This document shows, one piece after another, positions 1-64,000 of a stretch of DNA of 64,000 nucleotides; within the stretch, counting starts at the first letter, position 1, and each line of letters starts with the position of its first letter. Below the pieces are notes generated by a model. That model made no database searches. It was given only the letters and a program-made list of their open reading frames with translations, and had not been told where the DNA came from. The stretch covers positions 143,990 to 207,989 of the forward strand of contig NZ_WASO01000009.1 in NCBI RefSeq assembly GCF_009712605.1, given 5' to 3'. Source of the stretch: Paludibacter sp. (lineage in GTDB: Bacteria > Bacteroidota > Bacteroidia > Bacteroidales > Paludibacteraceae). The position numbers and the translations under genes were made by a program.

Positions 1-858
1 GGCGTCGGTCGGAAAGACTTCCTGCACCAGCTCCATTTTGCTCAGGCTATCAATCAAACGCTTCCGTTCTTTCAGCAGCAATGACACCCATTCTGCCTTG
101 CGATCGGCCTGTTCAAGTTCATCCATTACTAAGCGTTGCGTTAGCATGTTGATGTTATAGGGATATTTCACCTTATTATAAAGATCAATGATCTCTTCGG
201 ACGCAAAGGCCATTCCCAAACGAACTCCGGCCAGTCCCCAGGCTTTAGAGAAAGTCTGTAATACAATCAGTCGAGGGTATTTCTGCAATTCGCCCAACCA
301 GCTCGGTTCTGAAGAAAAATCGATATAAGCTTCGTCAATTACCGTAATTCCTTTGAAACCATGCACAATTTTCAGCATTTCCTTACGGTTAAGCAGGTTG
401 GCTGTAGGATTATTCGGTGAACAAAGAAAAATCGCTTTGGTATTTTCATCCGCAGCGTCGATCACACGTTGTGCATCGAGGGAATAATCGGCATTGAGAC
501 GAACTTTACGGTATTCCACATCATTGATATCAGCGCTCACCTGATACATGCCGTAAGTAGGATCGATGGCTACCACGTTATCCTGTCGCGGTTCACAGAA
601 AACACGAAACACAAGGTCGATCGCCTCATCGCTACCATTACCCAGAAACACCTGCCCCGGATGGACACCTTTTATCGCAGCAATACGTTCTTTTACTGTC
701 CATTGCAATGGATCCGGATAACGATTATACGGATAATTCAATGGGTTTTCGTTTGCATCGAGATAAGCTTCGGCTTCTCCTTTGAACTCGTCGCGGGCAC
801 AGGAATAAGGCTTAAGCGACAAAATGTTCTGACGAACTAATGAAGTAATTTCTGACAC
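1..858 (-). CDS. hisC: Histidinol-phosphate aminotransferase, partial. The C-terminus lies beyond the window start and a GTG start is inferred.
   Basis: The minus-strand translation reads MSEITSLVRQNILSLKPYSCARDEFKGEAEAYLDANENPLNYPYNRYPDP ... FSKAWGLAGVRLGMAFAS, which matches HisC N-terminal and PLP-lysine-region motifs. The ORF has no in-window stop at its 3' end. The ATG-initiated 469..840 plus-strand ORF is antisense to this gene. Confidence 0.6.
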   Translation of the reverse strand, partial: MSEITSLVRQNILSLKPYSCARDEFKGEAEAYLDANENPLNYPYNRYPDPLQWTVKERIAAIKGVHPGQVFLGNGSDEAIDLVFRVFCEPRQDNVVAIDPTYGMYQVSADINDVEYRKVRLNADYSLDAQRVIDAADENTKAIFLCSPNNPTANLLNRKEMLKIVHGFKGITVIDEAYIDFSSEPSWLGELQKYPRLIVLQTFSKAWGLAGVRLGMAFASEEIIDLYNKVKYPYNINMLTQRLVMDELEQADRKAEWVSLLLKERKRLIDSLSKMELVQEVFPTDA

Positions 859-1071
859 GGCAATAATTATCTGTGTTAATATTCAATTGAATAGCACAAA
901 GACTATCCGAATGCAAAGTTACGAAATATAGTGGAAAATAGAGTCCGAAGTACAGTCTATCATGCATCAACCCTTCTGATGGATAAACTCCCAATTACAA
1001 ACAGTTTCCCGAGATGAAAAAAGCCCTGCAAAAATGCAAGGCTTCTATGTGTTTATGAGTCTGTTATCTAT

Positions 1072-2199
1072 TTAAGCTACAGCTTCAACAACCAGCTCTT
1101 TTGTGGACACGCCTCTTTTCGAGACTTCAGCATTGAATTCGCCTACTATTTCATCGACCACTTCCTGTACGTACGAGATTTTTGTAGCACGGTAACCGTT
1201 AGATCCCGAAAAAGCAAAACCTTCGTGCATCCTGCCCTGCGACGCATTGTACAAGGCAAGCGCGATGCAATAAGGAGCTTTCTTGTAATCGCATGAACTC
1301 AGGCAATTCCACACACACTTGAACGGCTTGGTATTTCCTTTCAGAATTTCGCCTACAAATTCGTTACGGATAACCCTTCCCGGCAGTCCCACTGGACTTT
1401 TGATAATGGTTATGTCTTCTTCTTTACAGGCAAGATAAGTTTCTTTAAATGCCAACGCCGCATCACATTCGTGTGTAGTAACAAAGCGTGTTCCGAATTT
1501 TACTCCCTTTGCTCCCGACTGCATGATTTCGTACATATCTTTGCCGGTATAAACTCCTCCGGCAGCAATAACAGGAACCTCTTTACCAAATTTTTCTTCA
1601 AAAACTTTCACTTCTGCAACGGTATCTTCAATCAGCTGACGCAAAGGAACCACATCGCCCACTACTTCGTCGGCTTTGAATCCAAGATGACCTCCGGCCA
1701 ACGGACCTTCAACCACTACAGCATCCGGGATACGATTGTATTTATTGGCCCAGTACTGGAAAATAAGTTTGGCTGCTTTACCCGATGATACTTTTACGGC
1801 AAGCTTGGTATGAAAGTCGGTAAGGCCGGCTTCTGCGAGCATTCCAGGAATACGCAAAGGCAATCCGGCACCCATAATTACAAGATCCACCTTTTCTTCA
1901 ACAGCAACCTGAATCAACGCTTCGTGATCGGTAAGCGCCATCATAATATTGACTCCGATTAGGCCGTCGGTAAGACTGCGGGCTTTTCTGATTTCTCGCT
2001 GTAACGCTCTTTTGTTTGCTGCACGGTAGTTACGCATGTAGTCTGGCTCGGTCATTCCAATGGCCGCAGCCGAGATTACTCCTATTCCACCTGCATTAGC
2101 AACAGCAGACGCTAATCCTGACATCGAAATGGCAACTCCCATTCCACCTTGTATAATTGGCAAACGTGCCTCAATATCCCCTATTCTCAATGGTTTCAT
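1072..2199 (-). CDS. Nitronate monooxygenase / FabK-like FMN-dependent oxidoreductase (NPD family)
   Basis: MKPLRIGDIEARLPIIQGGMGVAISMSGLASAVANAGGIGVISAA and VIAAGGVYTGKDM match the FabK/2-nitropropane dioxygenase TIM-barrel motifs. The start is trimmed to the internal Met at MKPLRIGD. There is a Cys-containing C-terminal extension. Confidence 0.6.
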   Translation of the reverse strand: MKPLRIGDIEARLPIIQGGMGVAISMSGLASAVANAGGIGVISAAAIGMTEPDYMRNYRAANKRALQREIRKARSLTDGLIGVNIMMALTDHEALIQVAVEEKVDLVIMGAGLPLRIPGMLAEAGLTDFHTKLAVKVSSGKAAKLIFQYWANKYNRIPDAVVVEGPLAGGHLGFKADEVVGDVVPLRQLIEDTVAEVKVFEEKFGKEVPVIAAGGVYTGKDMYEIMQSGAKGVKFGTRFVTTHECDAALAFKETYLACKEEDITIIKSPVGLPGRVIRNEFVGEILKGNTKPFKCVWNCLSSCDYKKAPYCIALALYNASQGRMHEGFAFSGSNGYRATKISYVQEVVDEIVGEFNAEVSKRGVSTKELVVEAVA

Positions 2200-2291
2200 A
2201 ACTGATTTTGAAATTTCGCACAAAAGTAGCGGCAGATAAAATCACTCTGAAAAAATAGGGTCGATCGAATGGTTATTAGGGGTAAAAAATC

Positions 2292-2326
2292 GCTTTAGGG
2301 ACGAATTTCGTTGCTTTAGGGACGAA
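2292..2326. promoter_or_regulatory. Tandem direct repeat GCTTTAGGGACGAA x2 with a 21-bp period, in the upstream region of the FabK-like gene and just 3' of the LytTR gene
   Basis: The exact 14-mer is repeated at 2292-2305 and 2313-2326. A direct-repeat spacing of about 21 bp is the architecture bound by LytTR-domain regulators. Confidence 0.35.
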
Positions 2327-2388
2327 ATTTGGAGACAAAAAAAATGCCCGAAATGATTTACTCGGGCACTGAAGCGGTCAAAAAGGAG

Positions 2389-3249
2389 TCAAATCAACTC
2401 CTGCAGTTTTGCTACCGATGGTTTGGAAACCGGAATCGGATAAGATATATTTTCTATAAAGAGTTTGTAGCCCTGAGAACTTCCTTCTATGCGGTCAATA
2501 AAATTGATGTTGACCAAATATGAACGGTGGCATTTCACAATAAACTTGTATTCTTTCAGAAGATTTTCGGCATAAACCAAACTACACCGCACCATCTGGT
2601 TTTTGATATTTTCGCCCTCTTTCCAAAAAACCTCAACATAATTGTTTGCCGAACGGATAAACAACAGCAAGCTTACCTTCACGGCCAGACTATCTTTTTG
2701 ATAATCGGAATTAAAATAGACAATCTTGTCCTGAATGGACTTATGGTCTTTCAGCTTTTTACTCAACTCGTCGGCCACTTTCAGGTGCGCACGCAGCATC
2801 TTATTATGATTCAACACAATAACAAGCGTAATTGGAATAACAGCCACCAATACAAGCTTCACAACCAAATCGAAACCTATCTTGAGGACACCCAGCATAT
2901 TGTTGAGTATAAAATAAGAGGCCAGAATGGTAAACAAGATCCACACATCCCACAACACCTCTTTCCCGATATTCCATTTAGACGATGCGAAAAATTTCGG
3001 GAAGAATGAAGGCAACAACAACAAGTGAAAGCTCAACGACAGAAATGTCACAATCGACAAGCCGGCAATCAGATACAACTTCGGCTTAGCCGGCAACAAG
3101 CTAATGTTAAACGGTTGAAAAAGCCACAAGAAGCCAAGAATAACAATGCTGATAAAAAAGACAATCTTGCTGTTGTAGCTCAAATCATCGTTGAACGGAT
3201 ATGGTTTTTTGAAAATATTCTGCATGTAATGGTTGTATCGTAATGACAC
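2389..3249 (-). CDS. LytTR-family DNA-binding protein with N-terminal transmembrane segments
   Basis: The C-terminal ~100 aa contains CHRSYLVNINFIDRIEG, a LytTR motif. The N-terminal half is hydrophobic. Confidence 0.65.
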   Translation of the reverse strand: MSLRYNHYMQNIFKKPYPFNDDLSYNSKIVFFISIVILGFLWLFQPFNISLLPAKPKLYLIAGLSIVTFLSLSFHLLLLPSFFPKFFASSKWNIGKEVLWDVWILFTILASYFILNNMLGVLKIGFDLVVKLVLVAVIPITLVIVLNHNKMLRAHLKVADELSKKLKDHKSIQDKIVYFNSDYQKDSLAVKVSLLLFIRSANNYVEVFWKEGENIKNQMVRCSLVYAENLLKEYKFIVKCHRSYLVNINFIDRIEGSSQGYKLFIENISYPIPVSKPSVAKLQELI

Positions 3250-3301
3250 TGTTATAAATCAATATATTAAGACAACACGCTAAACGGAAGCAAAATCCGG
3301 T

Positions 3302-4183
3302 TTAGCAAAGAACCTGAACCAGTTTACGGATATGTTCGGGTGTTGTACCGCAACATCCGCCTATAATATTAGCTCCGGCAGCGGCAAGGCCGGGAGCAAC
3401 GGATGCCATCATGTCCGGCGTTTCAGGAAACGAGGTGCACCCATCTTTGAAAACCGGCATCCCGGCATTGGCATGAATCAGCACCGGAATATTCTTATCT
3501 ACCGAGCGAATCTCTTCTGTAATTTTTACCATTCCCTCAATACCGTTGCTACAGTTGGCTCCAATGATATGAGCACCTGCTTCTTTCAGTGCATCAACCA
3601 TTTCGGTCGGCGAAACGCCCATCATGGTACGGTATTCGTCGGTAACGGTTTTATCAAATGTCATGGTACAAATCACTTCGCAGGGTGTATTTTCACGTGC
3701 AGCTTTTACGGCAATCGTGGCCTCGTCAATCGCTGTCATCGTTTCAATCACAATGGCATCAGCACCACCTTCATACAACGCCACCGATTGTTCTTTGAAG
3801 GCTTCGTATAATTCTTCTTCGGTGACATCACCCATCATCAGCATCTTTCCGGTAGGACCAACAGAACCCAACACATATTTGTCTGCGCCCGCCGCTTTGC
3901 GCGAAATTTCGGCAGCCTTACGGTTAATCTCCGTCACGTTTCCTTCCAAACCGTAATTTTGCAGTTTGAAACGATTGCCCCCGAAGCTGTTGGTTTCTAT
4001 CATATCGGCACCTGCGGCAATATAGCTTACAGCAATATCGAGCACATCGTCCGGACGATCAACATTCCATTGTTCGGGACATTCGCCCGGGTTCAGACCC
4101 TTTGCCTGCAAAAAAGTTCCCCAAGCGCCGTCGGATATCAACGTCTTGCCTTCGGCTACAAGTTGAGATAAAGATTGTTTCAT
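3302..4183 (-). CDS. Homocysteine S-methyltransferase domain protein (stand-alone Hcy-binding domain, MmuM/MetH-N like)
   Basis: LISDGAWGTFLQ, ETNSFGGN and GGCCGTTPEHI are Pfam S-methyl_trans zinc-binding Cys motifs. Confidence 0.65.
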   Translation of the reverse strand: MKQSLSQLVAEGKTLISDGAWGTFLQAKGLNPGECPEQWNVDRPDDVLDIAVSYIAAGADMIETNSFGGNRFKLQNYGLEGNVTEINRKAAEISRKAAGADKYVLGSVGPTGKMLMMGDVTEEELYEAFKEQSVALYEGGADAIVIETMTAIDEATIAVKAARENTPCEVICTMTFDKTVTDEYRTMMGVSPTEMVDALKEAGAHIIGANCSNGIEGMVKITEEIRSVDKNIPVLIHANAGMPVFKDGCTSFPETPDMMASVAPGLAAAGANIIGGCCGTTPEHIRKLVQVLC

Positions 4184-4391
4184 GATTGATGCTGTCGTTT
4201 TAAAGCGTGTGCAAAAATACGATATTTACTTCACAGAAAAACATCAATTTTGTCTCCTGATATTTTTCGCAAATCAAATACACATATTATGTTAATATTC
4301 CATGCAGTATTTTGTTGTTTTAAATAAATATCATCATATTTGAAAAACAGAAAACACTTAGTACTAACTATCAATAATCTAACACACCATC

Positions 4392-5354
4392 ATGAATCTA
4401 TTTTACAAATTTCTTTTCATATGTGGTTTCTTTGGCCTCGTTCATCAAACTACATTAACCGCTCAAATCAAAGACATTAACATCACATGTAAATACAACG
4501 CGACCGACAAGAACTTTATTGTTTCATATGAAAAACGAATACCCGGCACTTACATGATTTACGTCAAATTCACTCAACTGGAAAATGCTTTTGACCCTCA
4601 CTTTAGCGATGCAATTGATGGCAATACCGGCACTTTGTTTACCCTGAAACCAATTGACAGCAATCATCCTATTCGTTTCTCGTATCAATTTTCTTACTTA
4701 ATGGGAACAACCATCAGCAAAGCCGATAGTATGTTTACATATACGTTGCCTTTCAAACAGGGTCGTGAAGTGAAACCTAATGAGATGTCGTATCTGTGGA
4801 AACAGTACATGAATAAAGTACCGCCGAAGAACTGGAAATCCTTTATGTTTTTATCTAACAAAGCGGATACTGTTTGTGCTGCACGTAAAGGAATTGTAAT
4901 CAAAGTAGATGTTAGCAAGGATGCGGACTCTCTTACAACCCAATATCATAGCAATGCAAATACCATTTTAGTAGAACACGCAGACGGAACACTGGCTGAC
5001 TATACCGGCTTTGCTAAAAACGGCAACTTTGTGAAGGAAGGAGATACTGTGTATCCACAAACCCCACTTGGAGTATTGGGCTATTATGATGCGCAGAAAA
5101 ATTATCAACTCCGCTTTTCGATCTTTCATTTATCAGGAGAAAGACCTAAATTCGAAGAAAACAGAACGCTACAAAATATGCAATGCTATTATGAATATAT
5201 CAATCCATTTTTCATGACCGGAGAAGGAATTACTCGCTTGACCAATGGCAAAAAATACACTACAGTTGTAAACGAGACTGCAATTATTGCCGAAATGACG
5301 AAACGTGAAAAAAAGAAACGACAAAATCAGCTGACTATTCCTGAGAAAAAATGA
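4392..5354 (+). CDS. Secreted protein with a degenerate M23 (LytM-like) peptidase domain
   Basis: There is an N-terminal signal peptide. The segment GIVIKVD...ILVEHADGTLADYTGFAKNGNFVKEGDTVYPQTPLGVLG resembles the M23 beta-fold, but the HxH catalytic motif is not evident. Confidence 0.4.
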   Translation: MNLFYKFLFICGFFGLVHQTTLTAQIKDINITCKYNATDKNFIVSYEKRIPGTYMIYVKFTQLENAFDPHFSDAIDGNTGTLFTLKPIDSNHPIRFSYQFSYLMGTTISKADSMFTYTLPFKQGREVKPNEMSYLWKQYMNKVPPKNWKSFMFLSNKADTVCAARKGIVIKVDVSKDADSLTTQYHSNANTILVEHADGTLADYTGFAKNGNFVKEGDTVYPQTPLGVLGYYDAQKNYQLRFSIFHLSGERPKFEENRTLQNMQCYYEYINPFFMTGEGITRLTNGKKYTTVVNETAIIAEMTKREKKKRQNQLTIPEKK

Positions 5355-5384
5355 TGTAATTTTGCTGTTCAAAACAGACACGAC

Positions 5385-5843
5385 ATGAATCAAAACTTTC
5401 AACCCGAAATTACAGACAATTTTTTTGAAGTACAAGAATCCCGTACAAAATTCATGATTTTGGGGTGCGGTGCGCTTGTTGTTGCTGTTTTTTTGCTTTC
5501 ATTTACTCCCCGTATCATCTCTGTGGTAACCCTGATAGGAGGACTTATCGCTTTTGTGGGTTTAGTAATGGTCTATAAGGCATTTCACATTAAGACGCTT
5601 TTACGGATAGACCGCAACGGCATCCTTACTTCCAGACAAGGAATGATTCCCTGGTCACAAATAAACGGCTACTCTTTTGACAACATATCCAAGAGCGCTG
5701 TACTGACGCTTCAGTGTCAGCCTCCACACGAAACAGTGCTCATTGATCTGTCAATGAGCACTGTCAAAAACCTAAAACAGGTAACGGATGCCATCGCATA
5801 CTATTCTGACAACCTGTTGACTAAAAACAAAGAAGAACAATAA
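5385..5843 (+). CDS. Hypothetical small membrane protein (two predicted TM helices)
   Basis: The ORF has hydrophobic stretches at LGCGALVVAVFLLSF and LIGGLIAFVGLVMVY. It lies directly downstream of the M23-like gene. Confidence 0.35.
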   Translation: MNQNFQPEITDNFFEVQESRTKFMILGCGALVVAVFLLSFTPRIISVVTLIGGLIAFVGLVMVYKAFHIKTLLRIDRNGILTSRQGMIPWSQINGYSFDNISKSAVLTLQCQPPHETVLIDLSMSTVKNLKQVTDAIAYYSDNLLTKNKEEQ

Positions 5844-5849
5844 CCTGCT

Positions 5850-7217
5850 TTATTTAACCACGGTCCCAATCTGGTTGTAGAATTCAACGATAGCGGTTAT
5901 TCCTTTGAAATAAAGATCGACAGGAAAATTTTCGTTCGGCGAGTGAATTGCATTCGACTCCAAACCGAATCCCATCAGTACGGTTTTAATGCCCAGCACC
6001 TTTTCAAAAGTGGCAATTACAGGAATACTTCCACCACGACGCACCGGAAGAGGCTTTTTACCGAATGCTTTTGTATAACCGGCTTCTGCGGCTTTATACC
6101 ATGGCATATCCACAGGACAAACATAGCTATCACCGCCATGAATCGGGGTCACCTCTATAGCAATTGACTTCGGAGCCATGCTTTCCAGATGCTTTTTCAC
6201 CAGCAATCCTATCTGCACGTGATCCTGATGCGGCACCAAACGACAAGAAAGTTTGGCGTATGCTTTTGAGGGCAACACCGTTTTGGCACCTTCGCCGGTA
6301 TACCCGCCCCAGATTCCGCACACATCAAATGTCGGACGAATACCGGTGCGTTCGAGAGTTGAATACCCCTTTTCTCCCTGAACCTCTTTAATGTTCAACG
6401 ATCGCTTATAAGCCTCCTCGTCAAAAGGAATTTGCGCCATTGCAGCTCTTTCATCAGCCGACACCTCTTCCACGTCATCATAAAAACCCGGCACGGTAAT
6501 ACGTCCCTGATCATCGGTCATGGAAGCAATCAGTTTGCATAATTCGTTAATCGGATTGGCCACCGCGCCCCCGAAAATCCCTGAGTGCAAATCACGGCAC
6601 GGGCCTGTTACTTCTACCTGCCAGTAGGCCAAACCGCGCAGCCCGGTGGTAATACTTGGCATGTCAGCACCCAGCATACTGGTGTCAGACACCAGAATCA
6701 CATCTGCTTTCAGCAACTCTTTATTGGCCTGGCAAAACGCTTCGAGACTACCGGAACCGATCTCTTCTTCGCCCTCCAGAATGAACTTAACATTGCAGGG
6801 AAGTTTATTTTCCGAAAGCAAAAATTCCACCGCTTTGGCATGCATAAACGACTGACCTTTATCATCATCTGCACCGCGCGCCCATATTCTTCCGTCTTTA
6901 ATCTCCGCTTCAAAGGGGCTGGTATTCCACAGCTCCAACGGTTCCACGGGCATTACGTCATAATGTCCGTAAATCAATACGGTCGGCAGTGCCTCGCCCA
7001 CCCTCTTTTCAGCAAAAACGACCGGATTTCCTTCCGTGGGCATCACTTCTACACGATCCATTCCCAGTTGCTGCAACAATTCTTTCCAGCGTTCTGCACA
7101 CTTCAGCATATCCGGTTTATGTTCACTTTTAGCACTCACAGACGGGATTGCAATCATCGAAAAAAGTTCGTCAAAAATTCGCTGTTGATTCTGAGAAAGA
7201 TATTCTATCAATTCCAT
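5850..7217 (-). CDS. M20 family dipeptidase (PepV/ArgE/DapE superfamily)
   Basis: LIYGHYDVMP, ARGADDDKG, EGEEEIGS and the C-terminal dimerisation region are M20 signatures. Confidence 0.75.
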   Translation of the reverse strand: MELIEYLSQNQQRIFDELFSMIAIPSVSAKSEHKPDMLKCAERWKELLQQLGMDRVEVMPTEGNPVVFAEKRVGEALPTVLIYGHYDVMPVEPLELWNTSPFEAEIKDGRIWARGADDDKGQSFMHAKAVEFLLSENKLPCNVKFILEGEEEIGSGSLEAFCQANKELLKADVILVSDTSMLGADMPSITTGLRGLAYWQVEVTGPCRDLHSGIFGGAVANPINELCKLIASMTDDQGRITVPGFYDDVEEVSADERAAMAQIPFDEEAYKRSLNIKEVQGEKGYSTLERTGIRPTFDVCGIWGGYTGEGAKTVLPSKAYAKLSCRLVPHQDHVQIGLLVKKHLESMAPKSIAIEVTPIHGGDSYVCPVDMPWYKAAEAGYTKAFGKKPLPVRRGGSIPVIATFEKVLGIKTVLMGFGLESNAIHSPNENFPVDLYFKGITAIVEFYNQIGTVVK

Positions 7218-7815
7218 ACTATTAGTTATATTTTCAGTTAATATTCAATTACAATCAATTACACCGACATAAAAATACGGCCTCAAGATTGAAACCTTCA
7301 GGCAAAGATAAGCAAATCAACAACAGGAATGATATTCACTTTCAAAAAGAGAACATCCTATTCACTTATTGCAAACAACACCGAACAACAAAAAATTAAC
7401 ACTTTAACTTAAAAACACCATTCGGAATAGTTGCAAAAAACAACTAAATCATTATCTTTGCATCCGTAATTTTATAAATCAAAAAGATAAAATTACACCT
7501 CGCCACTGACACTTATCCGGTCAGTTTTTACTCTGGATGGCAACCCCCAATGTCTCCTAAGAGAAAAATATCAAAAAAGCTTTGTAAAGAAGCCTGTTAT
7601 TTCATTTCTGAATAATAAGGCTCAACAAATCTGGTAGACGAATACGATCAGTCATCCTCATTGATCTAAAGAAAAAAATCTCACAATTTTTCGGTGATGG
7701 CGCCAAGAACAAATGACGCCGTCGATTTTTCTCCTATCAATTGATCGGGAGCTTCATGCCTTTTTCAAACATATTTGATCAAACAAAGAACATTAATAAA
7801 CCATAGACTTATATT

Positions 7816-9450
7816 ATGATCGCCAAAACAAAATTCGGGTATCTGTTAGCAGTTATCGCTTCGATCACCTTATTTTCTTCCTGCGTCAACGACATCAATT
7901 TAAAAGATGTTGACGACACCATCTCGATGAATGGAGCAGTGGTATTTCCGTTAGCACAGTCGACTATTACGCTGAAAGACTTCATCGACAAGCTCAACAT
8001 TGAGAACATGACGGTGAACAGCAATAACGTCTTAACAGTGAACTACAAGCCAAGCACAAGCTATAGTTTCAATCTGAACATTTCGCCTTCCGACGTTTCA
8101 ATCAACACCACGACCCCGGCCACTTTATCGTCTAAAGCCGGGACAACCATTTCCGCGGCTACTTTCAACTCGCTAAGTCCATCCCAGGTTGCAGAGATTG
8201 ACCTGCGTTCACTAGCATCTACCAACATTACACGGCTTGACAGCATTTACATAAGCAATGCTACCTTAAGCTTCACTCTAAACACGAATATCAACTTCGC
8301 AACCAATCAGTTACAACTGACCGTTACACCTACGGCGGCTTGCTTTCCAAGCCTATCGCCAATTACTTTTACAAACGTAAGAAATGGTTCGGTTTGCACC
8401 ATTCCGCTCACCAATTGCTGGATTAAACCGCAATCCTCAAAAATATCGCTTTCAATAGCAACACACGCAACTTCCGGCAATATTTATGTTCCGGCATCTC
8501 CATCCCTGAACAGCTCTGCGGCCCTAAAGAATATCAGCTTTAAGTATGCTTTCGGTCAGTTTGCCTATAACCTTGCCTCTCAAACCGGCACATTCGATTT
8601 AGGATTTCTGAATGATGTTATCTCGCAGACCAGCTATTTGCCCTTTCAAAATCCTTCATTTAAGCTGACCTGCTATTCTAACGCGCGTATCCCGATGCAA
8701 CTGAATATCGATTACATAAAGAGCTACAACAACAGTTCTCCGTCAAATGTCCGTTACGCCTCTTTCAGCGGATCGACGAGCACTTCCCAGTCGTTTTCAA
8801 AGATGCCATCCTCGCCCGGTAAAAGCGCAATCGATTCATTGATATTCAACAAAGCAAACGGAAATATCGACAATCTTTTCACCTTGCCCGGAATCAATAC
8901 CATCGCCTATTCCTTTGGTGCACAATCACAAACCGGCGGCATCACCAATCAATTCATAATGAGTAAGGATACGTTCACTATCTCTCCTTCGGTGAATATT
9001 CCGTTTGCCTTTAACGCGGGAGTAAATGTTCAAATGACTGACACTCTATCATTAGGCGATTCATTTACCGATTTCCTGAACAAAAATGACCTGCAAAACG
9101 TCAAACTCTGGCTGATTGCCAACAACTTCACATCCACTAAGGTAGTCATCGGATTAACCCTCCTCGATGCGAACAAACAGTCTTTCTCGACTACACAAAA
9201 CCTGACTCTCAACACAACTCTGAATATCAACAACACGACAGGCCAGGCTAATCAAACATCGACGACTACCGATCAACAGCTTAGTCTGGCATATTCCGCC
9301 GCTGACCTAAAAAAAGCACAGTACATCAAACTAAGTTATTCGCTTGCAGGGAAAGATCTAACAACGCCTCTCACGCTAACCTCTACCGATTTCATCAAAG
9401 TCAAGCTATGCGCTTACGTCAAAGGAAGTGCAAAACTGAACGACAACTAA
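7816..9450 (+). CDS. Hypothetical lipoprotein, Ser/Thr/Asn-rich
   Basis: There is a lipobox, LFSSC. The protein is 544 aa and of low complexity with an S/T/N bias. A long 5' leader precedes it. Confidence 0.5.
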   Translation: MIAKTKFGYLLAVIASITLFSSCVNDINLKDVDDTISMNGAVVFPLAQSTITLKDFIDKLNIENMTVNSNNVLTVNYKPSTSYSFNLNISPSDVSINTTTPATLSSKAGTTISAATFNSLSPSQVAEIDLRSLASTNITRLDSIYISNATLSFTLNTNINFATNQLQLTVTPTAACFPSLSPITFTNVRNGSVCTIPLTNCWIKPQSSKISLSIATHATSGNIYVPASPSLNSSAALKNISFKYAFGQFAYNLASQTGTFDLGFLNDVISQTSYLPFQNPSFKLTCYSNARIPMQLNIDYIKSYNNSSPSNVRYASFSGSTSTSQSFSKMPSSPGKSAIDSLIFNKANGNIDNLFTLPGINTIAYSFGAQSQTGGITNQFIMSKDTFTISPSVNIPFAFNAGVNVQMTDTLSLGDSFTDFLNKNDLQNVKLWLIANNFTSTKVVIGLTLLDANKQSFSTTQNLTLNTTLNINNTTGQANQTSTTTDQQLSLAYSAADLKKAQYIKLSYSLAGKDLTTPLTLTSTDFIKVKLCAYVKGSAKLNDN

Positions 9451-9510
9451 TTGTTGTACTGACTTGTATCAACTCAAATAAAAATTACATCAAAATAAAG
9501 CCGTCATATA

Positions 9511-10931
9511 TGCATGCACTAAAAAAAACCGGAATATTCCTCTTTGTTCTGTCCGTTTTTCTCACATACTGTCCCCAGACCCGTGCGCAAGGCAACACCT
9601 TATATTACATGGAAAACGTACCGTTCCGCAACTCGCTCAATCCGGCATTTGTACCGACACAAACCTGGTATCTGGATCTGCCTTTGCTCTCAAACATTAA
9701 TATTTGGGCAGGTAACAATTCGGTTTCTGCTGCAGATCTGTTTTTTAAGCAAAACGGAAAACTGATTACACCTTTTCATCCCGACGCAGACAGAGATGCT
9801 TTTTTGAAAGTGCTTCAACCCACCACTGACATTAACCTGAATTACGATCAACAATTGCTGGGCTTCGGCTTCAAAGCGCACAAAAATTATTTCACTTTTG
9901 GTGTCAATCAACGAATCGAAAGTTCGATAGGCATTCCCAAAGATTTACTAAAACTATTATTGAAAGGCACGCCCGACTCAACCGGAGTCAACAATTTCAA
10001 TTTCCAGTCGCTACGGGCAAACGTGACAGCTTATCTTGAAACTTCAGTAGGATTCACTCGTTCTGTCAACAACAAACTGACCATTGGAGGCAAAGTAAAA
10101 TTCCTTCTGGGAGAAGCTCATGCTGACTCCAAATTCAGCAACCTGAATTTACGGGTAGACAAACAAGCGGCAATACTCACGGGGAACGGTTATGGAAGGA
10201 TTACAGCACCATACGATATTTCTCAAAACGCAGACGGCACTCCCAAAGAATTACTAACAAAAGAAGCATTGCAAATGCCCATTGGATGGGGTTTGGCCAC
10301 CGATTTGGGAGTTGTGTATAAATTACAGGATAACTTCACACTTTCTGCATCTCTTTCCGACCTTGGTTTTATTCGCTGGAAAAAGACCAGCTGGAAAGCA
10401 GATATGACCTACAAAGCCACTTTTACCGGAATGGATTTTAAAATCAATGGAGACAACAATGACTATGGCACACAAATGAGTGATTCGCTCAAAAATGCCT
10501 TTACCTATTCAGGAAACGGAGCCGGATACACCACTTATCTGACAGCAAAAGCTCGCCTGGGAGCCGAATATGGTTTAGTGAAAAACAAGATCAGTCTCGG
10601 GCTTCTATGGGAAAACACCCTCGGCGGCAACTACAAATACTCTGAATTAACAGGCTCTGTCAATTTCCGACCGTTTTACTTCTTCAACACATCATTTAGC
10701 TATGGAGCTATTAACGGACGATTAGGCACCTTTGGAGTGGGGGTAAACCTGATTGGAGGTCCATTCAACTTATACTTTGCCAGCGATTATGTGCCTGCCT
10801 ATTTTACAAAAGACGGCATCCCGTACAATTCGAAATATTTTGATGCTCACATCGGATTGGTGCTTACTTTCGGACACGGGAAAAAGTCGAAAAAAGAGAA
10901 AATTTACGATCAAATCATTGATGTACGCTAA
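9511..10931 (+). CDS. Putative outer-membrane beta-barrel protein
   Basis: A signal peptide is followed by alternating hydrophobic/aromatic beta-strand-like segments and a C-terminal aromatic residue pattern. The gene is paired with the upstream lipoprotein. The start is set at MHALKK to avoid overlap. Confidence 0.4.
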
Positions 10932-11002
10932 AGTTCCCAATTTCCTCACAAAGACGTGTAAATTAGACATTGCATCGATTAAGTGTATATAAATCTCAAT
11001 TA

Positions 11003-11125
11003 TTGACCTCTCCTCCCAACCTCCTCCCCAAGGGAAGGAGGAGCAAGATAGTGAAATATTTAGAATTCAATTCATTTTGCAGATTTTCCCCCTCTCTTCG
11101 GGAGAGGGGTTAGGGGAGAGGTCAA
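11003..11125. repeat. GC-rich palindromic MITE-like element with 11-bp perfect terminal inverted repeats and two internal hairpins. It lies between convergent genes.
   Basis: TTGACCTCTCC at 11003-11013 pairs with GGAGAGGTCAA at 11115-11125. Internal stems are CTCCTCC/GGAGGAG at 11021-11043 and CCCCTCTC/GAGAGGGG at 11089-11109. Its GC-rich composition contrasts with the flanking sequence. Confidence 0.45.
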
Positions 11126-11225
11126 ATGCAAAAATCAAGAAATGAATTAACTGGTATAATGTCTATTATAAAGATGAATAACAAAAGAGCTGGAAAATCA
11201 ATTGAATTTTCCGGCTCTTTGTAGT

Positions 11226-12134
11226 TTAGAATATCTTGCGATAGATATGGCAATAAGGCGTTGTTCCCTTATGGTCGTAGTAGTCCTGGTGGTAATCCTC
11301 GGCCGGCCAAAAAGGTTCCGCAGGACGCAACGAGGTTGCCACTTTATACCCTTTTTCATTCAATATCCGGATATATTTTTCAGCAATGGCTTTTTGCTCT
11401 TCATTGGCATAAAAGATAGCCGAAAGATACTGCGACCCAATATCGGGACCCTGACCGTTGGTTTGTGTGAAATCGTGTGTTTCAAAGAATAGCTTCACCA
11501 GTTCTTCGTAACTGGTTTGCTGCGGATCGAAAACAACTTCGGTCGTCTCCAGATGCCCAGTTTCGCCGGTGCATACCTGTTTATAACTTGGATGATCGAC
11601 ATGGCCACCCATAAAACCAACCGTAGTTTCCATCACTCCCTTTGCTTTGCTAAAATGATACTCTGTGCCCCAGAAACAACCGGAGGCAAACCAGGCTTTC
11701 TGAAACGCCTGTTTATCGTCTGGAATAAAATTCATAGAAATAGAGTTAACGCAATGACGTGTATTTTTGGAAGTAAAACCCTCACCGAGAAAAACATGAC
11801 CGAGATGCGCTCCGCATTTGGCACAGGTTATTTCAGTACGTTGCCCATCGGCATCAGGTATACGCAGAACAGCTCCGGGAATCTCATCATCAAAACTGGG
11901 CCATCCGCAATGCGACTCAAACTTACTTTCTGACCGGTAAAGCGGAGCTCCGCATTGTTTGCACACATAAGTACCTTTCGCCTTCACATTCAATAATTTG
12001 CCCGTAAACGGGCGTTCCGTTCCCTTATGAAGAATTACATATTGTTCTTCCGGGGTCAAATCTTTATGTTGCATAACTGAAGATTGTAACAGTAAACTAA
12101 TCAAAATGAATAATATAGTTCTCATACCAAACAA
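11226..12134 (-). CDS. msrAB: Bifunctional peptide methionine sulfoxide reductase MsrB-MsrA with signal peptide
   Basis: The N-terminal half has CGWPSF and HLGHVF, which are MsrB motifs. The C-terminal half has GCFWGTE and the MsrA fold motifs. Confidence 0.8.
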   Translation of the reverse strand: MFGMRTILFILISLLLQSSVMQHKDLTPEEQYVILHKGTERPFTGKLLNVKAKGTYVCKQCGAPLYRSESKFESHCGWPSFDDEIPGAVLRIPDADGQRTEITCAKCGAHLGHVFLGEGFTSKNTRHCVNSISMNFIPDDKQAFQKAWFASGCFWGTEYHFSKAKGVMETTVGFMGGHVDHPSYKQVCTGETGHLETTEVVFDPQQTSYEELVKLFFETHDFTQTNGQGPDIGSQYLSAIFYANEEQKAIAEKYIRILNEKGYKVATSLRPAEPFWPAEDYHQDYYDHKGTTPYCHIYRKIF

Positions 12135-12615
12135 GTATTAAAGTAAAACACTCCCATAAAACATGTTTCGTAAAAGGGCTACAAATATACCATCACGGCA
12201 TAAGCGATTCCAAAAAATCAACTACAATAAAGCATAAATAACAGGAGAGATCACCTCACAGAATTTTCCTTCTTTCAAACCAAAAATAAGTCATTGGCCA
12301 CAATCAGCGCAAGAAGAAAGACGTAATTTTAATTTAATATCTGTTAAAGTTTTCCCGTAAAAATCGTTCTTTACCTTTCCAAAAGACTATATTTGCACAA
12401 CAAAACATATTAGACAATACTTAATTTAAGTAATTACAAACGAATTTAGATAAACAATTCATACACCATACAGCATAAACTACAGTTTAAATGCAGATAA
12501 CTCTAATAGACAAACTAATCTGACTCCTTCATCAAAATACTAATTCATAAATAATACTCTTTTAAAACCGTATCCGAAGCGTACGACAAAACTAATCACA
12601 TAACAACAATCAAAC

Positions 12616-13518
12616 ATGTATAATCTAAATAGCATTCCAATTGTCAAATATGATAATTTCTTAAAATCAAAACATATAACATGGAGTAGTGTTGGAGGTC
12701 GAGTTGAAGATTATCCGCAATATGACTTTGGAGACAGTATTATATGCAATTTTGATGAGAGGTTCAATTTGATTTTTTCTTTTAGATACTATGACAATAA
12801 AATATATTTGGTTCTGAAATTCAAGCCAAAGGATTACAAACTAAATATCAATGACAGTGTAAATTTTCTTTTTGAAAATGACACACTATTAAATTACACA
12901 ATATCTAATGAGCCTTATAAAGGAGGAGTATATTACGAGTCTGATGGCTCCAAATCTACATTTGTCAATTATTTTGAAACACTAATACAAATTAGCATGT
13001 CTGATTTAGAGATATTTTCAACTTATAAATTGTGTAATTATGCTCTCAATCTAAAATCATACAAGCTCATTGGAGGAAATAGAGAAAATGGCGCTTTTTG
13101 GCATGCAGGACGTAACTATAACAGCAATGATCCTATTAAAAGTAAAGCTGTATTTCAAGAAGCATTAAGACTATTTGCCTCAACATTTATAGATGTAATT
13201 AATCAAGAAGTACCAGATTATATTGAAACGACGATATCTTCCACTGATGAGACCTGCTATGTTTATCTTATGCATGATCTAAAAACCAATTTCTACAAAA
13301 TCGGTATTTCAAATAGTCCTTCATATAGAGAGAAAACATTGCAAAGCGAAAAACCGACAATTATTTTAATGCGTTGCAAGCGATTCCCCAAACGAAAAAT
13401 TGCCGAAATACTGGAAAAAACTTTGCACAGTACGTATAGTAACAAACGAATAAGAGGAGAATGGTTTTCTCTTGATACAGAAGACACAAATGACATTTCT
13501 CAAATTTTAAATGACTAA
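12616..13518 (+). CDS. Protein with a novel N-terminal domain (~215 aa) fused to a C-terminal T5orf172/GIY-YIG-type nuclease domain
   Basis: The C-terminal CYVYLMHDLKTNFYKIGISNSPSYREKTL...AEILEKTLHSTYSNKRIRGEWFSL matches the T5orf172 (MUG113) GIY-YIG pattern. The gene is strongly AT-rich. Confidence 0.55.
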   Translation: MYNLNSIPIVKYDNFLKSKHITWSSVGGRVEDYPQYDFGDSIICNFDERFNLIFSFRYYDNKIYLVLKFKPKDYKLNINDSVNFLFENDTLLNYTISNEPYKGGVYYESDGSKSTFVNYFETLIQISMSDLEIFSTYKLCNYALNLKSYKLIGGNRENGAFWHAGRNYNSNDPIKSKAVFQEALRLFASTFIDVINQEVPDYIETTISSTDETCYVYLMHDLKTNFYKIGISNSPSYREKTLQSEKPTIILMRCKRFPKRKIAEILEKTLHSTYSNKRIRGEWFSLDTEDTNDISQILND

Positions 13519-13879
13519 TAAAAAGCAGAATATGGAACTTAAAGATTTCATCAAAGAGACTTTAGCACAAATTACAAATGGTGTGGTTGAAGCACAAGAG
13601 CTAATTAAAAACACTGGTGCTTACATTAATCCAGAGGGTCGTCTCGAAGGCAATCAAGTTAGAACTGGTTTCGAAGGAGAATACAGATCTATTCAAAACG
13701 TAAAAATGAGTATTGCCGTCAAGGTTATCGAGAATACTCAAACAAAAGCAGCATTAGGAGTAGTCTCTGCATTTATAAATGCCGGAGCAGCAACCGCAAA
13801 CTCAGATTCCAACAGCGTAACGAACAGAATTGAATTTGAAATTCCTATTAGTCTACCAATTACGAATGTTACAAAATAA
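13511..13879 (+). CDS. Small trypco2-like protein, translationally coupled to the upstream gene
   Basis: The start overlaps the upstream stop, as ATGACTAA. MELKDFIKETLAQI ... IAVKVIENTQTKAALGVVSAFINAGAATANSDSNSVTNRIEFEIPISLP resembles the trypco2 consensus (L.DLI...L ... FWVV.LGAKG...ATHRVKLSL.P). Confidence 0.4.
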   Translation: MTNKKQNMELKDFIKETLAQITNGVVEAQELIKNTGAYINPEGRLEGNQVRTGFEGEYRSIQNVKMSIAVKVIENTQTKAALGVVSAFINAGAATANSDSNSVTNRIEFEIPISLPITNVTK

Positions 13880-13901
13880 GCACCATTGCTGGTGCTCTTT
13901 T
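13880..13901 (+). terminator. Intrinsic terminator after the two-gene operon
   Basis: GCACCATTGCTGGTGC hairpin followed by TCTTTT. Confidence 0.5.
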
Positions 13902-13954
13902 GCAAAGCGAGCCCGAGTCATATACATAGCGAAGCATTAGTGAACAGTACCCTA

Positions 13955-14212
13955 ATCAGGGAAACGCCTGACAGCGTTTAGCTCTGTATTGCGAGTCTTC
14001 CACGCCCCGATGAATCGGGGCGTTATTATTGGACAACGGCTACGCCGTTTTGTATCTGCATAATGTATGAGCACACTAAAGACAAAAGAACAACACAAAG
14101 ACTGACAGACTAAACGCCATCAGGCGTTACCTGTGAATAACCTCCGGATTCATCCGGGGGAAAAGACAGCGAATAGAAGCGACTGAACGCTGTAGGCGTT
14201 CCCCTAAAACAA
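13955..14212. repeat. REP/BIME-like structured repeat block, copy 1, upstream of the RAYT gene
   Basis: It contains short palindromes AACGCCTGACAGCGTT, CGCCCCGATGAATCGGGGCG, AACGGCTACGCCGTT, AACGCCATCAGGCGTT, CCGGATTCATCCGG and AACGCTGTAGGCGTT. The whole block recurs at 14668-14900 at roughly 75-80% identity. Confidence 0.55.
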
Positions 14213-14218
14213 CCAACC

Positions 14219-14665
14219 ATGAACAGCTACCGGCAAATTCTCTATCACATTGTATTCTGCACTTATAACCACGAAAACGCTCTTCCGGAAACAATGCATG
14301 AAGACCTTTATCGTTACATTTGGGGCATCGTCAAAAAGCGAAATTGTGTCCTATATCGGGTTAATAGCACCGAAAACCATATTCATATTCTATCTGACCT
14401 CCATTCAAGTATCTCGCTGGCCGATTATATCAAAGAGATCAAAACTGCCACCAACCGATGGATAAAAGAGAGCAGACAGTGTCCCAGTTTCATCTCGTGG
14501 GCAGACGGATATTGCGCTCTGACGTATACCTATCGCGATAAAGAAATGATTCTGAATTACATCAAAAATCAGAAGGAGCACCACAAAAAAACCAATTTTG
14601 AGGATGAATACAAAGCACTCCTCAAAGAGTTTGGTATAGAAGCTGACGAGAAATATATCTTCTAA
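14219..14665 (+). mobile_element. IS200/IS605-like Y1 (HUH) transposase, REP-associated tyrosine transposase type (RAYT, tnpA_REP)
   Basis: The ORF is 148 aa. The HUH motif is NHIHILS, and a catalytic Tyr sits in the YIKNQKEHH context (Y..NQ). It is flanked by REP-like palindrome blocks rather than IS ends. Confidence 0.7.
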
Positions 14666-14667
14666 GT

Positions 14668-14900
14668 TCTCAGGGAAACACCTAACGGCGTTTTGATTCT
14701 TTATTCCGGCTCTCTTCCACCACGATAAATCGGGGCGTTATTCACAGGCAACGGCTATCGCCGTTTTATTAACCCATAGATAATGCAGGAACAAAAAAAC
14801 AATGCCATCAGGCATTGCCTGTGAATAACCCTAGGATTCATCCAGGGGAAAAGAACATGAGCAAGCGTGACACAACGCTGTAGGTGTTAACCTATCGGAT
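14668..14900. repeat. REP/BIME-like structured repeat block, copy 2, downstream of the RAYT gene
   Basis: It is a direct-orientation copy of 13955-14212. Stems are maintained by compensatory changes, for example AACGCCATCAGGCGTT becomes AATGCCATCAGGCATT, and AACGGCTACGCCGTT becomes AACGGCTATCGCCGTT. Confidence 0.55.
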
Positions 14901-14990
14901 ATCTGGTGACAACAGCACTTCTATAATACGATTGCAGTACGATTCCAGCACATTGTAGCCCAATTCCATCCGCTTTTGCCCAAAAAATTG

Positions 14991-14998
14991 TATCTTTG
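14991..14998 (+). promoter_or_regulatory. Putative sigma-A -7 box TATCTTTG upstream of lysS
   Basis: It matches the Bacteroidetes TAnnTTTG -7 consensus 31 bp before the lysS ATG. The -33 TTTG is poorly spaced. Confidence 0.3.
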
Positions 14999-15028
14999 CG
15001 CCACTAATATTGACTGACTTATAAACCT

Positions 15029-16753
15029 ATGGAACTTAGCGAACAAGAGCAACTGCGCCGTGAAAGCTTAAACGGACTGAGAGCTCTGGGAATAGAACCC
15101 TACCCCGCCGCAGCTTATCAGGTTACGGCTCTTTCGGATAACATCAAATCTACCTATCAGGATGATGCCCCCCAACGTGAAGTAACTATCGCCGGTCGTA
15201 TAATGAGCCGTCGTATAATGGGGAAAGCCTCATTTGTAGAGCTTCAGGACTCTGCCGGTCGCATCCAGATTTATATCACCCGCGACGACATCAGCACCGA
15301 CGAAGAGAAAACCATGTACAATGTTGTTTTCAAAAAACTGCTTGACATCGGCGACTTCATCGGCATCAAAGGGTATGTTTTCCGTACACAAATGGGCGAA
15401 ATTTCGGTTCATGCTCAGGAATTGACCGTATTGAGCAAATCGCTTCGTCCGCTTCCTATTGTTAAATACAAAGACGGCGTGGCTTACGATGCTTTCGAGG
15501 ATCCCGAGCAACGCTACCGTCAACGCTACGTCGACCTCGTGGTAAACGACGGCGTAAGAGATATTTTCATGAAGCGCACCAAGGTGTTCAACTCCATGCG
15601 TAACTTCTTCAACGAACAGGGTTACGTCGAAGTGGATACTCCTGTGCTTCAACCTATTCCGGGCGGTGCTTCGGCACGTCCATTCATTACACACCACAAC
15701 GCACTGGATATTCCATTGTACCTGCGTATTGCCAATGAACTCTATTTGAAACGCCTTATTGTAGGCGGTTTTGAAGGGGTGTACGAATTCTCTCGCAACT
15801 TCCGTAACGAAGGTATGGACCGTACACACAATCCTGAGTTTACGGCCATGGAAATCTATGTTTCCTACAAGGATTACAACTGGATGATGGACTTCACCGA
15901 AGCCATGATCGAAAAAGTATGTCTGGATGTGAATGGCACAACCGAAGTAAAGGTGGGCGACAAGACCATCAGCTTCCAACGTCCGTTCAAACGCATCACC
16001 ATGATCGACGCCATCAAAGAACATACCGGTATCGACATCAACGGAATGAACGAAGAACAACTGCGCGATGTTTGCAAGCAACTGGGTATCGAAGCCAACG
16101 ACACCATGGGTAAAGGCAAGCTGATCGACGAAATCTTCGGCGAAAAGTGCGAAGGCAACTACATTCAGCCGACCTTTATCACCGACTATCCAATCGAAAT
16201 GTCGCCACTCTGTAAACGTCACCGCAACAATCCGGAACTGACAGAACGTTTCGAATTGATGGTTAACGGCAAAGAGTTGGCTAATGCATATTCAGAGCTG
16301 AACGACCCGATCGATCAGCGTGCCCGTTTTGAAGAACAATTGCGTCTGAGCGAAAAAGGCGACGACGAAGCAATGTTCATCGATCAGGACTTTTTGCGCG
16401 CACTCGAATACGGTATGCCTCCAACATCGGGTATGGGTATCGGCATGGATCGTCTGGTAATGTTGATGACCAATCAGGTGGCTATTCAGGAAGTATTGCT
16501 CTTCCCGCAAATGCGCCCCGAAAAGGTGATCCGCAAAGACAGCGCCGAAACTTTCATGTCGGTCGGCATTCCCGAAGCATGGGTAGAAACTGTCAACAAA
16601 GCAGGTTTCGTCACCGTAGCATCATTGAAAGAGCAAAACCCGAACAAACTTCATCAGGATTTGTGCGGACTCAATAAAAAACTAAAATTAGGACTGACCA
16701 ACCCGACCAAAGACGACGTAACTTTGTGGGTTGAAAACGCTAATAACCGTTGA
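15029..16753 (+). CDS. lysS: Lysine--tRNA ligase (class II), with a Bacteroidetes-type C-terminal extension
   Basis: The N-terminal anticodon-binding OB-fold region and class II motifs are present, including [15 protein letters not shown] and [11 protein letters not shown]. Confidence 0.9.
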
Positions 16754-16754
16754 T

Positions 16755-17780
16755 ATGGCTACTGATAGTGAAAAACAGTGCTCCGAGTTTTCTCCCGGAC
16801 GAATTGCCGTCTGCGGAGGTGGAAGTTGGGCAACTGCCATAGCTAAAATTCTCTTAAGTTCTCAGGATAGCATCAATTGGTACATGCGTCGTCAGGATCA
16901 AATCGACGATTTTCTGAAATTGAGCAAGAACCCTTCATATCTGACAGGGCTCAAATTTGACACTGAACGCATCAACTTCACAAGCAAGATAAACGAAGTG
17001 GTAAAAAACTCGGACACGCTGATTTTTGCCACTCCGTCGCCATTTCTGAAGATGCACCTGAAAAAGTTGCGTCAGTCGTTGAAAACCAAGACCGTCGTTA
17101 CTGCTATCAAAGGAATTGTACCGGACGAAAACTTAATCGTCACCGACTATTTTCAACAGTTTCTGTCGGTTCCGAAGGATAATCTGGTAGTTCTTGCCGG
17201 TCCTTGTCATGCAGAAGAAGTCGCATTGGAACGTTTGTCATACCTGACAATCGCCTGTAGCAACCGCGAGAAAGCGCGCAAACTGGCCTGCGTATTTACC
17301 AACAACTACATCAAAACCAGCACAACAGACGACGTCACCGGCATTGAATATGCCTCGGTACTGAAAAACGTTTACTCCATTGCCGCCGGCATTTGCCACG
17401 GTTTGAAATATGGTGACAACTTTCAGGCTGTGCTTATTTCGAATGCTATTCAGGAAATGCAACGCTTTTGCAACGCAGTTCATCCTTTGCACCGAAGCAT
17501 CGACGAATCTGCATACCTTGGTGACCTGCTGGTAACAGCTTATTCCAAGTTCAGTCGCAATCGTACTTTCGGCACCATGATCGGGAAAGGATATTCGGTC
17601 AAAACCGCCCAACTCGAAATGGAAATGATTGCCGAAGGCTATTACGGCACAAAGTGTATCAAGGAAATCAACGAGTGTTACCACGTGAAGATGCCAATTA
17701 TGGATTTTGTCTATAACGTACTCTACAACAGAGCATCTCCCATATTACAGGTAAGAGCGCTCACTGAACTGATACGTTAA
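16755..17780 (+). CDS. gpsA: NAD(P)H-dependent glycerol-3-phosphate dehydrogenase
   Basis: IAVCGGGSWATAIAKIL is a Rossmann motif and GpsA fold motifs are present. The start at 16755 follows the lysS stop. Confidence 0.85.
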   Translation: MATDSEKQCSEFSPGRIAVCGGGSWATAIAKILLSSQDSINWYMRRQDQIDDFLKLSKNPSYLTGLKFDTERINFTSKINEVVKNSDTLIFATPSPFLKMHLKKLRQSLKTKTVVTAIKGIVPDENLIVTDYFQQFLSVPKDNLVVLAGPCHAEEVALERLSYLTIACSNREKARKLACVFTNNYIKTSTTDDVTGIEYASVLKNVYSIAAGICHGLKYGDNFQAVLISNAIQEMQRFCNAVHPLHRSIDESAYLGDLLVTAYSKFSRNRTFGTMIGKGYSVKTAQLEMEMIAEGYYGTKCIKEINECYHVKMPIMDFVYNVLYNRASPILQVRALTELIR

Positions 17781-17821
17781 TTCATTTTGCACACATCAAT
17801 TTCAAATAACACACATCAAAA

Positions 17822-19165
17822 ATGAGAACCATCAGCATTAACATTGACAAAACCTTTGGATTTATTTCCAAAGAAGCTGTTTCGGGCTACGAAGCAGCAG
17901 TAAAAGCAAGCAATGCTGCTTTACACGCCGGAACCGGCAAAGGAAATGACTTCCTGGGTTGGCTCAACCTACCCTCGTCAACAACAGCAGAACATCTGGC
18001 CGACATCGAAGCTACAGCCAAAATCCTGATCGACAACTGCGAAGTAGTGGTTGTGGTTGGTATCGGCGGCAGCTACCTCGGTGCAAAAGCAGTAATCAAC
18101 GCTCTTTCCAACAGCTTCGACTGGTTACAAACCGAACGTAAATATCCTGTAATCGTTTATGCCGGTCAGAATATCGGCGAAGATTACTTGTTCGAACTGC
18201 AATCTTTCCTGAAAACAAAAAAATTCGGTATCATTTCCATCTCAAAATCGGGAACAACTACCGAACCTGCATTGGCTTTCCGTCTGTTGAAATCACAGCT
18301 TGAAGCTCAACAAGGCAAAGAAGCTGCAAAAAAACTGATCGTTGCAATCACAGATAAAGCCCGTGGAGCTCTGCGTACATTAGCTACTCAGGAAGGTTAC
18401 AAAACATTCGTCATCGAAGATAACATTGGTGGTCGTTACTCATTCCTGACTCCGGTTGGTTTGTTGCCAATCGCCACTGCTGGTTTCGACATCAAACAAT
18501 TGGTTGCCGGTGCTGCCGATATGGAAAAAATTGCCGGTTTGGAAACTCCGTTTGCAGAAAACCCTGCTGCCATCTACGCTGCAACACGTAACGAACTCTA
18601 CAAAAGCGGCAAAAAGATCGAAATTCTGGTGAACTTCCATCCGAAACTTCACTTTGTTGCCGAATGGTGGAAACAGCTTTATGGTGAAAGCGAAGGTAAA
18701 GAAAACAAAGGTATTTTCCCTGCTGCCGTCGACTTCACTACCGACCTTCACTCTATGGGTCAATGGATTCAGGAAGGCGAACGCACTATTTTCGAAACTG
18801 TCATCTCAGTAAAAGAAGCTAACCATAGCGTTAGTGTTCCTTCTGATGAAGCAAACCTCGACGGACTGAATTTCCTTGCCGGAAAACGCGTTGACGAAGT
18901 AAACAAAATGGCTGAACTGGGCACCATGCTGGCTCACGTTGACGGTGGCGTTCCCAACATCAAAATCGAATTGCCTAAACTGGACGAATACAACCTCGGC
19001 CAATTGCTTTATTTCTTCGAAAAAGCATGTGGTATCAGCGGTTACGTTCTCGGCGTGAATCCTTTCGACCAACCGGGCGTTGAAGCATACAAAAAGAACA
19101 TGTTTGCTCTGCTCGACAAACCAGGCTACGAAGCCGAAAGCAAAGCTATTAAAGCGAAACTTTAA
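17822..19165 (+). CDS. pgi: Glucose-6-phosphate isomerase
   Basis: [13 protein letters not shown] and SKSGTTTE are PGI sugar-isomerase motifs. Confidence 0.9.
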
Positions 19166-19210
19166 TTCAGAATAAAGAGCAAAGAACAAAGAGTAAAGAT
19201 CTAAAACCAC

Positions 19211-19567
19211 ATGCACAATTTCAGGAATCTTGAAATATGGAAGAGATCAATTAGTTTAGTTACAGAAATATACAAACTAACAAATTCTTTTCCTCAACAA
19301 GAACGATACGGGCTGACTTCGCAAATGCAAAGAGCCGCAGTATCGTGTCCTTCAAATATAGCAGAGGGTTCTGCAAAATCAAGTAAAAAAGAATTTGCTC
19401 ATTTTTTAGAAATTTCTCTTGGTTCTTTGCTTGAATTAGAAACCGAACTTATTGTTTCATTAAATCTCGAATATGTTGATTCTGTTCGTTTTAATGAAAT
19501 CCAGACCAGTCTCATTGAACTTCAAAAAATGATTAACGGATTCAAAAATCATTTGGACAAGGAATAG
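19211..19567 (+). CDS. Four-helix-bundle protein (23S rRNA intervening-sequence protein / Avd-like family)
   Basis: FRNLEIWKRSISLVTEIYKLT...QMQRAAVSCPSNIAEGSAKSSKKEFAHFLEISLGSLLELETELIVS is characteristic of the family. The gene is AT-rich and flanked by imperfect inverted repeats. Confidence 0.6.
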   Translation: MHNFRNLEIWKRSISLVTEIYKLTNSFPQQERYGLTSQMQRAAVSCPSNIAEGSAKSSKKEFAHFLEISLGSLLELETELIVSLNLEYVDSVRFNEIQTSLIELQKMINGFKNHLDKE

Positions 19568-19622
19568 TCTCTGATTTTTGATTCTATCTTTATTCTTTTC
19601 TCTTTATTCTTTGTTCTAAATT

Positions 19623-20075
19623 ATGAAACGTGCCATCTTTCCCGGAACATTCGACCCATTCACTATCGGTCATTACGACATTGTGAAACGCGGACTAAAT
19701 CTTTTTGATGAGATTATCATCGGTGTGGGTGTAAATCAGGCAAAGAAGACTTTCTTTACCGTTGAAAAACGTGTGGAAATTATTCAGATGGCGTTTAAAA
19801 ATGAACCTCGTATCAAGGTGCAGGAATACAACACACTGACCGTCAATTTCGCCAAAGAAGTGGATGCTCAGTTTATTTTGCGGGGATTGCGCTCTGTAAG
19901 CGACTTTGAATACGAACGTACCATCGCTGACGCCAACAAACATCTGGAAGGCATTGATACTGTAATTCTCAACACCGATCCGGCCTATTCGTTCATTTCA
20001 TCAACAGTGGTACGCGATCTACTGGCTTACGGGAAAGACATTTCTGCCTTTTTACCTCCCGATACCAGTCTATAA
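19623..20075 (+). CDS. coaD: Phosphopantetheine adenylyltransferase
   Basis: [18 protein letters not shown] is the nucleotidyltransferase HxGH motif. Confidence 0.85.
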
Positions 20076-20088
20076 GTTTACAGAAGAA

Positions 20089-20289
20089 TTACTTTGTGGT
20101 TTCGTCTTTCACCTCATCCACACTTTTTTTCACTTCTTCTTCTACGTCTTTCATGCCGGATTTGAAGCTTTTCACTCCTTTGCCAAGGCCGTGCATCAAT
20201 TCCGGAATTTTCTTCCCGCCAAACAACAGCAACACAATCAACGCAATAATGAGCAAATGCTCGTAGCTAAGAAATAATAAGGTATTCAT
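20089..20289 (-). CDS. tatA: Twin-arginine translocase subunit TatA/E
   Basis: The ORF is 66 aa. It has a single TM helix followed by GGKKIPELMHGLGKGVKSFK, an amphipathic helix. Confidence 0.7.
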   Translation of the reverse strand: MNTLLFLSYEHLLIIALIVLLLFGGKKIPELMHGLGKGVKSFKSGMKDVEEEVKKSVDEVKDETTK

Positions 20290-20456
20290 ATAAATATTTA
20301 CAATTAAATCATTTACGATTTACAATTCAGCCAGCTTGCATCCGTTGTCTGATAGTAGATTAAAACCGTCACACAACGTTACAAAGTTAATACATTTATC
20401 GGGTTTGAATAGTTGCAAACTGCAAATATTTTCCATCGTAAACGGATCATTTCCGG

Positions 20457-21374
20457 TCAATGAATATCTTGTGCATTGAAAGGCGTAGCCTGATACACAA
20501 AATAGTTCAGCCAGTTGGAAAACAACAAATTAGCATGTCCCCTCCAACGTACCAGCGGAGCTTTTTTCGGATCATTATCCCTGTAGTAGTTTTGTGGAAT
20601 TTCAATGGATGCCCCTTTAGCTACGTCGCGTTTATACTCTTGCCCAAGGGTATTGGGTGCATATTCCGAATGGCCGGTAATAAAGAACTCGCGGCCATTA
20701 CGCGCCATCACTATATATACGCCTGCATCTTCCGACTCAGACAAAATGGTAAGATCCGGACATTTTTCAATATCCTCGCGCCGAATTTCGGTATGACGAC
20801 TGTGTGGAGCATAAAAAACCTCGTCAAATCCTCTGAAAATAGGATTCAGAGGATCATTCAACGTATGTTCGAACACACCGAATTTCTTCTGATCCAATTG
20901 ATATTTGGGAATATCGTAAAAATGGTACAAACCGGCCTGAGCCGCCCAACAAATGTAAAAAGTCGATGTCACATGCGTACGGGCCCAATCAAATATTTTA
21001 GTAATCTCGGGCCAATAACTCACGTCTTCATACTCAAACTGCTCAACAGGCGCTCCCGTAATAATCATCCCATCATACTTCTGATCCTTGATTTTGTCGA
21101 AATTCTTATAAAAAGCAATCATGTGCTCGATGGGAGTATTCTTCGAAGTATGACCTTTGATTTTTATAAAATCGATTTCAATCTGAAGAGGCGAGTTCGA
21201 TAGCAAACGAATCAGGTCAGTCTCTGTCGTTATTTTTAGCGGCATCAGGTTAAGAATCGCAATCTTCAAAGGACGAATATCCTGCATGGAGGCCTGAAGC
21301 GAATCCATCACGAAGATATTCTCACGCTTCAACTGCTCAATGGCAGGCAACTTATCAGGAATATTTACAGGCAT
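20457..21374 (-). CDS. metA: Homoserine O-acyltransferase (MetA family)
   Basis: IAILNLMP and the active-site Cys region YICWAAQAG match MetA. Confidence 0.85.
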   Translation of the reverse strand: MPVNIPDKLPAIEQLKRENIFVMDSLQASMQDIRPLKIAILNLMPLKITTETDLIRLLSNSPLQIEIDFIKIKGHTSKNTPIEHMIAFYKNFDKIKDQKYDGMIITGAPVEQFEYEDVSYWPEITKIFDWARTHVTSTFYICWAAQAGLYHFYDIPKYQLDQKKFGVFEHTLNDPLNPIFRGFDEVFYAPHSRHTEIRREDIEKCPDLTILSESEDAGVYIVMARNGREFFITGHSEYAPNTLGQEYKRDVAKGASIEIPQNYYRDNDPKKAPLVRWRGHANLLFSNWLNYFVYQATPFNAQDIH

Positions 21375-21465
21375 ATATTTATTTACAATTTTCCCGATTG
21401 CTATCGGGGTTACAATTTACGATCGGAAGAAGCTCTCCTCCCTTCATCTCACCTTCTCACTACCA

Positions 21466-22311
21466 CTATAACTGAATCTGCCGGGCATTGACATCTTCTG
21501 CCATAAAAACAGAAGCCGAAGCAGTAAATTTTTCTTCTGCCTCCGTTGTAAGAAAACGGCATTCTCCACCGTGTGAGCATTTTTGCTCTATTTCGGGATG
21601 ACGGTTCAGATAATCGGCAAGACTATCGGCCACAATGTCACCCTGAATAACCAATGCAACATGCTTGGGCAGGTATTTCTGAATTTTATTCACCAGTAAC
21701 GGATAATGCGTGCAACCCAAAATGAGAGTATCGATTGCCGGATCGACAGAAAAGAGATGATCCAGATTTTTCTTTACAAAATAGTCGGCGCCGTCGGAGT
21801 CGTACTCTCCGTTTTCAACCAATGGTACCCACATCGGGCACGCTTCTCCGGTCACTACAATATCGGGAAACAGTTTGGCTATTTCAAGCGGATAAGACTG
21901 CGATTGAATGGTTCCAGTCGTACCTACCAAACCCACATGACGCGTTTCTGTAAGGCTACCAATAGCCTCAACCGTTGGACGAATGACACCAAGAACACGC
22001 CTATTCGGAGCCAAACCGGGCAAATCGCGCTGTTGAATCGAACGTAAAGCCTTTGCAGAAGCCGTATTGCAAGCAAGAATAACCAGAGGACAATCCAGTT
22101 CAAACAGTTTCTTGACACACTCCAGCGTGTAGTGATACACCACCTCAAACGAACGCGTTCCGTAAGGAGTACGGGCATTATCACCGAGATAGAGATAGTC
22201 ATACTGAGGCAGGCGTTGACGGATGGCATTCAAAATTGTCAACCCTCCGTAACCTGAATCGAAAACCCCGATCGGGCCAATTCCTTTATGAGATAAATCT
22301 GCTTGAGACAT
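21466..22311 (-). CDS. murI: Glutamate racemase
   Basis: GVFDSGYGGLT and ILACNTAS are conserved Cys-containing motifs. Confidence 0.85.
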   Translation of the reverse strand: MSQADLSHKGIGPIGVFDSGYGGLTILNAIRQRLPQYDYLYLGDNARTPYGTRSFEVVYHYTLECVKKLFELDCPLVILACNTASAKALRSIQQRDLPGLAPNRRVLGVIRPTVEAIGSLTETRHVGLVGTTGTIQSQSYPLEIAKLFPDIVVTGEACPMWVPLVENGEYDSDGADYFVKKNLDHLFSVDPAIDTLILGCTHYPLLVNKIQKYLPKHVALVIQGDIVADSLADYLNRHPEIEQKCSHGGECRFLTTEAEEKFTASASVFMAEDVNARQIQL

Positions 22312-22387
22312 ATTCTTTATTCCAAAATTCCGGATTTAGCTTCGCTGATTTTCAATTCAGGATTCAATCTGGCACTATTGTACTTTA

Positions 22388-24049
22388 TTACTTTCTCTGA
22401 TCCAGTTCTTCTTTACTCTTCACTCTGAATTTGTCCGGTTCCGGATCAACAATCTGGTGTTTATAAGCATCCGGATAACCGACACGATTGATTGCCGGTG
22501 GAATTCCATATTCGTTTTGCACGAATTTACCATCCTTTTCAATCTTGATATTTCCGTCCATATATTTCACCATCATGTATTCGCCCAGTTCTTTCCAGGA
22601 TGCAGTTACAGCCTCAGCTTGTTTGTTGCTGAAATCAGTGAGGTAAGCTCTGGCAGCAACCGGATCTTTGGCATACATTTCCAAAGCTGTTTTATCGATT
22701 GCCGGTACTGTATCCGAGAATTGTTTTTCCCATTTTGTCTGCAGCTTACGAATATCTTCAATCATGTACGAATATTTGGTGTATGCCATATTCGACACCC
22801 AGTTGAAAATCCAGAACGAAGACGTCCAGGAGAATTTCAGCAAACTACCGTTATGTTCGTCAAAGCACAGAGGCACTTTGGTGATTCCGCAATACATCGG
22901 CACATATTCCGAACATGCAGCATCGTCAACTCCGAACCAAAAGATTCCACCCACAGGGTCGGGCATCCAGTGACGCATTTGTGCAATAAACGAGAATCCG
23001 GTCTGATAAGTTGCCGTTGGACGTTCGTGTACGTATTCTTTGCCATCGAGTTTCCATGTCAGCGGGCTACAACGCATAGGCGATCCATAAGGGCCGGCTC
23101 CTACTCCTTTTGTAATATCCAGTTCGGTGCCTTCATAACGATCGCGCATGGCAAAAATAAGATCTTTCAACTCCACTTTCTTAGTCGGTTTGATCCATAA
23201 TGGCATCCGTTCTTTGGTTTCGCCTTTCACATACGAAAGATATTTATCCATTGCCGGATCCATTTTGCGGAAAAACGACCACACGCGGGCTTCGCAGGCA
23301 CGCAACGCTACATAGTCGAGAGGTGCGTATGTGTCCGAGAAACTGAATTCTGTATTGTTTCCATTGAAATATCCCTTTTCCCGTGCAAAAGAGATTACAT
23401 CGGGAGAAAACAAACACTCATCCGGTTTGTCAAGAGGAAAAGTTGTAATACGTGCCTGATTAGCATGAGCACTCACGCAATCGTCGGGAATACGGCGGGC
23501 AACCCACACGGCTCCTTTGCCCTTCGGTCCTTTGCCCACCATCTCCATAATCCATATCTCTTCCGGATCGGCAATCGAAAACGATTCTCCTTCGCTTGCA
23601 TAGCCGTATTCTTCGACCAACGAAGTCATCACCTTTATCGCTTCGCGAGCCGTTTTTGAACGCTGCAAGGCCGTGTATATCAAGGTTCCGTAATCCATTA
23701 CCGAGGTAGTATCCACCAATTCTTCTCTTCCACCGAAAGTAGTTTCACCAATGGCCACCTGATATTCATTCATATTGCCCACCACAGAATAGGTATGAGC
23801 CACCTGTTTGATTTTGCCCATATATTTACCGGTATCCCAGTCGTGTACATCCACCATTTCACCGGGTGCATGGTCGGCAGCCGGTCGAAACGCCAGCGCT
23901 CCGAACAAGAAATAGGAGTCGGCTGCATACGAAATAAAGGTTGAGCCTGTAGTAGAAGCATTCTTGCCCACTAAAAAATTGGTACAGGCATACGAGGAAC
24001 CGAGCAAAGTCTCGGCTATTAAAAAGAGGGAGATAAAAATCTTCTTCAT
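22388..24049 (-). CDS. C69 family dipeptidase, secreted
   Basis: A signal peptide is followed by the nucleophile Cys in SSYACTNFLVGK. The size and the rest of the sequence fit the C69 family. Confidence 0.7.
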   Translation of the reverse strand: MKKIFISLFLIAETLLGSSYACTNFLVGKNASTTGSTFISYAADSYFLFGALAFRPAADHAPGEMVDVHDWDTGKYMGKIKQVAHTYSVVGNMNEYQVAIGETTFGGREELVDTTSVMDYGTLIYTALQRSKTAREAIKVMTSLVEEYGYASEGESFSIADPEEIWIMEMVGKGPKGKGAVWVARRIPDDCVSAHANQARITTFPLDKPDECLFSPDVISFAREKGYFNGNNTEFSFSDTYAPLDYVALRACEARVWSFFRKMDPAMDKYLSYVKGETKERMPLWIKPTKKVELKDLIFAMRDRYEGTELDITKGVGAGPYGSPMRCSPLTWKLDGKEYVHERPTATYQTGFSFIAQMRHWMPDPVGGIFWFGVDDAACSEYVPMYCGITKVPLCFDEHNGSLLKFSWTSSFWIFNWVSNMAYTKYSYMIEDIRKLQTKWEKQFSDTVPAIDKTALEMYAKDPVAARAYLTDFSNKQAEAVTASWKELGEYMMVKYMDGNIKIEKDGKFVQNEYGIPPAINRVGYPDAYKHQIVDPEPDKFRVKSKEELDQRK

Positions 24050-24056
24050 AAAATCA

Positions 24057-24662
24057 TCAATGGTTTATATTCATCATGCGACTCAGGTATTTTCCGATAA
24101 TATCGAATTCGATATTGACAACCGAACCTTCCACGATTTGGTCGAAGTTGGTATGTTCGCGTGTAAAGGGGATAATAGCAACAGAAAAACCGTCCGTCTT
24201 CGAGTTGACCACGGTAAGGCTCACACCATTCACGCAGACCGAACCTTTTTCGACGGTAACATAACCCTGCGCTGCCATTTCGGGAGCCACCGAATAAGAA
24301 AATGTGTAGTACCAGCTACCATTATTTTCCTGAACCGATGTACAAACAGCAGTTTGATCCACATGTCCCTGCACAATATGACCGTCCAGACGACCATTCA
24401 TGATCATACTGCGTTCAAGATTCACTTTACTACCAATCGTCAGCAAACCCAGATTTGATTTATCCAGTGTTTCTTTTATGGCTGTGACGGTATATACATC
24501 ACCGGCAATATCAACAACTGTGAGACATACACCATTATGAGCAACACTCTGATCAATCTTTAATTCACCTGTAAATGAGCAGCGTAATGAAATATGCAGA
24601 TTATCCTGCTCTTTTTGCAGGCCAACTACAGTCGCGGCTTCTTCTATAATACCTGAAAACAT
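24057..24662 (-). CDS. ribE: Riboflavin synthase
   Basis: MFSGIIEE and the two lumazine-binding repeats VAHNGVCLTV / VCVNGVSLTV are present. Confidence 0.85.
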   Translation of the reverse strand: MFSGIIEEAATVVGLQKEQDNLHISLRCSFTGELKIDQSVAHNGVCLTVVDIAGDVYTVTAIKETLDKSNLGLLTIGSKVNLERSMIMNGRLDGHIVQGHVDQTAVCTSVQENNGSWYYTFSYSVAPEMAAQGYVTVEKGSVCVNGVSLTVVNSKTDGFSVAIIPFTREHTNFDQIVEGSVVNIEFDIIGKYLSRMMNINH

Positions 24663-24756
24663 AATTTATTCTTCAAATTATACAATTAATATCCTGACTT
24701 CATTCATTTTTAAGGAATGCAAATGTACAAAAATTGCAGTTCACGAGCAACTTAAT

Positions 24757-24791
24757 AAAAACAAACCCCCCGCCACAAAAGTGACAGGGGG
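24757..24791 (-). terminator. Intrinsic terminator downstream of rpsT
   Basis: A CCCCC...GGGGG stem is followed, on the minus strand, by a T-run. Confidence 0.4.
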
Positions 24792-24817
24792 CATATAGAA
24801 CTTTAATTAAAAAGCTA

Positions 24818-25075
24818 TTACTTCGACAACTTATTCACATGCTTTGCCAATTTCGATTTCAAATTGCTGGCTTTGTTTTTGTGAATCATGTTGCGTTTTG
24901 CCAATTTATCCAACATTGCAGCCACCTGAGGCAACAATGAAGCAGCCGCATCAGCTTCTTTCGTAGCACGCAAAGTTCTTACAGCGTTGCGGGCAGTTTT
25001 AGCATAATAACGGTTGTGCAAACGATTTTTTTGCGTTTGACGTATTCTTTTGACAGATGATTTGTGGTTTGCCAT
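24818..25075 (-). CDS. rpsT: 30S ribosomal protein S20
   Basis: [26 protein letters not shown] is the S20 N-terminus. Confidence 0.85.
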
Positions 25076-25102
25076 AGTTATGTTTCAAAAAGTATATCTT
25101 AG

Positions 25103-25174
25103 TAGCCCATAGGGGAATCGAACCCCTCTTTCCAGAATGAAAATCTGGCGTCCTAACCGATAGACGAATGGGCC
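25103..25174 (-). tRNA. tRNA-Glu (anticodon UUC)
   Basis: The reverse complement folds as a cloverleaf. The anticodon arm is CCAGA-TTTTCAT-TCTGG and the T-arm is GGGGTTCGATTCCCC. Confidence 0.8.
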
Positions 25175-25507
25175 ATGTGTCTCTCACAAAAGCGGTGCAA
25201 AGGTAAGGGACTTATTTTAATCTTCCAAATATCCTGAGCATTTTTTTCGCATTTTCCTTCATTTTTTTTGTAACAAACTCATTATCAATAGTGAATTTCA
25301 TCACTTTTTTCACCTTTCAATTTTGCCTCATTTTGGCACGGCTATTGTTACAAACAGCAGTCTTTGTTTTGTAATTTAATTTATAGTATATTTGAATGGA
25401 ATTTCCCTGTTGGAAACCAACGAATTAATATAAATATTTGCAAAGATAAATTTTTATCTGCCAAAGTAAGGCTGCTGCCAAACTGACAACGCAACTAACA
25501 TTTTGAC

Positions 25508-27925
25508 ATGGATATTATCATCAACAACCTTCAAGAAGAACTTTCTGACGAGCAACCGGGCTATCTCTCGATCGTAGCGGACAGCAATGATTTACCGGCT
25601 ATCAATATAAAGCCGGATGAATTAGTTCCTGTTTTGCCCTTACGAAACACTGTAATGTTTCCAAACATTGTAATGCCGATTGCCGTAAGCCGCAACAAAT
25701 CGTTACGACTTATCCGTGAGGTGTACCAAAAAAACGGGATACTGGCAGCAACCACGCAAAAAGATGCAAAGGTTGAAGACCCTGCAACTAATGATGTTCA
25801 GCCAATCGGTACGATCGCCCGTATTGTACGTATTCTTGAAATGCCGGACAACAGCACAACGGTTCTGCTTCAGGGTATACAACGATTCGAATTAAAAGAA
25901 ATAGTTACCTCAACGCCTTATCATCAGGGATTGGTAACACTGCTGGAAGATAAAGTGCCTGCAGAAGACAATCGTGTATTTAATGCCCTGATCGAAGCTA
26001 TCAAAGAACTGGCGATAAAAATCATCCAGAATTCGGGGATGATTCCACCCGAAACCTCTTTCGCAATCCGCAATATTGACAGTTCCGAACAACTCGTCAA
26101 CTTCATTGCCGGAAATTTTGCTTTGAAAGTTGCCGAAAAACAACGCTTACTTGAAATAGAAGATCTTGAAGAAAGAGGCTATCAGTTGCTGGAAATCCTG
26201 AACAAAGAATCCCAACTACTGGAAATAAAAGCCTCCATACAATCGAAGGCTCGCGAAGACATTGACCAGCAACAACGCGAATACTTCCTGCAACAACAGA
26301 TGAAAACCATTCAGGACGAACTGGGTGGCGGCATCAACGAACAACAAATCAAAACGATGCGTGAAAAAGCGCAGGAAAAGAAATGGAGCAAGGAAGTTGC
26401 CGAAGCATTCAATTCTGAACTGGAAAAACTGGAACGAATGCATCCGCATTCTCCGGAATATCCTACCCAGATGAACTATGTGGAAACAATGCTGGCATTA
26501 CCCTGGAACGAATATTCAAAAGATAATTTTGACCTGAAACGGGCACAAAAAATACTTGATCGCGATCATTTCGGATTGGAGAAGGTAAAAGAACGCATTA
26601 TCGAACATTTGGCTGTATTGCGACTGAAAGGTGATATGAAGTCACCAATCATCTGCCTGTATGGCCCTCCGGGTGTGGGTAAAACTTCTTTGGGCAAATC
26701 CATTGCCGAATCGCTGAACCGCAAATACATACGAATTGCTTTAGGTGGTTTGCATGACGAAGCCGAAATTCGGGGACACCGTCGTACATATATCGGCGCT
26801 ATGCCGGGCCGTATCATTCAAAACCTGAAAAAAGCAGGCACAGCAAATCCAGTTATGGTACTGGATGAAATCGACAAAGTGAATGCTGACTTCAAAGGTG
26901 ATCCTTCATCCGCGTTACTGGAAGTGCTCGACCCGGAACAAAATTCAACTTTCCACGACAATTATCTGGATATTGACTTCGACCTGTCGAAAGTGCTGTT
27001 TATTGCCACCGCAAACACCACTCAAACCATCTCTCAGCCCCTACTCGACCGTATGGAAATGATTGATGTCAGTGGTTACATTACGGAAGATAAAATAGAA
27101 ATTGCACATCGCCATCTGGTTCCGCGTCAGCGCGACAACCACGGCATCAAGAAAGATCAGATTACGATTCCGAAGGTCACATTGAAACACATCATCGAAT
27201 CGTATACCCGCGAGTCGGGAGTGCGTGATCTGGAACGCAAAATTGCTAAAATCATGCGTCAGGTTGCAAAAAAGATCGGAACCGAAGAGCCCTACGATAT
27301 TATCGTTCAACCGGATGCTCTGAAAGAATATTTGGGTACTCCGCCGTTTACCCGTGATATTTACGAAGGCAACGACTATGTGGGTGTGGTTACAGGCCTG
27401 GCCTGGACATCGGTAGGTGGAGAAATTCTCTTTATTGAAACCAGCCTGAGCAAATCGAAAGCTCCTTCATTAACTCTGACCGGCAACCTGGGTAATGTGA
27501 TGAAAGAATCTGCCATCCTGGGCTTGGAATACATCAAATCGCATGCCGCACAAATCGGCATCGAAGAGAGCAAATTCGAAGAAATGAGCGTCCATGTGCA
27601 CGTTCCGGAAGGCGCCATTCCCAAAGACGGTCCTTCGGCTGGTATCACCATAGTAACAGCTTTGGCTTCTGCTTTTACTCAACGTAAGATAAAAAAAGCA
27701 TTGGCCATGACCGGAGAAATGACCCTGAGAGGCAAGGTATTGCCCGTGGGCGGCATCAAAGAAAAAATTTTGGCGGCCAAACGAGCCAACATCAAAGAAC
27801 TGATTCTTTGCGAAGACAACCGGAAAGACATTGAAGAAATCAAACCGGCTTATCTGAAGGGGCTGACATTCCATTATGTAACCGACATAAAAGAAGTTCT
27901 TGATATTGCTCTTTTGAAGAAATAA
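25508..27925 (+). CDS. lon: ATP-dependent Lon protease
   Basis: It has an N-terminal LON domain, a Walker [10 protein letters not shown], and the protease Ser in [10 protein letters not shown]. Confidence 0.9.
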
Positions 27926-27954
27926 TGAAGAAACGGCGTTAATAATCAAAACAC

Positions 27955-27985
27955 TTTGATTTCGCTATTTCGTAATGTATCTTTG
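27955..27985 (+). promoter_or_regulatory. Putative eno promoter: -33 TTTG (27955-27958) and -7 TATCTTTG (27978-27985)
   Basis: It matches the Bacteroidetes sigma-A consensus TTTG-N19-TAnnTTTG. A 7-bp stem with a TTCG loop lies in the leader at 28016-28035. Confidence 0.4.
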
Positions 27986-28053
27986 TACAAACATCCACGT
28001 AGGTTGTATCTCAGCGCATGAGGTTCGCCTCATGGATGTTTTTTGTTTATTAA

Positions 28054-29361
<1,308 letters not shown>

Positions 29362-29390
29362 TTTTTAAGTTTAATTTTCACCGTTCGAAT

Positions 29391-29434
29391 ATCGGGGTTT
29401 CTTCACAAAGTTTCCCCGATATTTTTTTATTTTT
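29391..29434 (+). terminator. Intrinsic terminator after eno
   Basis: ATCGGGG...CCCCGAT stem followed by ATTTTTTTATTTTT. Confidence 0.55.
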
Positions 29435-29453
29435 GCTCAAAATTTAAACAACG

Positions 29454-30950
29454 ATGAAGCAAAACAAACTCTTAACAAAAATTCTTTTGATCAGTTGTAT
29501 TTCGGTTACCACATACGCTAAAAGCGGTTATGAAATAAAAATCAAAATCTCCGGACTGAAAGACTCTTCTGTAGTTCTGGCTCACTATTTTGCAAAAGAA
29601 TCTCTCACTTTTATAAAAGACGACTCAACCAAGCTGAACAAGAAAGGTGAAGCCGTCTTTGCAAATACCAAACCGTTGACCGGCGGAATGTACATTGTCA
29701 TTCTTCCGCAAAAAAAATATTTCGACCTTTTTATTGGCAATAACCAGCAATTCAGCGTGGAAGCAGATACCACAGATCTGGTTCGGAACGTTAAGTTCAA
29801 AGGTTCGGAAGAAAACACGCTATTCTACAACTATCGCAACCTGATTACCGGCAAAACAAAGGAAATGAAGCACCTTAACGAACAGTTTGCCAGTGCTAAT
29901 CCGGCTCAAAAAGATTCCATCACCAAAGCTCGCAACGCTCTCAATACCGAAGTTAAAAACTACATTCGTCAATCGATAGATCAAAACAAAGGAACCTTTT
30001 TCGCCACATGGCTTCAGGCGCTGCAAGAGATAGAGATTCCTCCACTGCCTCGTGACGCAAAAGGCAATATTACAGATCCGAATTTTCAATACAAATACTG
30101 GCATCAGCACTTCTTCGACAATTTTGATCTGTCGGATATAAGACTCCTGCACACGCCCTTCTACGAACGCAAGGTGATTGATTATCTCGACAAAGCCGCC
30201 ATCCAGCATCCCGACTCGATTCAAAAAGAGGCAGACCGGCTCATGTCTATGATCGGCACCAACGATGAAGTTCGTCGTTATATGCTGGGCACCATCTACA
30301 ATCATCTGGCAGAAAAGGCGAATCAATATGTCGGAATGGACAGTCCGTTTGTCTATTTTGCCGAAAAATACTACCTGTCGCAAGCAACGTGGGCCGATCA
30401 GAAATTCAGAGATAACCTTCAAAAAGACATTGCCAAAATCAAGCCCAACCTGATTGGGAAAGAAGCGCCCAATTTACCACTCGCTGAAATTCCGGTTGAG
30501 CATTTTATAACTTCAAAAACAGATTCGGTTGCCCGCAAAAGCCTTCAAATAGGACGGATGATGAGATTACAGGACATCAAAGCTAAATTTACCGTACTCG
30601 TTTTCTGGGAAGTCGATTGCGGTCATTGCCAGAAAGAGATGCCATTACTCTACGATTCAATCTACCCCATTATCAAAAATAAAGATGTAAAAATTGTAGC
30701 TATCCACATGCTTACCGGAGCAGATGCAAAAGCAAAATGGGTGGACTTTGTAAACGACCACAAACTCTACGACTGGATCAATGCCACTCCGCTCGAATAT
30801 ACTTACAAAGACACCTACAACATCATCTCCACTCCCACCGTATACCTGTTGGACGAAAACAAGCGCATTCTATCCAAACGCATTGGCATCAAACAACTTC
30901 CAGAGGTGATTGATAATGAAATAAAAAGGCTATCCACAAAACAGCCTTAA
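29454..30950 (+). CDS. Thioredoxin-like (TlpA/redoxin family) lipoprotein with an N-terminal Bacteroidetes-specific domain
   Basis: A signal peptide is present. The C-terminal FTVLVFWEVDCGHCQKEMP is a CxxC redoxin motif. Confidence 0.55.
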   Translation: MKQNKLLTKILLISCISVTTYAKSGYEIKIKISGLKDSSVVLAHYFAKESLTFIKDDSTKLNKKGEAVFANTKPLTGGMYIVILPQKKYFDLFIGNNQQFSVEADTTDLVRNVKFKGSEENTLFYNYRNLITGKTKEMKHLNEQFASANPAQKDSITKARNALNTEVKNYIRQSIDQNKGTFFATWLQALQEIEIPPLPRDAKGNITDPNFQYKYWHQHFFDNFDLSDIRLLHTPFYERKVIDYLDKAAIQHPDSIQKEADRLMSMIGTNDEVRRYMLGTIYNHLAEKANQYVGMDSPFVYFAEKYYLSQATWADQKFRDNLQKDIAKIKPNLIGKEAPNLPLAEIPVEHFITSKTDSVARKSLQIGRMMRLQDIKAKFTVLVFWEVDCGHCQKEMPLLYDSIYPIIKNKDVKIVAIHMLTGADAKAKWVDFVNDHKLYDWINATPLEYTYKDTYNIISTPTVYLLDENKRILSKRIGIKQLPEVIDNEIKRLSTKQP

Positions 30951-30971
30951 GCGACACTTTAAATAATAAAA

Positions 30972-31021
30972 AATGGGTTTATCGAAATAGAAAAGAACTT
31001 TTCTATTTCGATAAACCCATT
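30972..31021. terminator. Perfect 50-bp palindrome (24-bp arms, 2-nt loop) between convergent genes, a likely bidirectional terminator
   Basis: AATGGGTTTATCGAAATAGAAAAG AA CTTTTCTATTTCGATAAACCCATT. Confidence 0.55.
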
Positions 31022-31040
31022 GACTAATAACAGGTGATAA

Positions 31041-32993
31041 TTATTTTTTATCTTTTCCTCTCAGAGGCTCTTCCGTTGTTTTTACAGCTACCACATCCTT
31101 TTTCTTTTCCGGATCCATCATTTCCATTAGCTTAAGTCCCAACAGACCATCCATTGCATTTCCTCCGTTACTACCATTGGCGCCGATTAAAACATCAGGT
31201 ATTAATTTAATGTTCCCTTTCGAAAGTTCTTCCGTAATTTTATAACGGGTAAAGTTTTCTCCACCCAACGCCTTCACCGCTAATTCGTAAGCTTCTGCAG
31301 TAGACTTACCAACTGCTAAAATTTTCTGAGCCTCTGCGTTACCGGTCAAAGCAATTTGTTCGGCCTGGGCAGCAGCTTTCAGACGAATAGCTTCCGACTC
31401 GGCCTGGGCACGCATTTTGGTTGCTTCTGCTTCAGCGCCCACTGCCACTTTTACGCTGGTAGCATCCCCCTCTGATTTTTTTACGGTTGCATTGGCCAAG
31501 CGTTCTGCAATTTCAACACCCTGTTGAGCTTTTACAATTTCTTTCTGCATATCGGCAATAGCCGTTTCTTTTTCCATTCCCTGGCGTGTTTCCTGAGCCT
31601 TTTTTTCCGTCTCATAGGTGATTTTCTGTTCTTCCGCCAACTTTCTATCCGTAAGAGTTTTCATCAGAGAATCAGGAGGTACAATATCACCAATAAGAGT
31701 GTCTACGGCATTCACATTGTATTCGTCGAGTACCATTTTAATGTGGGCTTTCGCTGATTCCTGACGTTCCTTACGCGTACTAAGGAAAGCAATCACATCA
31801 CTATCCTGAGCCGAATTACGGAAATAGTTACCAATGGTTGGCTCAAGAACCTGAGAAACCAGATTGACCATATTACCGAAACGGGCAATCACTTTAGGAG
31901 CCTCCGTTGTAGGTACATGAATAATTTGTGCCACGTCGAGGTTGAATGGGAATCCGTCCTTTGAGCGAACCGTTATGGTTGACAGGTTTTTATCCAGATT
32001 ATGAGCTTCACTTCTTGCTGTAGCCCAGTTTAGTACAAGATTGGTAGTCGGTACCAGTTCTACTTTCATAGTATAAATATTGATCGGGTATTTGCCGGGA
32101 CCAAGCGGTTCAATCCACACACCTTTATTCCCTTTGTCTACAATGTTACCATGCTTAAAATCAGAACCGGTCAAATCTTTACCTTCGTTGCCAATAAACG
32201 AAATCACCACACCAACATATCCAATTGGAATTTCAGTCATTGGGATTTCTTCAATTTGAAGAGCCCATGGATTAAGGTTATACGATCCTGCCAGAATTAC
32301 CTGAGGTTGTAGTCCTCTGTTACCTCCATTTTGCAAGAAAGCATCAAAATTCTGAAAATTATTGTGGCCATCGACCAATTTTCCTGCAATCTGACCAGCT
32401 TCGATAGGAAGCCCATCAAGAGTAGTTACTATTCCAACTCGGCTTTCCTGAATCCGCACCATATCGGTGATTGAAACTTGAAAAAGCATTGTATTGATAC
32501 GATATGAACCTGCTGTGATATAAGCTGTTTGCCGACCTCTTTGACCTCCATTAATCAAAAACTTCTCTGCATCCTGAAAATTATCGCAATCTACTGAATG
32601 CCCCAGAATACTTCCGGTCGGTATTGGCTCTCCATCTTTTGCTAACACCAACCCGATTTTCCCTTCCGGAATAACCGTAAACTGCTCCATGGTAACATCA
32701 TATTGCCAGAACCATTTCCCGAAATAAAGCCCAGGAGCCAAGGTTTTAGCTTGAAAACCAGCTTCTCCTTTGGTTGCAATAATGCGTCCATCAGGCAATG
32801 CTTTATCGGAGCCAAACAACACAAACTTCTTGGTTACCAAACCAATCCGATCTTCTGGAACGATCACCATTCCACAGAGAAATCTTAGAATAATCTTATA
32901 AAGCACAACACACAGGACAATTGGAATTATCCACCAATATCCGATTAAAATATCAACCATAATTTCAAAAATTAAAATGAGAGTTAAAAACAA
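31041..32993 (-). CDS. Flotillin-like SPFH/band-7 domain protein
   Basis: There is an N-terminal TM segment and an SPFH domain. A long Ala/Glu-rich coiled coil (AEAEAT..AQAESEAIRLKAAAQAEQ) is typical of bacterial flotillins. Confidence 0.75.
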   Translation of the reverse strand: MFLTLILIFEIMVDILIGYWWIIPIVLCVVLYKIILRFLCGMVIVPEDRIGLVTKKFVLFGSDKALPDGRIIATKGEAGFQAKTLAPGLYFGKWFWQYDVTMEQFTVIPEGKIGLVLAKDGEPIPTGSILGHSVDCDNFQDAEKFLINGGQRGRQTAYITAGSYRINTMLFQVSITDMVRIQESRVGIVTTLDGLPIEAGQIAGKLVDGHNNFQNFDAFLQNGGNRGLQPQVILAGSYNLNPWALQIEEIPMTEIPIGYVGVVISFIGNEGKDLTGSDFKHGNIVDKGNKGVWIEPLGPGKYPINIYTMKVELVPTTNLVLNWATARSEAHNLDKNLSTITVRSKDGFPFNLDVAQIIHVPTTEAPKVIARFGNMVNLVSQVLEPTIGNYFRNSAQDSDVIAFLSTRKERQESAKAHIKMVLDEYNVNAVDTLIGDIVPPDSLMKTLTDRKLAEEQKITYETEKKAQETRQGMEKETAIADMQKEIVKAQQGVEIAERLANATVKKSEGDATSVKVAVGAEAEATKMRAQAESEAIRLKAAAQAEQIALTGNAEAQKILAVGKSTAEAYELAVKALGGENFTRYKITEELSKGNIKLIPDVLIGANGSNGGNAMDGLLGLKLMEMMDPEKKKDVVAVKTTEEPLRGKDKK

Positions 32994-33292
32994 TTTTTAC
33001 AATCGTCAAATATATGAATTTTTCAAATTATACAAACAAAATAATAAATGTTTAGTATCTAAATTTAAGTAAAATAATCCTCCGCTCACATCTAAAGACA
33101 CAAACATCAATCCACCTTCCCCATTAAAATAATAAATAACAACACATTACAATATTCACAACGACTAAACAGCAATAAAACTCTTAGCAATATCCTCTTC
33201 AAATCGTAATAACTTCGCAATAGCTCCACCCTAATTTTGCATGTGTAAAAAGGCAATCAACGCTTCGGCTGGTTGCTTAAAACAAACAACAA

Positions 33293-33916
33293 ATGCCCGA
33301 CGATTTAGTCTTTTATATCAGTCAATATGGCTATCTGGCCTTATTCTTCTTCATTTTCCTTCAAGAGATCGGAGCTCCCACTCCCCTGCCCAACGAACTT
33401 ATTCTTATATTTTCCGGCTATCTGGCTTTTACCGGAATTCTGAAATTGCTTCCGCTGATTCTTACAGTGGCTGGAGCCGATTTACTGGCGGCAGTCACTC
33501 TTTACGTAATTTTCAACCTATTCGGAACTTTTTTGCTGAGTGCAAAATCTCGATGGATTCCCATTTCTCAACAAAGCATCCACAAACAATCGCAAAAAAT
33601 AGCCCGCCTTGGATTTAAGGGAATCGTCATCGGACGACTATCTCCCTTTATCCGGGGCTATGTGGCTGTTATCTGCGGCCTGCTGCATATCAACCCAAAA
33701 AGATACGGCATCACCATACTAGCCACCTCGGTCATCTGGAGCTCGTTCTACATTGCAACTGGTTATCTTTTAGGACCGTACTGGAAAAATATCGATACAC
33801 ATCTCGAAGAATTCAAATACATGCTAATGGCAATACCAGCCGGAATTTTCCTTTGGATTGTTACCCGATACATTATCGGCATAGTATACAAGCGACATGC
33901 ACCAAACACTTTATAA
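33293..33916 (+). CDS. DedA family (VTT domain) membrane protein
   Basis: YGYLALFFFIFLQEIGAPTPLPNELILIFSGY is the DedA signature. Confidence 0.75.
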   Translation: MPDDLVFYISQYGYLALFFFIFLQEIGAPTPLPNELILIFSGYLAFTGILKLLPLILTVAGADLLAAVTLYVIFNLFGTFLLSAKSRWIPISQQSIHKQSQKIARLGFKGIVIGRLSPFIRGYVAVICGLLHINPKRYGITILATSVIWSSFYIATGYLLGPYWKNIDTHLEEFKYMLMAIPAGIFLWIVTRYIIGIVYKRHAPNTL

Positions 33917-33971
33917 CAAACCATATCCACATAGTTACTTACAACAACCATTTTATAAATATTGTAGCAAG

Positions 33972-35024
33972 ATGAAAGTACACGTAATATCCGAAACCGC
34001 CTACATGATGAAAGGCAATGGAGTACACACTGCATTTGTTGATCATGTGGAACTCCTCAAGGCAAATCAGGATCTTGAAACCGTAGTAAACAATGAAGAG
34101 AGAGGCGATGTGATGCACAGTCACACATACGGCCCCTTCTATTTCTGGAAAGGTCTCCGATATAAACATAAAAGAGTATTCACCGCCCACGTTATCCCCG
34201 ATTCCATAAAAGGTTCGCTACCCGCCTGGAAACTCTGGATGCCTTTCGTGAAATGGTACTTCAAACAGGTCTATTCGTATGCCGATGTCTGCATTGCCAT
34301 TTCGCCGCGGGTGGAAGAAGCCATCATCGAGACCGGAGCCAAAACAAAAATAGAACGGGTATACAACCCGATTCCCGTTGACCGATGGATATGCTCTCCC
34401 GAAAAACGCCGTCAGGGACGTGAAATACTGGGAATCAAAGAGAACGAATTTGTTGTTTTGGGCGTGGGACAGCTACAAGCCCGCAAAGGAGTGGAAGACT
34501 TTATGGATGTAGCTGCTTCCATACCTGAAGCACGCTTTGTGTGGGCCGGCGGTCGTCCTTTCGGTCCGATGACCGAAGGCATCACCCGTATCGACACCCG
34601 CATTGCCGAAAGCGAAGGCTCCAACATACAGTTTACCGGAATGTTGGGCTTAGACAAAATGCCACTTATTTACGCCGCCGCCGACCTGATGCTCTTCCCG
34701 TCGTATCAGGAAAATTGCCCGCTGGCACCCATCGAAGGAGCTGCCTGTGGACTGCCGGTAGTTTTCCGCGACCTTGCGGAATACACGACGCTTTACGAGC
34801 GCCCGTACATGAAAGCTTCCACCACCGACGAATTTATCCGACTGACTCGCGAAATGATGTCGGATTCCAAAAAATTAGAGGAAGGAAGAGCCATTTCGCA
34901 GGCACTGATACGGCAATTCGACAAGCATGAAATACGCGAAAAGCTGTTGAATATTTATCAATATCTCTACGAAAGCGACCTGCAACGGGCTGCATCAAAA
35001 TTTCCCTCATTCCAGACAACCTGA
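33972..35024 (+). CDS. Glycosyltransferase family 4 (group 1 GT, MGS-like)
   Basis: It has a GT-B fold and the C-terminal E-x7-E-like region LFPSYQENCPLAPIEGAACGLPVV. Confidence 0.7.
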   Translation: MKVHVISETAYMMKGNGVHTAFVDHVELLKANQDLETVVNNEERGDVMHSHTYGPFYFWKGLRYKHKRVFTAHVIPDSIKGSLPAWKLWMPFVKWYFKQVYSYADVCIAISPRVEEAIIETGAKTKIERVYNPIPVDRWICSPEKRRQGREILGIKENEFVVLGVGQLQARKGVEDFMDVAASIPEARFVWAGGRPFGPMTEGITRIDTRIAESEGSNIQFTGMLGLDKMPLIYAAADLMLFPSYQENCPLAPIEGAACGLPVVFRDLAEYTTLYERPYMKASTTDEFIRLTREMMSDSKKLEEGRAISQALIRQFDKHEIREKLLNIYQYLYESDLQRAASKFPSFQTT

Positions 35025-35123
35025 TTTTTCTATCTCTTTTCCGGAAGCGGATACTCATTCGGGTATCCGCTTTTTTGCTTCATTTCCACATCATGTTGTT
35101 TATAATAAACAGATTACCGTTAT

Positions 35124-35155
35124 TTTGGAAGGAGTAAGGCAAAAACGTATCTTTG
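35124..35155 (+). promoter_or_regulatory. Putative thrA promoter: -33 TTTG (35124-35127) and -7 TATCTTTG (35148-35155), followed by a ~130-nt leader
   Basis: The consensus match has a 20-bp spacer. The leader contains a GGAATGG...CCATTTCC stem. Confidence 0.4.
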
Positions 35156-35288
35156 TACTGAGATTTATCCGAAGCCATTTGTCTGCATTTATTCTCACCG
35201 CAGGCCGGGGAATGGATTTGTAACCATTTCCTTGTTGGAAGAAGAAAATCATCACTAAAACTATTTATTTACTTAAAAAACAAAACAA

Positions 35289-37724
35289 ATGAAGGTCTTA
35301 AAATTTGGTGGAACATCCGTAGGTTCCATCGAAAGCATTCTGGAGGTAAAAAAAATCGTTGAAGCCCAGCAGGAGCCGGTAATCGTAGTAGTTTCCGCAC
35401 TGGGTGGCATCACCGATCAACTCTACCATGTTTCTAACTTAGCCGCTAGCGGCGACCCGACCTACATCGATGCCATGCAGGCAATTGTCAAAAGGCATAT
35501 CGATGTGGTAAATGGCGTTGTTCCTGCCGAAAAACGAACTCAGGTCACTACAACTATCACCGACTTACTGGAAGAACTCACCAACATTATGAAAGGGATC
35601 TTCCTGCTTCAAGACCTTACTCAGAAAATCACCGACTCTATTGTGAGTTATGGTGAACGCGCCTCTTCGTCCATTGTCGGACAGGTGATTGACAATGCCG
35701 TTACGTACGACTCTCGTAAATTCATCAAAACTGTTCCGCAGTTTACCAAACATATCGTCGATTTTCACACCACCAACGCGCTTATCAAACAGCAGTTTGC
35801 CAACGAGCAAAAAGTGGTTGTGTGCGGAGGATTTATCTCTTCCGACACCCGTACCAATGTGGTGACCAATCTTGGTCGCGGTGGTTCCGACTACACGGCT
35901 GCTATTCTGGCGGCTGCTTTGAAAGCTTCCGTACTGGAAATATGGACCGACGTGGACGGCTTTATGACAGCCGACCCACGCATCATCAGCAACACCTACG
36001 TGATCGATAAGCTTTCGTTTATTGAAGCAATGGAGCTGTGCAACTTTGGTGCCAAGGTGATCTATCCGCCGACCATCTACCCTGCATATCACAAAAATAT
36101 TCCAATCCGGATCAAGAACACGTTCAATCCGTCAGCTCCGGGAACTTATATTTCCAACGATCGCACCACCGATACAGTGAAAGCGATCAAGGGTATCTCG
36201 TCCATCAACGACACCTGTTTGATTACCGTTCAGGGATTGGGCATGGTAGGCGTAATCGGCGTGAACTACCGTATTTTCAAAGCATTGGCCAAAAACGGAA
36301 TCAGCGTATTCCTCGTTTCGCAGGCAGCTTCGGAAAACAACACTTCGTTTGCTGTTAAAAACAGCGATGCCGACCTGGCCGTAAAAGCGCTCGACGAAGA
36401 GTTTGCACGTGAGATAGAACTGGGCGAAATGAATCATGCAGTTGCCGAAAGAGATTTGGCTACCGTTGCCATCGTTGGCGAAAACATGAAACGCATCCCT
36501 GGTATCGCAGGTAAACTGTTCGGCACGCTAGGCCGTAACGGTATCAACGTCATTGCCTGTGCACAGGGTGCTTCGGAAACCAACATCTCGTTCGTTACCG
36601 ACCTGAAATCGCTGCGCAAAGCGCTGAACGTAATCCACGATTCGTTCTTCCTCTCCGACTATCAGGTGCTCAACGTATTCCTCACCGGTACGGGTACCGT
36701 GGGTGGTAGCCTACTCGACCAAATTCGTCAGCAACAACCCAAACTGATGGCTAAAAAAGGATTAAAGCTTAACGTGGTGGGTATTGCCAATGCCGAGAAG
36801 GCACTCTTTACCCGCGAAGGCATCGATCTGGAAACTTACAAGGAAGAAATCGAAGCGAAAGGCAAACCGACCTCTCCGCAACTGTTGCGCGACGAGATTT
36901 TGGGCATGAATATCTTCAACTCGGTATTTGTAGACTGTACGGCGAGTCCCGAGGTTGCAACCATCTACAAAGACTTGTTGTCGAACAACGTTTCGGTGGT
37001 AGCTGCCAACAAAATTGCCGCTTCATCGGAATACGAAAACTATGCCGAGCTAAAATCGATTGCCAGCAAACGCGGCATCAAGTTCCTCTTTGAAACCAAT
37101 GTAGGAGCCGGGCTGCCGATTATGAATACCATCAACAACCTGATTAATTCGGGCGACCGTATTCTGAAAATGGAAGCCGTGCTTTCGGGTACACTCAACT
37201 ATATTTTCAACACGCTGAGTGCCGAAAACACACTGAGCAAGACCATCCGCATGGCAAAAGAGGCCGGTTACTCCGAACCCGATCCGCGCATCGACCTGAG
37301 TGGCAAGGACGTGATTCGCAAGCTGATTATCCTGTCGCGCGAAGCCGGTTACCGGGTAGAACAATCGGATGTAGAGTGTAACCTGTTTATCCCCGAAAAC
37401 TATTTCAAAGGCTCGCTGGAAGATTTCTGGAACACCATCGGCGAAATGGATGCGCAGTTCGAGCAACACCGTCAACGCCTCGAAACCGAGCACAAACGTC
37501 TCCGTTTTGTGGCTACCATGGAAGAGGGCAAATGCAGTGTAGGACTGCAAGAAGTTGACCAACGCCATCCGCTGTACGATCTGGAAGGCAGCAACAACAT
37601 CCTGATGATTACCACCGAACGCTACAACGACTATCCGATGATTATCAAAGGATACGGCGCCGGTGCCGGTGTGACAGCTGCCGGTGTCTTTGCCGACATC
37701 ATCAGCATCGCCAATATACGGTAA
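35289..37724 (+). CDS. thrA: Bifunctional aspartate kinase / homoserine dehydrogenase
   Basis: MKVLKFGGTSVGS (AK N-terminus), ACT domains, and the C-terminal HSD Rossmann and catalytic domains are present. Confidence 0.9.
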   Translation: MKVLKFGGTSVGSIESILEVKKIVEAQQEPVIVVVSALGGITDQLYHVSNLAASGDPTYIDAMQAIVKRHIDVVNGVVPAEKRTQVTTTITDLLEELTNIMKGIFLLQDLTQKITDSIVSYGERASSSIVGQVIDNAVTYDSRKFIKTVPQFTKHIVDFHTTNALIKQQFANEQKVVVCGGFISSDTRTNVVTNLGRGGSDYTAAILAAALKASVLEIWTDVDGFMTADPRIISNTYVIDKLSFIEAMELCNFGAKVIYPPTIYPAYHKNIPIRIKNTFNPSAPGTYISNDRTTDTVKAIKGISSINDTCLITVQGLGMVGVIGVNYRIFKALAKNGISVFLVSQAASENNTSFAVKNSDADLAVKALDEEFAREIELGEMNHAVAERDLATVAIVGENMKRIPGIAGKLFGTLGRNGINVIACAQGASETNISFVTDLKSLRKALNVIHDSFFLSDYQVLNVFLTGTGTVGGSLLDQIRQQQPKLMAKKGLKLNVVGIANAEKALFTREGIDLETYKEEIEAKGKPTSPQLLRDEILGMNIFNSVFVDCTASPEVATIYKDLLSNNVSVVAANKIAASSEYENYAELKSIASKRGIKFLFETNVGAGLPIMNTINNLINSGDRILKMEAVLSGTLNYIFNTLSAENTLSKTIRMAKEAGYSEPDPRIDLSGKDVIRKLIILSREAGYRVEQSDVECNLFIPENYFKGSLEDFWNTIGEMDAQFEQHRQRLETEHKRLRFVATMEEGKCSVGLQEVDQRHPLYDLEGSNNILMITTERYNDYPMIIKGYGAGAGVTAAGVFADIISIANIR

Positions 37725-37739
37725 TCAATTGAACTGATT

Positions 37740-37806
37740 GCGCGATTAAAAATCGCGCCACCCAACAAAACTCCCCGCTTTCGAACGAAGGCGGGGAGTT
37801 TTTGTT
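37740..37806 (+). terminator. Tandem hairpins after thrA. The second is a canonical intrinsic terminator.
   Basis: GCGCGATTAAAAATCGCGC, then CTCCCCGC-TTTCGAACGAAG-GCGGGGAG followed by TTTTTGTTT. Confidence 0.6.
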
Positions 37807-37817
37807 TGCGATCAAAT

Positions 37818-38873
37818 CTAATTTTGATTCATTACAAAACTTGAGGATTCTACCTGTAAACTTGTATGTAAAGATGCTTCTTTGTCTTTTTTAGTCAAAT
37901 CTATTTTGAACATTTTTGTATTAAATCCGATATGAATCCGATCAGATATGGAATCCGTCTGACTAATATTCATAGCATTAAAAGCCTTCTCCAACACCTC
38001 TTCATTTTTTTCAATACTATCTTCCGGATGAACAAGATTCCATTCATTTTCCTTTACAAATAATAATAACCGGCGTTGATCATGTCCTTCTAACCATTCT
38101 CCAACAATGTGCCACCATCGTTGATCTGTAGCTCCCAATGAAAGTCCAAAAATACATATTAAACGACTTTTCATGATGAGAGATTCTCCTATTCGATTAT
38201 TCAAGTTTTTACGCTTGTCATTAATAACCGGTTTGATAATTGTCCGTTGAAGCTTCTTATCTGTTGCAATATTTTCATTTGTTATTTGAGATACATTATC
38301 CACTCCCATAATAAGGTCTTCTTCTGTCGTGCCATGTAGATGTAATATTTGGCTAATACTATCAATGTAATTTAATCTGCTAAGCGAAAATTTTTCTTTA
38401 AGAATTGACAAACAGTTATCCAAAACGCTCGTATAATTGAAGGTTATAAAATTGTACTGTATAGTTTCTGATATATTTAGGATTGGACTCCGGATGGTTA
38501 AATCTAATGGTTGTAATTCATTTTGAAATTTTTGCATTGAATATCTAAAAACCGAAATAATGTCATCTTCAGATTGTTGATAATCTATATGAGATTCCTG
38601 GTTCTTTAAATGCAAAACCAAGAATTCTCTAAAATTTTTAATACAAAAATAATAATCATCAATCGTGTCTATTGTGAATTTTTCCGTATAAACACCCATC
38701 TGCTTTTCAAAATCAGACCAATCTTCCAAATCAAGATTAATATCCTCTTTAAACTTGCAAAGCCGAGGATCGGTATCTTTTCGCTTTAAGTATGCTTCCA
38801 ACACATCCTTAAAACGAGTCTTCAGGCCGACGTTCAAGTCACACCCATTTCCTATTAAAAACAAAACTTCCAT
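37818..38873 (-). CDS. AbiH-family abortive infection protein
   Basis: The N-terminus MEVLFLIGNGCDLNVGLKTRFKDV matches the AbiH signature (L[FI]IIGNGFDLahGL.T.Y.dF). The gene is AT-rich and sits alone between the thrA terminator and an unrelated peptidase gene. Confidence 0.65.
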   Translation of the reverse strand: MEVLFLIGNGCDLNVGLKTRFKDVLEAYLKRKDTDPRLCKFKEDINLDLEDWSDFEKQMGVYTEKFTIDTIDDYYFCIKNFREFLVLHLKNQESHIDYQQSEDDIISVFRYSMQKFQNELQPLDLTIRSPILNISETIQYNFITFNYTSVLDNCLSILKEKFSLSRLNYIDSISQILHLHGTTEEDLIMGVDNVSQITNENIATDKKLQRTIIKPVINDKRKNLNNRIGESLIMKSRLICIFGLSLGATDQRWWHIVGEWLEGHDQRRLLLFVKENEWNLVHPEDSIEKNEEVLEKAFNAMNISQTDSISDRIHIGFNTKMFKIDLTKKDKEASLHTSLQVESSSFVMNQN

Positions 38874-39186
38874 GATGATTATAAGATTATATGTTGTCTA
38901 TCAGAATTCTTATCTACTTAAAGTAGAATGTACATTCTTATTTTTAGTCTAAAAAATCCCTTCAAAACTAAAGTATTTTTTTTATTTCATCAAACTTTTT
39001 TTATTCCTTGAGAAATACGGTTTTTCATCAAGACGAATTAGCCATAACCGCTAATGTTATTTTTGAATCAAACAATAAAACCAAGATAAAAAGAAGCCTT
39101 CGCAAACATTAAGAAAGCCCCGCCGGAATCTATCCGACGGGGCTTTGGCTTTCTTTACTCTTTGATCTTTATTCTTTGCTCTAAAC

Positions 39187-41232
39187 TTACCAGATCAGAG
39201 CCTGTTTTTCTTTCGGCAAATACATCTTGTCGCCCGGTTTCACACCAAAGGCTTCGAGGAACATGTCGATATGAGGCAATGTGCCGTCGACACGCCATTT
39301 GGCCAGCGAGTGAGGATCGAGCTTTGTGAGACGCAGTTTTTCCTGATCGCGGATATTGCTTGCCCAAACGGTAGCATAACCGAGGAAGAAACGTTGAGCC
39401 GGTGTAAAGCCGTCCATCTTTTCAGGATTGATATCGCCTTTTTTCATAGCATTCTGCATAGCAACGTATGAAATATGAAGACCACCGTTATCAGCAAGGT
39501 TTTCACCCAGTGTCAGTTTACCATTAGCTTTGGTGCCGGGAACCACTTCGATGTTATTGAAATAGTCAACCAACACAGAAGCGCGGGCATCAAATTTCTT
39601 CGAATCTTCGGGCTGCCACCAGTCTTTCAGGTTACCTGTCAGGTCATACTGGCGACCTTCATCGTCGAAACCGTGTGTCATTTCGTGACCGATTACCACA
39701 CCGATAGCACCGTAATTGGCAGCATCGTCAGCCTGTTGGTTGAAGAAAGGAGGTTGCAGAATAGCTGCCGGGAAACAAATTTCGTTAGTTGTCGGTTGGT
39801 AGTAAGCATTTACAGTTTGCGGAGTCATCAACCATTCGTTCACGTCGGTCGGTTTGTCCACTTTGTTGAGCATGTAAGCCAAATCAAACTGGTTGGAACG
39901 AAGGATGTTTGCAAAATAGCTGTCGGTCGACACCTTCAGATTGCTATAATCGCGCCATTTGTCAGGATAACCGATCTTCACGTGAATTGCTTTCAGCTTT
40001 TCAATAGCTGTATTTTTGGTCTGCTGATCCATCCATTCTGAAGCCTGAATGCGTTGCGCAAAGGCATCCTGAAGATTGTGAACCAGTTCCACCATACGTT
40101 TTTTTGCTGCGGGTGGGAAATATTTTTCCACGTACATCTGACCAACAGCTTCGCCCAGTGAACCATTGATGGTAGTCACCACACGTTTCCAGCGCGGACG
40201 CATCACTTCGCGACCCGACATTGCCTTTCCGAAGAAAGCAAAGTTGGTTGTCACGAAATCTTCGCTCAAATAAGGAGCAGCTGTACTGATAACGTTCCAG
40301 GCAAAATAAGCCTTGATGGCATTGGGTTTCGCAGTTTTCAGAACATTTTGAACTGCCTTGATAAATTCGGGCTGAGCCACATTCAGGCTTTTCAGGTTCG
40401 GCAAACCGATACTTTTGAAATAGGTATTGAAGTCAACATCAGGAGTCATTGCCACCAGTTTGGGCAGCTCCATTTTGTTGAAGTTTTTGTGCGGATCGCG
40501 GAGTGTTACACGGTCGAACGATGCTTTTGCCAGTTCGGTTTCGAGAGCCATCACTTCTTCTGTCAGTTTTGCGGCCGGAGTTTTAGTCAGCTTGGCGTAA
40601 CCCGAAAGATCGAACATCTTGGTCATCATCTCCTGATATTTGGCACGGATTTCTTTGGTATGGTCGTCATTTTCGAGGTAATAGTCGCGTTGTCCCATAC
40701 CGATTCCACCCTGATACAACCATGCAATAGTCATTTTACTATTGGTATAGTCGGCCTCGGTAGTCAATTCGAAGAACGGGAAAATACCATTTTTGTGCAA
40801 GGTAATCAACTCACCCTGAATCTGTTTTTTGGTCGCCAGTTTCGAGATAACTTCAAGCAATGGTTTGATAGGTGCAGCTCCCTGTTGTTGCAGTTTCACG
40901 CTGTCCATACCCATATTATAGAGAGTGGCAATTTTGTCGGGAATAGAACCCGCAGCATGTTGCTGAGTTGCCAAAGTGGTAATAAGTTCTTTCAACTTCG
41001 ACTGGTTTTCTTCAGCCAGTTTGTCGAAACTACCGTAACGGGCATATTCAGCTGTCAATGGGTGGTTTTTCATCCAACCGCCACAGGCATACTGATAGAA
41101 ATCGTCAGCCGGATTGGCCGTCGTGTCCATATTGGCACGATCAATTCCCGAAGTCTGATTCGGAGCCGGGACTGGCTTAGAGGCTGTAAAAAGGGCAAGA
41201 GCACATCCTGCCAGAATCACAAATTTCTTCAT
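39187..41232 (-). CDS. M13 family zinc metallopeptidase (PepO/neprilysin-like), secreted
   Basis: VIGHEMTHGFDDEGRQYD is the HExxH motif and ENLADNGG the GENIAD-like motif. The start is trimmed to MKKFVILAGC. Confidence 0.8.
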   Translation of the reverse strand: MKKFVILAGCALALFTASKPVPAPNQTSGIDRANMDTTANPADDFYQYACGGWMKNHPLTAEYARYGSFDKLAEENQSKLKELITTLATQQHAAGSIPDKIATLYNMGMDSVKLQQQGAAPIKPLLEVISKLATKKQIQGELITLHKNGIFPFFELTTEADYTNSKMTIAWLYQGGIGMGQRDYYLENDDHTKEIRAKYQEMMTKMFDLSGYAKLTKTPAAKLTEEVMALETELAKASFDRVTLRDPHKNFNKMELPKLVAMTPDVDFNTYFKSIGLPNLKSLNVAQPEFIKAVQNVLKTAKPNAIKAYFAWNVISTAAPYLSEDFVTTNFAFFGKAMSGREVMRPRWKRVVTTINGSLGEAVGQMYVEKYFPPAAKKRMVELVHNLQDAFAQRIQASEWMDQQTKNTAIEKLKAIHVKIGYPDKWRDYSNLKVSTDSYFANILRSNQFDLAYMLNKVDKPTDVNEWLMTPQTVNAYYQPTTNEICFPAAILQPPFFNQQADDAANYGAIGVVIGHEMTHGFDDEGRQYDLTGNLKDWWQPEDSKKFDARASVLVDYFNNIEVVPGTKANGKLTLGENLADNGGLHISYVAMQNAMKKGDINPEKMDGFTPAQRFFLGYATVWASNIRDQEKLRLTKLDPHSLAKWRVDGTLPHIDMFLEAFGVKPGDKMYLPKEKQALIW

Positions 41233-41474
41233 TCGCGAAAAATTAAATGTAAATAAATATTCTACAAGAAATGCCATTATCCGGCAATAATCACTTGGGA
41301 TAACAGCATTTTAAGGTTTAATGTGCAAAGTTAAATGAAAAAACAGAAAGGCAAACTTTTTTATGAAATTATATGCATGGAATATCTTATTCTGAAAAAT
41401 AAAAAAGAGCAAAACCGAATTGTTTTCAGTTTTGCCCTTAGCTTATTTTTGACTCAAAAAAGAGATGATTATTC

Positions 41475-42017
41475 TCAGTGTTGCGCTTCTTCCTCAAAGT
41501 TTACATCTCCAAACCCTTCACTATCAAGTTCGTCAGCATTAAACTCTTCATCACCGTAAAACTGTTCATCAATATCGCCGGTTCCCTGCACAACAGCCAT
41601 TTCATTAAAATCAACAAACTGTTTCGGAGGTTGTCCTTCAGAGCGTGTACACACGGCTTTATCGCTGTTTTGGCGGGGGATCAACTCCTGCATGGTAATA
41701 AAAAATGCACGATCGGCCATCAGATCAAAATAGTACAAGAGTTTTTGCTTCTCATCGGTAATATAATCCTCAAGAGAAGTTGTATCCATTACCAAATTAT
41801 CATATTCGGAGCTGGTTTCCATTTCAATCAGGGTAATCTCCTGTTGTTTTTCCCATTCGTCATCGCAAAGGAAAAACGAGGTGATCTGATCTTTTTCATA
41901 GTTGACGGACTCTAAAATTGCATTATGCAAATCAAAAAATGTAGCACTTGCATCAATGGTAATTTCGCGCATAAAATCATCAACTTCGTCCGATAGAATA
42001 AGGAATTTGTAGAGCAT
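41475..42017 (-). CDS. Hypothetical acidic protein (possibly pRiA4b ORF-3-like fold)
   Basis: The C-terminus is highly acidic. The start is trimmed to MLYKFLIL. It is divergent from dnaX. Confidence 0.35.
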   Translation of the reverse strand: MLYKFLILSDEVDDFMREITIDASATFFDLHNAILESVNYEKDQITSFFLCDDEWEKQQEITLIEMETSSEYDNLVMDTTSLEDYITDEKQKLLYYFDLMADRAFFITMQELIPRQNSDKAVCTRSEGQPPKQFVDFNEMAVVQGTGDIDEQFYGDEEFNADELDSEGFGDVNFEEEAQH

Positions 42018-42213
42018 AAAAACTAGGTTTGAATTCGGCTGTAAAGATAGTACATTTTTAGATGCTCTCAATAAAATAAGCTCACTTTTACTTTCCCGAC
42101 ACTCTTTGTTGTTCCAATTTTTTGGCCTATATTTGCCTCCGTCTTCAGGCAATATCCATGCAACAAATACACAGCATGATAAATACTGAAGACCGCTTCA
42201 AATCGTTGTAAAA

Positions 42214-43962
42214 ATGGAGAATTTTATCGTTTCGGCCAGAAAATATCGCCCTGCCACATTTATGTCGGTAGTGGGTCAGTCTGCGTTAACCGCAACGCTC
42301 AAAAACGCCATCAGAAACAATCATTTGGCTCACGCTTACCTCTTCTGCGGACCCCGCGGAGTAGGCAAAACAACCTGTGCCCGTATTTTTGCAAAAACAA
42401 TCAACTGCGCACACCTGACGCCCGAATTTGAAGCTTGCAACGAATGCGAATCGTGCCGTGCCTTTAACGAGCAACGCTCCTATAATATTCACGAACTCGA
42501 TGCTGCTTCCAACAACTCGGTTGACGATATTCGTACGCTGATCGATCAGGTGCGCATACCGCCACAAATCGGACACTACAGCGTTTATATTATCGATGAG
42601 GTTCACATGCTATCGGCTTCGGCTTTCAACGCTTTTCTGAAAACGCTGGAAGAACCACCGGCTCACGCCATTTTCATTTTGGCCACCACCGAAAAGCATA
42701 AAATTTTACCGACCATTCTTTCCCGCTGTCAGATATACGACTTCAACCGCATCAGCGTAAACGATACGGTGGAACATTTGCAGCATGTAGCGAAAAAAGA
42801 AGGCATCAACGCCGAACCGCAAGCGCTGAATGTAATTGCTCAGAAAGCTGACGGTGGTATGCGCGATGCGCTTTCCATCTTCGACCAGGTGGTTAGTTTT
42901 TGCGGAAACGACATCACCTATCAGGCTGTAATCCAAAACCTGAATGTCCTCGATTACGATTATTATTTCAAGCTGACCGACGTTTTCCTCGAGAATAAGG
43001 TAAAGGAAGCGCTGCTCATCTTCAACGAAATTCTGAATAAAGGCTTCGACGCCCACAATTTCGTAGGAGGCCTTAGTTCTCATTTGCGGGATGTGCTCAT
43101 GTGCAAAGACCCCGAAACAGTACAACTGCTCGAAGTGGCTGATTCGGTAAAAGAATCATACGCCTCGCAGGCACAGAAGTGCCCCAACGATTTCCTCTAT
43201 TCGGCGCTGGCAGTCATAAACGACTGCGACATGAATTTCAGGCTCAGCCGAAACAAGCGATTACTTACTGAACTCACTCTTATCCGTCTCTGCCAATTGA
43301 CGGACAAAAAAAAAAATGAGTTAAACGAAGATTTCGCACTACCTCCAATCGAACTTATCCCGGAAATGCATCTTGGGCAACCTGATGCACAACAAGCTAA
43401 TGCCGCTCCGATACAGAGAGCCGGTGCAACCATCGCACAACCGGTAGCCACAACATCGCAACCAGCCGCGCAACCGGCGAAGAAAAACATCGTTTCAGCA
43501 CCGCCTCCCATCAGCATTTCGATAACAAAACCGCCTGTAAAAAAAGAAGAAGCAGGCACTAGAACCACTGTCAGAAGCCAACAAACCGAGAAACAAGACA
43601 ACAGCTTCACTGTTGACTCACTCGAAAAAGCATGGAAACATTTTGCGACAGAAGTCATTCCGGAAAAGACTCATGCAAAAAACATCATGCTTAACAATCT
43701 GCCTACGACTGAAAGTAAGCACAAGCTAAAACTCGTTCTGGATCAGATTCTTCAGGAAAACTCCATGAACGAAGTGCTGTATGATTTAACGTCCTTTCTC
43801 CGACGGAATCTGATGAATGATTTTGTTGAACTGGAAATCATTGTCGACACCACGAAGGAAAACACCAAAGTAATGTCGCCTCAGGACAAATTCGCCAAAA
43901 TGGCAGAATCCAATCCTGCTTTGCTGCGTTTAAAAAAAGAATTCGGGTTGGAAATTGACTGA
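42214..43962 (+). CDS. dnaX: DNA polymerase III subunit gamma/tau
   Basis: Walker A GPRGVGKTT, a Zn-finger CNECESC, and an SRC motif are present. Confidence 0.85.
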   Translation: MENFIVSARKYRPATFMSVVGQSALTATLKNAIRNNHLAHAYLFCGPRGVGKTTCARIFAKTINCAHLTPEFEACNECESCRAFNEQRSYNIHELDAASNNSVDDIRTLIDQVRIPPQIGHYSVYIIDEVHMLSASAFNAFLKTLEEPPAHAIFILATTEKHKILPTILSRCQIYDFNRISVNDTVEHLQHVAKKEGINAEPQALNVIAQKADGGMRDALSIFDQVVSFCGNDITYQAVIQNLNVLDYDYYFKLTDVFLENKVKEALLIFNEILNKGFDAHNFVGGLSSHLRDVLMCKDPETVQLLEVADSVKESYASQAQKCPNDFLYSALAVINDCDMNFRLSRNKRLLTELTLIRLCQLTDKKKNELNEDFALPPIELIPEMHLGQPDAQQANAAPIQRAGATIAQPVATTSQPAAQPAKKNIVSAPPPISISITKPPVKKEEAGTRTTVRSQQTEKQDNSFTVDSLEKAWKHFATEVIPEKTHAKNIMLNNLPTTESKHKLKLVLDQILQENSMNEVLYDLTSFLRRNLMNDFVELEIIVDTTKENTKVMSPQDKFAKMAESNPALLRLKKEFGLEID

Positions 43963-44147
43963 TTCTTAGGACTGATCGGCCTTTTTAGCTTTTTTATCGT
44001 AGCACTTGAAATAAAATATGTACATTTGCATACTCGTTGTCACATTTCATTTTTCCTGTCAAAACGTTGTGCAGTTCGAGCAGCAAAACTGGGTGTAAAC
44101 TTGTAAACAAGAGCAACAACACAATTCTATTAATTTTAAAAATTCAA

Positions 44148-44738
44148 ATGAAGCGTATTTTCTTGCTTTTCTTTGCTTTGGGTTTCATTGCTTGTTTGGC
44201 TCAGGCACAAACAACTCCGAAAATCTACTCCCGTTGGAGTGGTCGTGTTATTATATGTAGCGACCCACAAAGCATCTATAAATCTTACCAGTGGTATGCC
44301 GATTCACTTTCTTCGGTAGGAATCGATTTAACCAAAACGAAACCGACTCAATTTGGCCCAATAAAAGGAGCTACTTCTCAATATTACTCCAAAAACGGAC
44401 AAGGATTGTATGGCTATTATTATGTAGTTGCAAAGTTGGCCGACGGCACCAGTGTCACCTCAGACACTATTGCACTTCACGTAAGCCAATCAGCATCAAA
44501 AGTGTCTATTGCCCCCAATCCGGTTTCAAAAAGCAGTGCTCTTAATGTTGAAACAATCTCACCTGATATTCAGTTAGCTAAAGTTCAAATTTACACTATG
44601 AGTGGAATAATGGTGCGTCAGTACACAACCACAGACGCAAGTGCTGCCATTGAAGCTCCATCAGCTACAGGTTGTTATATGGTACGTATTCAACTTGCCG
44701 ATGGTAGCACATCAACACAAAAGCTGTTTGTAAAATAA
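44148..44738 (+). CDS. Secreted protein with a T9SS C-terminal sorting domain
   Basis: A signal peptide is present. The C-terminal ~80 aa (VSIAPNPVSKSSALNV...CYMVRIQLADGSTSTQKLFVK) matches the Por secretion CTD. Confidence 0.55.
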   Translation: MKRIFLLFFALGFIACLAQAQTTPKIYSRWSGRVIICSDPQSIYKSYQWYADSLSSVGIDLTKTKPTQFGPIKGATSQYYSKNGQGLYGYYYVVAKLADGTSVTSDTIALHVSQSASKVSIAPNPVSKSSALNVETISPDIQLAKVQIYTMSGIMVRQYTTTDASAAIEAPSATGCYMVRIQLADGSTSTQKLFVK

Positions 44739-44766
44739 ACCATTTATCCATTTTCTTATCAGACAA

Positions 44767-45711
44767 ATGAAAAAAACAGTCGTCTCTTTATTAGCAATAC
44801 TATTTTCCATTTCCATGTTTGCCCAAAAAGCCAATTTCAAAGGCTTTGAATTATATGGAACTGCAGCTACCGGCATGTTTGGAACTAACTACTGGCCTGC
44901 CAGCGGTTCTCAATTCAATGGTCCCGGTTTACGAGTAGGTATCGGCGGAGGATTTTTCATTACGCCGCACTGGGGACTAACTACAGGAATAAACGTCTCT
45001 ACCTACAGTGCATTTTCAAGCATTAAAGCCGGAACTGCATATTCTTATACAACCTACGATAGTGACGGACTGCCATATACAGAAAACATCAAAGTTGACA
45101 GCAAGATAAAGGAACAGGACATAATGTATCGGATCGAGTTTCCGTTTTTGTTGAACTACCGTTACTATCTTCCGTCAGGCAATGCGCTTTATGCTGCCGG
45201 AGGTATAACAATATCGCTCCCCATGGCCGGATATTACCATGTCAGCAACGGAGCTTTCACAACAACCGGAAAGTATGAGGATTTAAATGCCACATTATCC
45301 AATATGCCTTGGTTAGGTTTTACTTCCACAGACATCAGCGGCACTCATGGCATGATCCCTTCTAACAAGTCATACAATGCATCTCTTGAACTCGGATACT
45401 TATACCGCTTAAAGAAAACCACATATTTAACCGTTGGTATTTTTGGAGATTATGGATTAAAAGATTTACGCCGCACAGTGGGAGCTTCTTATCTGATTTA
45501 TCCTTCCTCTCAATATATTGGCATTCCGAATTCCGGAACTGTAAACTTTAACCGTTTAATGTCATTTGGAGTAAAAGCCGCATGGCATCTGAATATTTCA
45601 GGAGAACCGATGCCCAAAGGAAAGAAGAAAACATACGAACAACCACAAAAATCAGTTGATCCACCATCCTTCAACCACACAAAAGGCGGACACCAACGTA
45701 CTGGCAAATAA
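44767..45711 (+). CDS. Outer-membrane beta-barrel protein (OMP_b-brl family)
   Basis: A signal peptide is followed by alternating aromatic/Gly beta-strands. It ends with a Lys/Pro-rich tail. Confidence 0.5.
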   Translation: MKKTVVSLLAILFSISMFAQKANFKGFELYGTAATGMFGTNYWPASGSQFNGPGLRVGIGGGFFITPHWGLTTGINVSTYSAFSSIKAGTAYSYTTYDSDGLPYTENIKVDSKIKEQDIMYRIEFPFLLNYRYYLPSGNALYAAGGITISLPMAGYYHVSNGAFTTTGKYEDLNATLSNMPWLGFTSTDISGTHGMIPSNKSYNASLELGYLYRLKKTTYLTVGIFGDYGLKDLRRTVGASYLIYPSSQYIGIPNSGTVNFNRLMSFGVKAAWHLNISGEPMPKGKKKTYEQPQKSVDPPSFNHTKGGHQRTGK

Positions 45712-45774
45712 TAACTAAAATATTATAAATTCGTTCAGGTTGATACAAAATCAATCCTCTAGTCAATTTAAGAT

Positions 45775-46485
45775 ATGGGAAGAGCATTTGAATACAGAAA
45801 AGCACGTAAGATGAAAAGATGGGGCAATATGGCCCGCGTGTTTACAAAATTAGGTAAAGAAATTTCTATTGCAGTAAAAGCCGGTGGCCCTGAAGCGTCA
45901 AGCAATCCTCGCCTTCGCGCATTAATTCAAAATGCGAAAGCAGCGAATATGCCGAAAGAAAACGTAGAGCGCGCCATCAAAAAAGCTATTTCTAAAGATG
46001 AAGCCGACTACAAAGAAATGGTGTATGAAGGATATGCTCCTCATGGTATTGCCGTAGTAGTTGAAACAGCGACAGACAACCCAACAAGAACGGTAGCCAA
46101 CGTTCGCAGTTACTTCAACAAACTGGGCGGTTCTTTGGGTACAACCGGTAGCTTATCATTTTTATTCGACCGCAAGAGCGTTTTCAAAATCGTACCTAAA
46201 CCCGATCTTGACCTCGAAGAACTGGAACTGGAATTGATTGATTACGGTGTAGATGAAATATTTGCAGAAGAAAATGAGGTGATTCTGTACGGAGAATTTG
46301 AATCGTTCAACAAAATTCAAAAACATCTGGAAGAAAACGGATTCGAAATCATCAGTTCCGAGTTTGAACGAATTCCTAATGACACAAAAGAATTGGGAGA
46401 AGAAGAACAAGCTCAGGTAATGAAACTCATAGAAAGAATTGAAGAAGATGAAGACGTGCAAAACGTTTTCCACAACATGAAATAA
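45775..46485 (+). CDS. YebC/PmpR family transcriptional regulator
   Basis: GRAFEYRKARKMKRWGNMARVFTKLGKEISIAVKAGGP is the YebC N-terminus. Confidence 0.85.
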   Translation: MGRAFEYRKARKMKRWGNMARVFTKLGKEISIAVKAGGPEASSNPRLRALIQNAKAANMPKENVERAIKKAISKDEADYKEMVYEGYAPHGIAVVVETATDNPTRTVANVRSYFNKLGGSLGTTGSLSFLFDRKSVFKIVPKPDLDLEELELELIDYGVDEIFAEENEVILYGEFESFNKIQKHLEENGFEIISSEFERIPNDTKELGEEEQAQVMKLIERIEEDEDVQNVFHNMK

Positions 46486-46507
46486 TTTTCTTTCCAATTA
46501 TAATAAC

Positions 46508-46538
46508 AAAGCCCTTCGTGTTGACTCCGAAGGGCTTT
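46508..46538 (+). terminator. Hairpin terminator after the yebC-family gene
   Basis: AAAGCCCTTCG-TGTTGACTC-CGAAGGGCTTT followed by TATTCTT. Confidence 0.45.
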
Positions 46539-46550
46539 TATTCTTATGAT

Positions 46551-47384
46551 ATGCGACGTCTATTTCTTGTAATGATACTTGGATGTACTCTATGTTCATC
46601 ATTCAGCGCCGCCAGAATATCCCAGGATGAAATTTCACTGAAAGGGTTATTCGGACGACTCTACAAAGCACCGTCAGATTCTGTCAGAAGCATTCTGAAC
46701 GACTCGATATGCCATCAACTAAATACCACACTTCATAACGATTCTTCGTTTCAATACGCATTCGATTCGCTGGCATATCTAGGCAAGATATACTCCACAG
46801 ACCATCAGCTCAGAATCTATTCCTGGAATTACATTTCAGATGCCGGCGACTATCGTTTCTTCTCCTATTTTCAGTTCGCTACAAAGAAACTCATTCAACT
46901 CGTTCAGAAACGTCCGTGTTATCTGCCTGACGAAGATAAAGCCACAACAGCAAATAATTGGTATGGAGCGCTTTACTACAATGCGATTCCCATCAACCAT
47001 GGCAATCAGATTCAATATATTTTATTAGGATGGTCGCACCTGTCTGAATCCGAGAATTTCAAAATAATAGATGTGCTTTCTCTCAAAGACAGTACAATCG
47101 AGTTTGGAGCTCCCATATTTAATACAGAAAGCCGGTATAGAATTGCAATGCCCTACTCTTCCTCTCATTCATTAGCATTGCAATATGATGCCAAACGCAG
47201 CCTCTTTATCTTTAATCACCTGCATGAAGAGAGCAATAAAAACAACAAGATACCGGATGAATCGTTCTCCGGATATCAGCTCGTGAATAACAAACTAATC
47301 TACAAAGAAGAGGTAACATTCGACCACAAAGAAGAAAGTCCACCCCGAACAAAAGTTGAATATGGTCTTGAACCCAACAAATAA
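46551..47384 (+). CDS. Hypothetical secreted protein
   Basis: The ORF has a signal peptide, MRRLFLVMILGCTLCSSFSAA. No recognisable domain was found. Confidence 0.4.
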   Translation: MRRLFLVMILGCTLCSSFSAARISQDEISLKGLFGRLYKAPSDSVRSILNDSICHQLNTTLHNDSSFQYAFDSLAYLGKIYSTDHQLRIYSWNYISDAGDYRFFSYFQFATKKLIQLVQKRPCYLPDEDKATTANNWYGALYYNAIPINHGNQIQYILLGWSHLSESENFKIIDVLSLKDSTIEFGAPIFNTESRYRIAMPYSSSHSLALQYDAKRSLFIFNHLHEESNKNNKIPDESFSGYQLVNNKLIYKEEVTFDHKEESPPRTKVEYGLEPNK

Positions 47385-47409
47385 TTCGAAGTAATTTACG
47401 CGCTGTCTC

Positions 47410-47441
47410 TTTGGAAATTACAAGAAAATAACTTACCTTTG
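47410..47441 (+). promoter_or_regulatory. Putative rplS promoter: -33 TTTG (47410-47413) and -7 TACCTTTG (47434-47441)
   Basis: It matches the Bacteroidetes consensus with a 20-bp spacer. An ~80-nt leader follows. Confidence 0.4.
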
Positions 47442-47524
47442 CAGCTCATTTGGTCGCAATCGCTGGCAGAAGAGAGAGAACTGTTATGTTGCGTACTAAG
47501 TCTAAATTAATTAATTGAAAAACA

Positions 47525-47872
47525 ATGGATTTAGTTAAAGTTGCAGAACAAGCTTTCGCCCTTGAGCGTAGCCTTCCTGCTTTCAAAAGTGGTGATACAA
47601 TCACTGTTGCTTATCGTATTATTGAAGGAAACAAAGAACGTATCCAGCAGTACAGAGGTGTGGTAATCAAAATCACAGGATCTGGCGACAAAAAACGTTT
47701 TACTGTTCGTAAAATGTCTGACAATGTTGGTGTTGAACGTATCTTCCCAATGGATTCTCCATTTATCGACAGCATCACAGTGAACAAAGTTGGTAAAGTT
47801 CGCAGAGCAAAATTATACTACTTGCGTGCACTTACCGGCAAAAAAGCCCGTATCAAAGAAAAACGTGTTTGA
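47525..47872 (+). CDS. rplS: 50S ribosomal protein L19
   Basis: [29 protein letters not shown] is the L19 signature. Confidence 0.9.
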
Positions 47873-47951
47873 TTTGTTTTTCAAGCAATCAACTATAAAA
47901 AGGAAGCTCAAAGCGAGTTTCCTTTTTTTGATTGAGGACTTCCGAACAGCT

Positions 47952-48680
47952 ATGAACTTAATTATTGATCAGGGCAATAGCGCTGTAAAGATTGCTATAT
48001 TTGAGCAAGACAGACTACTCGTGGTTGAAAGATATCCGCTTTTAACTGCAGAAATTGTGGCTGATTTTTTGAGTCGGTTTCCGGTGAAAGCAATCATCCT
48101 GTGCTCTGTCATTTCCATTGATCTGCATACGAGACAATATTTACAAAATCTTCCCGTATACTTTACGGAACTCACACACCACACACCTCTTCCCATTCAA
48201 AATGAATATGAAACTCCCGAAACATTGGGAAAAGACCGAATTGCAGCTGCTGTTGGTGCCAATTGGTTACTTCCAAACGCCAATCTGCTTATAATTGATG
48301 CAGGAACAGCAATCACTTACGATATTGTTTCTTCTGAAAATACATTTCTGGGCGGAACCATTTCGCCGGGAGCAAAAATAAGGTTTAGAGCTTTGCATGA
48401 ATTTACCGGCAAATTACCTTTGGTAGAAGAAAAAACAACCGATTTGTTGATCGGCAGAAATACAATTGAAGCAATTACTGCCGGAGTTATGCAAGGCATT
48501 GAATTTGAAATAGAAGGGTACATAACTTTGTTTATGCAAAAGTATTCAAACCTTTCAGTTTTTTTAACTGGTAGAGGCTCAATTCCTTTTGTGGCAAAGC
48601 TAAAAAACCCCATCTTTGTAGAGTTAAACTTAGTATTGATAGGACTTAACCGCATATTAACTTATAATGTACAGCTATAG
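47952..48680 (+). CDS. coaX: Type III pantothenate kinase
   Basis: MNLIIDQGNSAVKIAIF and IIDAGTAITYD match the Bvg accessory factor family. Confidence 0.8.
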   Translation: MNLIIDQGNSAVKIAIFEQDRLLVVERYPLLTAEIVADFLSRFPVKAIILCSVISIDLHTRQYLQNLPVYFTELTHHTPLPIQNEYETPETLGKDRIAAAVGANWLLPNANLLIIDAGTAITYDIVSSENTFLGGTISPGAKIRFRALHEFTGKLPLVEEKTTDLLIGRNTIEAITAGVMQGIEFEIEGYITLFMQKYSNLSVFLTGRGSIPFVAKLKNPIFVELNLVLIGLNRILTYNVQL

Positions 48681-49926
48681 AATTGTTTGCGCACTTGTTG
48701 CCTTAACCATTGGTGTTGCCGTCATGGCACAGAACAACACGAATTCACCTTATACCCGTTATGGACTTGGAGAATTGCGAGAACCCGGCTTCGGTCGTAG
48801 TCAGGCAATGGGTGGAATTGGTTTCGGAGTAAGAGATCACGCTTCAATCAACCCTGCAAACCCGGCTTCATACAGCGCTATCGACTCTATGACGTTTCTG
48901 TTTGATCTTGGCATTTCCGGTTTAGCCTCACATTTCAATGACGCCACAGGAAGTCGCAATACCCACAATGGAAACTTGGATTATCTGGCAATGCAAATGC
49001 CGTTAAGCAAATTTATGGGTGCAAGCATCGGCATCATTCCTTATTCTTTTACAGGTTACGACTATTCATTAACCGGAACAACCAAAATTAACGGCCTTTC
49101 CGATACAATTAACTATGCTCAACAATACAAGGGCACTGGCGGTATTTCTCAAATTTACGGTGGATTATCGTTTCGTTTATTCAACCATATATCCCTCGGG
49201 GCAAATGCCATTTATCTTTTCGGAAGTAACTCTTACAACAGAGCTTTTAGTATCGTTGATATATCCAACACATCACTTACAACTCATTCAACCTCTGAAA
49301 AGATCAACATAGACGTCAGCTCTTTCAATGTTCGACTTGGAGCTCAAGTTTTTGGGAAAATCTCAAAAAAAGGATATTTAACCGTTGGTGCAATGTTCGA
49401 ACCCAAAATGAACTTACACGGGACATATGACAAGTTGATTCTGGGAGTCGACAGCACGAAAGACGCACTCACTTCAAATGTTTTTGAAACTCCCATGCAA
49501 TTTGGGGTCGGAACAAGTTATACCTATGACAACCGCTTAACCTTGGGCGCCGATTTCTTGTATCAAAAATGGGGTGACGCAAAATATTTTGGCCAGACCG
49601 GAGCATTGAAAAACCGAACTAAAATATCTGTCGGTGGTGAATACATCGATAATCCCTATGGAAAAACTTATTTCCAGCGTATGAGTTTCAGGTTCGGAGC
49701 TTATTATTCTGACTCATACATCAATGTTAACGGATATACACCCAGCCAAATGGCTGTAACCTGTGGCTTTGGATTTCCTTTGCGTTCTTCAAAAAGCATG
49801 ATTAACACATCTTTTGAGTATGGTATTAAAGGAAAAGCGACAGACACTTCAATAAAAGAAAATTATTTCAGATTTACATTGGGTCTTTCACTTAATGAAA
49901 TCTGGTTCTTTAAACGCAAACTTTAA
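48667..49926 (+). CDS. Putative outer-membrane beta-barrel protein, conserved upstream of lptC in Bacteroidetes
   Basis: A signal peptide is followed by aromatic-rich beta-strand periodicity. It ends ...WFFKRKL. Confidence 0.4.
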   Translation: MYSYRIVCALVALTIGVAVMAQNNTNSPYTRYGLGELREPGFGRSQAMGGIGFGVRDHASINPANPASYSAIDSMTFLFDLGISGLASHFNDATGSRNTHNGNLDYLAMQMPLSKFMGASIGIIPYSFTGYDYSLTGTTKINGLSDTINYAQQYKGTGGISQIYGGLSFRLFNHISLGANAIYLFGSNSYNRAFSIVDISNTSLTTHSTSEKINIDVSSFNVRLGAQVFGKISKKGYLTVGAMFEPKMNLHGTYDKLILGVDSTKDALTSNVFETPMQFGVGTSYTYDNRLTLGADFLYQKWGDAKYFGQTGALKNRTKISVGGEYIDNPYGKTYFQRMSFRFGAYYSDSYINVNGYTPSQMAVTCGFGFPLRSSKSMINTSFEYGIKGKATDTSIKENYFRFTLGLSLNEIWFFKRKL

Positions 49927-49948
49927 TTGGAATAAGCGGGTCGCATAA

Positions 49949-50527
49949 ATGTATAAACCACATATAAAATACAACATCAAATGCTTAACAATCGTCCTTG
50001 GGGCGGTTGTTTTGTGCTTTTGTACAGGATGCAAAAAAACGGACTCTGAGATCCCCGTAAAACCTATTGACAGAACCAAACTACCGAGAATGTATGCTGA
50101 AAATGTAACCACGTTGATTTCCGACTCGGGAATTACGAGATACAGAATCACAACACCAGTTTGGTATATTTACGACAAATCATCGGAACCATACTGGGCT
50201 TTCCCAAAAGGCGTTCACTTACAACGATTTGATCCGTCATTCCACGTTGATGCTGAAATCACCTGCAAAAAAGCCTATTATTATCAGGTACGCCAGCTTT
50301 GGCGACTGGACGGTAAAGTCCGGATGATTAATTTGCAGGGAGATATGTTTGAAAGCGAACAGGTATACTGGAACCAGCGGGATCAAAAAATCTATTCCGA
50401 TTCCCTTATCAAAATCACGCAACGCACAAAGATTATTACCGGATTAGGGTTTGAGTCCAACCAGACTCTAACGCAATATGCCATTAAAAAACCGCAGGGT
50501 ATTATTCCGGTCAGCCCTGCAATGTAG
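49949..50527 (+). CDS. LptC-like LPS export periplasmic lipoprotein
   Basis: A lipobox CFCTGC is present. The size and the position before the gldE/hlyC homolog fit an LptC-like gene. Confidence 0.45.
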   Translation: MYKPHIKYNIKCLTIVLGAVVLCFCTGCKKTDSEIPVKPIDRTKLPRMYAENVTTLISDSGITRYRITTPVWYIYDKSSEPYWAFPKGVHLQRFDPSFHVDAEITCKKAYYYQVRQLWRLDGKVRMINLQGDMFESEQVYWNQRDQKIYSDSLIKITQRTKIITGLGFESNQTLTQYAIKKPQGIIPVSPAM

Positions 50528-50534
50528 GTCATAA

Positions 50535-51788
50535 ATGGAAATTTACCTTATAATAATTATCTCATTGCTATTTTCCGCCTTCTTTTCGGGAATGGAAATA
50601 GCCTATATATCTTCCAACAAACTGAGATTTGAACTGGAAAAAAGTCAGAGTCATGCAACCGACTTTTTCCTTTCCATTTTTTATCGATATCCCGAACAGT
50701 TCATCACAACCACCTTAGTTGGCAATAACATTGCATTAGTCATTTTCAGTATCATGACTGCTCAGCTAATGCACCCTCTTTTGCTTACAGTCACTAGTAG
50801 CGACCTTTTCATTACATTAATTGAAACTGCATTAGCTACTGCTTTTATCTTATTGGCCGGAGAATATATTCCGAAGATTATCTTTCGCTCAAATCCAAAT
50901 CTCTGGTTACGCATATTCTCTCCATTATTCTTCCTGTTTTACATTGTCCTCTACCCTATTTCTAAAATCAGTGTTTGGGTCTCCATTTTCCTGCTTCGAA
51001 CAGTGGGTGTAAAAGTGAATTCGAAGCATCATCATGTATTCTCGCGCATAGACTTAGACCATTTGATTCAGGAAAGCATAGATCATCAGGATGACGAGCA
51101 AGATTTGGATACCGAAGTGAAAATTTTCCAGAACGCACTGGATTTCTCCTCCGTTAAGCTGCGGGATTGTATGGTGCCCCGTACCGAAATTGTTGCAATT
51201 GATGAAGCTGAAGCATCGTTACAGCAGCTAAAGCAACTCTTTATTGAAACCGGGCATTCAAAAATCCTGATTTACAAAAACAATATCGATTCTATTATTG
51301 GATCTATCCATTCATCGGAAATGCTGCGCCATCCGGATTCCTGGACAGAACATGTTAATGACGTACCTATTGTCCCGGAAACTATGCAAGCTAATAAACT
51401 GATGAAGCTATTCAACCAGCAAAAAAAGAGTATTGCCGTAGTGGTGGATGAATATGGCGGAACTGCCGGAATTGTAACCCTGGAAGATATTCTTGAAGAA
51501 ATATTTGGAGAAATAGAAGACGAACATGACCGTAGTGGGCTGATCGCCAAGAAACTTGAAAACGGGGACTATGTTCTTTCCGGAAGAATGGAAATTGATC
51601 AGGTTAACGAGCTTTTTGACCTCGGGATTCCCGAATCTGATGAATACAGCACGATAGCCGGTTTTATATTAAGCCACTATCAGAACCTGCCAAAAGCTAA
51701 CGAAACAATAAAAGTTATGCATTTTACATTCCGGATCCTCAAAGTAGAAAACAACAGGATCGACCTTGTAAAACTGACGCTTAATTGA
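50535..51788 (+). CDS. GldE / CorC-HlyC family protein (DUF21 + CBS pair + transporter-associated domain)
   Basis: The N-terminal TM DUF21 region, tandem CBS motifs and the C-terminal CorC_HlyC domain are present. Confidence 0.75.
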   Translation: MEIYLIIIISLLFSAFFSGMEIAYISSNKLRFELEKSQSHATDFFLSIFYRYPEQFITTTLVGNNIALVIFSIMTAQLMHPLLLTVTSSDLFITLIETALATAFILLAGEYIPKIIFRSNPNLWLRIFSPLFFLFYIVLYPISKISVWVSIFLLRTVGVKVNSKHHHVFSRIDLDHLIQESIDHQDDEQDLDTEVKIFQNALDFSSVKLRDCMVPRTEIVAIDEAEASLQQLKQLFIETGHSKILIYKNNIDSIIGSIHSSEMLRHPDSWTEHVNDVPIVPETMQANKLMKLFNQQKKSIAVVVDEYGGTAGIVTLEDILEEIFGEIEDEHDRSGLIAKKLENGDYVLSGRMEIDQVNELFDLGIPESDEYSTIAGFILSHYQNLPKANETIKVMHFTFRILKVENNRIDLVKLTLN

Positions 51789-52326
51789 CTTTCTTAGTAA
51801 ACAGGGAAAAATTCACATTGCCATACTGGCGATGTTCCAGAAAATTCGGTTCCTGACTAAAGTCCTGCTTTGCCGAATGTTCAAGAATAAATATTCCATC
51901 CTCGCTTAACAGATTACCCTGCAACACTAAAGCCGGCAATTGAGGCAATTCTTTCATTTCATAGGGAGGATCTGCAAATATCACATCAAATTGCTCTTTT
52001 CCCTGCTGAATATAGCGAAACACATTCATTTTAATCGGATAAACGACTTTCGTCAGCCCCAACTCCTGTCTGATTTTATGTATAAAATCAAGATGCTTAT
52101 CGCTCATCTCAACACTCACAACCCGTTTTACTCCTCTGGAAGCAAATTCGTAACTGATGCTCCCCGTTCCTGCAAAGAGATCAAGAACAACACAATCCTC
52201 AAAACTAATGTAGTTATTCAGGACATTAAATAAAGCTTCTTTGGCAAAATCCGTTGTAGGACGTGCCGTAATGTGGGTTGGCGGGCTAAACCGACGACCT
52301 TTGAATTTTCCGCTTACAATTCGCAT
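51781..52326 (-). CDS. rsmD: 16S rRNA (guanine966-N2)-methyltransferase
   Basis: GKFKGRRF, LDLFAGTGS and FADPPY are present. Confidence 0.8.
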   Translation of the reverse strand: MRIVSGKFKGRRFSPPTHITARPTTDFAKEALFNVLNNYISFEDCVVLDLFAGTGSISYEFASRGVKRVVSVEMSDKHLDFIHKIRQELGLTKVVYPIKMNVFRYIQQGKEQFDVIFADPPYEMKELPQLPALVLQGNLLSEDGIFILEHSAKQDFSQEPNFLEHRQYGNVNFSLFTKKVN

Positions 52327-53141
52327 ATAGGAAGATAAAACAAGTCTGTAAATATTTCTTTGGCTTCTGCCTTTATTTCCGGAGTCAATTGAAACATATC
52401 AGGCAAAGGAAGTAAATTCAGCTTTGCAAAATGTTGTTTCAGAGCAACAATCCGTTCGTCCAGTAAATTATCGACTCCCTGAAAATAAATACGCACTTTA
52501 GAGGTCTGGAAACCAAACTGTTCACAAAGACGCAAAAGCCAATAAACAATATCATCACAAGTCTTAATCGCAAAATAGTTGGACAGGATCAATTTTCCAT
52601 TATCAAACACACATACATACAAATGATTATCTGTGATGCGTATTCCCATAGTAGGGTTCGAATCAACCGATCGAGACAAATTTGCAGCTGCAATCAGCAT
52701 TGCAGAAGAATTATGAATAAGATTTGCCTTGGGAAAATAAGGAGCAATAAATGATTTGAAAGAAGGAGCAACAGCAAAAAGATTCACCATTGACAAAGAG
52801 GGAATAAACTGCTCAATCACTTCATGTTCCTCATTGAATTCGGCTGTAAATGCCAATAAATTCCGTTTATTTTCCTGTCGGAATAAAGCCGTGGGAATCA
52901 TCAGACTCGGCTGTGCGTCAAGGGCCATAGAAACACGAGAGAAAGGAATAGCAGATAGCTCATCAAATAATTCGATGGTTTTTGTCAAAGAGATATGACT
53001 AACTCTCTTGATACCAACAAACAACTTTAAAGTGTCGTCCAGAATAACAAACGAGCAATCATTATCGCTAAGGTATAGCCATAAACTATAGCGATTAGCT
53101 TGTTGAAGCCTGAATTCGTCTGAAATAATTTCAATATCCAT
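52314..53141 (-). CDS. DUF3822-family hypothetical protein
   Basis: It is a conserved Bacteroidetes gene downstream of rsmD. No catalytic motifs were recognised. Confidence 0.45.
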   Translation of the reverse strand: MDIEIISDEFRLQQANRYSLWLYLSDNDCSFVILDDTLKLFVGIKRVSHISLTKTIELFDELSAIPFSRVSMALDAQPSLMIPTALFRQENKRNLLAFTAEFNEEHEVIEQFIPSLSMVNLFAVAPSFKSFIAPYFPKANLIHNSSAMLIAAANLSRSVDSNPTMGIRITDNHLYVCVFDNGKLILSNYFAIKTCDDIVYWLLRLCEQFGFQTSKVRIYFQGVDNLLDERIVALKQHFAKLNLLPLPDMFQLTPEIKAEAKEIFTDLFYLPICEL

Positions 53142-53230
53142 TGTACTTTTCTTCTTAGGTCTGTTGATCCCTTTCTTTCACAAAAGTACAAAAATATCTT
53201 CATTCCGAAGAACATCTCTCTGACGACATA

Positions 53231-54100
53231 TCAGGCAAAAACGGCTTCAACTTCGGCAGGAACCGTTTGATAATGCAACACGCTCCAGTTCCCCTGAGCA
53301 TCTTCTACCAATGCCGAAAGACTTTCCACCCAATCGCCGGAATTCAGGTAATGAATGTCACCATAATAACAATTTGCCGGAGAGTGAATATGCCCGCATA
53401 TCACGCCGCTGCAATGTTTGTGCTTAGTAAGCCTGACCAGCTCTTTTTCAAAGTCTGATATATAAGAAACAGCACTCTTAACTTTTTGTTTCATGTGCTG
53501 AGCGAGTGAAAAATATGGTTTTCCCCGCTTTATTCTGAAATAATTGTATATGCGATTCAGATTCAAAAGAAAATTATAGCCGACATCTCCAATCATCGCC
53601 AACCAACGCATATTTACAGTAATATTATCAAAGACATCACCATGCAGTACAAAATAGCGCTTGCCATTCGACTCCAGCATATAATCTTTCACCACCTGAA
53701 TATTAGGAAACGCGAAAGGCACAATCTTATCCAGAAAATCGTCATGATTCCCCCTGACATATACCACATCGGTTTGTTCTTTGACAATTTTAGATATGAT
53801 TTTCTTTATAAATTGCGTGTTCTTTTCGCTCCAGTATTTTTGCGATTTACGCAATTGCCAACCATCAATAATATCTCCATTGAGAATTAGCTTTTCGCAT
53901 GAAAATGAAGAGAGGAATCCCAGCACCTCGTGTACTTTACTATGTTTAGACCCCAAGTGAATATCTGAAAGTACAATAGTGCGATATCTGGTTTGCGAAA
54001 CAATTTCTCCGCATCCATTAATCATTTGAAAGTCTTTGTTTAATTCCAAAACCTGAATAATTTTACGATTAACATCATTCAACACATTGACTATCAACAC
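53231..54100 (-). CDS. UDP-2,3-diacylglucosamine diphosphatase-like metallophosphoesterase (LpxH family)
   Basis: IVLSDIHLG, NGDIIDGW and GNHD are calcineurin-like phosphoesterase motifs. Confidence 0.6.
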   Translation of the reverse strand: MLIVNVLNDVNRKIIQVLELNKDFQMINGCGEIVSQTRYRTIVLSDIHLGSKHSKVHEVLGFLSSFSCEKLILNGDIIDGWQLRKSQKYWSEKNTQFIKKIISKIVKEQTDVVYVRGNHDDFLDKIVPFAFPNIQVVKDYMLESNGKRYFVLHGDVFDNITVNMRWLAMIGDVGYNFLLNLNRIYNYFRIKRGKPYFSLAQHMKQKVKSAVSYISDFEKELVRLTKHKHCSGVICGHIHSPANCYYGDIHYLNSGDWVESLSALVEDAQGNWSVLHYQTVPAEVEAVFA

Positions 54101-54321
54101 AAATCAATAGTGTTGATTACAAATTAAAAATAGACTTTACTCATTGCGATTTTATTACGGCAATATTACCTTTATGTTATCATGAAAAGAGAGTATAGAG
54201 GGAGTATAGAGGAATTGTACCGCTTTGCAAGATCCCACGATACATAAAGATCAATGTGAATACGGAACCAATAGAAGATTAATCCGAACAAGTTTTTTTC
54301 TTTTAGTTTTCGGAGAAACTA

Positions 54322-54352
54322 TTTGCGAAAAAGAAAAAAGATATTACCTTTG
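54322..54352 (+). promoter_or_regulatory. Putative tRNA promoter: -33 TTTG (54322-54325) and -7 TACCTTTG (54345-54352)
   Basis: It matches the consensus with a 19-bp spacer and lies 14 bp upstream of the tRNA 5' end. Confidence 0.45.
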
Positions 54353-54365
54353 CACCACAATTGAG

Positions 54366-54441
54366 CGGGGTGTAGCTCAGCCCGGTTTAGAGTACGCGTC
54401 TGGGGGGCGTGTGGTCGCAAGTTCGAATCTTGTCACCCCGA
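54366..54441 (+). tRNA. tRNA-Pro (anticodon GGG)
   Basis: Cloverleaf: acceptor CGGGGTG/CACCCCG, anticodon arm CGCGT-CTGGGGG-GCGTG, T-arm GCAAGTTCGAATCTTGT. Confidence 0.55.
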
Positions 54442-54487
54442 CTTAAAACCTTCAAATACCGCCTTTTATGGGCGGTATTTTTGTCTT

Positions 54488-54562
54488 GAGATATTAGCTC
54501 AGCTGGTTTAGAGCGCTTGCTTGACAGGCAAGAGGTCACTGGTTCGAATCCAGTATGTCTCA
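54488..54562 (+). tRNA. tRNA-Val (anticodon GAC)
   Basis: Cloverleaf: acceptor GAGATAT/ATGTCTC, anticodon arm CTTGC-TTGACAG-GCAAG, T-arm CACTGGTTCGAATCCAGTA. Confidence 0.8.
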
Positions 54563-54569
54563 CACAAAA

Positions 54570-54606
54570 AAGCCACTTACAAAGAATTTTGCAAGTGGCT
54601 TTTTTG
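54570..54606 (+). terminator. Intrinsic terminator after the tRNA pair
   Basis: AAGCCACTTAC...GCAAGTGGCTT hairpin followed by TTTTTGT. Confidence 0.5.
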
Positions 54607-54620
54607 TATACTGTTCTATT

Positions 54621-55109
54621 TTATTCTTTCTCTGATCCTACAACTTTAGTCAGCCTTTTATCAAAGAAAAACTTATATGTGACCATTCCTTGTGACGGAG
54701 TTTGGAAAGTATGCGACATTTTCCATCCGACATACTGTCCTTTGAAAGCTTTTGCATAAATATCAGCCTGCGTTTTGAGCAATGCAGAAGAATCTTCGTA
54801 TTGCTTTACTTTCTCTTGCACAGCTTCCTGTTCTTTTGATGTAGGAGCCAAAATAGCATTACCTGTTTCTGTCACAAATAAGTTATGATAATATTCTGCT
54901 TTTCGTGCAAGATCTACATAACCTGAATCAGTTTTATAAGAAGAGAATAAAGAATCAAGGCTTCCAAAACTAATAGGATGATAGCTTTTATAGTCACTTA
55001 ACGTGTGCGATAACTCTTCATCAATCAACTTCTGCGCTGTTTCTTTATTATTACCACACGATGACAAAACAGCAACAACCACTACAAATAAAAAGAGTCG
55101 TTTCATCAT
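54621..55109 (-). CDS. Hypothetical lipoprotein
   Basis: A lipobox VLSSCG is present. No recognisable domain was found. Confidence 0.4.
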   Translation of the reverse strand: MMKRLFLFVVVVAVLSSCGNNKETAQKLIDEELSHTLSDYKSYHPISFGSLDSLFSSYKTDSGYVDLARKAEYYHNLFVTETGNAILAPTSKEQEAVQEKVKQYEDSSALLKTQADIYAKAFKGQYVGWKMSHTFQTPSQGMVTYKFFFDKRLTKVVGSEKE

Positions 55110-55292
55110 AAATTCAGATTTAACGCGCTTGAAAACTGCGATTCAAACACTCATTGTAAATCGCAAAGATACAATGATTCTATCGATTCGTCTGCTTGAA
55201 AAGCGGAAAATATTGTTGTTCAAGCAAAAATAAATATAACGACTTGCGTTCAACGGGGAAACTCTTCACAAACAATTCATCACAAATAACTA

Positions 55293-57200
55293 CTAATCAG
55301 CCTTCAAAACAATCTGCGCAGAGAATGCATTATTTATTGCCACCATAAAATCTTTCATTTCATTATTCATATTGGCTGGATAAGTACCTCGCTTAATGTT
55401 TATCTTTTGAACTATCATCAACTTACCATCGTGTTGTTGAATAGTAGAATGGAAACTTCCAAATGTTTTTTTCAAAGACACGTTTGACGGACAAGACTCA
55501 ATCCGTACTCCTTCGGGCAGTGCAATTTGAATAGTATCAACTTCCAAACCTCCATTCTCAAAAACGAATGGATATTTCCGGTTTCTTTTTGAAAATAATT
55601 TCATACTATTCTTCAAAGGATTGACGGGACAAAACAGGCGTGTACCGGATTTAGCCGCATACGTTTCTGAATTCAACTTATATTTTACAGTCATCCGTGG
55701 GAGCTCGTCTCTTTTTTCCACACATGAGATGTCAGATATTGTCATATTCGGCAAGTGAAAATCAGCTTTGATATCTTTGACACGTTCGTCATTATTCATA
55801 TTTTTCTCAAAATCGAGCATCCCTCTAAATTCATGCATCTCATATCCGCACTGTACATTCGCCTTCATCATACCGTTCTTATATACACTCACTTGCAAAT
55901 ATTTATGCGTATAAGACAAAGTATCCGCATATTGAGGTAGTTTATATAATTTACCTCCCTCTGGTGTGACCAAAAGAGCATTATGCCCTGCAATATTATC
56001 ATGCACATACCCAAAAGGAGTATACTGACTTGTACATTCCAACGGTATTGTATCCGTTTTAAAAGGCACTGTAAGAATGGCATGATTAAACTGTGCGGGA
56101 GTTGCAAATTCTTTTATAAACTGCTTCTTATCTCCGCTATAGATTATCGTAAAATAAGATTCGATACCTACGGCTTTCAACATTGCCCTCAAATAGTTGC
56201 TTAAACCTTTGCAATCACCGAATCCTGTTTGATGAACACTGGATGCTGCAATAGGCTGCCAGCCACCGACACCTAACTGTATACTCACATAACGAGTGGA
56301 TTTTTGCAAAAATCCATAGATTTTTTTCACCTTTTCTTTATCTGAAGTCAGTCCAGAAACCATACCTTTAAGTTTTTCAACAAATTGATCAGGTAAAACA
56401 TCTCTGTCTTTGATAAGATTCCATTCAAATTTACCGACATCATTCCATGAATTCAATGAACCTGTGAACTTATCATAAGCAAACTCACACGGTTTTATCA
56501 TCATCAAAGGCACAAAGCTATCTATACCTGCCATTACAGGCTCTTCATCAATAGCTTTAAATCCCACGGACTCCCACCGGCACACATCGGACCCGTCTTT
56601 GCTTGTCTTCACTGCCTCTTTTGAGAAATTACGTGTAAAGACATTATATTCAACTCCTTTTGGAATTTGCAAAACATACTCCGCATTCTGCAAAGATTGA
56701 TTATAATTATGTACCGGAGCAAAAACAGGAAACATTACAATCCCGTTTTTAAATTTAATCTCATACTCATATTTGATAGTATATGGGTAATTGGGCTGAC
56801 TGTAACTATATATGTTTTTAATTTCATCAGATGCTACTTCCTGAGAAAATGAAGATGTAATCAAGTCTGCATTCCGTATTTTTTTCACCAACTTTCCATT
56901 TGCATCGTATACTTCTCCTGAAAACTTTTTAAGTTCCCAAAATTGACCTGTTCCTTCAAAAAAATCCGCTTCATCTTTTCCTTTTTCATCCAGTATCGTT
57001 ACAACACGAACCACTTTTTGCAATCCATTATGTTGATCATAATACTCGAAGTGCGTAGATTCATACCGAACAACTGAATATGCATCCGTTTTTAATGAAT
57101 CCGGAATCTGACTAACCGGGTAATTCAGAGTTTCTGCCCCGGCGACAGAAACAGAAACTCCAAACAAAAAGGCTATTACAACAAAATACGACTTCCACAT
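55293..57200 (-). CDS. DUF3857 + transglutaminase-like domain protein
   Basis: A signal peptide is present. GFGDCKGLSNYLRAMLKAVGIESYF is the transglutaminase-like Cys core. The start is trimmed to MWKSYFVV. Confidence 0.6.
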   Translation of the reverse strand: MWKSYFVVIAFLFGVSVSVAGAETLNYPVSQIPDSLKTDAYSVVRYESTHFEYYDQHNGLQKVVRVVTILDEKGKDEADFFEGTGQFWELKKFSGEVYDANGKLVKKIRNADLITSSFSQEVASDEIKNIYSYSQPNYPYTIKYEYEIKFKNGIVMFPVFAPVHNYNQSLQNAEYVLQIPKGVEYNVFTRNFSKEAVKTSKDGSDVCRWESVGFKAIDEEPVMAGIDSFVPLMMIKPCEFAYDKFTGSLNSWNDVGKFEWNLIKDRDVLPDQFVEKLKGMVSGLTSDKEKVKKIYGFLQKSTRYVSIQLGVGGWQPIAASSVHQTGFGDCKGLSNYLRAMLKAVGIESYFTIIYSGDKKQFIKEFATPAQFNHAILTVPFKTDTIPLECTSQYTPFGYVHDNIAGHNALLVTPEGGKLYKLPQYADTLSYTHKYLQVSVYKNGMMKANVQCGYEMHEFRGMLDFEKNMNNDERVKDIKADFHLPNMTISDISCVEKRDELPRMTVKYKLNSETYAAKSGTRLFCPVNPLKNSMKLFSKRNRKYPFVFENGGLEVDTIQIALPEGVRIESCPSNVSLKKTFGSFHSTIQQHDGKLMIVQKINIKRGTYPANMNNEMKDFMVAINNAFSAQIVLKAD

Positions 57201-57211
57201 ACAACCCATTA

Positions 57212-59188
57212 TTACAAATTGATTTTTTTCAAGACTACCTGCTCGTTGTTTTTTGCCACAATATGAGACCAAAAATCTTTAAGGTTCACGTACTCGTTTG
57301 TAGGATAAAGAGTCTGATTAAATGTAAGAGAAGATACGAGCTGTATTGATTCTCCCGCATTCTGTACCAGATAACTGTACAACGCGTCTTTGTCGTTAAT
57401 TGCTACCTTTTCCGATTTGGGCATTTCTTCAACCGCAAAACCAGTTGGGACAACAATAGATATGGCATTTCTGACTGTCCGTGGATATGACAGCTCTACC
57501 GGCAATTCTCTTTTATCGGCTGTAAATGGGTTGGATTTTTCCTGGAATAGAGTTAACAGATTAACATAAAGCTTCGAATCTGCAAGAGAAGCTGCCTTGT
57601 TAAAAGTAAATTTCTCAAAAATGGGTTTATTTATACTATCAAGCCCGACAATTTCGTAATTATCAATATTCACCCCATATTTATTCTGTAAAGATTCAAT
57701 CCATTCATCTCTGTTTTTATACTTTTTATACTGTTCCCGAAAATCATAAGCCAGCTGATTGGTTTTTAACGACGAGACCTCAACAATCATCTTATCGTTT
57801 TCAAATTTAATCAGTGAAACGTTTCTCTCCGAACTGGAGTTAATATGAGACAAATTGACCCAATCTGACAAATTACTTTCCACACCTCTGAATGAACGAG
57901 CCATGTCCACCAAATATTCATCATCCAACACATTTATCGGAGCATTTTTTCGGGACACGTCCATAAAATATTTATTATCATCCACATCTACCCCAACCAC
58001 AAAATAATTAATACTATTGATTGAAGGATTAGCTCTCGGAAGCCTACCTTCACTCCTACTGCTCATAACTATCGGATAGGCATCAAATCCGGCATCCTTA
58101 AGGATATTAATTAAAATAAAATTCATATCAGCACTATTGCCGACGCCATCTTTCAAAGCTTTCTTCAGAGACGCATTATATACCGACGTTTTTTCATTCC
58201 ACTTCACTTTCGATTTGACTAATTCATATAATGCCTGTATTTTTTCGACATTCGTCATTTTTGAGTCTTTAATTGCTTTCACTTCCTCTTTCAGCAAACC
58301 CGATTTCTTAAGATTGCCACCAAAGTCACTATCATCCATCAATTGTTTTTCAACATCTTTCCAGCTATACGCAAATGATTTATAGACTGCACCAGGTATT
58401 TGCACCCCTGATATTTCAAAAGAGACAGAAGTGATATAATCATTCATATAAGCAACAAACTTATCTTTTTTAAGAGCCGGAAGGTTCTTTGCTTTCAGCA
58501 AAATATGCTGACTGGCACATGTTAAAGTGCCGCCATTTAGTAGCAAGGTTTGATTTTCCGGTTCCCGAATAGTTTCCAGTGGGCAATATCCTCTGGTATT
58601 GATATTAAACGAAAAATATTCAGGAATCAACACATCATAAATACTTTGGCAAACAGGAATCTCTCTTTGAAAGCGCCAAGAGCGAATACTCCCCTCAAAA
58701 TCGGACATAACAGTATACTTATATTCAATTAATGTCCCTGCCTTTACATTCGGCAACGTAATTTTTTTCTGGAAAACTTTTTCTTTAATATTCTCGGTGA
58801 AGATATATTCTTTTGATAATCTTGTCTTTTCAACCTTTCCACCTACATAATTATAAGAATAACCGTCAATACTTTGCACAGTTTCCCTGCTGTTAGGCCC
58901 GTAATCTTCATATCGAATTTTTATATTTGCACAATCAGCTCCTTCCGGCTTGAGGATTTTTATTTTGGCATAAACATCAAAACACACTTGAAGATTATTA
59001 TTATTCACCTGATAATAAGTACTCCCTTTTTCGTAAAGAACAACAGCCACAGCACTCGTATCTGCGGCAAAGGAACTCATCTTCACTTCTTCTTCTGATA
59101 CTTTACCAAATTTATTGGTATCTTTTTCTGCTGCTAGCATAAACACATAAGATAAACAGCAGACCAGGCACACGAAAATTTTCTTCAT
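57212..59188 (-). CDS. Paralogous DUF3857/DUF3858-type protein with a degenerate transglutaminase-like core
   Basis: It has the same architecture. GVGNSADMNFILINILKDAGFDAY has Ser in place of the catalytic Cys. Confidence 0.5.
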   Translation of the reverse strand: MKKIFVCLVCCLSYVFMLAAEKDTNKFGKVSEEEVKMSSFAADTSAVAVVLYEKGSTYYQVNNNNLQVCFDVYAKIKILKPEGADCANIKIRYEDYGPNSRETVQSIDGYSYNYVGGKVEKTRLSKEYIFTENIKEKVFQKKITLPNVKAGTLIEYKYTVMSDFEGSIRSWRFQREIPVCQSIYDVLIPEYFSFNINTRGYCPLETIREPENQTLLLNGGTLTCASQHILLKAKNLPALKKDKFVAYMNDYITSVSFEISGVQIPGAVYKSFAYSWKDVEKQLMDDSDFGGNLKKSGLLKEEVKAIKDSKMTNVEKIQALYELVKSKVKWNEKTSVYNASLKKALKDGVGNSADMNFILINILKDAGFDAYPIVMSSRSEGRLPRANPSINSINYFVVGVDVDDNKYFMDVSRKNAPINVLDDEYLVDMARSFRGVESNLSDWVNLSHINSSSERNVSLIKFENDKMIVEVSSLKTNQLAYDFREQYKKYKNRDEWIESLQNKYGVNIDNYEIVGLDSINKPIFEKFTFNKAASLADSKLYVNLLTLFQEKSNPFTADKRELPVELSYPRTVRNAISIVVPTGFAVEEMPKSEKVAINDKDALYSYLVQNAGESIQLVSSLTFNQTLYPTNEYVNLKDFWSHIVAKNNEQVVLKKINL

Positions 59189-59407
59189 CTTAGCATGTTT
59201 TTAATTAGTATGTAAATTCAAGGTTATTCTTGTAAATAAAATTAAATATCTATTTTACAGGATTTTAAATATAAAAAGCAAAAACACTGAGTATTAAATT
59301 TTATCGGGATAAATATACTATATTTTTTATAATTAAAACTATATAAACAAATTTTTCCTAATTAACCTTGTAATGTATTTTCAAAGCAACAGCAACAGGC
59401 ACAAAAA

Positions 59408-59453
59408 AAAGGAGTCATTTATTATTACAACAAATGACTCCTTCAACAAAAAA
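59408..59453 (-). terminator. Intrinsic terminator downstream of apgM
   Basis: A 12-bp stem AAGGAGTCATTT / AAATGACTCCTT is followed, on the minus strand, by a T-run. Confidence 0.5.
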
Positions 59454-59465
59454 AGCAGATATCTA

Positions 59466-60677
59466 TCAGTTCAACAATATTTGCATAAATTCCTGACTTT
59501 GCAGCATTCCGTACGAACCTTTTTGCGCTTCAAACTCATCATAAATCAACACGGAATCAGACTGTTGCCCCGGACGATAAATCACGAACGGCACCGGATT
59601 TGCAGTATGGGTTCTTATACTGCACGGCGTAGGATGATCTGGCAGTATAGCAATTGTGACCGGCTCTTCCCACTTGGAAACTTCGTCAAATATTGGCTTC
59701 ACCACCCTGCTATCCAAATATTCTATGGTTTTCACCTTCAAAGCCACATCTCCTTCATGGCCGGCTTCATCGCTTGCTTCGATATGAAGATAGACAAAAT
59801 CATCAGTGCGTAATGCGTCAATAGCAGCCTGCGCCTTACCTTCGTAATTAGTATTATAAAGTCCGGTAGCACCTTCCACGACAATAGGCCGTAATCCGGC
59901 ATACACACCAATACCCTTAATGAGGTCTACAGCAGAAATAACCGCCCCACTTTTCACTCCAAACAACTGATTTATAGTTTTCATCTGAGGGCGATAACCG
60001 GGAGACCATAACCATATACTATTCGCAGGATCTTTACCCGCTGCCTTTCTTCTAATATTCACCAGATGATTTTCCAGTAGCTGTTGAGATTTCAATGTTA
60101 GCTCATTCAATCTTGTTGCGGTTGCTTCAGCTTCGGCTGCCAATGCTTTTATCATTACATTCGCAAAAGGAGTTCCCGGTACGTCGTGCGGAGGTGTACA
60201 TTCGAGATGTTTATTTCCACCTTTCATCTTCAACAAATGGCGATAAGAAACCCCGGGAAAGAATCTGACAACTTCATCGCTAAGCTCTTTATTCAAAAAC
60301 TCAATCAGTTCGGAAGCCTCTTCGTTTGAAATATGGCCTGCCGAGTGGTTTTTTATTTTTCCATTCTCAATGCAAATTAAATTACATCGCATAGCCATTT
60401 CTCCATCTTCAATATCAATGCCCATACTGGCAGCCTCCAAAGAACCTCTTCCTTCAAATACCTTCGGAACATCGTAGCCTAATACAGCCAGATTTGCTAT
60501 TTCGCTACCGGGAGTAAAACCTTCCGGAATAGTCTTCAGCATACCCGAGCAACCCAATGCTGCGAGCTTGTCAATATTCGGTTTGTTAGCCGCCTGCAAC
60601 GGAGTTTTTCCTCCGAGTTCAGCAATCGGCTCATCGGCCATACCATCACCGAGAATTATAATATATTTCATTTGCAA
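59466..60677 (-). CDS. apgM: Cofactor-independent phosphoglycerate mutase, archaeal-type (ApgM / phosphonopyruvate decarboxylase-related)
   Basis: KYIIILGDGMADEP, CNLIC and HIEASDEAGHEGD match alkaline-phosphatase-superfamily metal ligands. Confidence 0.7.
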   Translation of the reverse strand: MQMKYIIILGDGMADEPIAELGGKTPLQAANKPNIDKLAALGCSGMLKTIPEGFTPGSEIANLAVLGYDVPKVFEGRGSLEAASMGIDIEDGEMAMRCNLICIENGKIKNHSAGHISNEEASELIEFLNKELSDEVVRFFPGVSYRHLLKMKGGNKHLECTPPHDVPGTPFANVMIKALAAEAEATATRLNELTLKSQQLLENHLVNIRRKAAGKDPANSIWLWSPGYRPQMKTINQLFGVKSGAVISAVDLIKGIGVYAGLRPIVVEGATGLYNTNYEGKAQAAIDALRTDDFVYLHIEASDEAGHEGDVALKVKTIEYLDSRVVKPIFDEVSKWEEPVTIAILPDHPTPCSIRTHTANPVPFVIYRPGQQSDSVLIYDEFEAQKGSYGMLQSQEFMQILLN

Positions 60678-60912
60678 ATAGTTTTAGTTTAGAAGGACAT
60701 GTGGAACAAAATGTTGCTAAAAGTTACATTCTCATCAATCAGAGTTCGAAGCAACATGTTCATTTCATTCTGTGATATTTCAACCAAAAAATATTACAGA
60801 TAGCTATTTTTACCCCTCGTATTTTTAAAAAACAACTCTTTTTTGTACCACAAAGATACAAAAAAGAGTTATGCCTGACTGCCCCAAATTGCAGCCTTTC
60901 GAATTTTATCAG

Positions 60913-62643
60913 TCAATACATCAGGTACGCTTTCAAATAGCCAACATGGAATGAGCGGGTCTTTCGATTATAATCACCAGATACAGAAAGAATAATGATT
61001 CTATAATTTGGTCCATTCAACGTCATTTCATCTTTAGTGTATTTATTTCGTTTTTCCGTTCCGGCATTCACAAACTGCTGTAGTTTGGATTCCAGCGAAA
61101 TCGTTATTTGTTTGGACGGCTGAGTTTTGGTTTGAACAGAAACAACCGCACCTTTAACTTGCAAAACAACATTCTCATCCTCATATGGATTATCCGGAGT
61201 GAACGACTTATTAATTGCTACTATTGTTGAATACGGTGCAACCTTGGCAGACCATGTACCCTCTCGCTGCCAGGCATCAAACGATTGAATAGTTTTGGAG
61301 CTCGTTTCCTGCATTCCGAAACGATTAATTATTTCCCGCGAACTCATTTTCCCAACCGGAGATGCAAACAAATATTGTAAGCTTTCATTTCCATATGTCT
61401 CAACAAGATAATTTGTAATTTCAGCTATTCTGTTTCGCGAAATTGAATCTACAGCCATAACCGGAATCGTCATTTTTACCGTTCCTCCTTTTTCCAACAA
61501 ATGCAAACCAGATAAACGATTTTTCAATTCTTTCTGTAAGCTATGTTTCGTAACATTTCCAATACTCCATGGACCTACCGATGATAGAAATGCAACCAAA
61601 GCAAACGACACCACAATCCACTTAATATATTTTGATTGCACTATAAACAACCAGATACTCACTCCAAACAGCCACAAATTCAGCAGCAAGACATAGAGAC
61701 GATTGATTGTCGTGCCGTAATCATCCAATCTTCTTACTATGGCAATAAACATCAGCACCAACAAAGGAAGAAGAACCAAGGGGAAATACTTAGCCTGCCA
61801 CACCACGATCTTGTTTTCCCCGCGGACACGAAGCGGATAAAGAATGATTATTGTAAGTAAACCTCCGATTCCAAGTGCAGACACCAACGTAGAAACCCAA
61901 CCGTTGGGCAATTCCCACTTAGCAATAATCTGAAACATGTACACATACAAAATCGACAAATAGATACAAAGGATAGGCAACAGGATATATAGTCCCAGGA
62001 TTTTAAGCACCTTATTAAATTGAACATGATTATCAAATTTATCGTCTGCATAAGGAATAGACGCCAACCAATAAACCGGAGCAAAAATAACAAAACAAAA
62101 AACATTAAGGTATCCGTAGACTTTTTCGTTTATAACGACATGAAATAATTTATCGAGAGACAACAGCGCCAAGCCCAATCCTCCCATCAATACTGATGCA
62201 AAAAGATACGTTACCAGCAACAGTACAATAATATTATACACAAAGTTCCAAAATGGAATTTCACGGGCTTTTTTCAGGAATGCAATAAAAAATATGGATA
62301 ATGCAAAAGAGACAGAGATAACAACAACCTGATAAATATGAACCGCCTGCAAGTGTTTCGGCAAGGTTAAACAGTAAACAAGCCAGATTACCACAACAAG
62401 AATCTCCACAGAAATAGCCATAAGTTTATTCCGCATCTCCTCACATAGCAGTGTAGTAGCAATAGACAAGAAGATTCCCCCCAAAAACAAAGGCCACATA
62501 AATTCGCTGATTTCCACCTTATAGTCATGTATTTTCAACACAAACAACACACTTGTTCCTAAAACAAGCAATAATGACAATGGAAAGCGGACTAATACCA
62601 GCTTAAGCTTTTCGTTCCAGTTCTTAAAAAGATAGAGTTTCAT
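60913..62643 (-). CDS. Polytopic membrane protein (DUF4153-like) with a C-terminal soluble domain
   Basis: About 10 hydrophobic helices in the first 360 aa are followed by a ~200-aa hydrophilic tail. Confidence 0.4.
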   Translation of the reverse strand: MKLYLFKNWNEKLKLVLVRFPLSLLLVLGTSVLFVLKIHDYKVEISEFMWPLFLGGIFLSIATTLLCEEMRNKLMAISVEILVVVIWLVYCLTLPKHLQAVHIYQVVVISVSFALSIFFIAFLKKAREIPFWNFVYNIIVLLLVTYLFASVLMGGLGLALLSLDKLFHVVINEKVYGYLNVFCFVIFAPVYWLASIPYADDKFDNHVQFNKVLKILGLYILLPILCIYLSILYVYMFQIIAKWELPNGWVSTLVSALGIGGLLTIIILYPLRVRGENKIVVWQAKYFPLVLLPLLVLMFIAIVRRLDDYGTTINRLYVLLLNLWLFGVSIWLFIVQSKYIKWIVVSFALVAFLSSVGPWSIGNVTKHSLQKELKNRLSGLHLLEKGGTVKMTIPVMAVDSISRNRIAEITNYLVETYGNESLQYLFASPVGKMSSREIINRFGMQETSSKTIQSFDAWQREGTWSAKVAPYSTIVAINKSFTPDNPYEDENVVLQVKGAVVSVQTKTQPSKQITISLESKLQQFVNAGTEKRNKYTKDEMTLNGPNYRIIILSVSGDYNRKTRSFHVGYLKAYLMY

Positions 62644-62853
62644 AGTCTGGCAGGTTTAATATAGGTACTAAGACAGAATTTGCACATCAAAGCTAAATAA
62701 ACAACTGACTTCAAAGATACTACCAAGAGTAACAAATCCGCAAACACAAAATCATTTTACCAATAAACAAACACATATTTTTCAAATTAAACAAAATCTG
62801 CTAACTTTGAATCACTACACAAAGAGAAAAATCTAAACATAAATTACTTACGG

Positions 62854-64000
62854 ATGAAGGAAGCTCTACTCCAGTATGCATGGCAGCATAAACTTTTCTA
62901 CACTGGTAAACTGGCTACAATTAAAGGGGAAAAAGTGGAAGTCATAGATCCCGGACAACTCAATAAAGATGCAGGTCCTGATTTTTTCAATGCAAAAATT
63001 AAAATCGGAGAAACTTTGTGGGCCGGTAATGTTGAAGTGCATGTAAACTCGTCCGACTGGAAAAATCACCATCATTCCGAAGACTATGCCTACAACAATA
63101 TCATTCTGCATGTTATAGCCAAACATGACGCTGACATTTTCAGAACTTCCGGTGCAGAAATAGAACAATTGATACTCCCCTGCCACGAAGATCTTGAATC
63201 CCGGCACGAAGCATTGATGGAGCCAAAATCGTTTGTTTCGTGCGCTAAACATTTAGACAAAGTTCCACGTATTCTTCTTTCCGGCTGGAAAAACTCTTTA
63301 CTAACGGAACGGCTTGAGCTAAAAGTAAACGATATTGAAATACTTCTTCAAAACACGCAGAACAACTGGGAAGAAGCCTTTTATATCACGCTAGCGCGTA
63401 ATTTCGGAACAGGCATTAATTCCATTCCATTTGAGCTTTTAGCTAAAAGTTTACCACAAATATACCTTGCAAAGCACAAAGAGAATCTGACACAAATTGA
63501 AGCAATGCTATTCGGTCAGTCCGGATTATTAAACCAATCTCCAACAAGCGATTACGCAAACAAATTAAAACAAGAATACTCCTTTCTGAAAGCCAAGTAT
63601 AAGCTTCAACCCATTGACGCCCATCTCTGGAAACTGCTCCGCTTACGCCCACAAAACTTTCCTCACATGAGGATTGCCCAGTTTGCTACCCTAACAAGCA
63701 AATCCTCAAAACTCTTTTCAAAAGTTGTCAACGCAAAGTCCATCGAAGAAATGGAATCATTGTTTGAATGCTCCACATCCGAATACTGGCAATCGCATTA
63801 CACTTTCAACAAAACATCACATCCGAAGCAAAAACCTATCGGTAAATCAACGATCAAAATTCTATTAATCAATTCTGTTGTACCTTTGCTTTTCACTTAC
63901 GGACGATACAAAAGTGACGAAAGAATGCAAGAAAAAGCACTTACATTATTGGAGCAAATCACGCCCGAACAAAACAGTATTATAAAAAAATGGAAGCAAT
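62854..64000 (+). CDS. DUF2851-family protein, partial (runs off the window end)
   Basis: This ORF is absent from the supplied ORF track. Translation from the ATG at 62854 gives MKEALLQYAWQHKLFYTGKLATIKGEKVEVIDPGQLNKDAGPDFFNAKIKIGETLWAGNVEVHVNSSDW..., which matches the DUF2851 N-terminal pattern. It stays open to position 64000. Confidence 0.5.
   Translation, partial: MKEALLQYAWQHKLFYTGKLATIKGEKVEVIDPGQLNKDAGPDFFNAKIKIGETLWAGNVEVHVNSSDWKNHHHSEDYAYNNIILHVIAKHDADIFRTSGAEIEQLILPCHEDLESRHEALMEPKSFVSCAKHLDKVPRILLSGWKNSLLTERLELKVNDIEILLQNTQNNWEEAFYITLARNFGTGINSIPFELLAKSLPQIYLAKHKENLTQIEAMLFGQSGLLNQSPTSDYANKLKQEYSFLKAKYKLQPIDAHLWKLLRLRPQNFPHMRIAQFATLTSKSSKLFSKVVNAKSIEEMESLFECSTSEYWQSHYTFNKTSHPKQKPIGKSTIKILLINSVVPLLFTYGRYKSDERMQEKALTLLEQITPEQNSIIKKWKQ

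Follow-up and report, generated by a model that had tools for sequence, protein, structure and literature searches.

The window, a stretch of 64,000 nucleotides from a Paludibacter sp. contig, contains a short AT-rich islet flanked by msrBA (PMSR and SelR domains) on one side and by a Y1_Tnp/RAYT-type transposase and lysS on the other. The islet carries two genes on the plus strand: ORF1 (12616..13518, 300 aa) and a small gene, ORF2, which spans 13511..13879 and encodes 122 aa if counted from the upstream ATG. GC content is 28–33% across approximately 12200–13600 and 42–48% in the flanks, consistent with horizontal acquisition of the islet; an initial annotation of this DNA had described an AT-rich islet between msrBA and lysS, beside a RAYT gene. 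That annotation also stated that no protease or NTPase lies nearby and that the pair corresponds to no named defense system, and both statements hold. Neither type of gene adjoins ORF1–ORF2, and PADLOC applied to all 51 window genes returned no complete known defense system, none in the pair, and no trypsin- or caspase-like protease partner. The PADLOC matches among these 51 genes are isolated and probably reflect housekeeping homologues, and on these grounds the idea that the islet is part of a defense island was rejected. Against PADLOC-DB 2.0 the best match to ORF1 is PDC-S57 at a chance-level E of 0.033, and ORF2 has zero matches. The features of the locus are as follows:

12388..12395, plus strand: candidate Bacteroidetes-type −7 promoter box TATATTTG (pattern TAnnTTTG), ~220 nt upstream of ORF1
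12600..13882, plus strand: mobile two-gene cassette, a 1.28-kb nucleotide-similarity block common to other contigs (blastn)
12616..13518, plus strand: ORF1, predicted stand-alone T5orf172/MUG113 GIY-YIG endonuclease with a family-specific N-terminal domain (300 aa; Pfam, AF2)
12616..13095, plus strand: ORF1 N-terminal all-beta, sandwich-like domain, residues ~1–160, acidic, pI 5.4 (AF2)
13144..13209, plus strand: ORF1 long linker helix joining the two domains, residues 177–198 (AF2 secondary structure)
13255..13506, plus strand: ORF1 GIY-YIG (T5orf172) nuclease domain, residues 214–297, with conserved Tyr217, Tyr227-(K-I-G), Arg238 and Glu282
13532..13879, plus strand: ORF2, small stand-alone protein distantly related to Trypco2/Pepco (tentative), 115 aa from the conserved start; other in-frame ATG at 13511
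13538..13603, plus strand: ORF2 N-terminal helix, residues 10–31 in 122-aa numbering (AF2 pLDDT 76–86)
13685..13852, plus strand: ORF2 long beta-hairpin, with strand 59–73, a Gly/Ala/Ser-rich low-confidence loop 76–98 and strand 102–114 (AF2)
13878..13897, no strand assigned: GC-rich hairpin, probable terminator, directly 3′ of the ORF2 stop; scored on the minus strand

A scan for sigma-70 promoters gave scores no better than shuffles, and the Bacteroidetes −7 motif TAnnTTTG was then adopted as the search pattern. On the plus strand this pattern has no match between 12964 and 14315, and the lack of such a box of its own suggests that ORF2 is probably co-transcribed with ORF1 at this locus. On the same strand TCTTTTG follows the stem of the terminator hairpin, which lies outside the block common to the related contig L203. 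Rfam searches of 11900–15100 gave sub-threshold matches only, and an exact look-up of the RAYT protein, intended to locate sister assemblies in which the site is empty, gave no record.

The initial annotation described the genes as overlapping and translationally coupled through ATGACTAA. That stop/start overlap, which includes ATG 13511, is present in the sequence, but comparison with homologues points to a different start for ORF2. The methionine of MELKDF (ATG 13532) is the first residue in 31 of 33 ORF2 homologues, and the NCBI version of the protein, P0001, is 115 aa long. ATG 13511 falls on the last Asn-Asp/Glu codons of ORF1; it is absent in the L181 lineage and present in the contig L021, where there is no ORF2. 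The start is most likely ATG 13532 rather than the ATG in ATGACTAA, which places the two genes 13 nt apart with no overlap, and coupling through ATGACTAA is doubtful because ATG 13511 is probably not a start codon.

Domain structure and relatives of ORF1

ORF1 is 100% identical to an NCBI entry named 'GIY-YIG nuclease family protein [Paludibacter sp.]'. The C-terminal T5orf172/MUG113 GIY-YIG domain recognized earlier from the sequence is confirmed by Pfam, with both MUG113 (E 3.8e-11, 43.8 bits, cut-off 22.3) and T5orf172 (E 4.3e-7, 30.8 bits, cut-off 20) matching residues 215–294. The AF2 model of ORF1 (mean pLDDT 89.3) displays the GIY-YIG alpha/beta fold in this domain. In an alignment of 96 sequences Y217 is invariant, and conservation reaches at least 90% at K228-I229-G230, which follows Y227, and at R238 and E282. 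Because the order of the motifs agrees, we infer that the Tyr, Tyr, Arg and Glu residues are counterparts of the catalytic residues of I-TevI; the nuclease domain looks catalytically competent, and nuclease activity is predicted.

The N-terminal half of ORF1 is modeled with confidence as a beta-sandwich that matches no assignable family. That this region resembles nothing recognizable had been noted before and stands: residues 1–210 have zero matches in Pfam, NCBIfam, PADLOC, PDB sequences, phages and plasmids, and tblastn of whole ORF1 or the N-domain alone against phages and plasmids found no match. The Zn-finger modules CapR, DUF723 and DUF4397 have no Pfam match in ORF1, and no CxxC occurs in nine long homologues checked. 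Of the T5orf172 homing endonucleases of phages, 87% possess a Zn-finger DNA-binding module of these types (Barth et al. 2023, PMC10448857). ORF1 resembles these phage enzymes (the ICP1 Gp53/121/130 type) and their domesticated relatives, PLE CapR and Odn (PMC10448857), in its C-terminal T5orf172 domain, conserved Glu and separate N-terminal module. It also resembles the phage enzymes in gene-sized mobility, with breakpoints at gene edges or between domains: a gene-sized identity block with sharp edges is variably present when L021 and L203 are compared with the window. ORF1 differs from them in that its N-terminal module is an acidic beta-sandwich without a Zn-finger and in that the gene is chromosomal rather than phage-borne. 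The likeness to PD-T4-3 (PDB 9u75), a 5hmC-specific restriction endonuclease, is confined to the nuclease core, where 69 residues align; the N-domains are unrelated. ORF1 represents a T5orf172 nuclease family with an acidic, non-Zn-finger N-terminal module, which bears on how GIY-YIG nucleases gain specificity.

Relatives of ORF1 are encoded on 496 metagenome stretches and form a large family, mainly in Bacteroidota, that has no fixed gene partner. Among 87 non-redundant neighbors at 83 family loci no Pfam family is common to more than two cases; these neighbors include AbiTii, AbiH, putAbiC, GmrSD_N, nSTAND3, KAP, HNH, resolvase and transposase genes mixed with housekeeping genes. The T5orf172 domain of ORF1 is 50–59% identical to domains on viral contigs. 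Longer relatives of ORF1 have added lipoyl-like repeats.

Possible relation of ORF2 to Trypco2/Pepco

Pepco is a pore former (bioRxiv 10.1101/2025.11.14.688446), and Pepco/Trypco2 has newly been shown to rank, in abundance, among the foremost bacterial death effectors that are licensed by a protease. Its traits include an SDS-stable beta-barrel of 9–10 subunits, permeabilization of membranes, and an autoinhibitory C-terminal tail that is cut off after a conserved Ile. For comparison we used SsPepco, WP_069919158.1 of Streptomyces subrutilus (Kaur et al. 2020, PMC7159879; Evans et al. 2025, bioRxiv 10.1101/2025.11.14.688446), which as a positive control scores 65.6 bits against PF19631 (Trypco2; curated cut-off 24.2 bits). 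The initial annotation had assigned to the 122-aa protein the layout and C-terminal signature of trypco2. The layout is indeed trypco2-like, and family-level matches exist, but the window protein itself has no Trypco2 match in Pfam at E≤1 and none in NCBIfam. Among its relatives, Trypco2 is matched at E≤10 in 16 of 33 close homologues and at E≤0.01 in 42 of 150 family representatives (best 1.5e-5), and no other Pfam family recurs in these two sets; one relative, P0239, reaches 23.7 bits. Profile comparison by hhalign of A2 with four Streptomyces trypco2 proteins gave E 0.021 and a probability of 2% over 42 columns that fall on the equivalent SsPepco hairpin. The same comparison with A1, and those of A1 and A2 with the single SsPepco sequence, were not significant. 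Against PDB sequences, the profiles A1, A2 and A3 gave chance-level matches only. With phmmer, SsPepco found fetched ORF2 relatives at a best E of 0.012 in a tiny database.

The AF2 model of ORF2 is of low confidence (pLDDT 62.8), and its best Foldseek match in the PDB is not below E 0.7; a search of plasmids with ORF2 gave a single weak match. As modeled, ORF2 would share with Pepco a stand-alone architecture of ~115 aa in which an N-terminal helix, placed as is the amphipathic basal helix of SsPepco, precedes long amphipathic beta strands that flank a Gly-rich loop. The hairpin strands alternate hydrophobic and polar residues, with a strand moment of 0.82, and their predicted amphipathicity is comparable to that of SsPepco. 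Relatives of ORF2, like Pepco, reside in conflict or mobile-element loci. There are also differences. In SsPepco the domain is followed by 33 residues, with cleavage after Ile97, whereas in ORF2 strand 102–114 ends in the family motif IEFEIPISLP, followed by just 6 residues (ITNVTK) and hence no cleavable tail. The ORF2 family has a ~25-residue insertion after the helix and a C-terminal motif, [IV]xFx[VI]P..hP (in ORF2, IxFxIPxxLP), both absent from SsPepco. It occurs in Bacteroidota and phages and not, as Pepco does, in Actinobacteria or cyanobacteria. Canonical Trypco2/Pepco copies lie directly upstream of Avs4/FxsT-like TPR proteins, while ORF2 has no trypsin/caspase-STAND or VMAP partner, and no protease (trypsin-like or caspase-like, Avs4/STAND, VMAP) was found beside the ORF2 relatives examined. 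We tentatively suggest that ORF2 is distantly related to Trypco2/Pepco, a relation that is visible at the level of the family and sub-threshold for the window protein; the description of Trypco2 as an 'adaptor' is not supported.

The ORF2 family comprises 3373 cluster representatives at 50% identity, nearly all of them stand-alone proteins of 105–150 aa, and the upstream genes all differ among the loci examined. Relatives are found in the immunity operons of Bacteroides phage BS-TP2, Riemerella phages and a Porphyromonas Mu-like phage, and in prophages beside HTH and/or Peptidase_S24 (cI/S24) repressors, divergent from early lytic genes. Others lie by defense genes, including type I R-M systems (L009, L010), AbiGi (L007), and HSDR_N and SacI-like nucleases (L012, L013), and some distant relatives occupy apparently metabolic or housekeeping contexts (L014–L016, L190). 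The repressor operon is where exclusion genes that act at the membrane and are expressed in lysogens classically lie, and immunity-operon 'morons' that exclude superinfecting phage include rexAB, next to cI in lambda, and sieA and sieB in P22. In temperate phages and prophages, ORF2 relatives likewise occupy the repressor operon; they have no sequence relationship to rexAB, sieA or sieB, and ORF2 of the window lies outside any prophage.

Separability of the two genes

Nucleotide comparisons by blastn define the boundaries of the cassette. Similarity between L203 and the window covers 12602–13882 at 82.9%, exactly the two-gene block, in a different context with unrelated flanks, and the ORF1–ORF2 pair is present on a JGI contig of 2672 bp as well. 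L021 matches the window over 12600–13518 only, at 85.3%, and has an 86%-identical ORF1 without ORF2; similarity stops at the ORF1 stop codon, where a putAbiC gene is next. The left boundary is identical in L203 and L021. The complementary arrangement is found in L181, which matches 13334–13878 only (82.7%), beginning at about codon 240 of ORF1. In this lineage, comprising at least 20 contigs of a relaxase/MobC element, intact ORF2 lies next to an 81-aa remnant of ORF1 from which the GIY motif, the YIG motif and Arg238 are gone. We considered whether this 81-aa MUG113 ORF could be a functional 'mini' partner and rejected the idea, because its homology to ORF1 starts downstream of the GIY and YIG motifs and the Arg.

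The same separation holds over a wider range of genomes. Neither 83 loci of the ORF1 family nor 80 viral loci with T5orf172 contain an ORF2-family gene, and no ORF1 homologue occurs within 8 kb at 17 ORF2-family loci. The pair is absent from L021, L018, L019, 80 metagenome loci, 80 viral loci and the 17 ORF2 loci; among the sequences compared, pairing is restricted to a narrow clade (the window, L203 and the JGI contig) above ~80–83% nucleotide identity. Altogether, about 160 further loci with an ORF1-family or related T5orf172 gene, and about 20 further contexts of the ORF2 family, lack it. Since ORF1 and ORF2 are each found alone in other genomes, they resemble two distinct mobile genes, and since the pair co-travels in L203 and the JGI contig, a functional link between them may exist inside this clade. 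The proposal of a new two-gene system thus has partial support, and the idea that the system is dedicated and recurrent is not supported, as recurrence of orthologous pairs fails outside the clade. The broader lesson for annotation is that tight adjacency in a single genome is insufficient to define a system, as the comparative data split this pair.

Interpretation of the islet

We favor, with modest confidence, the view that the islet consists of two horizontally acquired, autonomous conflict-type genes that are adjacent and probably co-transcribed here and do not form an obligate two-component system. The acidic beta-sandwich of ORF1 would probably serve as a sensor or recognition module tethered through the long helix to the nuclease, and ORF1 moves as a gene-sized cassette in the manner of free-standing homing-type nuclease genes or single-gene defense nucleases. 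By analogy with Pepco, ORF2 may use its amphipathic beta-hairpin to form oligomers, a small beta-barrel with the cytoplasmic membrane as its target, resulting in superinfection exclusion or abortive infection. Since ORF2 has neither a cleavable tail nor a partner protease, such activity must be gated otherwise, presumably by expression level, a phage trigger or a variable neighbor. If the family, with its 3373 clusters and no protease or cleavable tail, still forms pores, then proteolysis is not the sole means of controlling such barrels, and ORF2 would be a widespread candidate superinfection-exclusion gene in phages of Bacteroidota, including those of gut Bacteroides, Porphyromonas and Riemerella.

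A young, lineage-restricted but genuine two-gene defense system, in which ORF1 senses infection via its N-domain and cuts DNA, with ORF2 as a membrane effector coupled to it or licensed by it, appears unlikely to us. The 13-nt spacing, the lack of a separate promoter box for ORF2, the exact two-gene block in L203 with the pair also in the JGI contig, and the 3′ end of ORF1 still fused upstream of ORF2 in the L181 lineage would all be expected of such a system. Retention of ORF2 on at least 20 contigs beside a remnant stripped of its motifs argues against it, as do the ORF1 of L021, which at an equal level of divergence has no ORF2, the complete lack of co-occurrence at the ORF1/T5orf172 and ORF2 loci surveyed, and the many unrelated neighbors of each gene. 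Somewhat less improbable, though still doubtful, is that ORF1 is a homing-type endonuclease gene of the selfish, free-standing kind, that ORF2 is flanking cargo acquired by co-conversion or recombination at nuclease-induced breaks, and that neither need serve the host. T5orf172 is a documented homing-endonuclease family, modular and located at boundaries of genetic exchange (PMC10448857), and the similarity breakpoints (12600–12602, with the left edge shared by L203 and L021, 13518 and ~13334) fall exactly at or inside ORF1. The sporadic distribution, heterogeneous neighbors and closeness of the nuclease domain to viral-contig domains fit as well. The N-domain, however, is acidic, has none of the Zn-finger modules typical of the phage enzymes and is unmatched in sequenced phages and plasmids; ORF1 is chromosomal, no nuclease-free cognate target allele was found, and many of the neighbors are defense genes, which equally fits a defense-island gene.

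The likeness of ORF2 to Trypco2 could be a coincidence of composition or topology, with the family serving another role in lysogeny modules, such as repressor accessory, anti-repressor or injection-blocking Sie-type protein; we judge this conceivable and rather improbable. The window protein's own failure to match Trypco2, the 2% hhalign probability and non-significant single-SsPepco comparison, the family's distinct motif and post-helix insertion, and its consistent position beside repressors speak for such a role. Against it, Trypco2 alone recurs as a Pfam match across two sets of relatives that are independent of each other, with scores up to about the curated cut-off, length, order of secondary structure and strand amphipathicity agree with Pepco, and the marginal hhalign match sits on the topologically equivalent hairpin. 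At the other extreme, the ORF2 family could be a protease-independent, often tail-less branch of Pepco pore formers that acts as a 'constant component' 3′ of varied sensor or regulator genes, the neighbor gating the pore. We give this little credence; if true, it would amount to a new wiring of a membrane-killing effector into lysogeny and defense. Neighbors would include the T5orf172 nuclease, hsdS, AbiGi, HSDR_N nucleases and, most often, prophage cI/LexA-type S24 repressors. The gate in the window would be the N-domain of ORF1, and in prophages a self-cleaving S24 repressor would act on tailed forms of ORF2 during SOS or induction. The tail that follows the C-terminal motif is at most 9 residues long in 78 of 150 ORF2 relatives and is charged and 15–40 aa long in about 50.

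Setting of the ORF1-ORF2 islet

The AT-rich islet holding ORF1 and ORF2 lies among the following features.

11226-12134, minus strand: msrBA, with PMSR and SelR domains
12616-13518, plus strand: ORF1, 300 aa
13511-13879, plus strand: ORF2 in its longest reading, 122 aa
14219-14665: flanking gene, an IS200-like Y1 transposase of the RAYT type
15029-16753: lysS, class II tRNA synthetase with anticodon OB fold

Domain matches bear out the initial annotation's naming of msrBA, the RAYT gene and lysS as the flanking genes. GC content is 28-33% across ~12200-13600 versus 42-48% on either side. The products are 100% identical to a Paludibacter sp. 'GIY-YIG nuclease family protein' (ORF1) and a 115-aa Paludibacter sp. 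'hypothetical protein' (ORF2). Since PADLOC returned isolated single matches only across all 51 window genes, the islet stands as a solitary insert amid core genes, outside any defence island.

The islet adjoins the RAYT gene, which is bracketed by composite REP-like repeats of ~250 nt each. These repeats (13956-14206 and 14670-14894; families D1-D3 and D5) are directly oriented and 73-88% identical. They hold several GC-rich hairpins, for example ACGCCCCGATGAATCGGGGCGT, two of which score as terminator-like, and the whole resembles a REP/BIME cluster accompanied by its RAYT. A second AT-rich dip (19200-19800, GC 32-33%) just 3' of a 447-aa ORF (17822-19165) overlaps two small ORFs (19211-19564 and 19623-20072) and may be another small acquired insert.

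Pairing of ORF1 and ORF2

The two genes had been read as translationally coupled through a stop/start overlap. The octamer ATGACTAA common to the end of ORF1 and the start of the 122-aa ORF is real, but coupling through it is doubtful, as 31 of 33 ORF2 homologues start at MELKDF, corresponding to ATG 13532. One lineage, typified by contig L181, lacks any upstream ATG for ORF2, and in the window that ATG is formed by the terminal Asn-Asp/Glu codons of ORF1 and recurs in contig L021, where no ORF2 follows. Taken together these features indicate that ORF2 most likely encodes 115 aa and begins 13 nt 3' of ORF1, and that the overlap is probably incidental.

Linkage of the two genes is supported by this short gap and by the pair's presence in the window, in contig L203 and in a JGI contig. 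L203 has exactly the block 12602-13882 in common with the window, at 82.9% nucleotide identity, although its surroundings are unrelated. A single plus-strand Bacteroidetes -7 box (TAnnTTTG), at 12388, occurs in the intergenic stretch 5' of ORF1, with none just before ORF2, and a hairpin lies directly 3' of ORF2. Elsewhere, however, the pair is split. In L021 an ORF1 of 85.3% nucleotide identity shares the same left boundary, similarity ends at the ORF1 stop codon, and putAbiC is the next gene. The L181 lineage (at least 20 contigs, adjacent to a relaxase/MobC/Toprim mobilisable element) carries ORF2 intact, while ORF1 similarity begins only at ~13334 and leaves an 81-aa remnant lacking the GIY, YIG and Arg motifs. 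Remoter ORF1 homologues (57-63% identity) have other genes downstream. An ORF2-family HMM found no match in 83 ORF1-family loci (57 with a callable downstream gene) or 80 viral T5orf172 loci, and no tblastn match to ORF1 lies within 8 kb of any of 17 ORF2-family genes. These separate occurrences, the lack of co-occurrence in the loci surveyed and the varied neighbours argue that each gene is autonomous and that their union is recent and confined to one clade. At best, the proposed two-gene defence system amounts to two autonomous modules brought together lately in a single lineage.

Just left of the cassette, L203 (125-253) and L021 (4430-4496), otherwise unrelated on that side, share a short similar stretch, GAAATAGAAA.T.TG.AAAA.CAGT, which could hint at a preferred insertion site. 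L203 also has an upstream 42-aa ORF resembling the N-terminus of a restriction/modification enzyme.

ORF1 and its family

Residues 215-294 of ORF1 match the Pfam families MUG113 (3.8e-11) and T5orf172 (4.3e-7), both above curated cut-offs. A confident AlphaFold2 model (pLDDT 89.3, from an alignment of 96 sequences) comprises an all-beta N-terminal domain (~7-153) and, beyond a long helix (177-198), an alpha/beta domain at the C-terminus (214-297). The N-terminal domain has no match among sequenced phages or plasmids but is a genuine conserved domain all the same: Bacteroidota metagenomes contain many relatives, confirmed in 496 stretches.

T5orf172 genes are an established homing-endonuclease family marking genetic-exchange boundaries (PMC10448857), and the sharp similarity boundaries at or inside ORF1 fit such behaviour. 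The N-terminal domain, however, is acidic (pI 5.4) and lacks the Zn-finger modules usual in phage T5orf172 homing endonucleases, and the habitat of ORF1 is chromosomal; these features depart from the phage template, so that ORF1 may equally well be read as a single-gene defence nuclease. Neighbours of the family include AbiTii, AbiH, putAbiC, GmrSD_N, nSTAND3, KAP NTPase, HNH, Mrr, PLD and DUF4238, together with resolvase and transposase genes, intermixed with housekeeping genes; no Pfam family is common to more than two cases among 87 non-redundant neighbours.

Many ORF1 relatives are 400-630 aa long with extra lipoyl-like repeats at the N-terminus. The long homologues P0052-P0115 span 380-630 aa, and the extension in most relatives consists of one or two repeats bearing the signature W..DG..V..GD..I and weakly matching lipoyl/biotinyl-type barrel-sandwich domains (PDB 2dnc, 1k8m; E ~0.1); the window ORF1 lacks it. 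A single viral contig (L101, 5001-5669; IMG/VR UViG_3300008150_000404) has a match reaching into the N-terminal domain (residues 54-297, 32% identity), and the other 79 viral matches all cover the T5orf172 domain alone.

The ORF2 family and its relation to Pepco

Of what remains, the ORF2 family is the most interesting. Searching 1.84 billion representatives with a profile recovered 3373 relatives, almost all of them 105-150 aa long and stand-alone. The observation in the initial annotation largely holds, but the coupling through the overlap is doubtful and the likening of the small protein to trypco2 has weak support. The window protein has no significant match in Pfam, NCBIfam, PADLOC or PHROGs, but Trypco2 (PF19631) is the sole recurrent Pfam match at family level, in 16 of 33 close homologues at E<=10 and in 42 of 150 relatives at E<=0.01, the lowest value being 1.5e-5. 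A member that was checked reaches 23.7 bits, short of the 24.2 cut-off; SsPepco, the experimentally studied Streptomyces protein (sequence from the Evans et al. supplement), scores 65.6. Profile-to-profile comparison of the family with four Streptomyces trypco2 proteins was marginal (E 0.021, probability 2%) and aligned the topologically equivalent hairpin. The low-confidence AF2 monomer model (pLDDT 62.8) has an N-terminal helix and two long strands, of strictly alternating hydrophobic and polar residues, separated by a Gly/Ala/Ser-rich loop, the order of elements described for Pepco. ORF2 is thus a member of a separate family, whose remote relationship to Trypco2/Pepco is probable rather than demonstrable.

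Trypco1 and Trypco2 were defined by their position next to trypsin-like peptidases of VMAP systems (Kaur et al., PMC7159879) and renamed Pepco by Evans et al. (bioRxiv 10.1101/2025.11.14.688446), who showed that SsPepco (117 aa) pre-assembles as nonameric or decameric beta-barrels that turn toxic once the Avs4 protease removes a ~20-residue tail after Ile97. Pepco is thus an effector, and its earlier description as an adaptor does not hold. Canonical trypco2 genes of Streptomyces plasmids lie directly upstream of Avs4/FxsT-like TPR genes, whereas ORF2 has no adjacent protease, and the protein ends just 6 residues beyond its terminal IEFEIPISLP motif, compared with 33 beyond the domain in SsPepco. 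Tails are <=9 residues in 78 of 150 family representatives; in about 50 the tail is charged and 15-40 residues long.

The gene immediately 5' of ORF2 relatives differs each time. In temperate phages and prophages the relatives sit within the immunity operon. In Bacteroides phage BS-TP2 the relative lies 6 nt after an HTH regulator, beside hicAB; in Riemerella phages it is the first gene of a repressor-integrase operon, and in a Porphyromonas Mu-like phage it follows an S24 repressor by 6 nt. The same arrangement occurs in a Spongiimicrobium prophage, L012, L017 and two more prophage types from metagenomes that carry Peptidase_S24 repressors. In defence and mobile-element settings, relatives follow hsdS of type I R-M systems (L009, L010), AbiGi and a 156-aa gene (L007), an HSDR_N nuclease (L012) or an integrase (L006), or lie beside a SacI-like endonuclease (L013); a minority have apparently housekeeping or metabolic surroundings (L014-L016, L190, L195). 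The overall pattern is that of a moron or defence-island gene. The group is very large, unannotated and probably related to Pepco; it has no protease, is often tail-less and recurs in prophage immunity operons.

The 129-aa BS-TP2 homologue (gp45, XPO95312.1; L187 5001-5390) is labelled 'Alpha-D-ribose 1-methylphosphonate 5-triphosphate diphosphatase PhnM', which for a family member of this size is almost certainly an erroneous label inherited from a structure-alignment pipeline. An ORF2 homologue and a cI/LexA-type Peptidase_S24 repressor share one operon in five independent lineages of phages or prophages (L192-L194, L197-L199, L189, L188, L012), which curiously recalls the name 'peptidase co-occurring'; S24 repressors being common, this may reflect only expression during lysogeny. 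In two Pseudomonadota genomes (L014 6709-9780; L015 6549-9811) a distant relative (~33% identity) holds a conserved position between a 429/416-aa and a 484/487-aa gene, which by eye look like amidohydrolase and dihydropyrimidinase-type genes, a context that would be metabolic rather than one of conflict.

Follow-up and report, generated by a model that had tools for sequence, protein, structure and literature searches.

Y1 enzymes have been divided into an IS200 type with the tyrosine motif Y-x3-Q (class 1), a RAYT type with Y-x3-NP (class 2) and a smaller separate group (class 3), which according to the authors may stand midway between insertion sequences and REPtrons (Quentin et al. 2018, PMC6006769). 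Subclass 1.2 comprises proteins with a median length of 148 aa, the sequence YIKNQKEHH, the HuH consensus DH[IV]H, a specific C-terminal tail of ~30 aa and a low copy number, and its hosts are Bacteroidetes and Cyanobacteria (PMC6006769). In the same survey, this subclass was tabulated without REPs and generally without typical IS200-type terminal structures; note that the automated search for REPs was based on descriptors of canonical hairpins with a GT[AG]G foot, and that inspection by hand is described in classes 2.6 and 3 as well as subclasses 2.1 and 2.3, not in subclass 1.2 (PMC6006769). No later paper on subclass 1.2 was found in the literature searched. Two further systems have to be considered for comparison, namely the REPtrons (RAYT or TnpA_REP together with REP, BIME or REPIN repeats, e.g., in E. 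coli and Pseudomonas) and the IS200/IS605 elements (e.g., IS200, IS608 and ISDra2, with TnpA of subclass 1.1).

The window analysed here, a 64-kb stretch of the Paludibacter sp. genome, contains a Y1/HUH gene for a protein of 148 aa (14219-14665, plus strand), which is flanked by two blocks of repeated sequence (13955-14212 and 14668-14900). The original prediction described the protein as a RAYT with an HUH and a tyrosine motif, and the blocks as direct repeats made of REP-like palindromes. The enzyme part of this description is borne out by the match of the protein to PF01797 (Y1_Tnp, Pfam; E 5.5e-21) and by its alignments with proteins of solved structure, the best of which are with IS608 TnpA (E 5.5e-6) and then with ISDra2 TnpA. 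In the IS608 TnpA alignment, H54-I-H56 corresponds to the HUH motif, and Y114 and Q118 correspond to the catalytic tyrosine and glutamine of helix alpha-D ('NYIKNQ'). The IS200 model of NCBIfam (NF033573) was barely passed, with 56.5 bits at a cut-off of 55. An AlphaFold model of the protein (pLDDT 72.7) retrieved the transposases of IS608, ISDra2 and IS200 as top matches in a fold search.

Residues 114-122 read YIKNQKEHH, i.e., Y-x3-Q-x2-HH. An alignment of 19 diverse homologues showed no variation at H54, Y114, Q118, H121 and H122 and at least 90% conservation of H56; the HUH region reads NHIH, with N53 invariant as well. The C-terminal residues 123-148 are also conserved in the protein family, F127, E130, L135, E137 and E144 being invariant in the same alignment. 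The protein thus resembles subclass 1.2 in its length of 148 aa, the exact YIKNQKEHH, the low copy number and the Bacteroidetes host, and its conserved C-terminal residues may correspond to the specific tail of the subclass; it deviates from subclass 1.2 in having NHIH instead of DH[IV]H; furthermore, it is accompanied by conserved end modules and dispersed doublets (see below), unlike subclass 1.2 as surveyed. The enzyme carries the subclass 1.2 signature and, judged from its sequence, is by ancestry a relative of IS200. Its catalytic residues are intact, and it is under strong purifying selection (dN/dS of 0.04-0.07 at dS 0.5-1.5, window versus syntenic orthologues).

Proteins of this kind are numerous. 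Apart from a 'Paludibacter sp.' entry identical to our protein (100%), hundreds of 148-aa homologues were found, and when a relative with 60% identity served as the query, over 2,800 protein clusters (at 90% identity) were obtained, all of them Bacteroidota-type 148-aa proteins with no cyanobacterial member among them. They are usually annotated as 'IS200/IS605 family transposase' or 'RayT'. PADLOC gave zero matches for the Y1 protein and the two upstream ORFs. A tnpB gene is absent from the locus, which has no space for a tnpB remnant either.

The two flanking blocks are indeed copies of each other in direct orientation, as a formal alignment (79% column identity, two indels) confirmed. Each block of ~250 bp consists of two 93-nt modules in opposite orientation and contains six hairpins, in agreement with the number predicted; the recurrence of a ~30-bp motif in inverted form inside each block, also noticed originally, was confirmed. 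When folded as single-stranded DNA, the blocks reached z-scores of -7.5 and -5.4, and none of 200 shuffled sequences folded as well. Read on its own strand, a module begins with hairpin A. An almost invariant, single-stranded linker of 12 nt (nYCYGTRMATAA) connects this to hairpin B, and 20-24 nt of spacer lie between hairpin B and hairpin A', after which nCCC is found. Hairpins A and A' have the form AACNNN, loop GTA, NNNGTT, and hairpin B is a G+C-rich stem of 8 bp with the loop TTYA. G-N-A triloops closed by a C-G pair are classic, very stable mini-hairpins of DNA.

Scanning of the whole window (filters off) with R1, a covariance model made from 68 modules from other loci, revealed four modules in the order module(-), module(+), gene, module(-), module(+); no fifth module was found, the best remaining match scoring 11 bits. 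The distal upstream module (copy 1, 'rcM2'; 13958-14051, minus strand; 68.1 bits, E 9e-13) has hairpins at 13962-13979, 14002-14023 and 14035-14049 and a degenerate linker (TCCAATAATAAC on the minus strand); its DNA fold has an energy of -24.0 kcal/mol (z -5.1). An A-rich spacer (14052-14110), which aligns weakly to the spacer of the right block, separates it from the gene-proximal upstream module (copy 2, 'M'; 14111-14205, plus strand; 80.1 bits, E 2.5e-15). The latter is composed of hairpin A (14113-14128), the linker CCTGTGAATAAC (14130-14141), hairpin B (14141-14160), the spacer and hairpin A' (14185-14201) with the loop TGTAG and the subsequent CCCC, and its predicted fold consists of exactly three hairpins (z -4.3). 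Downstream of the gene, the proximal module (copy 3, 'rcM'; 14672-14767, minus strand; 63.2 bits, E 1e-11) is inverted relative to copy 2 and has its linker at 14737-14748, a partly decayed hairpin B, a C.T mismatch and a weak fold (z -2.1). The distal downstream module (copy 4, 'M2'; 14799-14893, plus strand; 63.5 bits, E 8.6e-12; linker at 14818-14829) has an A.A mismatch in hairpin B and has lost the outer pair of hairpin A'. The A' hairpins of the two inner modules lie 14 nt (upstream) and 7 nt (downstream) from the coding sequence. In the whole window, the 12-mer CCTGTGAATAAC was counted three times (14130 plus, 14737 minus and 14818 plus), always in the blocks, at 0.2 expected occurrences; the 10-mer GGATTCATCC is at chance level in the window and shows no enrichment.

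The same association of gene and modules holds across the protein family. We fetched 80 metagenome loci encoding relatives at 58-89% identity; most of them have a module before the gene and the reverse complement of this module behind it. Of 69 distinct gene copies with enough flanking sequence, 44 are enclosed by modules in inverted orientation, 11 have a module on one side, and for 14 there is neither within 60 nt. Most modules of this gene-centred sample (217 of 249 distinct ones) are located no further than 500 nt from a gene, and local arrays are frequent.

Modules are not confined to the vicinity of the gene, so the repeat is, as had been proposed, more than a local duplication. Scanning a species-representative genome collection with a 22-nt pattern specific to hairpin B of the clade yielded 17 stretches: an orthologous gene locus in Microbacter sp. 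(L184; 92.6% aa identity, identical four-module layout), eight gene-less doublets, one solo module (L192) and seven matches in Enterobacteriaceae, Terriglobia, Clostridia and Pedobacter, which were discarded as the covariance model detected no module in them. The nine gene-less matches are distributed over five Bacteroidota genomes, with four doublets on four contigs of a single MAG, and the exact pattern matches 1-4 times per related genome. A doublet of ~195 bp consists of module(+), 7 nt and module(-), has conserved stems of its own and contains no gene. Gene-less doublets occupy different intergenic sites in related genomes: all eight are intergenic in related Paludibacteraceae, and they represent at least seven non-homologous sites, because after masking of the element only L180 and L188 had homologous flanks (87% identical). 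Two other loci (L005, L106) have gene-less doublets at 6-10 kb from the gene.

At L159, tandem doublets derive from the neighbouring gene unit by internal deletion, their arms being 92% and 99% identical to that unit, and whole-unit duplications are present at L118 (93% identity over 769 bp) and L136 (in tandem, 96.8%), two gene copies being found in only 2 of 88 loci. These deletion-derived doublets and unit duplications indicate that the element has moved and been amplified. Viral contigs gave two matches to a linker-plus-hairpin-B pattern, neither of them a module, and ~90 matches to the linker pattern, a number judged to be near chance; thus, the element does not appear to be phage-borne.

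The locus as such is vertically inherited. The gene order msrAB ... Y1-lysS-gpsA-pgi is common to the window and to L001, L184 and L098, and the flanking genes share 88-93% nucleotide identity among these four. Modules within the window are 78-79% identical to each other, and 74-86% identical to their orthologous counterparts at L184. The four-module layout is probably older than the split of these species.

Taken together, these data are best explained by a low-copy, mostly vertically inherited REPtron-like system that is built on an IS200-type enzyme and in which the modules are most likely the cognate DNA substrates; we would put the probability of this reading at roughly 60%. The 148-aa protein would act on single-stranded DNA as an HUH/Y1 nuclease-ligase and would belong to the IS200 class, subclass 1.2. 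It may bind the module hairpins when they are exposed in single-stranded DNA, e.g., at replication forks, and may nick and rejoin DNA at or beside the conserved linker or the CCY that follows hairpin A. Such nicking and rejoining would occasionally move or amplify gene-less doublets and, more rarely, the whole gene unit. The unit itself is the gene between two inverted modules with A' nearest to it; in this clade, a second module of opposite orientation is present on each side, which accounts for the two 250-bp 'direct repeats'. Binding, nicking and mobilization of the modules by the enzyme are proposed on the model of IS608 TnpA and of TnpA_REP from E. coli.

Some of our observations counted against this reading. 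The window has no copy outside the locus, and its right-hand modules (copies 3 and 4) are partly decayed. Identity between the clade's dispersed doublets and the modules next to the gene is only 56-72%, and doublet copies inside one genome have diverged from each other. Readings in which the modules are relics, RNA elements or chance palindromes are nevertheless each less well supported. If the modules and doublets were relics of an ancient insertion sequence whose enzyme had been recruited to a host function unrelated to them, the vertical inheritance and the very low dN/dS would be expected, and so would the age of the dispersed doublets (as apparent from the orthologous pair L180/L188), their diverged arms and the decay seen in the window. 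However, the structure of the modules is conserved, with compensatory changes. In a MAFFT alignment of 68 gene-proximal modules, 91.4% of the stem cells are paired, 17 of the 21 pairs have changed on both sides, and 231 double-change cells were counted, compared with 67 +/- 9 after shuffling and at most 68 in slid controls. For 140 distinct modules from about 80 related loci, aligned to the model and thus in an alignment that leans towards the covariance model, 96.7% of the stem cells are paired, compensatory change is seen in 18 of the 21 pairs, and there are 500 double-change cells (142 in shuffled and at most 107 in slid controls). In a blind ranking by mutual information, the predicted base pairs occupied all top 11 places among the column pairs. 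Linker length is 12 nt in all but two of the 140 modules (138), with ATAA essentially invariant, and the GTA loop is present in hairpin A of 85 and in hairpin A' of 90 of the 140. Relics would be expected to lose such pairing, the hundreds of compensatory changes and the fixed 12-nt linker across lineages whose proteins are 58-90% identical. In addition, local arrays and duplicated units whose identities reach 93-99% point to continuing activity in some lineages. We therefore consider it unlikely that the modules are mere fossil ends.

These comparisons among genomes also provide the strong evidence for selection on pairing that the original prediction had sought in the differences between the two blocks. 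There, one example is valid: AACGCC/GGCGTT versus AATGCC/GGCATT is a clean double substitution, seen when hairpin A is compared between the modules at 14111 and 14799. The claim of several such cases was overstated, as this is the only one between the left and the right block, the other stem differences being one-sided changes to or from G.T, or changes that break a pair. Mutual information gave no sign of a guide-like covariation of the linker with other unpaired positions, beyond the three helices and neighbouring-column effects.

It is also conceivable that the modules are RNA elements of the gene, i.e., a structured 5' leader and 3' terminators or stabilizers, and that their likeness to transposon ends is incidental. 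The distance of hairpin A' is 12-18 nt to the start codon and ~11 nt to the stop codon, and module hairpins were scored as terminator-like sites six times, at 1.6 expected. The structure is under selection on one strand, as follows from the excess of G.T/T.G over A.C/C.A in the stems (114 versus 24) and from the folding of all four window modules, which is better by 1.4-2.3 kcal/mol on the module strand than on its complement. Since the modules are inverted, this folding strand corresponds to the sense strand ahead of the gene and to the antisense strand behind it, and a single mRNA cannot carry both modules in the folding orientation; this argues against a role in one mRNA and for a role in DNA. 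Moreover, gene-less modules are found in intergenic regions with varied orientation of the neighbouring genes, and Rfam contained nothing relevant, either at the gathering threshold for the whole window or at a permissive E-value for 13850-15000. An RNA function is thus quite unlikely to be what maintains the modules.

The identification as a bona fide RAYT (TnpA_REP, class 2) with a REP/BIME family is very unlikely, although several features had made it attractive: there is a single gene between inversely oriented palindromic repeats, many homologues bear the JGI label 'REP element-mobilizing transposase RayT', and relatives possess extragenic, gene-less inverted doublets. Its defining tests fail. 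The tyrosine motif is Y-x3-Q-x2-HH rather than the Y-x3-NP that defines class 2. The E. coli RAYT structure 4ER8 was absent among the sequence matches to solved structures at E<=1 and ranked 30th in the fold search, below all IS200/IS605 structures; as stated above, IS608, ISDra2 and IS200 proteins are the closest by both measures. The repeat is a 93-nt module with three hairpins rather than a palindrome of 20-40 nt. CTGTAGG is present in both blocks, as had been noted, but its GTAG does not correspond to the tag of REPs that is cleaved by RAYTs: GTA forms the loop and the following G the closing base, and there is no single-stranded 5' tag at the foot of the hairpin. In addition, the copies seen are few, both in the 64-kb window, where there are none outside the locus, and, with the 1-4 exact-pattern matches per genome, in the relatives.

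As a functional analogy, the comparison with REPtrons remains reasonable. Both systems have one Y1/HUH gene at a fixed, vertically inherited site, with inverse clusters of its own structured repeats on both sides of the gene and gene-less inverted doublets at intergenic sites elsewhere. They differ in the enzyme, which belongs to class 1 here and to class 2 in REPtrons, and in the repeat, as REPs are hairpins of 20-40 nt with a 5' GT[AG]G tag, whereas the modules have 93 nt, three hairpins and a 12-nt linker. The arms of a doublet here have different stems and are unable to pair with each other, in contrast to REPtron repeats, and few copies per genome were seen, compared with tens to hundreds in REPtrons.

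With IS200/IS605 elements, the locus shares the enzyme, which is closest to theirs by sequence and fold and alike in the HUH, Y and Q residues, as well as the size of the unit (~650-770 bp in both IS200 and the locus), the presence of hairpins at both ends, and the occasional unit duplication and MITE-like deletion derivatives. The original prediction had contrasted its RAYT reading with a grouping among IS200/IS605 TnpA proteins next to a tnpB remnant; by sequence and fold the enzyme is closest to IS200/IS605 transposases, and there is no tnpB. The ends differ: here, they are inverted copies of each other with three hairpins each, whereas IS200/IS605 ends have two hairpins on the same strand. 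Instead of the near-identical, multicopy and patchy distribution of IS200/IS605 elements, the gene is single-copy and syntenic across the species of the clade, has no tnpB and is under strong long-term purifying selection, and duplicates are rare and 93-97% identical. Since IS200/IS605 enzymes use two ends on one strand and the ends here are inverted, the known mechanism is not transferable to this system as it stands, and it is a puzzle how inverted ends are handled in a family that is regarded as working on a single strand.

That the whole arrangement is a local duplication or a set of chance palindromes without wider meaning, for which the lack of a further copy in the 64-kb window could be quoted, is already refuted by the identical architecture at most of the 69 gene copies in unrelated contexts, by the gene-less copies in other genomes and by the outcome of the shuffling, every control being exceeded.

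The modules and doublets provide a candidate substrate for subclass 1.2, an uncharacterized and very widespread group of enzymes whose function was left open by the only survey that defined it. With an enzyme of the IS200 type and the genomic behaviour of a REPtron, the system stands between insertion sequences and REPtrons and bears on the question of how selfish Y1 transposons turn into resident, vertically inherited systems. Tentatively, one might go further and suggest that subclass 1.2 enzymes and three-hairpin modules together could constitute an unrecognized, vertically inherited single-strand-DNA system that is widespread in Bacteroidota; the REPtron lifestyle would then have arisen a second time and independently, here from an ancestor of the IS200 type. 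Its composite site (two GNA-triloop hairpins, a G+C-rich hairpin and a fixed 12-nt linker), placed on opposite strands at the two ends, would be unlike that of any characterized HUH transposase.

Y1 genes with non-canonical flanking structures that have copies elsewhere in the genome have also been described in subclass 2.6 and class 3 ('atypical secondary structures', PMC6006769) and as TIRYTs (Di Nocera et al. 2013). The proteins of the former groups are other ones, with 179 aa and YIH[QN]NP in subclass 2.6, and 178 aa and Y-x4-Q in class 3. TIRYTs differ from the present system in their plain terminal inverted repeats and in having an HTH tail.

The solo module found in the genome scan (L192) lies at a locus that shares the flanks of the window, with lysS being 93% identical, where the Y1 gene is absent. 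This locus was considered as an empty insertion site, and this interpretation was rejected: the locus still has the outer upstream module, and of the inner one it retains the initial bases of hairpin A, and these remnants look like the result of a deletion.

Sub-module units of the 93-nt module (hairpin A, 12-nt linker, hairpin B, spacer, hairpin A') form tandem arrays adjoining the Y1-family gene in other lineages (related loci L112, ~1726-1887; L105, 67-539; L126, 6453-7270; L159, 4671-5908). One type among these arrays consists of six copies of a 27-nt unit, each comprising hairpin A and the linker; a second is built from 62-nt units that include hairpin B as well as hairpin A and the linker, and a third is made up of three gene-less doublets (module pairs) with a period of 383 nt. 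The unit junctions are located at the AAC that is common to the linker end and the foot of hairpin A.

Several dispersed doublets, found in the genome-collection scan with the 22-nt hairpin-B pattern, are accompanied by ATGATTATCCGCATAAT at a distance of 15-35 nt and by GATAATCAT on the opposite side (flanks in L190, L188, L187, L180, L182). These sequences could represent a preferred target or a separate repeat family. Four enterobacterial genomes also match the 22-nt pattern ATARCGCCCCGATTYATCGDGG (contigs L179, L181, L183, L189). A covariance model built from 68 modules of other loci revealed no module in these Enterobacteriaceae contigs, and the match there is probably a conserved sequence unrelated to the module.

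Close relatives differ in what separates msrAB from the Y1 locus (window 12616-13879). In the window, this region encodes a 300-aa protein with a T5orf172/MUG113 domain and a 122-aa protein of unknown function, neither of which was matched by PADLOC; in their place, the syntenic relative L001 encodes a DUF2971 protein and has an ORF of 56 aa. Furthermore, compared with Microbacter sp. L184, the window carries an insertion at 19166-19621 (456 nt versus 99 nt). Inverted repeats, purine-rich and pyrimidine-rich (~19169-19198 and ~19587-19616), enclose a 118-aa ORF there (19211-19567). This ORF occupies the same position as the L001 gene for a four-helix bundle protein (PF05635, '23S_rRNA_IVP').
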